Shown here: one piece after another, positions 1-32,000 of the stretch
Numbering within the stretch: position 1 is the first letter of the stretch
How the letters are laid out: each line of letters opens with the position of its first letter
NCBI GenBank assembly: GCA_902514095.1
Contig: CABXPS010000005.1
Span: 7,735 to 39,734, forward strand
DNA from: an uncultured marine group I thaumarchaeote
GTDB taxonomy: Archaea > Thermoproteota > Nitrososphaeria > Nitrososphaerales > Nitrosopumilaceae
Length of the DNA: 32,000 nucleotides
Direction of reading: 5' to 3'
The notes under the pieces: model-generated
What the model saw: only the letters and a program-made list of their open reading frames with translations
Told to the model about the DNA's origin: nothing
Database searches by the model: none
Position numbers and translations under genes: made by a program

Positions 1-412
1 CACCTTTAGAACCAACACCAGAAGGTATAGAACTAAACAAATCATTAACTAAATCTTTTAATTTTGAACGAACTGTTTGTTCATTTAGATTTGAACGAAG
101 TAATCTTACTCCACAATTAATATCATATCCAACACCACCAGGACTAATCATTCCTTCTTCAGCATCCATAGCAGCAACTCCACCTACAGGAAATCCATAT
201 CCTTCATGTCCATCAGGTAAAACAACACTATGACTAACAATTCCAGGAATTGAAGCAACATTTCGAGCCTGCATTATAGTCCTATCAGATAGCATTTTCT
301 GAAGTAATGTCTCATTTGCATAAATTCTAACAGGAACTTTCATTCCAAGATTTGAATCAGCGTCTATTTGATAATGATTTTCTCCAATTTTCTGGGGGGT
401 TGTTGATGACAT
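1..412 (-). CDS. rtcB: RNA-splicing ligase RtcB, N-terminal part (gene runs off the window start)
   Basis: Not in the track because it is truncated. My reverse-strand translation from the ATG at 410-412 reads MSSTTPQKIGENHYQIDADSNLGMKVPVRIYANETLLQKML...VVLPDGHEGYGFPVGGVAAMD...PGGVGYDINCGVRLL. It carries the PDGHxGYGxPxGG and GGVGYDINCG blocks characteristic of RtcB. Confidence 0.8.
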   Translation of the reverse strand, partial: MSSTTPQKIGENHYQIDADSNLGMKVPVRIYANETLLQKMLSDRTIMQARNVASIPGIVSHSVVLPDGHEGYGFPVGGVAAMDAEEGMISPGGVGYDINCGVRLLRSNLNEQTVRSKLKDLVNDLFSSIPSGVGSKG

Positions 413-502
413 AAGTATCGGTAGAATTTTCTTTCAATCCAATTTAAATCATCATAAGTATTCTGAGAATAATTTTAAATCAATAAGAATGCAAATTGAA
501 TT

Positions 503-658
503 ATGATAGAAAAAGCAATAATCATACAAAAAGCAAATCAATTACTTGCAGAATTAAGAGCAAATCCAGATTGGGCAATTGATGAGAAAAATTTCAAACA
601 AGGTTATTTGAAAGCATTAGAATGGGTGTTGTCAGATACTGGAATTAAACAAAAATAA
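503..658 (+). CDS. Small hypothetical protein (51 aa)
   Basis: ATG at 503 and TAA at 656-658, read by hand: MIEKAIIIQKANQLLAELRANPDWAIDEKNFKQGYLKALEWVLSDTGIKQK. It fills an otherwise empty gap between rtcB and purB. No recognisable motif. Confidence 0.25.
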   Translation: MIEKAIIIQKANQLLAELRANPDWAIDEKNFKQGYLKALEWVLSDTGIKQK

Positions 659-768
659 GTTAAAAATTCTAGTTGAAAAATACTGTGGACGAAATTAATC
701 GCATAATGATCGCAAAAACGGATAAAAAAACAAGTAGATTTATTTTCTAATATACAATTAGAAAAATA

Positions 769-2130
769 TTGGCAATTTTACCTATTGATAATGGTCGTTA
801 TGGGACCAAAGAAATGATGGAAATTTTCAGTGAACAAAAAAAAGTTGATTATCAATTGGAGATTGAAGGAGCTGCTGCTATTTCCCAAAGTGAAATAGGA
901 ATGATTTCAAAAAAAATAGGTAAAGAAATTCACAGAGCTGCTATGTCAGGAAAAATTACTGCTAAAAGAATTAAACAATTAGAAGCAAAAAGTGATCATG
1001 ACACAGCAGCATTGGTGGAATCACTAAGTGAAAAATGTTCCAAAAGTGCAAGACCTTGGATCCATTATGGACTTACAAGTAATGATTTAGTTGATACAAG
1101 TAACTCCATGCAAATGAGAGATGCATTACAAATTATTGAACCTAAAGTAGCAAAAATGGCATCAATTCTTGCAAAAAAATCAGTAAAATATGCAAAAATC
1201 CCTGCAGTGGGCAGAACACATGGACAACATGCTAGCATTATTTCATTTGGATTAAAATTTGCAAATTGGGCTGCAGAAATGGCAAAACATGTTGAACGTA
1301 TTGAAGAAATTAAAAAAAGAATTTTGATTTGTAAAACATTAGGAGTTGTTGGAACGGGTTCTTTAATGGGTGCAAAATCATTGGATGTTCAACAAAGAGC
1401 TGCAAAGAGATTAAAATTATTTCCAGCAGAAGTAACAACACAAGTTGTCCCAAGAGAAAGATATGCAGAATATGTATTTGAATTAGCATTAATTGGTGCA
1501 ACATTAGAAAAAATTGCAATAGAAATTAGAAATTTACAGAGAACAGAAATAGGGGAAGTAGCAGAACAATTCAAAAAAGGACAAATGGGAAGCAGTGCTG
1601 TTCCAGTTAAAAGAAATCCAATAAAGAGTGAAAGAGTATCATCGTTATCTAAACTAGTAAGAAGTCAAGTTACAGTTGCATTTGAAAATATTCCATTATG
1701 GCATGAACGTGATCTTTCAAATTCAGCCAATGAAAGATTTGTAATTCCTACTGTATCTATCTTAGTTGATGAAATGTTAGAAACCATGACCAAAATTGTT
1801 TCAAATTTAATAGTTAATGAAAAACGAATTGTAGCCAATCTATACATTACAAAAGGACAAATCTTTGCAGAATTTGTTTTAGAAGCACTAATCAAAAAAG
1901 GCATTCCAAGATTTGTAGCCTATAGGGATGTACAAAGAGTAGCATTTGAAGCAAATGACAAAGGAATACTCTACAAAGATGCAATTAAAAATGACAGAGC
2001 ATTCTCCTCAAAATTAACAAATAATGAGATCGATGCAATTTTCTCACCAGAGAAACATCTTGGAGCATCACCTAAGATCATCAATAATGTTGAAAAATCA
2101 GTTCAGAAAATAGTAAAAAAATTTATCTAG
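769..2130 (+). CDS. purB: Adenylosuccinate lyase
   Basis: 453-aa ORF with TTG start. It has the fumarate-lyase superfamily signature GSSAVPVKRNP, plus GRTHGQHA and LTSNDL blocks typical of PurB. Confidence 0.85.
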   Translation: MAILPIDNGRYGTKEMMEIFSEQKKVDYQLEIEGAAAISQSEIGMISKKIGKEIHRAAMSGKITAKRIKQLEAKSDHDTAALVESLSEKCSKSARPWIHYGLTSNDLVDTSNSMQMRDALQIIEPKVAKMASILAKKSVKYAKIPAVGRTHGQHASIISFGLKFANWAAEMAKHVERIEEIKKRILICKTLGVVGTGSLMGAKSLDVQQRAAKRLKLFPAEVTTQVVPRERYAEYVFELALIGATLEKIAIEIRNLQRTEIGEVAEQFKKGQMGSSAVPVKRNPIKSERVSSLSKLVRSQVTVAFENIPLWHERDLSNSANERFVIPTVSILVDEMLETMTKIVSNLIVNEKRIVANLYITKGQIFAEFVLEALIKKGIPRFVAYRDVQRVAFEANDKGILYKDAIKNDRAFSSKLTNNEIDAIFSPEKHLGASPKIINNVEKSVQKIVKKFI

Positions 2131-2887
2131 TTTTTAGTAATGATTTATGAATTTTAGAACCATATTGTAATGCCTTTTTCCTTTTAGTACAAGAAATTTC
2201 TGGAACACCAATATCATTGGCTAATTTACGAATGATATGTTTACGATACAAATCATCAGAACTATGAATTTTTTCAGAAATAGGAATAGTTTTTGCATAT
2301 TCAATAAATTTAGTAGAAAGTAATGGTTGCAAAATTTTTACATTAAACTCTGAAGCAATTACATTTACAGCCTTCATCATTTTTAATTCATTATCTAATT
2401 TCAAATTCATAACATCATTAATTTTAGTTAAACCACCAGAAAATGCTTCACGATATGCATTATATCCACAAAACAATTCATCAATACCATTACCAGTAAT
2501 TACAGTATCAAGATTCAAATTTTTTGCGAGTTTAGACACATAATGAAAAGCAATACAATTTTCATTCCAAGATAAATTATCGGTATCAATTACATTACGA
2601 ATATTTGAAGTAATGTCAGGAAATGTCTCAAAATCAATTTCTAAAATATGGTGAGAATAATTTAGGCATTCATTTACTTCTTTGGAAAATATTATGTCAT
2701 GAGATTCAGAAAAACCAATAGTAAGTAAAACAACATCAAAACCCATATCTGTACAAATTTTTGAAACTAATGTACTATCAACGCCACCAGAAAAAGCAAT
2801 ACCTATTTTCTTTCTTGGAACTATTTCAGAAATAGAATTTTGGATATTTTCTAATAATGTTTGATTGATTAAATCCATATTACTCAT
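2123..2887 (-). CDS. PP-loop ATP pyrophosphatase, asparagine-synthase C-terminal-domain-like (no glutaminase domain)
   Basis: SGGVDS PP-loop (IAFSGGVDSTLV) near the N-terminus and a GNGIDELFCGY block resembling the AsnB synthetase domain. Its 3' end overlaps the purB 3' end by 8 nt (convergent). Confidence 0.6.
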   Translation of the reverse strand: MSNMDLINQTLLENIQNSISEIVPRKKIGIAFSGGVDSTLVSKICTDMGFDVVLLTIGFSESHDIIFSKEVNECLNYSHHILEIDFETFPDITSNIRNVIDTDNLSWNENCIAFHYVSKLAKNLNLDTVITGNGIDELFCGYNAYREAFSGGLTKINDVMNLKLDNELKMMKAVNVIASEFNVKILQPLLSTKFIEYAKTIPISEKIHSSDDLYRKHIIRKLANDIGVPEISCTKRKKALQYGSKIHKSLLKTR

Positions 2888-2990
2888 ACTTAATCATAGA
2901 ATTAATTTTAATATATTTCCATTAATCATGTCTAATAAAGGGAAAATAGTCATAAACATCATAATAGTGAAACATTTTACTGAAAAATAA

Positions 2991-3488
2991 ATGGATCCAG
3001 CAGATGTTTTTAAAAAAAGGAATTTCTCAAAAGTTAATTTTGATTATGAAGAATTAATTGGAAGAAACTTATCAAATAGTAATTTGAAAGGAGTAGATCT
3101 TAAAAATAGAGACATTCACAATGCAGATTTAAGTGGTTCTGATTTAAGTGGTTCTGATTTAAGTGATACAATATTATTTAATGTAAAATTAAGAGGGGCA
3201 GATTTAAGAAATGTAAATCTAACAAATGCAAAACTTTGGGATACTGATTTGTATGGGGTTGATCTTACAAATGCAAATATCAGTGGAGCAGATTTGTTTT
3301 ATGCAGATTTAAGAAATGCAGATTTAAGAAATGTAAATCTAAGTGGTGTGAATTTAAGACATACAAATTTTGATGGTGCCACTTTTACATCAATAGATTT
3401 TACAAATGCAAATTATGATTCAGATACACTAGATACTATTTCAAAAGATATTAAATTGATTTTGAAACTGCAAGGTAATCTTTGGTAA
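2991..3488 (+). CDS. Pentapeptide-repeat protein
   Basis: Continuous A(D/N)LxX-type pentapeptide periodicity (ADLSGSDLSGSDLSDT..., ADLRNVNLTNAKLWDTDLYGVDLTNANISGADLFYADLRNADLRNVNLSGVNL). Confidence 0.85.
   Translation: MDPADVFKKRNFSKVNFDYEELIGRNLSNSNLKGVDLKNRDIHNADLSGSDLSGSDLSDTILFNVKLRGADLRNVNLTNAKLWDTDLYGVDLTNANISGADLFYADLRNADLRNVNLSGVNLRHTNFDGATFTSIDFTNANYDSDTLDTISKDIKLILKLQGNLW
3126..3167 (+). repeat. Tandem 15-nt coding repeat (gatttaagtggttct, two full copies plus a partial third) inside the pentapeptide gene
   Basis: Read directly from the sequence. A separate exact 25-nt duplicate gcagatttaagaaatgtaaatctaa occurs at 3198-3222 and 3318-3342. Confidence 0.8.
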
Positions 3489-3536
3489 AATTATTAATTT
3501 ATCAATCTTTTAATTTAACAATATCAATAATCCAAT

Positions 3537-3815
3537 ATGACAAGATTATTAGAATCAGACATAGAAGAAGAATTAAAAAAATTAACAGGATGGAGTGTAA
3601 AAAACGATAAACTACACAAAGAATTTCAATTTGATAATTTCAATCAGGCATTTGGATTTATGACTAGAGCAGCCATGGAAATTGAAAAAATGAATCATCA
3701 TCCAGAATGGTTTAACGTTTACAATAGAATCACAGTAGATTTAACAACGCATGATGCAGATGGCATTACAAATAATGATGTCAACCTTGCCAAAATTTTA
3801 AATTCCTTAATTTAA
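3537..3815 (+). CDS. Pterin-4-alpha-carbinolamine dehydratase (PCD/DCoH family)
   Basis: 92 aa, with the family-typical F.F.NF..AF.F...A...E..NHHPEW..VYN.V...L.THD pattern. Confidence 0.8.
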
Positions 3816-3883
3816 ACATAAAAAAGAATATTCAGGCACATTATTACAGAATTTATATTATATCGATAGTCAAAAAACGTCAC

Positions 3884-4699
3884 ATGGCCACAAGTCCTAC
3901 AATTTTAGATTCAGATTTTAAATACATAGATAAAAAAGGTAATTTACTTAAAACAAGAACAGAATTAACAGTAGCACAAATGCTTGCATTTTTAGAAAAT
4001 GAATATGAATACAATTATGAAATGACACTAAAAGATGGAAATAAAGTAAAAATTGATTTTAAAACTGCTAAAGGGTTTATCGAAGTAATTGATAATGATG
4101 AGGACATTCAGAAATATAAACAAATCAAAGAAGATTTTCCTGAAGAAAAAATAATGGCAATTGGACATGCAAAATATGTTGCACAAATTAAAGAATTACA
4201 AGACATAGTATTTTATGATAAAACACCACAAACAGGTTCCATATTTTTAGAGGACGCATCATTCTCATTTGACTATGCACATATACTTCCATTAGTTGAA
4301 AAATGTTCAATTTTACATGGACATACTTCATCAGTAATGGTAGAACTTGTAGGACAAATGAAAAATAATTTATTAGTTGATTTTGGAATAGCAAAAAAAA
4401 TTATTAAAGAAGTTGTAAATGAGTTTGATCATAAATTTTTCATTAATAAAAAATATCTAAAAAAAGAAGATGAATCACATTATCAAATTAGTTTTGATGG
4501 ACCAAAAGGAATGTTTGATTTACAAGTTCCAAAACATACAACATATCTCCTAGAAGGAGAAGCTACAGTTGAAAATCTTTCAAATGAAATTATAAAATTA
4601 TTAGCTCCAAAAATGCCTACAAATGTAGAAGCAGTGGGAGTTTACATTTATGAAGGATATAACAAAGGTTCTCATATAATTTCCAATATTGAAAGATAA
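3884..4699 (+). CDS. 6-pyruvoyl-tetrahydropterin synthase/QueD-family domain with a roughly 120-aa N-terminal extension
   Basis: The C-terminal half has the C....HGH motif (EKCSILHGHTSSVMVEL) and an FDHKF block typical of the PTPS/QueD fold. The N-terminal 120 aa (TELTVAQMLAFLENEYEYNYE...KIDFKTAKGFIEVID) is a separate module. Confidence 0.6.
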   Translation: MATSPTILDSDFKYIDKKGNLLKTRTELTVAQMLAFLENEYEYNYEMTLKDGNKVKIDFKTAKGFIEVIDNDEDIQKYKQIKEDFPEEKIMAIGHAKYVAQIKELQDIVFYDKTPQTGSIFLEDASFSFDYAHILPLVEKCSILHGHTSSVMVELVGQMKNNLLVDFGIAKKIIKEVVNEFDHKFFINKKYLKKEDESHYQISFDGPKGMFDLQVPKHTTYLLEGEATVENLSNEIIKLLAPKMPTNVEAVGVYIYEGYNKGSHIISNIER

Positions 4700-4702
4700 A
4701 AA

Positions 4703-7021
4703 ATGGAACCTAAAATATCAGAAAAAGCATGGAATCCAGAATTAGAAAAAAATATTCTGAAGCAATGGGAAGAAGACAAAATTTATGATTTTACACCTAA
4801 AGAAAATAACTTTACAATAGATACACCTCCACCATATCCATCAGGTAGACCATGGCACATTGGTGCAGCTGCACATTATTCACAAATAGACATGATAGCA
4901 CGAACAGCAAGAATGGCTGGAAAAAATGTGTATTTTCCAATAGGAATTGACAGAAATGGATTACCAGTGGAACTCTATACTGAAAAAAAACATAAAATTA
5001 GAATGAGAGAAACAGAACGAGAAGAATTTCTAAATTTATGCAGAGATGCATTAGACGATTTAGAAGCAGAAATGATTCTAATTATGAAAAATTTAGGAAT
5101 CAGTGGTGATTTTGTAAACTACTATAGAACAGATTCAGAAGAATATAGAACATTAACACAATCAACATTCATTAAATTATGGAAAAAAGGTGAAGTATAT
5201 CTTGCAAATAGACCTAACAATTATGATTGGGTTTCAGGAACTACCATTGCAGATGCTGAAATAATTTATGATGATTTACAAACAAAACTTGTTTACATGA
5301 AATTCAAAATAAAAGATACAGATCAAGAAATAATCATTGCCAGTACAAGACCAGAATTACTTTGTGCATGTAAAACAATTATCGTCAATCCTGAAGATGA
5401 AAGATATTCAAAATATATTGGCAAAAAAATAATTGTCCCAATTACCAATGCAGAAGTAGAACTAACAACTCATCATTCAGCTAAACAAGAATTTGGTTCC
5501 GGAGCAGTAATGGTTTGTAGTTATGGTGATCAAAACGATGTTGCATTATTTAGAGAATTACAATTAGAAGAAATAGTTGCAATTGGATTAGATGGAAGAA
5601 TGACAGAAATTGCAGGTGAATATGCAGGATTAAAACCAAAACAAGCAAGAACAAAAATCATAGAAGATCTAGAAACTGGAGGATTTGTTGAAAAAATGGA
5701 AGATATTGTTCATAGAACACCAATTTCAGAAAGAAGTAAAATTCCAATTGAAATAATTCCTATGGAAGAATATTATCTTAAACAAAAAGAAAAAGTTGAA
5801 AAAATAAAAGAAGTGGGGAAAGAAATTACATTTCATCCTACAATGCATAAGCAGATTTTAATGAATTGGTTAGAATCTATCAATATTGATTGGCCAATTT
5901 CAAGAAGAAGATTTTATGGTACTGAAATTCCAATTTGGTATTGCAAAAATTGTTCAGAACCACATGTTCCAGAACCTGGAAAATATTACAGACCATGGAA
6001 TGAAAAATGTCCAATAACAAATTGTCCAAAATGTAAAGCTACAGAATTTATTGGCGAAGAAAGAACATTTGATACATGGATGGATTCTAGTGTATCACCA
6101 TTATTCATAAGTAAATTTAACAGAGATAATGAATTTTTCAAAAAAGTATATCCGGTATCAATCAGACCACAAGCAAAAGATATTGTGAGAACATGGTTGT
6201 ATTACACACTATTGAGATGTGAGGAATTAACAGGAGAAAAACCATGGTCTGAAGCTTGGGTAATGGGATATGGTTTGGATGAAAAAGGGATGAAAATGAG
6301 TAAAAGTAAAGGAAATGCAATAGATCCATTACCAGTAATTGAAAAATTAGGTGCAGATACTTTTAGATTTTGGAGTGCAAGTGAAATTAATCATGGATAT
6401 GACTTTAGATGTAATGAACAAAAAATTGAGTCAACTAAGAAATTTTTAAGTAAATTATGGAATGTGTCCAGATTTTTATCAAGTTTTCCAGTAATTGATT
6501 CAGGAACTCCTAATCCTTCAGATAAATGGATTTTATCTGAATTAGATAAATTAGTAAAAGAATGTAAAAAAGGTTATGAGGAATATAATTTCTTCATCCC
6601 AGCAATTGCAATTAGAGAATTTACATGGAATATATTTGCAGCACATTACATTGAAATGGTTAAAGCAAGAGCATATGGTATTGATTTTTCAGATGAAGAA
6701 AGAGATGGTGCAATATTTACACTCCATAAAACTTTGGAAACAATTTTAAAATTATTAGCTCCAATTACACCGTTCATCACAGAACATCTTTGGAAAATAT
6801 TGTATTCAAATGAAAGTATACATAAACAAAAACAAGTTAATGTTGAAAATATAGAAGAACAAACAGATGTTACTAAAGAAATATCAGAATTTAATTCCAA
6901 AGTCTGGAATGAAAAAAAATCTCAAAATCTGTCATTAAAAGATTCAATTAAAATTGAAATTCCAGAAATACTAAAACCATTTGAAAAAGATTTAAAATCT
7001 ATGCATAATTTGTTAGATTAG
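4703..7021 (+). CDS. valS: Class Ia aminoacyl-tRNA synthetase, most likely valyl-tRNA synthetase
   Basis: 772 aa with a HIGH-type region (PPPYPSGRPWHIGAAAHY), a KMSKSKGN motif, DWPISRRRFYGTEIPIWYC, TWMDSS and QAKDIVRTWLYYTLLR blocks of the Val/Ile/Leu clade, and a Cys-rich zinc knuckle. The length fits archaeal ValRS better than IleRS or LeuRS. Confidence 0.7.
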   Translation: MEPKISEKAWNPELEKNILKQWEEDKIYDFTPKENNFTIDTPPPYPSGRPWHIGAAAHYSQIDMIARTARMAGKNVYFPIGIDRNGLPVELYTEKKHKIRMRETEREEFLNLCRDALDDLEAEMILIMKNLGISGDFVNYYRTDSEEYRTLTQSTFIKLWKKGEVYLANRPNNYDWVSGTTIADAEIIYDDLQTKLVYMKFKIKDTDQEIIIASTRPELLCACKTIIVNPEDERYSKYIGKKIIVPITNAEVELTTHHSAKQEFGSGAVMVCSYGDQNDVALFRELQLEEIVAIGLDGRMTEIAGEYAGLKPKQARTKIIEDLETGGFVEKMEDIVHRTPISERSKIPIEIIPMEEYYLKQKEKVEKIKEVGKEITFHPTMHKQILMNWLESINIDWPISRRRFYGTEIPIWYCKNCSEPHVPEPGKYYRPWNEKCPITNCPKCKATEFIGEERTFDTWMDSSVSPLFISKFNRDNEFFKKVYPVSIRPQAKDIVRTWLYYTLLRCEELTGEKPWSEAWVMGYGLDEKGMKMSKSKGNAIDPLPVIEKLGADTFRFWSASEINHGYDFRCNEQKIESTKKFLSKLWNVSRFLSSFPVIDSGTPNPSDKWILSELDKLVKECKKGYEEYNFFIPAIAIREFTWNIFAAHYIEMVKARAYGIDFSDEERDGAIFTLHKTLETILKLLAPITPFITEHLWKILYSNESIHKQKQVNVENIEEQTDVTKEISEFNSKVWNEKKSQNLSLKDSIKIEIPEILKPFEKDLKSMHNLLD

Positions 7022-7048
7022 AATTAAAAGAAATTTCTTTTGTTTTTA

Positions 7049-7666
7049 TCAGTTTTTTAAAGTATTTGTAAGATTTACAAAATATTTGTGAAGTGAAATA
7101 TCACTAGTTAATTCAGGATGAAAAGCAACTCCAATGATGTTATTTTTTTTAACAGCAATAATTTTTTCATTAAACTTTGATAAAATTTCTACATCAGAAC
7201 CAACATCAGAAATAGATGGAGCCCTAATGAAAACTCCATTAAATGAAGGAATACCAATAGAATTTAAAGAAATATCAGATTCAAAAGATTCCCGTTGACG
7301 TCCAAAAGAATTTCTCTCTAGTTTAATATCTAAAATATCTAAAAGTGGTTGATTAATTTTTCCCACTACTTTATCTTGTACTGTTTTAGACAACATTATC
7401 ATTCCTGCACAAATTCCCAATACAGGCATTCCTTGTTCAATTTTATCTTTTAAGACAGTTAATGAACCATTAACCATAGAGAGTTGACCAATAGTAGTAC
7501 TTTCACCACCTGGAATTACGAGACCATCCACTTTAGAAATTTCATCAGGAGTTCTAACACCAACAACAGTTCCATCAATATCTAATGCATCAATTGCAGC
7601 TTTGACAGAAAAAATATTCTCAAGAACATCACCTTGTATTGATAAAACACCAAAATTAAGACTCAT
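7049..7666 (-). CDS. pdxT: Pyridoxal 5'-phosphate synthase, glutaminase subunit
   Basis: 205 aa class I amidotransferase (GVLSIQGDV..., [10 protein letters not shown] catalytic Cys, AFHPE). It overlaps pdxS by 4 nt. Confidence 0.85.
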
Positions 7667-8631
7667 GCTGAACCTCCACGATCTTGCATACGTAATTCTA
7701 ATGTTTTAACATCTAAACCATGGATAGATTGTCTTTCGTCAATCATTTTTTGTGCTTCTTTAACTTTATCAGATTCATTCCAAAAAGTGGTGGCTAAAAC
7801 AATTGCATTTGCTCGTTCTTGTGCATCATCTGCACTAAAAATACCAGAACCAACAAAAATACCATCACATCCAAGTGACATCAAATATGCTGCATCAGCT
7901 GGAGTTGCAATTCCACCTGCTGCAAAATTTACAACAGGTAATCTTCCAAGTTTTGCAGTTTGTTCTACAATATCATATGATACTTTGAATTCTCTAGCTA
8001 TACGTACTAAATCTTGATTGTCACCAGAATCATAAATTGATTTAATTGTTCTTAATTCATCATTAACTTTTTTGATATGTGTAATTGCTTCTGCAACATT
8101 TCCAGTTCCAGGTTCACCTTTTGTTCTTATCATAGATGCACCTTCTTCAACTCTCCGCAAAGCTTCAGCCAAAGACCGAGCACCATTAACGACGGGTGTT
8201 GTAAGATCCCATTTCCAAATATGACGTAACTCATCTGCAGGGGTTAAAACTTCAGATTCATCAATCATATCAACATCAGTTTCTTGTAATACCAATGCTT
8301 CATGAACATGTCCAATTCTACATTTAGCCATAACAGGAATAGTAACAGAGTCCATAATTTCTTCAATAATTTTTATGCTTGCAGTTCGTGCAACTCCACC
8401 AGCTTTTCTAACTTCAGATGGAAGTTTATCCAAAACCATTACAGAAACGGCACCAGCTTCTTGAGCAATTAATGCTTGTTCAACATTTGTAACATCCATA
8501 ACAACACCATTTTTTTGCATGTGAGCAAATCCACGTTTTAAAGTGCTGGATCCACGTAAAGTATCAATAGAATCTAATTTTTCAGAAATTATTCCTTTAG
8601 CATTAATTCTTTCACCTGATAGCGGTAACAT
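7663..8631 (-). CDS. pdxS: Pyridoxal 5'-phosphate synthase, lyase subunit
   Basis: 322 aa with highly conserved PdxS blocks ([87 protein letters not shown]). Confidence 0.92.
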
Positions 8632-8661
8632 ATTCTAATTTTTTCTCAAGCCTATTTGTAC

Positions 8662-9195
8662 CTATTCACTAACTTCAGACATTATTTTATCCAATTCAGA
8701 TTCAACCATGCGAATTATTGGAGGAATAAAATCAGATGTTGCGTTTAATTCTGGCCAATGAATTTGATTAACATGTCCATTAAGAGTAATTTTAACTGAA
8801 GATTTTTGGTAATCGGTTATATTTTCAAAAACTGAAAAAGAATTAGAATCAATTGCGATGAAACCTGTTTCTTTGATTAGAGCTTTAATTTTATCTAATT
8901 TTTTTTGATCTATTTTTGATTCGATATTAGGTTGAGGGTATCCTTTTTCAGTTATAGTATATTTAATATCACCATCATTTTTTATTAGAAGAATTTCAGT
9001 TTTTTGTGCACCGATTCGTTCAGTGATTCCATTAGATATTTTTTTTAATTGATGTTTTGTGTATTCAATTTCAATTTTATCATTAGAGTTTGCAGCTGAC
9101 ATAGGAATTTCATTTTTTGTTATTAATGGAACTGCAATCAATAATGCAACAACTACTGGAATTGCTCCTAACAGAAAGTAAACGGGTTTGGCCAT
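8662..9195 (-). CDS. Hypothetical N-terminally membrane-anchored protein
   Basis: 177-aa ORF with an N-terminal hydrophobic helix (VYFLLGAIPVVVALLIAVPLI). No recognisable catalytic motif. Confidence 0.45.
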   Translation of the reverse strand: MAKPVYFLLGAIPVVVALLIAVPLITKNEIPMSAANSNDKIEIEYTKHQLKKISNGITERIGAQKTEILLIKNDGDIKYTITEKGYPQPNIESKIDQKKLDKIKALIKETGFIAIDSNSFSVFENITDYQKSSVKITLNGHVNQIHWPELNATSDFIPPIIRMVESELDKIMSEVSE

Positions 9196-9285
9196 AATTG
9201 CTTAACAATACATAATGAAGGATTATTGCAAATAAATCTTAGTTAAAAGTAAGTTAAAATTCAAGCAAATTGTTTCGATTCATGT

Positions 9286-9359
9286 GGGTTCGTAGCCTAG
9301 CCTGGTAGGGCGATGGTCTCCAAAACCATCGATCGTCGGTTCAAATCCGATCGGGCCCA
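9286..9359 (+). tRNA. tRNA-Trp (anticodon CCA)
   Basis: Hand-folded cloverleaf: acceptor GGGTTCG/CGGGCCC, anticodon stem ATGGT/ACCAT with loop CTCCAAA, T-arm GTCGG-TTCAAAT-CCGAT, discriminator A. No encoded CCA, no intron. Confidence 0.9.
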
Positions 9360-9363
9360 TTTT

Positions 9364-11631
9364 TTATTTTTTATTTCTTAGAACATTTAATGCAGAACCA
9401 TGTTTGAACCACTGAATTTGTAATTTATTATAAGAATGATTTAATAGAATTTCTTCTTTATTTCCATCATTATGAGTGACGATACAAGTTACTTGTTTGT
9501 TAGGTTCTAAATTTTCCAAATCAATTAAACTAATTTTATCATCCTCAAGAATTTTTTCATAATCATTTGGTTCACTAAAAGTTAATGCTAACACACCTTG
9601 TTTTTTCAAATTTGTTTCATGAATTCTTGCCAAACTTTTTGTAATAACTGCAACACACCCCAAATAACGTGGAGTCATAGCAGCATGCTCTCTACTACTT
9701 CCTTCTCCATAATTATTATCTCCAATAATTATCCAATTGAGTTCTTGTTGTTTATATTGTCTAGCAATTTTAGAAAAAGGTTCAATTGCATTATTTAGAA
9801 TATTTTTGCCATGTCCAACTTCATCATTATATGCATTGACAGCACCTAACAACATATTATCACTAAGATTATCCAAATGACCTCGAAGAGATAACCATGC
9901 ACCTGCAGGAGAAATATGATCAGTAGTACATTTTCCCTTTGCTTTGACCATTATTGGAAGCTCAACAAAATCAGTTCCACTCCATTTATCAAATGGTTCT
10001 AAACGTTGAAGACGTTTACTATTAGGGTCAATAATTACTTCAATATTATTTGAATCTGAAGGAGGTGTAACAAAAATACCATCAGGTATCATGAATCCTT
10101 CTTTAGGAACTTCAGGTGCAATTGAAGGTGGTTTCAATTTGAATTTACTTCCATCTGCAGCAATAAGATCATCTTTAAGTGGATTAAAGGATAATTTTCC
10201 ACCCAATGCTAATGCAATAATCATTTCAGGACTACCAATAAAATTTAAAGTAGTTCTGTGACCATCGTTACGTCCTGGAAAATTTCTGTTAAATGTTGTT
10301 ACAATAGAATTTTTTTCATTTTTTTCTAATTCAGGTCTATTCCATTGTCCAATACAGGGACCACATGCATTTGCCAAAACAGTTGCTCCAATTTCTTTTA
10401 GAGAATCCATTTGACCATCTCTTTCAATTGTACCTCTAATTTGTTCAGATCCAGGAGTTACAAGTAACGGAATTTTTGATTTAATTCCTTTAGATTTAGC
10501 TTGTTCAGCTAAACTTGCTGCTCTAGACATATCTTCATACGAAGAATTAGTACAACTTCCAATTAATGCAACAGAAATTGGATCAACATAATCATTAGAT
10601 TCTACATCATCAGCAAGTTCAGAAATAGTTCTTGCTAAATCAGGAGTATGGGGTCCAACAATATGAGGTTCTAAAGTGGATAAATTAATTTCAATTATTT
10701 TATCAAAGAATTTTTCAGGATTAGATTCAACTTCAGAATCTGCAACCAATGATTCTTTATTTTGATTTGCAAGTTCCGCAATTTCTTTTCTATTTGTATA
10801 GTTTAGATAAGTTTCCATTCGTTCATCATAAGGAAATATAGAGCAAGTTGCTCCAATTTCTGCACCCATATTTGCAATAGTAGCTTTTCCAGTACAGCTA
10901 ATAGATTTTGTACCAGGGCCAAAATATTCAACAATTGCATTAGTTCCACCAGAAACAGTTAGTTCATCAGCAACTTTTAAAATAATATCTTTTGGTGCAG
11001 TCCAACCATCAAGTTTACCAGTTAATTTTACACCAACTCTTTTTGGATAAAGTAATTCCCAAGGCAAGCCAGCCATGGTTTCTGCAGCATCTAAACCTCC
11101 AACACCAATTGCTATCATTCCAAGACCACCAGCATTAGGAGTATGTGAATCAGTTCCAATCATCAATCCACCAGGAAACGCATAATTTTCTAAAACTACT
11201 TGATGAATAATTCCTGCGCCTGGTTTCCAAAATCCACAACCATATTTTGCACATGCAGATTGTAGAAATTTAAAAACTTCACTATTTTCATCCAATGAAA
11301 CTTTCATGTCAATATCTCCTTGAACTTCAGCACGGATTAAATGATCACAATGAACTGTAGTTGGTAAGGATGTACGGTTTAATTCAGCTTGCATGAATTG
11401 AAGCATAACCATTTGTCCAGTAACATCTTGTAAAGCAACTCTATCAGGTTTAAGAAAAACATAATCTTTTCCACCTGAAAAATTTTGTTCATTTATTTCA
11501 TTAAAATGTCCAGATAGAATTTTTTCAGTAAGTGTAAGAGGTCTGCCCACAACATTCCTAAATTTTACAATATTTTCTTTTAATTTCAAATAAACATCAG
11601 AAACGAGTTCAGGAGTTGTATTGATTTCCAT
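9364..11631 (-). CDS. acn: Aconitate hydratase
   Basis: 755 aa with aconitase blocks (HCDHLI, GTDSHTPNAGGLG, GSCTNSS, ANACGPCIGQW, GDNNYGEGSSREHAA). Confidence 0.9.
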   Translation of the reverse strand: MEINTTPELVSDVYLKLKENIVKFRNVVGRPLTLTEKILSGHFNEINEQNFSGGKDYVFLKPDRVALQDVTGQMVMLQFMQAELNRTSLPTTVHCDHLIRAEVQGDIDMKVSLDENSEVFKFLQSACAKYGCGFWKPGAGIIHQVVLENYAFPGGLMIGTDSHTPNAGGLGMIAIGVGGLDAAETMAGLPWELLYPKRVGVKLTGKLDGWTAPKDIILKVADELTVSGGTNAIVEYFGPGTKSISCTGKATIANMGAEIGATCSIFPYDERMETYLNYTNRKEIAELANQNKESLVADSEVESNPEKFFDKIIEINLSTLEPHIVGPHTPDLARTISELADDVESNDYVDPISVALIGSCTNSSYEDMSRAASLAEQAKSKGIKSKIPLLVTPGSEQIRGTIERDGQMDSLKEIGATVLANACGPCIGQWNRPELEKNEKNSIVTTFNRNFPGRNDGHRTTLNFIGSPEMIIALALGGKLSFNPLKDDLIAADGSKFKLKPPSIAPEVPKEGFMIPDGIFVTPPSDSNNIEVIIDPNSKRLQRLEPFDKWSGTDFVELPIMVKAKGKCTTDHISPAGAWLSLRGHLDNLSDNMLLGAVNAYNDEVGHGKNILNNAIEPFSKIARQYKQQELNWIIIGDNNYGEGSSREHAAMTPRYLGCVAVITKSLARIHETNLKKQGVLALTFSEPNDYEKILEDDKISLIDLENLEPNKQVTCIVTHNDGNKEEILLNHSYNKLQIQWFKHGSALNVLRNKK

Positions 11632-11787
11632 AATATACAGAAAATTCTTCCCGAATTTAATATTTACAATTTAAAAATTTGAAAAAATATCAAAATAGGC
11701 ATATTAATGCTCAACAATTATAAGACAAACCCAGCTTAATAATGCGTTGTCAATAAGTTCAAAATTATCTAAAGAGGAAATACAGTA

Positions 11788-12420
11788 ATGGTCAATAAAG
11801 GATTTCCAAAATTTGGAATGTCACAAGCAGGTTCATTTGTAGCAGCTCTTAAAAATTATAATTTACCAGATTTTATTTTAGTTTTAATTGCTAAAGAGTG
11901 TAAATCAGAATTACTAGAAAGAGGCAGAATTGATGATAGATTACAAAGTATGAATGATGATGCTTTGCATTTATTACATAAAGTCTTTGTAGGATGTGAA
12001 GAAGATGATGCAGGAAAATTTGCACAGTATAGATTTTTTGCATATGTTTCAAGCATGTACCATAAATGCGAAGTTTTAGTAAATGAAACCATACCAGGTG
12101 CAACAGGTAAAAATCATAAAATTCTAGTTGCAGTAAAAAATAATGGAATGTATATTGCAGTAGCACATAACAAGGCAACTGGAAACCCAGTTAATAAAAA
12201 AGAAACAAATAGATTTTATGAAATGGTAGATGATATTAAAAAAGGAGATCATGGAACCATGTTAACAGATGCTGTGTATGGTTCATCAGTAGGATTTAGA
12301 ACAGATGCATTACTAGATCTCACAGAGTTAAGTAAAGCAAGAGAGCAAGATCCTGAGAATAAATTAGATTTTAAAACTGCAAATTTTGAAAATAATATTT
12401 ATTCAGTTACAAAATGTTAA
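11788..12420 (+). CDS. Hypothetical protein (210 aa)
   Basis: Long ORF with normal local codon usage. Its C-terminal half loosely resembles a restriction-endonuclease-like (Mrr-type) core, but the acidic/Lys catalytic positions are not evident. Confidence 0.45.
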   Translation: MVNKGFPKFGMSQAGSFVAALKNYNLPDFILVLIAKECKSELLERGRIDDRLQSMNDDALHLLHKVFVGCEEDDAGKFAQYRFFAYVSSMYHKCEVLVNETIPGATGKNHKILVAVKNNGMYIAVAHNKATGNPVNKKETNRFYEMVDDIKKGDHGTMLTDAVYGSSVGFRTDALLDLTELSKAREQDPENKLDFKTANFENNIYSVTKC

Positions 12421-12434
12421 AATTTTAAAAAAAT

Positions 12435-13001
12435 TTAATTTTTAAATTTACTAATATCCATAGTTAAAAACATGGGTTTTTCTTCAGTATTTTGAAAATC
12501 TTCACCATATTGTTGAAATTCTAATTGATCATAGAAATGTTTTGTCCAAACATCATGAACTTCATGAATGTATTTTTTATTACCTTTAAGTCTCAACATT
12601 TCATGAAGAATTTCATGAGAAACCGTTGTACAGTTTTTTTCTGCTAAAAATAAAACATCATCAGATTCTTTTGGAGATTGCCAAAATATCATACCAAAAT
12701 TTTCTGCATGGTATCCTTCACAAGTACAATCAGTCCATAGAGGTTTAAAGTGGGTTAAATAGAAATGATAAGTATTTTTTCCACGTTGTTCATGATCACG
12801 TACAAGTGTATGTGTATCAAGTTTTTGAAAAATACTACGAGGTTTTGTAATTAATTCATCACATTGAATTTCATAATCTATTCCAAAATTTTTATTAATC
12901 CATATTTTATAAAATTGTGCCATTTTTTTAATATATTCAAACTCAAACTTTCGTTTTTCTTGATCCTCCTCTTTAATTACAAAAATAAAATGTAAAATCA
13001 T
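12435..13001 (-). CDS. Hypothetical protein with HExxH zinc-metallopeptidase-type motif
   Basis: 188 aa containing VSHEILHEML. There is no other family signature, and it is not the archaemetzincin HExxHxxGxxHC form. Confidence 0.4.
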   Translation of the reverse strand: MILHFIFVIKEEDQEKRKFEFEYIKKMAQFYKIWINKNFGIDYEIQCDELITKPRSIFQKLDTHTLVRDHEQRGKNTYHFYLTHFKPLWTDCTCEGYHAENFGMIFWQSPKESDDVLFLAEKNCTTVSHEILHEMLRLKGNKKYIHEVHDVWTKHFYDQLEFQQYGEDFQNTEEKPMFLTMDISKFKN

Positions 13002-13019
13002 AATTAAAAAAAATGGTGT

Positions 13020-13259
13020 TTATGTTTGACCTTCAATACCCATAAGGGTTAAAGTAGAACGAATCTTTTCAATTTTTCTGATTTTCCAGGTAATTGTTTC
13101 TCGTAGTTTTTCAACGGTATCAGATTCAATCTTGGCCAAAATATCGTATGCACCAAAAGTTCCATGAACTTCTTTTACACCTTCTAAACCCTTTAGTTGC
13201 CCAATAATAGCTTCTTCAGAACCTAGTTCACAGTTTATTAAAACATAAGCTGTTGCCAT
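13020..13259 (-). CDS. Stand-alone Lrp/AsnC-type ligand-binding (RAM) domain protein
   Basis: 79 aa (AYVLINCELGSEEAIIGQLKGLEGVKEVHGTFGAYDILAKIE...) matching the beta-alpha-beta-beta-alpha-beta RAM-domain pattern, with no HTH. Confidence 0.6.
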   Translation of the reverse strand: MATAYVLINCELGSEEAIIGQLKGLEGVKEVHGTFGAYDILAKIESDTVEKLRETITWKIRKIEKIRSTLTLMGIEGQT

Positions 13260-13301
13260 ACAATAATAAGATAATTCTACTATATCAATAAACCGATTAG
13301 A

Positions 13302-13721
13302 CTAGTCTTGTGAAATTTTTAGGATCTCATCCCAAATAGCTTTAGGTACAGGCATTACAGATAATCTTGAAATTCTAACAAGTTCCCAATCTTTAAATTT
13401 TTTATTATTTTTTATTTCTGCTAATGTCACAGGTCGTTTCAAAGTTTTTTTATATTTTACATCAACAACAATAAAACGTTCAACATCTTCTTTTGGATTA
13501 GAATATGGTTTTGAAGTAACTTGCATTATTCCTACTACTTGTCTTTCATCACCAGTATGATAAAACAAAATCAAATCACCGGATTTCATTTCTCTCATAT
13601 GTTTTAGTGCTAAATTATTATGAACACCATCCCAAATAGTCGTCTTATCTTTTTTTAGTTGTTCAAAATTATATCCTCTAGGTCCACTAGGTTCTTGTTT
13701 TGCTAACCAATAGTTTACCAT
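13302..13721 (-). CDS. EVE (PUA-like) domain protein; I prefer the internal ATG at 13721 over the track start at 13802
   Basis: MVNYWLAKQEP...WDGVHNNLALKHMREMKSGDLILFYHTG... is the canonical EVE-domain N-terminus. The 27 extra codons of the track ORF run into a G+C-rich structured region (next feature). Confidence 0.65.
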   Translation of the reverse strand: MVNYWLAKQEPSGPRGYNFEQLKKDKTTIWDGVHNNLALKHMREMKSGDLILFYHTGDERQVVGIMQVTSKPYSNPKEDVERFIVVDVKYKKTLKRPVTLAEIKNNKKFKDWELVRISRLSVMPVPKAIWDEILKISQD

Positions 13722-13771
13722 TACAATATTTTGTTTAGGACTAACGTTTAATGGTTTTTTAATTAATTTGA

Positions 13772-13937
13772 TGTTCCCCGGTTCTGACTCGCAAAATTTC
13801 ATTGGACATAGCCATACACCTCATTACGTTCTGAAACCGGGGTTGCCCATAATGTAGCACACCTGGGTGAATTAGAAATCATTGGTATCAATTACGATCA
13901 GCGTCATCCTATTCCGTGTGTGTGCCTGCTCTTGGGC
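13772..13937 (-). ncRNA. Candidate structured sRNA, two hairpins; the 3' hairpin is H/ACA-guide-like
   Basis: This is a G+C-rich island in AT-rich intergenic DNA. On the minus strand, hairpin 1 pairs GCCCA (13933-13937) with UGGGC (13845-13849), has a 7+7 internal loop, and pairs GCACAC (13920-13925) with GUGUGC (13857-13862). Hairpin 2 pairs CCCCGGUU (13835-13842) with AACCGGGG (13776-13783), has a 6+6 internal loop, then an upper stem CGUAA/UUGCG. Next comes U-GA-GG (13819-13823) opposite CC-AAU-GA (13799-13805), which is a K-turn pattern. An ACA at 13772-13774 lies 15 nt after the pocket. Confidence 0.45.
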
Positions 13938-14018
13938 GTTTAATTGTATTAGATATCCTACTAAAAAGTATTGAAAATATGAAATAATTTTAAATTAAAT
14001 TAACGTGTTAATTAATTT

Positions 14019-15662
14019 CTAAATGAATTTAAGAATGGAATCAGATAGTGAAATTTCAAATCCAACTACAGGTACACGAATTTTATAATTATCAATAATT
14101 TTAGAATTAATTTCTCCAATAATTCCAATAGTATTTCCATTAAAAATAATATTTGCACAATGACCATCCTCAAAACTGGAATTAACTGCAGTTTTTGTTT
14201 GAATTTCAATTCCAAATCCAATTTTTAGTACAGTTTGTAATACAGATTTAATTTCAGTAAAATTTGCATCCTTATGAGCAATGATAGCAGACAGATTAGT
14301 TTTTTCAGAAACGGGATTATCCAAATTAAAAATACCTCCAGTTTCGAACATTTTTTGAGGGTAAGATTCATGTATATTTCTTGAAAGGTTTTCAATCAAT
14401 CCAGGAAGTATAGAATCACGTAAAATAGTATGTTCCTGACTTTTTGAGTCTAGTACAGAAATAATATTTTTAGAATCCCTATTAGTCATATCATACAATA
14501 CACGTTTACTACTCAAACTAGAATTCAATGCTTCAAGAAATCCTAGTCCAATCATTGTTTGATTTAGAGATTTTAATTGAAAAGATATTGGATTAATTTG
14601 ACCAAGAGTTTGAGATGGAGATATTGTAGGCTCAAAATTTTGAATTCCATAACCTAAAGCAACTTCTTCAACTAAATCCATTGGACCAAAAATATCAAAT
14701 CTATATGCAGGAATTGTACAAATAATATTTTTTCCTTTAGATAATGCATTTAGTCTAGATTTTTTTAATGAAGAAATAATTTTTGAAGTATTGAGATTTA
14801 AACCAAGAGTTTGATTAATCAAAGAAGAATCAACAATCATTTTCTTTTCTTGGAGTTTAGGTGAAGAATTTTTTGCTCCAGAAATTTGAATATGTTCTAA
14901 AGTGAATCCAGCACTTTGTAAAATAGTTGCAACAACTGAAAGCATATCTTCAGCATCATCTTTATTGATTCCAGTTACTTCAACAAAGAGATTTTTAGTT
15001 TTAGTAGTAACAGTAGTTATTGCAGCATTAATGATTGGGGGAAAAGAAACTGTTTTTTCATTTGTATCAATAATTATTGGTACTTGAGAAGATTGTCCAA
15101 GAAGAGGACCATAATCTTTACCTGTTTCAGTATCGGCGATAATTTCAGAGATTGAAAGTACTTTTTCAGAATTTAATGGAATAAATTTATGATTTCTAGA
15201 TACGGTGGTATAGATCAAAGGAAAAGAAATTTTGTCTAAATCATGTATTCCAATAGAAGATTTTTTTCTTTTTCTTCCAATTCCAAAATGAAGATCCTCT
15301 TGCATAGTCATTAACTGTTTAATGGTTTTATCATCAATTTTGCCATTTTTAGCAATAATTCCAGTCACAAATGGACGAATTTTGGAAACAGTTGGTTTGA
15401 CAGATATACGATAATTTTTAGATTTTTTGATAGCTAGTTTTACTGAACCTGTTTTAATTCCAAGCAATCCTTGCAAACCAAGTGCAACTCCATAATCAGT
15501 TGAATAATCTGGACGGTTTGGACTATATTCAATTCTAACTAAATCCTTATCTTCAGATTCAATATCTAATCCTAGAAAGGGTAATGAATCAGAAATTTGT
15601 TTTTTAGAAACCTTACCAATTAGTTTTTGGAGACGAGAATAAGATAATTCAATTACTGGCAT
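14019..15662 (-). CDS. pheT: Phenylalanyl-tRNA synthetase beta subunit
   Basis: 547 aa, archaeal-type PheT (MPVIELSYSRLQKLIG..., B3/4 and B5 domain pattern). It overlaps pheS by 10 nt. Confidence 0.85.
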   Translation of the reverse strand: MPVIELSYSRLQKLIGKVSKKQISDSLPFLGLDIESEDKDLVRIEYSPNRPDYSTDYGVALGLQGLLGIKTGSVKLAIKKSKNYRISVKPTVSKIRPFVTGIIAKNGKIDDKTIKQLMTMQEDLHFGIGRKRKKSSIGIHDLDKISFPLIYTTVSRNHKFIPLNSEKVLSISEIIADTETGKDYGPLLGQSSQVPIIIDTNEKTVSFPPIINAAITTVTTKTKNLFVEVTGINKDDAEDMLSVVATILQSAGFTLEHIQISGAKNSSPKLQEKKMIVDSSLINQTLGLNLNTSKIISSLKKSRLNALSKGKNIICTIPAYRFDIFGPMDLVEEVALGYGIQNFEPTISPSQTLGQINPISFQLKSLNQTMIGLGFLEALNSSLSSKRVLYDMTNRDSKNIISVLDSKSQEHTILRDSILPGLIENLSRNIHESYPQKMFETGGIFNLDNPVSEKTNLSAIIAHKDANFTEIKSVLQTVLKIGFGIEIQTKTAVNSSFEDGHCANIIFNGNTIGIIGEINSKIIDNYKIRVPVVGFEISLSDSILKFI

Positions 15663-17041
15663 TTCGTGTTACTCCTTAACCATCCTAAATTATTATTGTA
15701 AAACTCTCTCACATCATCTAAATCATATTTTAACATAGCAATTCTCTCAATACCTCCACCCCATGCTAAAACAGGTTTAGTAATTCCAAGAGGCTTGGTA
15801 ACTTCAGGTCTAAAAATCCCCATTCCAAATAATTCAATCCATTTTCCTAATTTTTCATTATACACCATAGTTTGAAGGGAAGGTTCAGTATATGGGAAAA
15901 AAGTTGGCCAAAATTTAATTTTAGTAATTCCAATTCGTTTATAGAATTCTCTTTGAATTCCCATTAAATTTCTTAAATTAGCATCCTTACCAACAACAAT
16001 ACCTTCGATTTGATTAAATTCAACAAGATGTTTGTAGCTAACTTTTTCATTTCTAAATACTCGACCTAAAGAAAAAATTCGTGCTTCATCAGGTTTGTTT
16101 TCAGCTAAATGTTTAATCGTTACACAAGTAGTATGAGTTCTTAAAACCATTTTACGGGCTTCGTTAATATCCCATTGATATCGCCAATTTTTCTTATGAG
16201 AATCAGAGACTTTTCTAATTTGTTCTACAGTTCCAATTTTTTTAGCAGAAATACCATCTAAGAAAAAAGTATCTTGTAATTCTCTTGCAGGATGATCTTG
16301 AGGAGTGAATAAAGCATCAAAATTCCAAAAACTGGACTGAGTCATATTTCCAAGTATTTCTGAAAATCCTAGTGTAACAAAAATTTCACGTATTTCATCA
16401 ATTGTATCTTTTAATGGATGTGTTCTTGCAACAAAAATTTCAGGAACTTCAGCTTCAACATCTATTGCACCAGAAGTATTTGAAATATCTATAGATTTAG
16501 CAGAAGCAGTTAAGCTAATTTTTTTAGATTTAATAATATCTTCAACAATAAAATCTGGGCGTTTCAAAAGTTCAGTTAAATCAATTTTGTCAATTTGTTC
16601 TTTTGATAATTTATTTTTTCCAATTTGTTGAATAGTTTTTTCACCAGGTAATATAGAAGGAGTTATTTTAAGAATAATTTCATCAGATGAAGTTTCAATC
16701 CAGTTGTTTTTTCTACATAAGCCCATTGCAGGTCCAAAAATAAATCCCAATTCTTTTTGTAAATCAGATAATTTTCTAGGTCCACTTTTAACTAAATTTA
16801 ATAATCTTCGTTCAGGTAATCCTTTTTCAAAAGAATCTAGACCATTTTTACCCAGACTTATAATACTACTTTTTGATTCATCAACTATCGCCAAATTTTT
16901 TAATTTTAGCCATTCAATTCCACGTCTAATTTGATCTGGTAAAAGTTGAGTAGATTTTTCGAGTGTTTCAGGGGTTTGAATTGGAGTTTCCTTTAAGGAA
17001 GTGATGATTTTTTTTTCAATATCGTGAAAAACTTGAGACAA
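15653..17041 (-). CDS. pheS: Phenylalanyl-tRNA synthetase alpha subunit
   Basis: 462 aa with TTG start and class II motifs (HPARELQDTFF, VLRTHTT, RIFSLGRVFRNE, FFPYTEPS, AWGGGIERIAML). Confidence 0.88.
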   Translation of the reverse strand: MSQVFHDIEKKIITSLKETPIQTPETLEKSTQLLPDQIRRGIEWLKLKNLAIVDESKSSIISLGKNGLDSFEKGLPERRLLNLVKSGPRKLSDLQKELGFIFGPAMGLCRKNNWIETSSDEIILKITPSILPGEKTIQQIGKNKLSKEQIDKIDLTELLKRPDFIVEDIIKSKKISLTASAKSIDISNTSGAIDVEAEVPEIFVARTHPLKDTIDEIREIFVTLGFSEILGNMTQSSFWNFDALFTPQDHPARELQDTFFLDGISAKKIGTVEQIRKVSDSHKKNWRYQWDINEARKMVLRTHTTCVTIKHLAENKPDEARIFSLGRVFRNEKVSYKHLVEFNQIEGIVVGKDANLRNLMGIQREFYKRIGITKIKFWPTFFPYTEPSLQTMVYNEKLGKWIELFGMGIFRPEVTKPLGITKPVLAWGGGIERIAMLKYDLDDVREFYNNNLGWLRSNTKCQ

Positions 17042-17055
17042 TAGTACAAAGATCG

Positions 17056-17068
17056 AAAAAGACTTTTT
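17056..17068. promoter_or_regulatory. Perfect palindrome AAAAAG-A-CTTTTT in the 51-bp pheS/trpS divergent intergenic region (possible bidirectional TATA-like element)
   Basis: Read directly. It lies 15 nt from the pheS TTG and 25 nt from the trpS ATG. Confidence 0.3.
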
Positions 17069-17092
17069 AAACCTTAACCTAAGTCATGTTGA

Positions 17093-18205
17093 ATGTCAGC
17101 TGATGAATTCATTGTAACGCCTTGGCATGTTGAAGGTGATATTGACTATGACAAATTAATTAAAAAATTCGGTACTGAAAAAATATCATCAGAATTACTG
17201 GATAAAATCAAGAATATGACAAATGAGGATCATTTCATGCTCAGAAGAGGGATATTTTTTTCACATAGAGAAATGAATAGAATTTTAGAAGATTATGAAA
17301 AAGGCAATGAATTTTTTCTTTATACTGGAAGAGGACCTTCAGGTCACACCCACATAGGACATTTGGTACCATGGGTATTTGCAAAATGGTTACAAGATAA
17401 ATTTGATGTAAATTTATACTTTCAATTAACAGATGATGAGAAATTCTATTCAAAAACAAATTTGACTTTAGAAGAAACTACCAAATATGCATATGAAAAT
17501 GCCCTAGATTTTATAGCATTAGGTTTCAATCCAGAAAAAACAAAAATTATTATCAATACAAAAAATATTCAAACATTGTATCCAATTGCAGCTCAAGTTG
17601 CAAAAAAAATTAATTTTTCAAATACAAAAGCAACATTTGGATTTACTAATGAAACAAACATTGGAATGATTTTCTATACATCGTTACAATCAGCTCCATG
17701 TTTTATAGAAGATAAACCAGTTTTGATACCTTTAGGAGTAGATCAAGATCCACATTTTAGATTAACAAGAGATATTGCACAAAAAATTGGAAAACAAAAA
17801 CCAGCATTAATTCATAACATTATGATTCCTGCATTAACAGGACCTGGAGGAAAAATGTCAGCATCAGAAGAGAAAGGAACAATTTACACAACAGATACAC
17901 CCGATGTTGTAAAAAAGAAAATTAACAAATATGCATTTTCAGGAGGACAACCAGATATTGAACAACATAGAAAATTAGGAGGGAATCCAGATATTGATGT
18001 ATCATATCAATATCTGAGAATATTTTTTGAGCCTGATGATAACAAATTAAAGAAAATTTATGAAGATTATAAATCAGGAAAATTACTTTCAGGAGAACTA
18101 AAGGCAATTTTAATTGAGAAAATTAATGAATTTCTTAAAACACATCAAGAAAAACGAGAAAAAGCAAAACAGCAAATAGAACAATTTCTTTTAGAAAATA
18201 AATGA
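17093..18205 (+). CDS. trpS: Tryptophanyl-tRNA synthetase (archaeal/eukaryotic type)
   Basis: 370 aa with YTGRGPSGHTHIGHL (HIGH region) and a KMSAS motif. Confidence 0.85.
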   Translation: MSADEFIVTPWHVEGDIDYDKLIKKFGTEKISSELLDKIKNMTNEDHFMLRRGIFFSHREMNRILEDYEKGNEFFLYTGRGPSGHTHIGHLVPWVFAKWLQDKFDVNLYFQLTDDEKFYSKTNLTLEETTKYAYENALDFIALGFNPEKTKIIINTKNIQTLYPIAAQVAKKINFSNTKATFGFTNETNIGMIFYTSLQSAPCFIEDKPVLIPLGVDQDPHFRLTRDIAQKIGKQKPALIHNIMIPALTGPGGKMSASEEKGTIYTTDTPDVVKKKINKYAFSGGQPDIEQHRKLGGNPDIDVSYQYLRIFFEPDDNKLKKIYEDYKSGKLLSGELKAILIEKINEFLKTHQEKREKAKQQIEQFLLENK

Positions 18206-18483
18206 AAACCAGCATTACATGTGATGATGAATATGAAGCTCAAAAATTAATGAGTCTTATTTTCATAAAAGAGGATAAAGAGACATACATTACTGGAATT
18301 TTAAACATTATAAAAAATGAAATGATTATTTCGTTGAAGGATAAATCAGCCCATAGTGTTTTACTTAAAGATGAAGAGAATGTTGAGAAATTTGCAGATT
18401 TTATACAATCAGTAATAGATAAAGAACATAATTTAGTGTCAACAAAAATGATTAAATCAATTATTGAAATTATCAAAAAATAA
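18202..18483 (+). CDS. Hypothetical protein (93 aa), translationally coupled to trpS
   Basis: Its ATG overlaps the trpS stop (ATGA, 4-nt overlap). No recognisable motif. Confidence 0.4.
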   Translation: MKTSITCDDEYEAQKLMSLIFIKEDKETYITGILNIIKNEMIISLKDKSAHSVLLKDEENVEKFADFIQSVIDKEHNLVSTKMIKSIIEIIKK

Positions 18484-18499
18484 TAAAATAAGTTAGAAA

Positions 18500-19237
18500 T
18501 TATCTAGGAAAATATTTACTTTTTTTAGATTTAGATCTTGGACGATCTTCTTGTGGTTTGGCAGGTACAACAGCATCATTACAATTTGAACAAAATACTT
18601 TGAGTTCCTTCTTAGCAGTATCAGGTGCAGAAATATATTTTCCCCATGAAGAAGCTGCACTACCACGTCGAGTATCACCAGATATTTGATTACCATTTAT
18701 ATCACAAATACCTAAAGCTCGTTCATCATTAGAACCACAGCTAGAACAGGTTTTTCCACCTAAAATTTCATATAATTTTTTCTGTAATGATTCATTGAAT
18801 TTAGCAGAACCGTTGGAATAGAAACTTTCTTGTTTTCTCAAAAGTTTATCACTTTTACCTCTACTTGGTCTAGAATTATCTCGAGAATTTCTTGAACCTC
18901 TATCGTCTCTGGAATATCTTGAACCTCTATCGTCTCGTGATGGTCTATCATTACCAGAATCATCTGGTTTGTATTGTCTAAAACAATCACTACAATAAAC
19001 TGGTTTATTGCTTCTTGGAACAAATGGAACTGTACACTGATCACCACAATCAGCACAAGTTACAGTTGTATCTTCGCGGTCATTGTCTCTGGAATATCTT
19101 GAACCTCTATCGTCTCTGGAATATCTTGAACCTCTATCATTATTTGAATTTCTAAAAGAACGTGATGGTCTATCATTAAGAGATGAATTACGATTAGAAT
19201 ATTTTTTATCAGAATGTTTTGATCTGTATAAGTCCAT
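18500..19237 (-). CDS. Zinc-ribbon protein (CxxC-x17-CxxC type) flanked by Arg/Ser/Asp-rich DRGSRYSRD repeats
   Basis: 245 aa. The central CADCGDQCTVPFVPRSNKPVYCSDCF is bracketed on both sides by NDRPSR...DRGSRYSRDDRGSR(Y/N)SRD modules. A second Cys4 pattern (CSSCG...CSNC) lies in the C-terminal half. Confidence 0.6.
   Translation of the reverse strand: MDLYRSKHSDKKYSNRNSSLNDRPSRSFRNSNNDRGSRYSRDDRGSRYSRDNDREDTTVTCADCGDQCTVPFVPRSNKPVYCSDCFRQYKPDDSGNDRPSRDDRGSRYSRDDRGSRNSRDNSRPSRGKSDKLLRKQESFYSNGSAKFNESLQKKLYEILGGKTCSSCGSNDERALGICDINGNQISGDTRRGSAASSWGKYISAPDTAKKELKVFCSNCNDAVVPAKPQEDRPRSKSKKSKYFPR
18891..18953 (-). repeat. 27-nt coding repeat block (cttgaacctctatcgtctctggaatat unit plus cgtgatggtctatcatta), copy set A
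   Basis: The unit is exact at 18891-18917 and its first 19 nt recur at 18918-18936. The tail cgtgatggtctatcatta at 18936-18953 recurs at 19161-19178. Confidence 0.8.
19098..19178 (-). repeat. 27-nt coding repeat block, copy set B
   Basis: cttgaacctctatcgtctctggaatat at 19098-19124 is identical to 18891-18917. A partial unit sits at 19125-19140 and the shared tail at 19161-19178. Confidence 0.8.
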
Positions 19238-19311
19238 TTTATAATAAATACGAGAGTTGTTGGATATAGATGCTTAGATCTCTAATTTGTGCCTAAAATA
19301 TAAAAAAATTA

Positions 19312-19641
19312 TCAAACTAGAGATTTATCCATTTCTGTAGACATCAATTCTTGAACTTTAAGAAAATATAGTTTTGTAGAATATGGCATATCATCTAAAT
19401 TATTATCAACTGCAATCATGAAATATCTAACTGCTCTCTTTGAAATATCTAAATTAAATTTCATTGGAAGAATAGGATCCTGATTAACCTTGATTTTGTC
19501 TTGAAGCCATGGAGGTGCCATTTCAATTGTTTCTTTGATAATTTTATCATACCAAAATGAAAGATTTTGAGGTTGGAGACCTTGTTTTAAATTTGATACA
19601 TCGGTATCAATTTTTTTCATCATATGATTGATTATGGTCAT
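19312..19641 (-). CDS. Hypothetical protein (109 aa)
   Basis: ORF only; no motif recognised. Confidence 0.4.
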   Translation of the reverse strand: MTIINHMMKKIDTDVSNLKQGLQPQNLSFWYDKIIKETIEMAPPWLQDKIKVNQDPILPMKFNLDISKRAVRYFMIAVDNNLDDMPYSTKLYFLKVQELMSTEMDKSLV

Positions 19642-19693
19642 AAATTTTCATACAATAATTTTGTTTTATTCAGATTACTCAAAATACTGTAAG

Positions 19694-20170
19694 CTACTTG
19701 TCAATTGGTAGCAAGTTTCCATCAGAATCAATTTCAGAATTTTTTATTCTAGTTGTAGAAATTCTTTTCCCATCTTTTGCTAAAGTCATTGGAACTACAA
19801 TTATTTCAACAGGAGAAATATTACGTTCAGTTCTTAACTTATTCAAAATATTTCCTTGATTTTTGGTTTCATCACTTACAATAAGTGCCTGAACATCTTT
19901 TTCTAAAACTGCAGGTCCAAAATCATTATTTAATTGGTTAATTTCAAAATCAGTATTAGGGAATTTGTGAAAAATTACAGATATCAAATTCTTAAGACGT
20001 TCATCATATTTGTGAATTGGTGTCTTACCTTTTTTTTGTACAAATTCATCACTAGTTAATCCAATAATGACTTTTTCAGAAATATCAAATGCAGTAGAAA
20101 GTAAAGTGATATGTCCATGATGAATTATATCAAAAGTTCCACCCATGGCAATTAAAGAAAATTTTGACAT
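19694..20170 (-). CDS. coaD: Phosphopantetheine adenylyltransferase, archaeal type (cytidylyltransferase fold)
   Basis: 158 aa with AMGGTFDIIHHGHITLL (the (H/T)xGH nucleotidyltransferase motif) and a C-terminal ISTTRI block. Confidence 0.7.
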   Translation of the reverse strand: MSKFSLIAMGGTFDIIHHGHITLLSTAFDISEKVIIGLTSDEFVQKKGKTPIHKYDERLKNLISVIFHKFPNTDFEINQLNNDFGPAVLEKDVQALIVSDETKNQGNILNKLRTERNISPVEIIVVPMTLAKDGKRISTTRIKNSEIDSDGNLLPIDK

Positions 20171-20337
20171 GTATTGATATGAAATTCTTTGAAAATAAAT
20201 CTACTAGTTTACCAAAATTTGTGCTGATTATCCTTAGGCTCCAAGAGAGATATTATTTTCATTTCAAACAAATGTTTCAATGAAAAATTGACCTTTTTGT
20301 TCAGGAGTCCAATCTATAGATTAAGAGTTTTGTAATT

Positions 20338-21471
20338 TTAGTATCTTGGAACGATGCTAAGTCTTGATTTTGCAGAAATTGCAATTATTGAGATAATTGC
20401 GACTGCTAGAATCATGGCTGCAATTGTGCCAAACTCTGGAATTACAAAGGTACCGATAATTTCAATTTGTTCAGTTTCTGCACCAAATGGAACGATAACT
20501 GTGTTACCGTTAATTTCTGCATCATTTGATTCCTCGCCATCAACTAATACCATAAAGATACCTTTTTGTGTTGATGTTGAAGGACTGATTGTCAATGTAC
20601 CATCATCATCGGCATGGATGTTGATGATAACTGAATTATCATCTAGGTTTACTGTTGCACTTTCGACATGTCCACCTGAAATATCATAAGAAGTACAATT
20701 ACCTCCGATGCTTACTTCACTTGAACCACAAGTAATAGCTAAATTTGTGCGTAATTGAGGTGCAGGAATTTCTACATCTATGAAATCAGTGTAGAATTTA
20801 TCAGATTCTGAGAATAAAATAAATCCTATAGAAGAAGAAGAAATTTCTTCATTTAATTTTACGGGGACTAATTCATTCATATTCATATTACCAATATCAA
20901 TTGTAGAAATTTGAATGACTCTATCAAAAACATCATAAAAAGCAAGATGTACAGATGTTTCAGAAGTTTGAGAATTTCCATTTCTTAAAATTCCTGAAAA
21001 AGAGAAAGTATAGGAAGAATCATTTGGATTAGTAATAGGTTCTATCGATACATCATTAATAGAAATTTTCAATGAATTTTCCATATATGGTGAAGTTTCA
21101 AATGTTGAAATTTTTGTAGATGCATCAAAAATATCAATAGGACTATCTGAACGTATAATGAATGGAGAGCTACTAAATGGAGGAATTACATTTAGGATGG
21201 TACTTCCTTCTTTAACTTCCAAAGGATTAGGATTAAAATCATCATAGAAATATGCTTGGATTTTAACATTAGTTACAAATGATAATGGATCATTATTTTC
21301 AACCACTCCAACTACAACTGCATGTCCTGTAGAATCTTGATAGATATAATTTAAATCAGAATTTGTTAAAACAGTCAATGTAGGATTAGTATCAGTATAT
21401 TCTTGTGAAAAAGATTGGGATGTTGGAAATAAGATCAAAATGAAAACAATCCCAAAAATTAATTTCTTCAT
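20338..21471 (-). CDS. Secreted surface protein with C-terminal PEFG-CTERM-type sorting signal
   Basis: N-terminal signal peptide (MKKLIFGIVFILILFPTSQSFSQE). The C-terminus is IPEFG followed by a hydrophobic helix (TIAAMILAVAIISIIAI) and a basic tail (SAKSRLSIVPRY). Confidence 0.7.
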   Translation of the reverse strand: MKKLIFGIVFILILFPTSQSFSQEYTDTNPTLTVLTNSDLNYIYQDSTGHAVVVGVVENNDPLSFVTNVKIQAYFYDDFNPNPLEVKEGSTILNVIPPFSSSPFIIRSDSPIDIFDASTKISTFETSPYMENSLKISINDVSIEPITNPNDSSYTFSFSGILRNGNSQTSETSVHLAFYDVFDRVIQISTIDIGNMNMNELVPVKLNEEISSSSIGFILFSESDKFYTDFIDVEIPAPQLRTNLAITCGSSEVSIGGNCTSYDISGGHVESATVNLDDNSVIINIHADDDGTLTISPSTSTQKGIFMVLVDGEESNDAEINGNTVIVPFGAETEQIEIIGTFVIPEFGTIAAMILAVAIISIIAISAKSRLSIVPRY

Positions 21472-21602
21472 TAGATTCTATCTGTAAAAACCATTAATCA
21501 AGCATTACTACTTACATTAACGTACAAAAAAGGCAACAACGTTAAACCTAGTTTACACTATAATTAGAAATAATAAAAAGAAATTAAAAATGGAATAAAA
21601 TT

Positions 21603-21704
21603 TTATTTTCTTTTTGCTGTGATTGCTAACCAGTATACTAAACCTGGAGCTAAACCAACAATAAGAGGAATCCATACGGGCCATCCGTCTACTACGCTTG
21701 CCAT
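21603..21704 (-). CDS. Untracked small membrane ORF (33 aa)
   Basis: Hand translation gives MASVVDGWPVWIPLIVGLAPGLVYWLAITAKRK*. It is locally G+C-enriched, has one hydrophobic helix and a basic C-terminus, and a TATA-like tatttaaat (21727-21735) is centred about 27 nt upstream of the ATG. Confidence 0.35.
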   Translation of the reverse strand: MASVVDGWPVWIPLIVGLAPGLVYWLAITAKRK

Positions 21705-21779
21705 AAGTAAAAACGTAAACTTATCCTATTTAAATCCACCCAGCAGTCTGAAATTCATCATTGATCGGAGAATAAAAAG

Positions 21780-21853
21780 TGGACCGGACGGAATTTGAAT
21801 CCGTGACCCCCCGCGTGCAAGGCGGGTATACTACCAGGCTATACTACCGGCCC
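21780..21853 (-). tRNA. tRNA-Ala (anticodon UGC)
   Basis: Hand-folded: acceptor GGGCCGG/CCGGTCC containing the G3:U70 alanine identity pair, anticodon stem CCCGC/GCGGG with loop CTTGCAC, T-arm ACGGA-TTCAAAT-TCCGT. Confidence 0.88.
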
Positions 21854-21933
21854 ACAAGAAAATGACTTACAAAGCGGATTTTAATTGTTGTCCTCTAGGA
21901 TAGAATTTTATTTGAATAAGGAATTATTACTGC

Positions 21934-22488
21934 ATGGTACTTTTAGAATCACAAATTAAATTAAAAAAAGGAGATATTGCTCCAGATTTTGAATTATTAG
22001 GAATTGATGATAAAAAACATACACTCAAAGATTATGAAAATTATAAAGGAATTCTAGTTATTTTCATGTGTAATCATTGTCCATATGTCAAAGCTAAAGT
22101 GAATGCATTAAACGAATTATTTGAAAAATGTGGTAGAGATATAGCAATCATAGGCATCAACAGTAACGATTCAACTGATTACCCAGAAGATAGTTTTGAT
22201 GCAATGAAGCAGACAGCAACAGAGAAAAAATTCCAATTTGATTATTTAGTTGATGAAACTCAAGAAATTGCAAAAAAATATGGTGCAATGTGTACTCCAG
22301 ATCCATTTTTGTTTAACAGTCAAAAAGAATTAGTTTTTCATGGTAAAATAGATAATGCTATGAAACCAGATGATGTAGTCACAGAAAAAACAATGATTGT
22401 AAATATGGAGAAATTAATTTCTGGTGAAAAAATTGAAAAGGATTTTGACCCATCAATTGGTTGTTCAATCAAGTGGAAAGAAAACTAA
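21934..22488 (+). CDS. Thioredoxin-fold thiol-disulfide oxidoreductase (AhpC/TSA/redoxin family)
   Basis: 184 aa with APDFEL...KGILVIFMCNHCPYV, the redoxin pattern with a CxxC-like CNHC. Confidence 0.7.
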   Translation: MVLLESQIKLKKGDIAPDFELLGIDDKKHTLKDYENYKGILVIFMCNHCPYVKAKVNALNELFEKCGRDIAIIGINSNDSTDYPEDSFDAMKQTATEKKFQFDYLVDETQEIAKKYGAMCTPDPFLFNSQKELVFHGKIDNAMKPDDVVTEKTMIVNMEKLISGEKIEKDFDPSIGCSIKWKEN

Positions 22489-22521
22489 ACTTAAATGACT
22501 CTTGCCTAGAGATTTCTTCGT

Positions 22522-22596
22522 GGGCTCGTAGCTCAGCTTGGCTGGAGCGTTCGACTGATAATCGAAAGGTCATGTGTTCGAATCACATCGGGCCCA
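22522..22596 (+). tRNA. tRNA-Ile (anticodon GAU)
   Basis: Hand-folded: acceptor GGGCTCG/CGGGCCC, anticodon stem TTCGA/TCGAA with loop CTGATAA, T-arm ATGTG-TTCGAAT-CACAT. Confidence 0.9.
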
Positions 22597-22602
22597 TTGT
22601 TA

Positions 22603-23496
22603 TTATTTTATATTTTGAGATATTGTTTTAGACCATTGTAAAATATCACTAATGGAATCAGATAATAAATCAGAATTAATTTTAGTTTTTTTAGGAATAT
22701 TACCACATAATGCTAATTTAATTCGTTTATCAGATTTTTCTTTATTTGGGTTAATTGAATCAGCAAAGAAAATTAAACCTTCAGAAGTTTGAGAGAATAT
22801 CACTACCAATAAGAGACCAGGTTTTTGTTTCCAAATTTTTCCAATTAATTTTTGAAAATCTAAATCAAATAATACATTAATTGCAGAAGACATGTCTCCT
22901 AAATGAGAGACGTTCCAGCCATCAGAACGGTAAGATGTGGAGGCAGATTCAGAAATCAAAGTACTTTCAGGATCAGCAGATATTACAACTACATTTTTTT
23001 TAGGATCAGATATTACTGGAATTTGATTAAAAATTCCAAGGGATTTTGAAATAGTAGTTCTTAGTAAATTTTGTTCAGCAGTTCCAATTTTTCCAGAATC
23101 ATATAGATTATGAACATATTCAATAGTCGGATAAATAACTTCTAAAATTAATTGATTTGTTGATGCACCAGAGTTAAGACAATTTCGAATTAGAGAAAAA
23201 ATTTGCTCTTCATTACCTTTTACTAACAATTCAAGATATCGTGAAGTTATTTTGAAATAATCATCAGGAAAAGTAAATGATTCTTGACCAGGTTCTAAAA
23301 ACCACAATGTAACATTGCCAATATTTTTTTGACGAAGTAGACCCTCTGCTGCAAAAACTTTGAGATATTTTGTCATAGTGATTCTATTAACATTAATTGT
23401 TTTAGAAATTTCAATGCCGGACATTCCACTATCAGAATCCTTCAAAACAGAGATTAGTTGTTCTCTAATATCTTCACTAAGATAGCCTCTAACCAT
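22603..23496 (-). CDS. Winged-HTH transcription regulator with B12-binding-like (helical cap plus Rossmann) C-terminal domains lacking the DxHxxG ligand motif
   Basis: The N-terminus MSGIEISKTINVNRITMTKYLKVFAAEGLLRQ is a wHTH. The middle IFSLIRNCLNSGASTNQLILEVIYPTIEYVHNLYDSGKIGTAEQNLL resembles the B12-binding_2 cap. VVVISADPESTLISESASTSYRSDGWNVSHLGDMSS resembles the B12 Rossmann start, with DPESTL where DxHxxG is expected. Confidence 0.5.
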   Translation of the reverse strand: MVRGYLSEDIREQLISVLKDSDSGMSGIEISKTINVNRITMTKYLKVFAAEGLLRQKNIGNVTLWFLEPGQESFTFPDDYFKITSRYLELLVKGNEEQIFSLIRNCLNSGASTNQLILEVIYPTIEYVHNLYDSGKIGTAEQNLLRTTISKSLGIFNQIPVISDPKKNVVVISADPESTLISESASTSYRSDGWNVSHLGDMSSAINVLFDLDFQKLIGKIWKQKPGLLLVVIFSQTSEGLIFFADSINPNKEKSDKRIKLALCGNIPKKTKINSDLLSDSISDILQWSKTISQNIK

Positions 23497-23593
23497 AATG
23501 ATCTTCAGTCAAGGTATTCTATAAAGACTAATTTTTAAAAAGAATAAAACATTATATACTTGAGTACTTTAATGTACGGTAAGGAAAAGTAAA

Positions 23594-23980
23594 TTGCCAA
23601 AAGCAGGATTCAAATCAATAACAGTTTCAGAAACAGTCTACGATAAATTCCATAATGTTTATCAAAATAGTAAAGACGACCTAACAATGAAAGGCGTCAA
23701 TAGTTTTTCAGGTTATGTAACTTACATGTTAGAAGAGATGATGCATAAGGACAAAACTTTTGCAAGATATGCTCCAAAAATTGAAAAAATATCTATAGAT
23801 GATGATAGAGTAATTCTAAAAGATAATATGAAAAATAGAATTGCAGAAGTTGCAGTTCAAAAAGGAGAATTATTTTGTCAATTATGTGATGAAAAAGACT
23901 GTGTCCATGTTGGATACGTATTTTCATTACCAGATGTATACGAAGTACTAAACGCCAGAGGAATCAAAAATCCAAAATAA
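23594..23980 (+). CDS. Small putative DNA-binding protein (RHH-like N-terminus, C-x2-C-x4-C-x-H cluster)
   Basis: 128 aa with TTG start. The N-terminal KSITVSETVYDKF strand-helix pattern is RHH-like. CQLCDEKDCVH is a SWIM-like zinc cluster. It is divergent from the 22603-23496 regulator. Confidence 0.4.
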   Translation: MPKAGFKSITVSETVYDKFHNVYQNSKDDLTMKGVNSFSGYVTYMLEEMMHKDKTFARYAPKIEKISIDDDRVILKDNMKNRIAEVAVQKGELFCQLCDEKDCVHVGYVFSLPDVYEVLNARGIKNPK

Positions 23981-23985
23981 AATAG

Positions 23986-24070
23986 TGGAGGAGGTGGGAT
24001 TCGAACCCACGAACTCCTGAAAGATAGGATCTTAAGTCCTACATCGTTGGCCAGGCTTGATTACTCCTCC
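23986..24070 (-). tRNA. tRNA-Leu (anticodon UAA), class II with long variable arm
   Basis: Hand-folded: acceptor GGAGGAG/CTCCTCC, anticodon stem TAGGA/TCCTA with loop CTTAAGA, a 14-nt variable arm, T-arm GTGGG-TTCGAAT-CCCAC. Confidence 0.9.
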
Positions 24071-24161
24071 AAAAGATTACAAATATCTATGAAATTTAAC
24101 AGTTTAGAAAAATATCATCCGGAATGAAGAATTATAAGGATTTTAATCAGAGGATTTTTGT

Positions 24162-24235
24162 GCTTCGATAGCTCAGTCTGGTAGAGCGTTACATTGGTAA
24201 TGTAAAGGTCACGGGTTCAGATCCCGTTCGAAGCT
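24162..24235 (+). tRNA. tRNA-Thr (anticodon GGU)
   Basis: Hand-folded: acceptor GCTTCGA/TCGAAGC, anticodon stem TTACA/TGTAA with loop TTGGTAA, T-arm ACGGG-TTCAGAT-CCCGT. Confidence 0.9.
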
Positions 24236-24236
24236 T

Positions 24237-25097
24237 TTAATAATTTTTAATTAATAATTCAAAATGTCCAGTTCTTTTATTTGAATTAGAATTAATCGAA
24301 CGATTTGCCTTTATCTTACTAATTTTCCAAGATTTATTTGAAAACAATTCAGCAACTTCTTTTGAATTAGAATTTGATAGAAGAACATTACAGCCTTTTG
24401 AATCTAATTTCATACAAAGATTTGCTAATCGATTTAAATCATCATATGTAAAATTCTTGTTTGTATAACTAGTGAAATTAGCAGTTTCAGTAACTGGTTG
24501 ATAAGGTGGATCAAAATAGACTAAATCGCCTTTTTTGGCATCTCGTAAAACTGCTCCAAAATCACGACATTGAATCTTGACTTTACTTGATGCCAAAATA
24601 TGACTAACTGAGCGTAAATTATCCTCATTTACAATATTTGGATTAGTATATTTTCCTAAAGGCACATTGAATTTACCTTTACTATTTACACGATACAATC
24701 CATTAAAACAAGTCCTATTCAAAAATAATAATCTAGATGTTTTTTCAATTTCATTTTTTGGGTTATCTCCTCTTATGGAATAGTAATATGATTTTGAATC
24801 TTTTTGATAATATTTTTCATGTTGTTTTAATGAAGATATTAAATCATCAACCCTATCACGAATTGTGGCATATGCTAAAACAAGATCAGAATTAAGATCT
24901 GAAATACTGCATTTTTGTTTATTTCTTTCAGTTAGCATATTGAACAATAATGCACCACCTCCGAGAAATGGTTCAAAATAAGTACCAAAAGATTTAGGTA
25001 AATTTTCATTTAAAACTGAAATCAATTGACGCTTTCCTCCAGCCCATTTTACAAATGGTTTTGGAGTAACAAGCATCTGACCATATTCTTGCTTCAC
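24237..25097 (-). CDS. dam: Dam-family (D12 class) N6-adenine DNA methyltransferase, no adjacent endonuclease
   Basis: 286 aa with FVKWAGGKRQL, the SAM-binding EPFLGGGALLF, the catalytic DPPY (VYFDPPYQP) and NRTCFNGLYRVN. The track start is GTG at 25097; an ATG at 25076 (MLVTPKPFVKWAGGK) is an alternative. Confidence 0.8.
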   Translation of the reverse strand: MKQEYGQMLVTPKPFVKWAGGKRQLISVLNENLPKSFGTYFEPFLGGGALLFNMLTERNKQKCSISDLNSDLVLAYATIRDRVDDLISSLKQHEKYYQKDSKSYYYSIRGDNPKNEIEKTSRLLFLNRTCFNGLYRVNSKGKFNVPLGKYTNPNIVNEDNLRSVSHILASSKVKIQCRDFGAVLRDAKKGDLVYFDPPYQPVTETANFTSYTNKNFTYDDLNRLANLCMKLDSKGCNVLLSNSNSKEVAELFSNKSWKISKIKANRSINSNSNKRTGHFELLIKNY

Positions 25098-25105
25098 ATA
25101 GTATA

Positions 25106-25153
25106 ATCACAAGATTACATATTGTCAAAATAGACAATAAAAGATCACAAGAT
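25106..25153. promoter_or_regulatory. Symmetric composite motif: 10-nt direct repeat ATCACAAGAT (25106-25115, 25144-25153) flanking a perfect palindrome TATTGTC-AAAATA-GACAATA (25120-25139)
   Basis: Read directly, with 4-nt gaps on both sides of the palindrome. It lies immediately upstream of the dam start and downstream of the amoA 3' end. The palindrome centre is TATA-like (TATTTT on the minus strand). Confidence 0.4.
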
Positions 25154-25178
25154 GTGCAGTATTTTTTAATCAAATTTG

Positions 25179-25226
25179 TTTAGGGTGTCCCCTAAAGAAA
25201 AATAATAAAATGAAAAAGGTTGGGTT
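25179..25226 (-). terminator. amoA 3' region: oligo-U tracts followed by a perfect 7-bp hairpin (UUUAGGG-GACA-CCCUAAA)
   Basis: On the minus strand, CCUUUUUCAUUUUAUUAUUUUUC follows the amoA stop, then the hairpin encoded at 25179-25196. Oligo-T is the archaeal terminator signal. Confidence 0.4.
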
Positions 25227-25877
25227 TTAGTCCCACTTTGACCATGCGGCCATCCATCTGTATGTCCAAGTGTTCAATTTACAACCTAATGCTGCAAATG
25301 TACATGCCAAAACTGCACCTGCACCTGCGCCCAATGCGACTGGACTGTTATAGAACTTACCTACCTGGGGTTCTATCGGTGTCATATATGGTGGCAATGT
25401 TGGTCTTGGATATTTGAACGCCGTTTCAAGCGGGTCTGCTACTGTTATCAGGTTTACCATGTTGAATAATGGTAAAGACATTCCTACCAGTACGCCGCCA
25501 AACAGTATCAAGGAGTGCTTGTTCTTCTTTGTTGCCCAGTAGACTAAATCCAAAAGCATTGCTGATGGTAACCAAACTGGAGTTACAATGAAGTCATATG
25601 GATATCCGAGTGCAAACCATGCACCTTTTGCTACCCATGTGTATACTGTCATAATTAGAGCGTAGTACGTTGCTGTGCCTGGAACGCCAGTAAATGTAAG
25701 ATAGTATGTTGCTCCTACAATAAGCATCAAAGTTTGCGATATTGAAAATACCGTATACGATGTCCAAGCCCAGTCAGTGTAAAAGATGTAGTCTCCTGCA
25801 TTAATTGTTAACAGAGTTGAGTTAACTGCAACTACTACTATGAATAAGTAGTGTGTACATCGTCTTAACCAGACCAT
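25227..25877 (-). CDS. amoA: Ammonia monooxygenase subunit A (archaeal)
   Basis: 216 aa, MVWLRRCTHYLFIVVVAVNSTLLTINAGDYIFYTDWAWTS...NTWTYRWMAAWSKWD. I recognise it as group I.1a (Nitrosopumilus-type) AmoA. Confidence 0.97.
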   Translation of the reverse strand: MVWLRRCTHYLFIVVVAVNSTLLTINAGDYIFYTDWAWTSYTVFSISQTLMLIVGATYYLTFTGVPGTATYYALIMTVYTWVAKGAWFALGYPYDFIVTPVWLPSAMLLDLVYWATKKNKHSLILFGGVLVGMSLPLFNMVNLITVADPLETAFKYPRPTLPPYMTPIEPQVGKFYNSPVALGAGAGAVLACTFAALGCKLNTWTYRWMAAWSKWD

Positions 25878-25899
25878 ATGAAGTTGAGGAAAAGGTCTG

Positions 25900-25908
25900 T
25901 ATATAAAA
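25900..25908 (-). promoter_or_regulatory. TATA-like box of amoA (TTTTATATA on the minus strand), centred about 27 nt upstream of the ATG
   Basis: Read directly. The spacing implies a leaderless or near-leaderless mRNA if archaeal TATA-to-TSS spacing of about 25 nt applies. Confidence 0.4.
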
Positions 25909-25982
25909 TTTTAGAGTATGATGGAGATCGGCACATTTGAAGAAAATTAAAATTAAAAAGAAGTAATCTGAGGTGGTTTTGT

Positions 25983-26345
25983 CTATTTTCCAACGAATAA
26001 TGCTATTGCGAGAGTACCTATTGTAACAGCACCTACGACACCAGCAACTATACCATTGCTATTTTTGTTGGAACCTTCTTCCATTACTTTAACACAGAAG
26101 ATGTAACCTATTGCCTCAATGATTGTGAGTACGATGAATGCAAAGTGACCACTTGGGGTTGGATATGCCCATGGATAATAGAAGTATCCTGCTGCAGTTC
26201 CACCAAAAGTTGCTAGCCATGCTGCGATGAATGAAATGGTAATCATACCAGTCATGTTTTCAACGCGTTTTCCAATCATTCGTTCAACGTCGGCACTTGA
26301 TGATCCACCAGCGCCGCCAGAACCGAATCCTTTAGGAAGAGTCAT
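25983..26345 (-). CDS. amoX: AmoX (small membrane protein conserved between amoA and amoC in AOA)
   Basis: 120 aa with a Gly-rich N-terminus and hydrophobic segments (MITISFIAAWLATFGG; FAFIVLTIIEAIGYIFCV; IVAGVVGAVTIGTLAIALFVG). Its position between amoA and amoC matches the known marine AOA arrangement. Confidence 0.8.
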   Translation of the reverse strand: MTLPKGFGSGGAGGSSSADVERMIGKRVENMTGMITISFIAAWLATFGGTAAGYFYYPWAYPTPSGHFAFIVLTIIEAIGYIFCVKVMEEGSNKNSNGIVAGVVGAVTIGTLAIALFVGK

Positions 26346-26420
26346 TATGTAAATAATCTGATTCAGAATCCTTTTAAATCTTTCTTCAAGAGACGATTTC
26401 AGTACCGATCAGGTAAACTT

Positions 26421-26462
26421 AGAAGAAATAATAAAAATAGAAAAAAGTGTGCGTTTGCACGT
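26421..26462 (-). terminator. amoC 3' region: short GUGC-AAAC-GCAC hairpin followed by a U6 run and further U-rich tracts
   Basis: Minus-strand read after the amoC stop: ACACAACGUGCAAACGCACACUUUUUUCUAUUUUUAUUAUUU. Confidence 0.4.
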
Positions 26463-26467
26463 TGTGT

Positions 26468-27031
26468 CTATGGAATGCTTCTACTGTACAATTTGCCTTC
26501 TAGAGCCATCTTGTACATTTCTGCAACATATGGATTCTCACCAGGAGTTTCTGCACCTAGTTCTACAAGTCGAGCATATACTCTAACTACGTATGCTAGT
26601 GCACCCATGAAAGCTACTACAACTCCCATGTTAAACATCCAGTGATTTGGTACTGCAAATATTTCTTCTACAAACCAGAAATGCCACATCTCATTGACCC
26701 CAATTGTAAACATTGTTGCTAAGTAACCAAGAATGGTCATCTTTAAGCCAGTGTTCATTGAATTATTAGGACCTCTAAGAACAGGTATTTTTCTATCATA
26801 GATTGCTGCTGCTCCCCATCCAAGTGGTAATGTGATGAAGTGAGAGTATAGCCACCAGTGTGCTGGTGTAAATGCACTATCTCTGATAGAGGTTTGATGC
26901 AAAGAACCATCAACGAAGTTATCAACTTCGACTGATGCTGCAGTGGATCCCATAGCTATGACGATGAGCCAGATTTTCTTTAGTCTCTGGATCTCAACTT
27001 CTTTTGGAATTAATGCGGGCATCTGTGCCAT
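26468..27031 (-). CDS. amoC: Ammonia monooxygenase subunit C (archaeal)
   Basis: 187 aa, MAQMPALIPKEVEIQRLKKIW...HWWLYSHFITLPLGWG...NEMWHFWFVEEIF...; recognised as archaeal AmoC. Confidence 0.95.
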   Translation of the reverse strand: MAQMPALIPKEVEIQRLKKIWLIVIAMGSTAASVEVDNFVDGSLHQTSIRDSAFTPAHWWLYSHFITLPLGWGAAAIYDRKIPVLRGPNNSMNTGLKMTILGYLATMFTIGVNEMWHFWFVEEIFAVPNHWMFNMGVVVAFMGALAYVVRVYARLVELGAETPGENPYVAEMYKMALEGKLYSRSIP

Positions 27032-27288
27032 GTGTACATATGGGTGAATTCGACATATAAAGCAAGAGTTTACAACTTTAACTTATTTAATAAATTTTTC
27101 ATAAAAATATATTAAATAAATTGAAATAAATTTGTTTTATTAAATATTATTTGATAAAAATTACATCATTTTTTTATGAATTTCATTGTTTAACGTTAAT
27201 GATAAACATTAGTAAAAATCACCGATCCTCGTTAAGAAGGTAAAACATATAACGATGAAATCTGCCTCATCATTAATAGGGATATAAT
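27032..27288. promoter_or_regulatory. Divergent amoC/amoB control region, extremely AT-rich, with repeated motifs
   Basis: The amoC TATA-like box (atataaa, 27055-27061) is centred about 27 nt from the amoC ATG. AATAAATT occurs three times exactly (27089-27096, 27115-27122, 27125-27132). The palindrome TTAACGTTAA (27190-27199) is nested in the TGTTTA...TAAACA inverted repeat (27187-27208). Confidence 0.5.
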
Positions 27289-27858
27289 ATGGTCGAAAAA
27301 AAGATTCTCGTATTAGGACTATCTGTAGTACTTGCACTAGGAACATTAGGATTCAACTGGGTTGAAACTATAATGCCAAGTGCAGATGCACACGGTGTCC
27401 AAGCACAACTCCAAAGTCGTTTCATCAGAATTGAAGATGAAACCTTCAATAGACAATCCCTACAAACTGGCGAAACCTTGACACTTCAAGGAACTTTAGT
27501 CAGTCTTGTAGAAAGAGACCTTAGAGGATGGTTGTCCATTTTCTCAGAGTCAACTAACGCAGGTAACAGATGGGAAATGTTAGCAAGAGATCCACCAGGA
27601 AACGTCTTTGACATTGCTGGTAACTCAGTTGTCGATTACTCATTATCTGCAAAAGCACTTGAAGCAGGTGTATACCACGTACACACCCAACTCAACGTAG
27701 CAAAAGTTGGTCCAGGACTTGGTCCAGGTCAAACTGTTGTCGTAGAAGGTGAACCAATTATCAAACCAATTCCATATACCAACATCGCATACCAATCAAT
27801 CATAATTGGTGTCGGATATGTTATTACGTTTGCAACTAGACCTTGGCAAGTTATCTAA
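27289..27858 (+). CDS. amoB: Ammonia monooxygenase subunit B (archaeal, short form)
   Basis: 189 aa with a signal/anchor sequence, then ADAHGVQAQLQSRFIRIED..., a single cupredoxin-like domain and a C-terminal TM (IAYQSIIIGVGYVITFA); recognised as archaeal AmoB. Confidence 0.92.
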   Translation: MVEKKILVLGLSVVLALGTLGFNWVETIMPSADAHGVQAQLQSRFIRIEDETFNRQSLQTGETLTLQGTLVSLVERDLRGWLSIFSESTNAGNRWEMLARDPPGNVFDIAGNSVVDYSLSAKALEAGVYHVHTQLNVAKVGPGLGPGQTVVVEGEPIIKPIPYTNIAYQSIIIGVGYVITFATRPWQVI

Positions 27859-27949
27859 AATAACCCACTTTTTCATTTTATAGATACTCCTTACGCTTTG
27901 CGTTAAATGATCAAAATACCTTTTATTCAGAATACTCAATAGAAAAGAA

Positions 27950-28264
27950 ATGTTAAATTTTAAAATAACAAAATTAGATATTAATCAAAGTTATTTTTTT
28001 GGGGAAGTTGAATTTCGTTCTGATAAATACAAAGTAAATATTCAAAATGAAAGAAGAGGCAAAGTTCTCAGATTACCATTTCAAATAGATTCAAAAAATA
28101 AAAAAATTATTGTAAGGATGACAGGATCTGGGGATTTGTTTGTAGAAGATTATTTACCATACAAAGGAGAATCAGAGTGGTTAGAAATAGACTCAAATGA
28201 AATTACATATTTTTTTGCAGACCATCAGGACCAATTAGATACAATTGAAATAATGTATGAGTAA
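27950..28264 (+). CDS. Hypothetical soluble protein (104 aa) downstream of amoB
   Basis: ORF with ordinary AT-rich codon usage, no hydrophobic segment and no motif recognised. Confidence 0.45.
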   Translation: MLNFKITKLDINQSYFFGEVEFRSDKYKVNIQNERRGKVLRLPFQIDSKNKKIIVRMTGSGDLFVEDYLPYKGESEWLEIDSNEITYFFADHQDQLDTIEIMYE

Positions 28265-28296
28265 AAGAAAGGACTTTAAGGAATCCAAGTGAAATA

Positions 28297-28830
28297 TTGA
28301 CAATGATTTGGCCAGGTACTGGAGATCCATATAAAAGGAAAAAAGCTATAAGATTTCTTCTGATAAGTGCTGCCATAGGTGGTATTGCAGTATTACTTAC
28401 AACTGTAGGAGTTAATCCGATGATAGCTAAGCAAGCACATAATGCATGTATTGATGATATGGATACTGATTGGAAAATATCATTTACATTTGAAATGATT
28501 ATGGACGGTCAAAAAGCTGAAGTTCAACCAAATATTGGGATCACAGAAGAGTGTCAAAGAGCCATATACACACTTTCTAGTGATGGTACAGTATATGCAG
28601 AATGGACAGAAAACCCCAATTTTGAATTAGGGCATTTCCTATACATTTCCAAGTTTCAAATTAGAGATATGGAAGAGTCAAAAACAGAAATTTATGTAAA
28701 TGATAGATTAGCAGAGAATGGTCTCAAAACTCCATTACAAGATAAGTATCACTACAAAGCAGTGTTTACCACAAAGAATTATGATACATCTAAAGACAAA
28801 GATTACTTACCACCAATACCAGAAAACTAA
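28297..28830 (+). CDS. Hypothetical N-terminally anchored extracytoplasmic protein (about 175 aa)
   Basis: The track start is TTG at 28297; the ATG at 28303 (MIWPGTG...) is more likely. It has a basic stretch followed by a TM helix (FLLISAAIGGIAVLLTTVGV), then a roughly 130-aa domain with two Cys and four His. Confidence 0.5.
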   Translation: MTMIWPGTGDPYKRKKAIRFLLISAAIGGIAVLLTTVGVNPMIAKQAHNACIDDMDTDWKISFTFEMIMDGQKAEVQPNIGITEECQRAIYTLSSDGTVYAEWTENPNFELGHFLYISKFQIRDMEESKTEIYVNDRLAENGLKTPLQDKYHYKAVFTTKNYDTSKDKDYLPPIPEN

Positions 28831-28844
28831 ATTCAAAAAAAAAG

Positions 28845-28884
28845 TAAATTTAGACTTTGTGAATTTAGAAAATTAAATTTAGAC
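28845..28884. repeat. Three tandem copies of t(a/g)aatttaga(c/a), spaced 15 and 14 nt apart, in a convergent intergenic region
   Basis: taaatttagac at 28845-28855, tgaatttagaa at 28860-28870 and taaatttagac at 28874-28884, read directly. Confidence 0.5.
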
Positions 28885-28973
28885 GATTGACAACAAAGTA
28901 TTTTAAAAATATAAAATTCATGGGAGAATTAAGTTAAAGTTTTAAAAATAATGAAAAGATGAAAGTTGGTAAT

Positions 28974-29243
28974 TTACCAATATTTACCGTTGTCTGGAAT
29001 AAGACCAATACCTTCTCTTTCAAAGTGTCTGTCTAATTCATCAACCCATCTCTCACGGTTGTCTTTGTAAGCCCAGCCGTGTACACGTAACCAGAATGAA
29101 ATTACTCCAAGAAGGAATATTGTGAACATCATGGTTCCGAAGATGTAAATCATTACATCATAGAATAATGGATCATAGTTTGGTCCTAATTGTCCTGTTA
29201 ATGTTGACAGGATATTTAGGAAAATACCTACGATAGGAATCAT
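28974..29243 (-). CDS. Small membrane protein (89 aa), AMO accessory-subunit candidate (AmoY/AmoZ type; which one is unresolved)
   Basis: Two hydrophobic segments (IPIVGIFLNILSTL; VMIYIFGTMMFTIFLLGVISFWL) and a charged C-terminal tail. Its G+C enrichment matches amoA/X/C/B. A TATA-like atatatac (29267-29274) is centred about 27 nt upstream of the ATG, the same geometry as amoA and amoC. Confidence 0.6.
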   Translation of the reverse strand: MIPIVGIFLNILSTLTGQLGPNYDPLFYDVMIYIFGTMMFTIFLLGVISFWLRVHGWAYKDNRERWVDELDRHFEREGIGLIPDNGKYW

Positions 29244-29355
29244 AACATTTTTGCACTATTTGTGCGATATATACATTTCTTTTATTATCATAAAGTACGA
29301 GATCAGTATCCACTAAGAGAGTATAATAAAATGAAAAGGAAAAGTGAGGTTTGTT

Positions 29356-29688
29356 TTATCCTCTGCCCATTGCTGCGTATTTACCAGATCTTCCTCTCAA
29401 GAAGAAAGCTCCTGCAATACCACCGAATACTGCACCTGCAATTATTGCTGCGCCAACAACACCGTCTGCACTAATGTATGGTGTTCCTGATCCAGCTGCT
29501 GGATTTGCATCAGCAGAAGCAACTCTTCGTGTTTGAATCTCAAGTGCTTCTTCTAAAGTATATGATCCGGTTTCTCCTGCACTACCAACGTTACCCATGT
29601 ATTGTGCAAATGCTACTGCACTGTCTGCATAGAGTCCGATAGTGAAGACAGCTATTAAGGATGCTACTAAAATTATTTTTGTATTCAT
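29356..29688 (-). CDS. Small type-I membrane protein (110 aa), AMO accessory-subunit candidate (AmoY/AmoZ type; which one is unresolved)
   Basis: Signal-peptide-like N-terminus (KIILVASLIAVFTIGLYADSAVAFA), an Ala/Gly-rich linker, a C-terminal glycine-zipper TM (GVVGAAIIAGAVFGGIAGAFFL) and a basic tail. It is G+C-enriched like the amo genes. Confidence 0.6.
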   Translation of the reverse strand: MNTKIILVASLIAVFTIGLYADSAVAFAQYMGNVGSAGETGSYTLEEALEIQTRRVASADANPAAGSGTPYISADGVVGAAIIAGAVFGGIAGAFFLRGRSGKYAAMGRG

Positions 29689-29811
29689 ACCTTTTACCTG
29701 ACGTTTTCCAGCCAGAGACTTATTTAACTTTTATTCTAAATGCCAAAATTGTGATTTTATTGCGAGATCAGCAAAAGCAACGTTTAATTCTACTTTTAAT
29801 TGAGCCAAATC

Positions 29812-30261
29812 ATGGGACGAATGCATACACACAGACATGGTAAATCACATTCAATTAGACCAGCCACACTACGTGCACCATCATGGATTACATTAACACC
29901 TGCAGAAATAGAAGCATTAGTCATAAAATATGCTAAGGATGGTTTGACTCCTAGTCAAATTGGAATCAAATTAAGAGATCAACATTCAATTCCATTAATC
30001 AAACCAATTACAAAAAAGGGAATTAATCAAATTTTAGAAGAAAATGACTTGAAAGCAGATATGCCAGAAGACTTGGAAAACATTGTCAATAAAGCAGTAG
30101 GTCTTCAAAAACATCTTAAAGAAAATAAAGGAGATAACAGAAACGTTAGATCTTTAGAATTAATTGAAGCTAAAGTTCACAGATTATCTGTATATTACAA
30201 AAGAATTGAGAGAATTCCTAAAACATGGAAGTATAAATCCGTGGTTGCTCAATTAGAGTAA
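29812..30261 (+). CDS. rps15: 30S ribosomal protein S15 (uS15, archaeal S15P/S13e)
   Basis: MGRMHTHRHGKSHSIRP... is the canonical archaeal S15 N-terminus. I prefer the ATG at 29812 over the track TTG at 29800. A TATA-like tttaatt is centred about 26 nt upstream. Confidence 0.9.
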   Translation: MGRMHTHRHGKSHSIRPATLRAPSWITLTPAEIEALVIKYAKDGLTPSQIGIKLRDQHSIPLIKPITKKGINQILEENDLKADMPEDLENIVNKAVGLQKHLKENKGDNRNVRSLELIEAKVHRLSVYYKRIERIPKTWKYKSVVAQLE

Positions 30262-31682
30262 TGACAAAAGCGTTTGAAGAATCACTATCATTTTTCAAAG
30301 ATAAAATTTCAGATTGTATAAAATCTAAAAAATCAATTTCAATTACAACTCATATTGATTGTGATGGATTAACATCTGGAAGTATTATTGCCAAAGCGTT
30401 GATCAGAGAAGGTGCAAAATGTACCCTTAGAACATCAAAAGAGTTTAGTAAAAATGTAGTAAAGTCGTTCAAAACAGATTCTAGAGATTTTCACATTGTA
30501 ACAGATTTGGGAGGGGGATTTGGAAAAGAGCTAAATCAAACATTAGAAGATAACTGGGTTATTTTAGATCATCATCAAATATCAGAAGAAGAAAAAGACA
30601 ATCAAAATATCATAAATTCATGGAAATATGGAATTGATGGCGGTTCAGAAATTTGTGCTGGTGGAATGGCATATTTTGCAGCAATGGCACTTGATGAAAA
30701 AAATTCAGATTTATCAGAAATTGCAATAGTTTCAGCATTAGGAGATAGACAAGATCAAGGGGAGAGAAAATCATTTACAGGTAAAAATTTTGAAATTGCC
30801 AATACTGCTAAAGAATTAGGACTAGTAGAGATAGATTTAGACTTGTTACTAGTGGGAAGAGAAACTAGACCACTTGCAGAAGCCCTTGCTTTTACATCAC
30901 AGCCATTTATCGAAGGATTAACATGGAATAAAGAAACATGTTTATCAATTCTAAAATCATCTGGAATTAAACTAAAAGAAGAGGGCAGATGGAGAGTTCC
31001 AGCAGAACTAAATGAAGAGGAGAAGAAAACAGTAATAGAATCTATAACTAAATTCTCTGCAGATAAAAACAACATAGGAATAATGTCAGAGTTGATTGGA
31101 TATACATACACATTTCCAAGAGAGGATAAGAGAAGTGTTCTAAGAGATGGAAGAGAGTATTCAACTATGCTTAATTCCTGTGGAAGAATTAATCGTTCAG
31201 GAGTTGGAATGGCAATATGTATGGGAGACAGAAATAAAATTCTAACCGAAGGAGAAGATATTCTAACAGATTATAGAAAAAAGATCAAAGAATACATGAA
31301 TATTTTATCAAATGAAAGGTGGAGAATTTCAGAAAATAAAAATTGTGTAATGGTAAATGGAGAAGACATAGTGCCAGAAACAATGACAGGGACAATATCA
31401 TCACTAATTGCAGGATCACCAAAAAATACAGGAAAAATTGTCATTCTAAGAACTAGAGGAGAAGAAAATACAATAAAATTTTCATCAAGAAAATCCTTTG
31501 GCTGTAAATCAGAGATTAATCTTAGTGAATTAATGAGAAACGGTGCTAAAAGATTTGAGGGTATTGGAGGAGGTCATAATGGAGCAGCAGGTGCAAAAAT
31601 AACTAAAGACAAATTGGACGAATTTTTAAAATATTTAGAAGTAAATGTCGTTAACGTGTCAAATACAAATAATTCTGAATAA
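30261..31682 (+). CDS. RecJ-like DHH/DHHA1 phosphoesterase (archaeal GAN/RecJ-Cdc45 homologue)
   Basis: 473 aa with DHH motifs (HIDCDGLTSG, VTDLGGG, ILDHHQ) and a DHHA1 GGGHNGAAGA. Its ATG overlaps the S15 stop (TAATG). Confidence 0.8.
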   Translation: MTKAFEESLSFFKDKISDCIKSKKSISITTHIDCDGLTSGSIIAKALIREGAKCTLRTSKEFSKNVVKSFKTDSRDFHIVTDLGGGFGKELNQTLEDNWVILDHHQISEEEKDNQNIINSWKYGIDGGSEICAGGMAYFAAMALDEKNSDLSEIAIVSALGDRQDQGERKSFTGKNFEIANTAKELGLVEIDLDLLLVGRETRPLAEALAFTSQPFIEGLTWNKETCLSILKSSGIKLKEEGRWRVPAELNEEEKKTVIESITKFSADKNNIGIMSELIGYTYTFPREDKRSVLRDGREYSTMLNSCGRINRSGVGMAICMGDRNKILTEGEDILTDYRKKIKEYMNILSNERWRISENKNCVMVNGEDIVPETMTGTISSLIAGSPKNTGKIVILRTRGEENTIKFSSRKSFGCKSEINLSELMRNGAKRFEGIGGGHNGAAGAKITKDKLDEFLKYLEVNVVNVSNTNNSE

Positions 31683-31887
31683 CATATCCAAAAAAAAGGC
31701 AGAAACTGTAAAAAAGGCATTAGAGCCAGATAATGTAAATTTTCCAAAAGGATTGAGTCTTTATGTTGAAAATATTGATAGCAAACTTGTTTTTAATTTT
31801 GAAAGTAAAGAAAATATGAAACAACTCGTAGGCACAGTAGACGAAGTGTTAGAACATATCCAAGTTGCATTAAAGGTGATTGAATAA
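31645..31887 (+). CDS. pcc1: KEOPS complex subunit Pcc1-like protein (start uncertain)
   Basis: An 80-aa ORF. AETVKKALEPDNVNFPKGLSLYVENIDSKLVFNFESKENMKQLVGTVDEVLEHIQVALKVIE matches the Pcc1/CTAG pattern. The track start overlaps the RecJ-like gene by 38 nt. Confidence 0.55.
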   Translation: MSLTCQIQIILNNISKKKAETVKKALEPDNVNFPKGLSLYVENIDSKLVFNFESKENMKQLVGTVDEVLEHIQVALKVIE

Positions 31888-32000
31888 TGTTAGATCCTAA
31901 ACTAATCAAAGAAAAACCAGAGATTATTAGAAATATGCTCAAAGCAAGAGCAATAGAATTTGATCTAGATGGATTGATTGAATCAGACCAAAAAAGACGA
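31887..32000 (+). CDS. serS: Seryl-tRNA synthetase, N-terminal fragment (runs off the window end)
   Basis: Hand translation MLDPKLIKEKPEIIRNMLKARAIEFDLDGLIESDQKRR matches the SerRS N-terminal coiled-coil start. Its ATG overlaps the Pcc1 stop (TAATG). Confidence 0.75.
   Translation, partial: MLDPKLIKEKPEIIRNMLKARAIEFDLDGLIESDQKRR

Follow-up and report, generated by a model that had tools for sequence, protein, structure and literature searches.

A probable box H/ACA guide RNA gene with two hairpin units between pheT and an EVE-domain gene in Nitrosopumilaceae

The locus and its neighbours

The window (the whole 32,000-nucleotide stretch of thaumarchaeal DNA that was analysed) carries, between pheT and a gene for an EVE-domain protein, an intergenic patch with a G+C content of 0.41-0.43, against about 0.2-0.35 nearby; its remaining G+C-rich intergenic patches are tRNAs or short ORFs. 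The minus strand of this patch, from about 13937 to 13769, very probably encodes a box H/ACA guide sRNA some 168 nt long, with two complete units and a promoter of its own (Table 1). The element is kept in 79 of 80 Nitrosopumilaceae loci with sharp edges and at 83-99% identity, compared with 75-98% for the PheT proteins of the same loci, and the order pheT-sRNA-EVE, all on one strand, holds in each of the 78 loci examined. Conservation begins at GCCC and collapses right after the terminal ACA. All the relatives sampled belong to a single family, Nitrosopumilaceae; when the PheT homologue search was directed toward distant Thaumarchaeota, the matches listed were all at least 91% identical. A covariance model run on the window finds the sRNA with 189.9 bits (E = 1.4e-52) and gives no other match there, and a covariance-model search detected no second copy of the sRNA in 99 thaumarchaeal rRNA loci. 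Two pattern scans of viral contigs with invariant segments of the sRNA gave one match each; we judged both to be chance, and they lie inside coding-like DNA and are missed by the covariance model. In 32 relatives the gap between pheT and the sRNA holds an insert of 270-335 nt; considered as a second non-coding RNA, it was rejected and resembles a small ORF on the opposite strand.

Table 1. Positions of the predicted sRNA, its parts and the adjoining signals in the window, listed from 5' to 3' on the minus strand
Feature	Sequence	Position	Strand	Remarks
Promoter-like block	TCAATGGTTTTTAGTAGGA (window: TCAATACTTTTTAGTAGGA)	13956..13974	-	from alignment of 80 upstream regions
Whole sRNA, about 168 nt		13769..13937	-	5' end predicted; 3' end approximate (ACA plus about 3 nt)
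5' terminus, outer helix P0	GCCC	13934..13937	-	pairs with GGGC 13848-13845
Single-stranded leader	AAGAGCA	13927..13933	-	invariant in 75 sequences
Hairpin 1, lower stem 5' strand	GGCACAC	13920..13926	-	pairs with 13862-13856
Hairpin 1, pocket 5' guide	ACACGG (consensus AGACGG)	13914..13919	-	ACGG invariant
Hairpin 1, upper stem 5' strand	AAUAGGAU	13906..13913	-	pairs with 13878-13871 (UUUCUAAU)
Hairpin 1, K-turn, non-bulged strand	GA	13904..13905	-	invariant G46 A47 (alignment A1 numbering)
Hairpin 1, apical C-stem hairpin	GAUCG-UAAU-UGAUA	13886..13903	-	paired
Hairpin 1, K-turn, bulged strand	CC-AAU-GA	13879..13885	-	CC, third bulge U and GA invariant
Hairpin 1, pocket 3' guide	UCACCCAG	13863..13870	-	invariant in all sequences
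Hairpin 1, lower stem 3' strand	GUGUGCU	13856..13862	-	pairs with 13926-13920
Hairpin 1, ACA box	ACA	13853..13855	-	opens H-box-like hinge ACAUUA; directly after covarying stem
Hinge	UUAU-GGGC-AA	13843..13852	-	GGGC 13848-13845 pairs with 5' end
Hairpin 2, lower stem 5' strand	CCCCGGUU	13835..13842	-	pairs with 13783-13776
Hairpin 2, pocket 5' guide	UCAGAA	13829..13834	-	clade-variable; A119, A121, A122 invariant
Hairpin 2, upper stem 5' strand	CGUAAU	13823..13828	-	pairs with 13797-13792 in better register
Hairpin 2, K-turn, non-bulged strand	GA-GG	13819..13822	-	invariant
Hairpin 2, C-stem apical extension	UGUA-UGGC-UAUG-U	13806..13818	-	three compensatory pairs
Hairpin 2, K-turn, bulged strand	CC-AAU-GA	13799..13805	-	CC, A, U and GA invariant
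Hairpin 2, pocket 3' guide	CGAGUCAG	13784..13791	-	invariant
Hairpin 2, lower stem 3' strand	AACCGGGG	13776..13783	-	pairs with 13842-13835
Terminal ACA box	ACA	13772..13774	-	invariant
BRE/TATA-like element of EVE gene	AAAAAACCATTAAAC (CAAAAACCATTAAAC)	13746..13760	-	outside sRNA, marks its 3' limit
EVE-domain gene, corrected start, 139 aa		13302..13721	-	ATG 13721-13719

Upstream of the element, the promoter-like block reaches at least 70% consensus in most loci when the 80 upstream regions are aligned on GCCC as anchor. A TATA-like TTTTTA (13967-13962) ends 25 nt before the G at 13937, where conservation sets in, in agreement with the roughly 26 nt that separate TATA box and start in archaea; from the conserved TATA-like block, the sRNA is predicted to start at the G of GCCC (GCCCAAGAG). 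The first-pass annotation, made from the window alone, had argued for transcription of the minus strand from a G.U pair that would be a C.A mismatch on the other strand, and the relatives support the argument: 97.7% of the base pairs are kept on the minus strand as against 85.9% on the plus strand, which pairs worse because 360 G.U cells turn into C.A. The G.U pairs and the conserved TATA-like block together thus favour minus-strand transcription.

Downstream of the element, the evidence supports a start of the EVE gene at 13721, not at 13802. Among 71 loci, just 7 have the upstream extension in frame and uninterrupted as far as the conserved Met (MVNYWLAKQEPS); the Pfam EVE domain (E = 7.9e-41) begins at residue 3 of the short protein; and the BRE/TATA-like element, conserved in most of 76 loci, stands about 24 nt upstream of the start codon, which points to an mRNA with almost no leader. 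The supposed start at 13802 coincides with the AUG within the K-turn AAUGA of hairpin 2. The earlier claim that the first 27 codons of the longer EVE reading frame are non-coding is thereby upheld, and a recurrent mis-annotation of the start codon is corrected. It could be argued that the 3' part of the element does code for protein, supplying 27 N-terminal codons to a longer EVE reading frame, since the ORF from 13802 to 13302 is open in the window; but with the extension in frame and open in so few relatives, the domain profile starting within the short form and RNA-type covariation in the region itself, we give this reading virtually no chance of being correct.

Fold and H/ACA architecture

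The alignment of relatives bears the fold out. Across 71 sequences it comprises 43 pairs, with 97.7% of cells paired, nine compensatory pairs and 104 compensatory cells; none of 500 shuffles reaches the observed values, and slid controls are at most 49% paired. Folding of both strands favours the minus strand (z = -1.6, against -0.5 for the plus strand), yet the energy is unremarkable (single-sequence MFE, -47.5 kcal/mol), and single-sequence folding energy is by itself weak evidence for the fold. Invariant positions include the two ACA triplets, all four GA dinucleotides and, within the K-turns, CC, GG and the U at the third bulge position; the 3' guide strands of the two pockets are likewise unchanged, in 71-75 sequences. 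Both lower stems, of 7 bp in hairpin 1 and 8 bp in hairpin 2, are 99.8-100% paired, and each is followed immediately on its 3' side by a single-stranded ACA box that is invariant while its neighbouring bases vary. The invariant GA/GA, the flanking CC/GG and the bulge U point to the sheared G.A geometry of a K-turn. Of the structural hallmarks of an H/ACA guide, all those open to testing are present: the lower and upper stems, the pocket, the K-turn, a single-stranded ACA and its spacing to the pocket. Each is conserved or covaries in the 71 sequences, so that the H/ACA-type identity first read from the window has stood.

For hairpin 2, the 3' hairpin, the first-pass annotation had described an 8-bp lower stem (CCCCGGUU, 13842-13835, with AACCGGGG, 13783-13776), a symmetric 6+6 loop (UCAGAA/AGUCAG), a K-turn (U-GA-GG opposite CC-AAU-GA) and, 15 nt beyond the top of the loop's 3' strand, an ACA (13774-13772); all of these are found as described. 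Its upper stem, CGUAA/UUGCG, is also present, but a register shifted by 2 nt fits slightly better (89.0% paired against 77.1%) and shows one compensatory pair (GU/GC/UA). The lower stem is paired throughout (100%) and has a single compensatory pair, UA being replaced by GC in two sequences; the C-stem extension covaries, with UUUU/AAAA in place of CGUA/UAUG. On the 5' strand, 6 nt separate the pocket from the GA.

The 5' hairpin had been credited with the helices GCCCA/UGGGC and GCACAC/GUGUGC and was said to lack an obvious ANA box or K-turn. Both helices exist, but the parsing was wrong: the supposed upper stem (GGCACAC/GUGUGCU) is the lower stem of hairpin 1, an invariant ACA (13855-13853) directly follows it, and a K-turn is formed by GA (13905-13904) with CC-AAU-GA (13885-13879). 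Since hairpin 1 has its own ACA, pocket and K-turn, both hairpins are complete H/ACA units, with hairpin 1 enclosed by the outer GCCC/GGGC helix. Its lower stem (99.8% paired) shows three compensatory pairs (GC/CG; CG/UG/UA; GC/AU/GU); its upper stem is 98.6% paired with one (AU/GU/GC), and has one A.A mismatch in the window's clade. The C-stem pairs (A-U, U-A, C-G, G.U/G-C, G-C) are kept in full (100%), the first and second K-turn bulge bases are A or G, and the box itself (A96 C97 A98) is invariant while the four bases after it vary. Published rules give the upper stem 5-6 bp and place the distal G:A 9-10 nt from the stem base (PMC2377435, PMC7075261); in hairpin 1, 8 nt on the 5' strand lie between pocket and GA, so that 5-6 bp would result only if the lowest two pairs opened. 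The geometry of the sRNA includes one bulge, on the 3' side, as those rules allow.

On the original parse, the 5' pocket would be AAGAGCAG/UACAUUAU, between GCCC(A)/(U)GGGC and GCACAC/GUGUGC, and this half of the RNA would be H/ACA-like with neither box nor K-turn, or purely structural. The presence of both helices and the invariance of AAGAGCA are in keeping with it. The invariant part of its 3' loop strand, however, is exactly the ACA after the covarying stem, while UUAU varies; the linker that would have to supply an ANA box varies as well (AA, AC, UA, AG, G, AAA, UAA); above the covarying stem there is, besides the conserved K-turn, another internal loop that is invariant; and AAGAGCAG/UACAUUAU has no rRNA site above the null, its best match falling in a variable LSU region. 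We consider that parse highly improbable and retain the one with two complete units.

The outer helix and the leader that follows it lie outside the canonical H/ACA design. The P0 pairs (GCCC/GGGC) are 98.6% kept in the 71 sequences, with no compensatory changes, the sole changes being C-to-U transitions that give wobble pairs. The hinge keeps its GGGC, while its UUAU and AA linker differ between relatives both in sequence and in length.

A structured cis element that is no stand-alone guide, either a 5' leader of the EVE gene (with L7Ae on the K-turns, for example) or part of the pheT 3' UTR, would account for the position between pheT and EVE on their strand in 78 of 78 loci and for the short distance, 43-60 nt, from the element to the EVE start in almost every one; K-turns also serve in L7Ae autoregulation. 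Against this, the TATA-like block between pheT and the sRNA is conserved even where the 270-335-nt insert is present, EVE has its own BRE/TATA-like element after the ACA, and a regulatory leader needs no two invariant ACA boxes correctly spaced from invariant pockets. A cis element is thus very unlikely, and a separate guide RNA is the preferred reading; the strict linkage to the EVE (PUA-like) gene could reflect a functional tie.

Predicted targets in 23S rRNA

The rRNAs scanned for targets, 16S and 23S, came from metagenome contigs rather than from the sRNA's own genome, and positions are in E. coli numbering. Published rules place the ACA 14-16 nt from the last pairing guide base and let the 3' guide outweigh the 5' guide (PMC2377435, PMC7075261). 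The complementarities found make two functional centres of 23S rRNA the most likely places at which the sRNA would guide pseudouridylation. For hairpin 1 the most likely target is U2586, adjoining the peptidyl-transferase centre (PTC). The 3' guide ACCCAG (13868-13863) complements C2579-U2584 and the 5' guide ACGG (13917-13914) complements C2590-U2593; pairing of both would leave U2586 between them. This site is the top flexible-scan match for hairpin 1 in three LSU sequences, with 6+4-5 bp and a score at about the 90th percentile of shuffled maxima. The fit includes a C.U mismatch beside the target, followed by one G.U and one A.A ahead of the 5' guide pairing, and two mismatches in the window's own clade; the ACA spacing is 14 nt for U2586, with the C opposite U2585 counted.

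For hairpin 2 the most likely target is U1921 and/or U1923, on the 3' strand of helix 69, with ACA spacings of 14 nt and 16 nt, respectively. Here the 3' guide GAGUCAGA (13790-13783), which would pair with U1915-C1922 in helix 69, is complementary to it over 8 nt, and no rRNA set tested offers this guide a longer perfect match in 16S or 23S. The pairing amounts to 6-8+2-3 bp, and shuffles yield an 8-mer 15% of the time. The share of the 5' guide is limited to the 2-3 bp, and this guide is clade-variable despite an invariant helix 69. Two other sites for hairpin 2 were rejected: a site of 12-13 bp in one LSU (L113, at about position 2464), because the region differs in other thaumarchaeal LSUs while the guide is invariant, and U1915/U1917 of helix 69 in the UNUN mode of Haloferax, with which the guide strands are incompatible. 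Taken singly, neither of the two complementarities reaches significance. In the 21-22 thaumarchaeal LSU copies compared, the helix 69 and PTC sequences show no variation.

It is conceivable, if somewhat unlikely, that the sRNA is a genuine H/ACA guide but that one or both targets differ and lie in 16S rRNA (GGUGAA-U-A-CGUC near the 3' minor domain), in tRNA or in another RNA. The 23S scores fall inside the range of the shuffled controls, the scan covered 16S and 23S rRNA, and the 16S site would give hairpin 1 a pairing of 6+4 bp in the canonical UN form; moreover, published work warns that the targets of H/ACA RNAs are hard to predict reliably and that a single pocket can act on more than one site (PMC2377435, PMC11077068). 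At the 16S site, however, the ACA spacing exceeds that at the PTC by about 3 nt, which takes it outside 14-16 nt, and use of that site would require the upper stem to open. The proposed 23S sites, in contrast, obey the spacing rule, are invariant in thaumarchaeal LSU copies and are the two regions modified by Haloferax sR-h45, in the same hairpin order.

We infer that the sRNA is transcribed, bound by protein and active at the 23S sites. By analogy with characterised archaeal H/ACA RNPs, L7Ae would sit on each K-turn and Cbf5 on each lower stem and ACA, together with Nop10 and Gar1; both strands of a pocket would pair with rRNA flanking a uridine, and Cbf5 would isomerise that uridine to pseudouridine, at U2586 for hairpin 1 and at U1921/U1923 for hairpin 2. 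N. maritimus carries a cbf5 gene (PMC2738675). The leader AAGAGCA, held by the GCCC/GGGC helix beside the hinge, could conceivably add a third, non-canonical function. Possibly, it pairs with 23S CUCUU (1922-1926), adjoining the helix 69 site, as an auxiliary contact that offsets the weak 5' guide; alternatively, it may have a role in rRNA folding. Its rRNA complements are none above the shuffled null.

Ammonia-oxidising Thaumarchaeota rank among the most abundant archaea and encode Cbf5; no H/ACA guides for Thaumarchaeota or Nitrosopumilus were found in Rfam 15 or the searchable literature, and a search of that literature for modification data on Nitrosopumilaceae rRNA gave nothing. The sRNA is unannotated and the RNA class itself is known, which makes it a solid yet unsurprising addition. 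What it offers is a set of 71 distinct sequences that can be aligned as one family, a functioning covariance model with which Nitrosopumilaceae genomes can be annotated, and two testable predictions of rRNA pseudouridines, at the PTC and in helix 69.

Relation to known guide RNAs

At gathering thresholds, Rfam yields only five tRNAs in the window. A permissive search did match an H/ACA family, SNORA62 (RF00091), on the minus strand, but far below threshold (23.2 bits against a gathering score of 80; E = 0.022), and membership was rejected on these scores; the other match of that search, a CRISPR-repeat, was judged to be chance. The sRNA shares with SNORA62 and other eukaryotic H/ACA snoRNAs the hairpin-hinge-hairpin-ACA layout, its hinge ACAUUA fits ANANNA, and the weak alignment to the SNORA62 5' hairpin (cmscan) takes in UGAGG...CCAAUGA; the pocket sequences of these snoRNAs differ from its own, and an L7Ae-bound K-turn is an archaeal feature. 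A box C/D sRNA, the mark of which is terminal C (RUGAUGA) and D (CUGA) boxes, internal C'/D' boxes and 12-nt guides, was likewise rejected: the CUGA at the apex of hairpin 1 in the window is CGAU in most relatives, the terminal C/D pairing is absent and there is no Rfam match.

The Pyrococcus H/ACA sRNAs (Pab21, Pab35, Pab40, Pab91, Pab105, Pab160 and Pab19) have one to three hairpins per RNA (PMC2377435). They share with the sRNA a short helix H2 beneath the K-turn, of 6 positions in hairpin 2 and with at most one bulged base, an ANA 14-15 nt from the target and a dominant 3' guide. Sequence similarity to them is not detectable, the archaeal H/ACA families in Rfam are unmatched, and the sRNA differs in its A+U-rich stems and in K-turn C-stems extended into small hairpins rather than K-loops.

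Similar in its target is sR148 of Sulfolobus islandicus, an atypical H/ACA RNA that pseudouridylates U2066, equivalent to yeast psi2266 and E. coli U1923 (PMC11077068); the yeast equivalents of U1921 and U1923 are psi2264 and psi2266. sR148 addresses the 3' strand of helix 69 almost wholly through its 3' guide, as hairpin 2 is predicted to do with 8 bp and a negligible 5' guide, but the sRNA is a classic two-hairpin RNA. Such RNAs have been reported for Euryarchaeota only (PMC11077068), so that the sRNA would place one in a relative of the Crenarchaeota, for which the reports are of single-hairpin and atypical guides only.

The nearest parallel is sR-h45 of H. volcanii, an H/ACA RNA with two stem-loops: the one on the 5' side is the guide for psi2605 (E. 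coli 2586), the one on the 3' side serves U1915/U1917 of helix 69 in the UNUN form, and a 56-nt spacer with a potential pseudoknot lies between them (PMC7075261). Both RNAs have two H/ACA stem-loops, each with a K-turn and an ANA/ACA box, both carry additional bases on the 3' side of the upper stem, and in both the 5' hairpin is directed to the U2586 equivalent and the 3' hairpin to helix 69, by prediction in the case of the sRNA. They differ in the hinge (about 10 nt in the sRNA) and in the helix 69 uridines, predicted on the 3' strand for the sRNA and in the loop for sR-h45; unlike sR-h45, compared here by its description, the sRNA also has an outer helix between 5' end and hinge and an invariant leader. 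That the sRNA is more than a standard double guide, namely the thaumarchaeal counterpart of sR-h45 in an ancient pan-archaeal coupling of PTC and helix 69, with a leader of possible third function, we regard as unlikely. If true, it would mean that a single ancient RNA links the modification of both centres throughout the archaea; the parallel is in any event a hint that a PTC guide and a helix 69 guide in one RNA may predate the haloarchaea.

A conserved candidate RNA locus downstream of pheT

The candidate small RNA (sRNA) lies on the minus strand between pheT and an EVE-domain gene, reads 5' to 3' as GCCCAAGAGCAGGCACACACACGGAAUAGGAUGACGCUGAUCGUAAUUGAUACCAAUGAUUUCUAAUUCACCCAGGUGUGCUACAUUAUGGGCAACCCCGGUUUCAGAACGUAAUGAGGUGUAUGGCUAUGUCCAAUGAAAUUUUGCGAGUCAGAACCGGGGAACAUCA, and has a G+C content of 0.41-0.43, against about 0.2-0.35 in its surroundings. 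The minimum free energy fold recovers both hairpins, at an unremarkable folding energy (minus strand z = -1.6, plus strand z = -0.5). Among 80 Nitrosopumilaceae loci from a PheT-based search, one genome per species, the sRNA is directly downstream of pheT in 79, with 83-99% identity across about 170-190 nt; the remaining locus breaks off within pheT. The PheT proteins of the same loci are only 75-98% identical. The edges of conservation are sharp, with onset at GCCC and a stop right after the last ACA. A covariance model built on 71 distinct sequences gave a single match in the window (189.9 bits) and no second copy in 99 thaumarchaeal rRNA loci. A weak match on L202, a 4.3-kb IMG/VR contig (322-464, minus strand; 14.8 bits, E = 0.003, G+C 0.57), is probably due to chance.

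The gene order pheT, sRNA, EVE-domain gene is constant in the window and in all 78 related loci examined. In the window, pheS and an AsnC-type small protein lie beyond the two immediate neighbours. Directly downstream of the EVE gene is encoded a 79-aa stand-alone Lrp/AsnC ligand-binding-domain protein (Pfam PF01037, E = 1.7e-10). The EVE domain has a PUA-like fold, and Cbf5 reads the ACA box via its PUA domain.

Coordinates of features in the window
Feature	Position	Strand
sRNA (sole covariance-model match)	13769-13937	minus
pheT	14019-15662	minus
EVE-domain gene	from 13721	
Lrp/AsnC-domain protein	13020-13259	minus
TCAATGGTTTTTAGTAGGA	13956-13974	minus
CAAAAACCATTAAAC	13746-13760	minus
Hairpin 1 ACA	13855-13853	minus
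Hairpin 1 guide ACCCAG	13868-13863	minus
Hairpin 1 guide ACGG	13917-13914	minus
Hairpin 2 guide GAGUCAGA	13790-13783	minus
UCAGAA(C), hairpin 2 pocket strands	13829-13834, 13784-13790	minus
SNORA62 alignment	13799-13822	
tRNA genes, five (Trp, Ala, Ile, Leu, Thr)	9285-9360, 21779-21853, 22521-22597, 23985-24070, 24162-24235	

Upstream of the sRNA, TCAATGGTTTTTAGTAGGA is conserved in most loci, and its TTTTTA stops 25 nt short of the G that opens GCCC, as would be expected of an archaeal TATA box relative to its transcription start. The block is retained where an insert of 270-335 nt parts pheT from the sRNA. Its conservation runs past TTTTTA into GTAGGA, exceeding the needs of a minimal archaeal promoter. 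The insert, absent from the window and found between pheT and the promoter block in 32 relatives (loci L002:5651-5946, L023:5645-5980, L039:5645-5914 and 29 others), resembles a small, A+T-rich opposite-strand ORF starting ATGGAAATCAAAAA, which probably encodes a small membrane protein. Downstream of the final ACA follows a second conserved block, CAAAAACCATTAAAC, some 24 nt ahead of the codon at which EVE translation starts (TTG or GTG in some relatives); this points to a BRE/TATA promoter and to an EVE mRNA of its own with almost no leader. The K-turn AAUGA supplies the AUG that reads as an ATG at 13802. Since only 7 of 71 loci have this ATG in frame with an uninterrupted path to the conserved Met, and the Pfam EVE domain starts at residue 3 of the protein encoded from 13721 to 13302, the first-pass annotation was right to regard the N-terminal extension as non-coding.

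Two hairpins of box H/ACA type

A hand-curated structure of 43 pairs, scored over the 71 sequences, is 97.7% paired, with two-sided changes in 9 pairs (104 cells). None of 500 shuffles attains these levels of pairing and covariation, and with the partners displaced by 1-3 columns pairing falls to 27-49%. Covariation is strongest in the stem GGCAYRC/GYRUGCU (GC to CG; CG, UG, UA; GC, AU, GU), in the extension that caps the hairpin 2 C-stem (CGUA/UAUG to UUUU/AAAA) and at individual pairs in the remaining stems. On the plus strand 360 G.U cells turn into C.A and pairing drops to 85.9%; this supports the minus strand as the one transcribed, as proposed earlier from a single G.U pair.

In hairpin 2, the 3' half, every element described in the first-pass annotation is present on the minus strand at the coordinates given there. 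The upper stem proposed there, CGUAA/UUGCG, fits the published geometry and is 77% paired, less than a register moved towards the K-turn, which has six pairs, one bulged base and one compensatory pair (89% paired). The pocket and the G.A pairs are always the same distance apart, 6 nt along the 5' strand and 9 nt along the 3' strand. Published H2 helices have 5-6 bp with no more than a single bulged base, and the distal G:A is reached after 8-10 nt on each side (PMC2377435; PMC7075261); in Haloferax SL1 the 3' side carries additional bases (PMC7075261). Both registers are compatible with this geometry.

The 5' half, hairpin 1, had been parsed as a GCCCA/UGGGC lower stem and a GCACAC/GUGUGC upper stem with no obvious ANA box or K-turn; the alignment reveals both. 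An invariant ACA directly follows a covarying stem, and (A)NACGG and UCACCCAG, both invariant, line a second internal loop above that stem. The upper stem over this pocket, AUUAGGAU/UUUCUAAU, contains one compensatory pair and closes with GA opposite CC-AAU-GA, the K-turn signature of hairpin 2, and a small conserved hairpin caps it. Having covarying stem, ACA, pocket, upper stem and K-turn, the 5' half is therefore a full H/ACA unit. Neither the UUAU after its ACA nor the stretch joining the two hairpins is constant in sequence or length. GCCC/GGGC may form an extra outer helix joining the extreme 5' end and the hinge, unproven because it is invariant except for two wobble-compatible transitions; an invariant AAGAGCA separates it from hairpin 1.

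The sRNA thus shows every structural feature of the archaeal box H/ACA class, and we assign it to these guide RNAs with considerable confidence, as first suggested. It belongs to no Rfam family. No description of H/ACA RNAs from Nitrosopumilus or Thaumarchaeota was found in the literature searched, whose incomplete coverage makes an earlier description elsewhere possible. A specialist would expect such guides in these archaea, as they encode Cbf5 (N. maritimus, PMC2738675). Mildly new are the classic two-hairpin form in a thaumarchaeal lineage, the putative outer GCCC/GGGC helix with its invariant leader, and the lengthened K-turn C-stems.

Predicted rRNA targets and known guides

There are no rRNA genes in the window. 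By a thaumarchaeal 16S signature, 120 metagenome contigs were retrieved, several with full 16S-23S operons, and E. coli rRNA numbering was transferred via alignment. On one contig so retrieved, L088 (1279-1632), an archaeal RNase P RNA adjoins the 23S gene and a tRNA occupies the 16S-23S spacer; neither occurs in the thaumarchaeal operons used. In hairpin 1, ACCCAG is a perfect complement to 23S C2579-U2584 and ACGG to C2590-U2593, lengthened to C2594 by the GACGG of most relatives. A guide C opposite U2585 lies 14 nt from the ACA, which would bring U2586 into the active site. Pairing is not perfect, with C.U beside the target, followed by G.U and A.A ahead of the 5' guide. In three LSUs a flexible scan ranked this site first, with a score near the 90th percentile of the maxima from shuffled controls, and we lean slightly towards U2586 as the target. 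For hairpin 2, GAGUCAGA is a perfect 8-nt complement to helix 69 U1915-C1922, the longest perfect match in 16S and 23S, with matches of at least 8 nt arising in 15% of shuffles. The spacing rule admits U1921 (14 nt) or U1923 (16 nt), and the 5' guide, itself variable between clades, contributes no more than 2-3 bp; U1921/U1923 is offered as a tentative prediction, held a little less firmly. In the window's clade UCAGAA(C) occurs in both pocket strands, either of which could pair with helix 69 UCUGA; in other clades the repeat is absent, the strand being AGAAAA or AAAGAA. In 21-22 thaumarchaeal LSU copies neither target segment shows any variation.

Known modifications in both regions, and the behaviour of known guides, are our reasons for favouring these targets. 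Yeast helix 69 carries psi2258, psi2260, psi2264 and psi2266; as the first two correspond to E. coli 1915 and 1917, the last two correspond to 1921 and 1923. Sulfolobus islandicus sR148 modifies the equivalents of 1917 and 1923 practically by its 3' guide alone (PMC11077068), and in Pyrococcus H/ACA RNAs the 3' guide outweighs the 5' guide (PMC2377435). In a weak alignment to SNORA62, the K-turn UGAGG...CCAAUGA has the same letters as the 5'-hairpin apex of the human snoRNA, which could be a K-turn relic or coincidence.

The two-hairpin Haloferax H/ACA RNA sR-h45 guides psi2605 with its 5' hairpin and helix 69 with its 3' hairpin (PMC7075261). Haloferax 2605 corresponds to E. coli 2586, because Haloferax 2603 corresponds to H. 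marismortui 2619. That the best complements of two independent pockets should fall by chance in two classic archaeal H/ACA regions, in the order of sR-h45, is unlikely, the argument being post hoc. The sRNA differs from sR-h45 in its short hinge and in its predicted helix 69 uridines; a predicted analogue rather than a demonstrated homologue, it resembles sR-h45 in layout, in its presumed mode of working, in predicted target regions and in their 5'-to-3' order.
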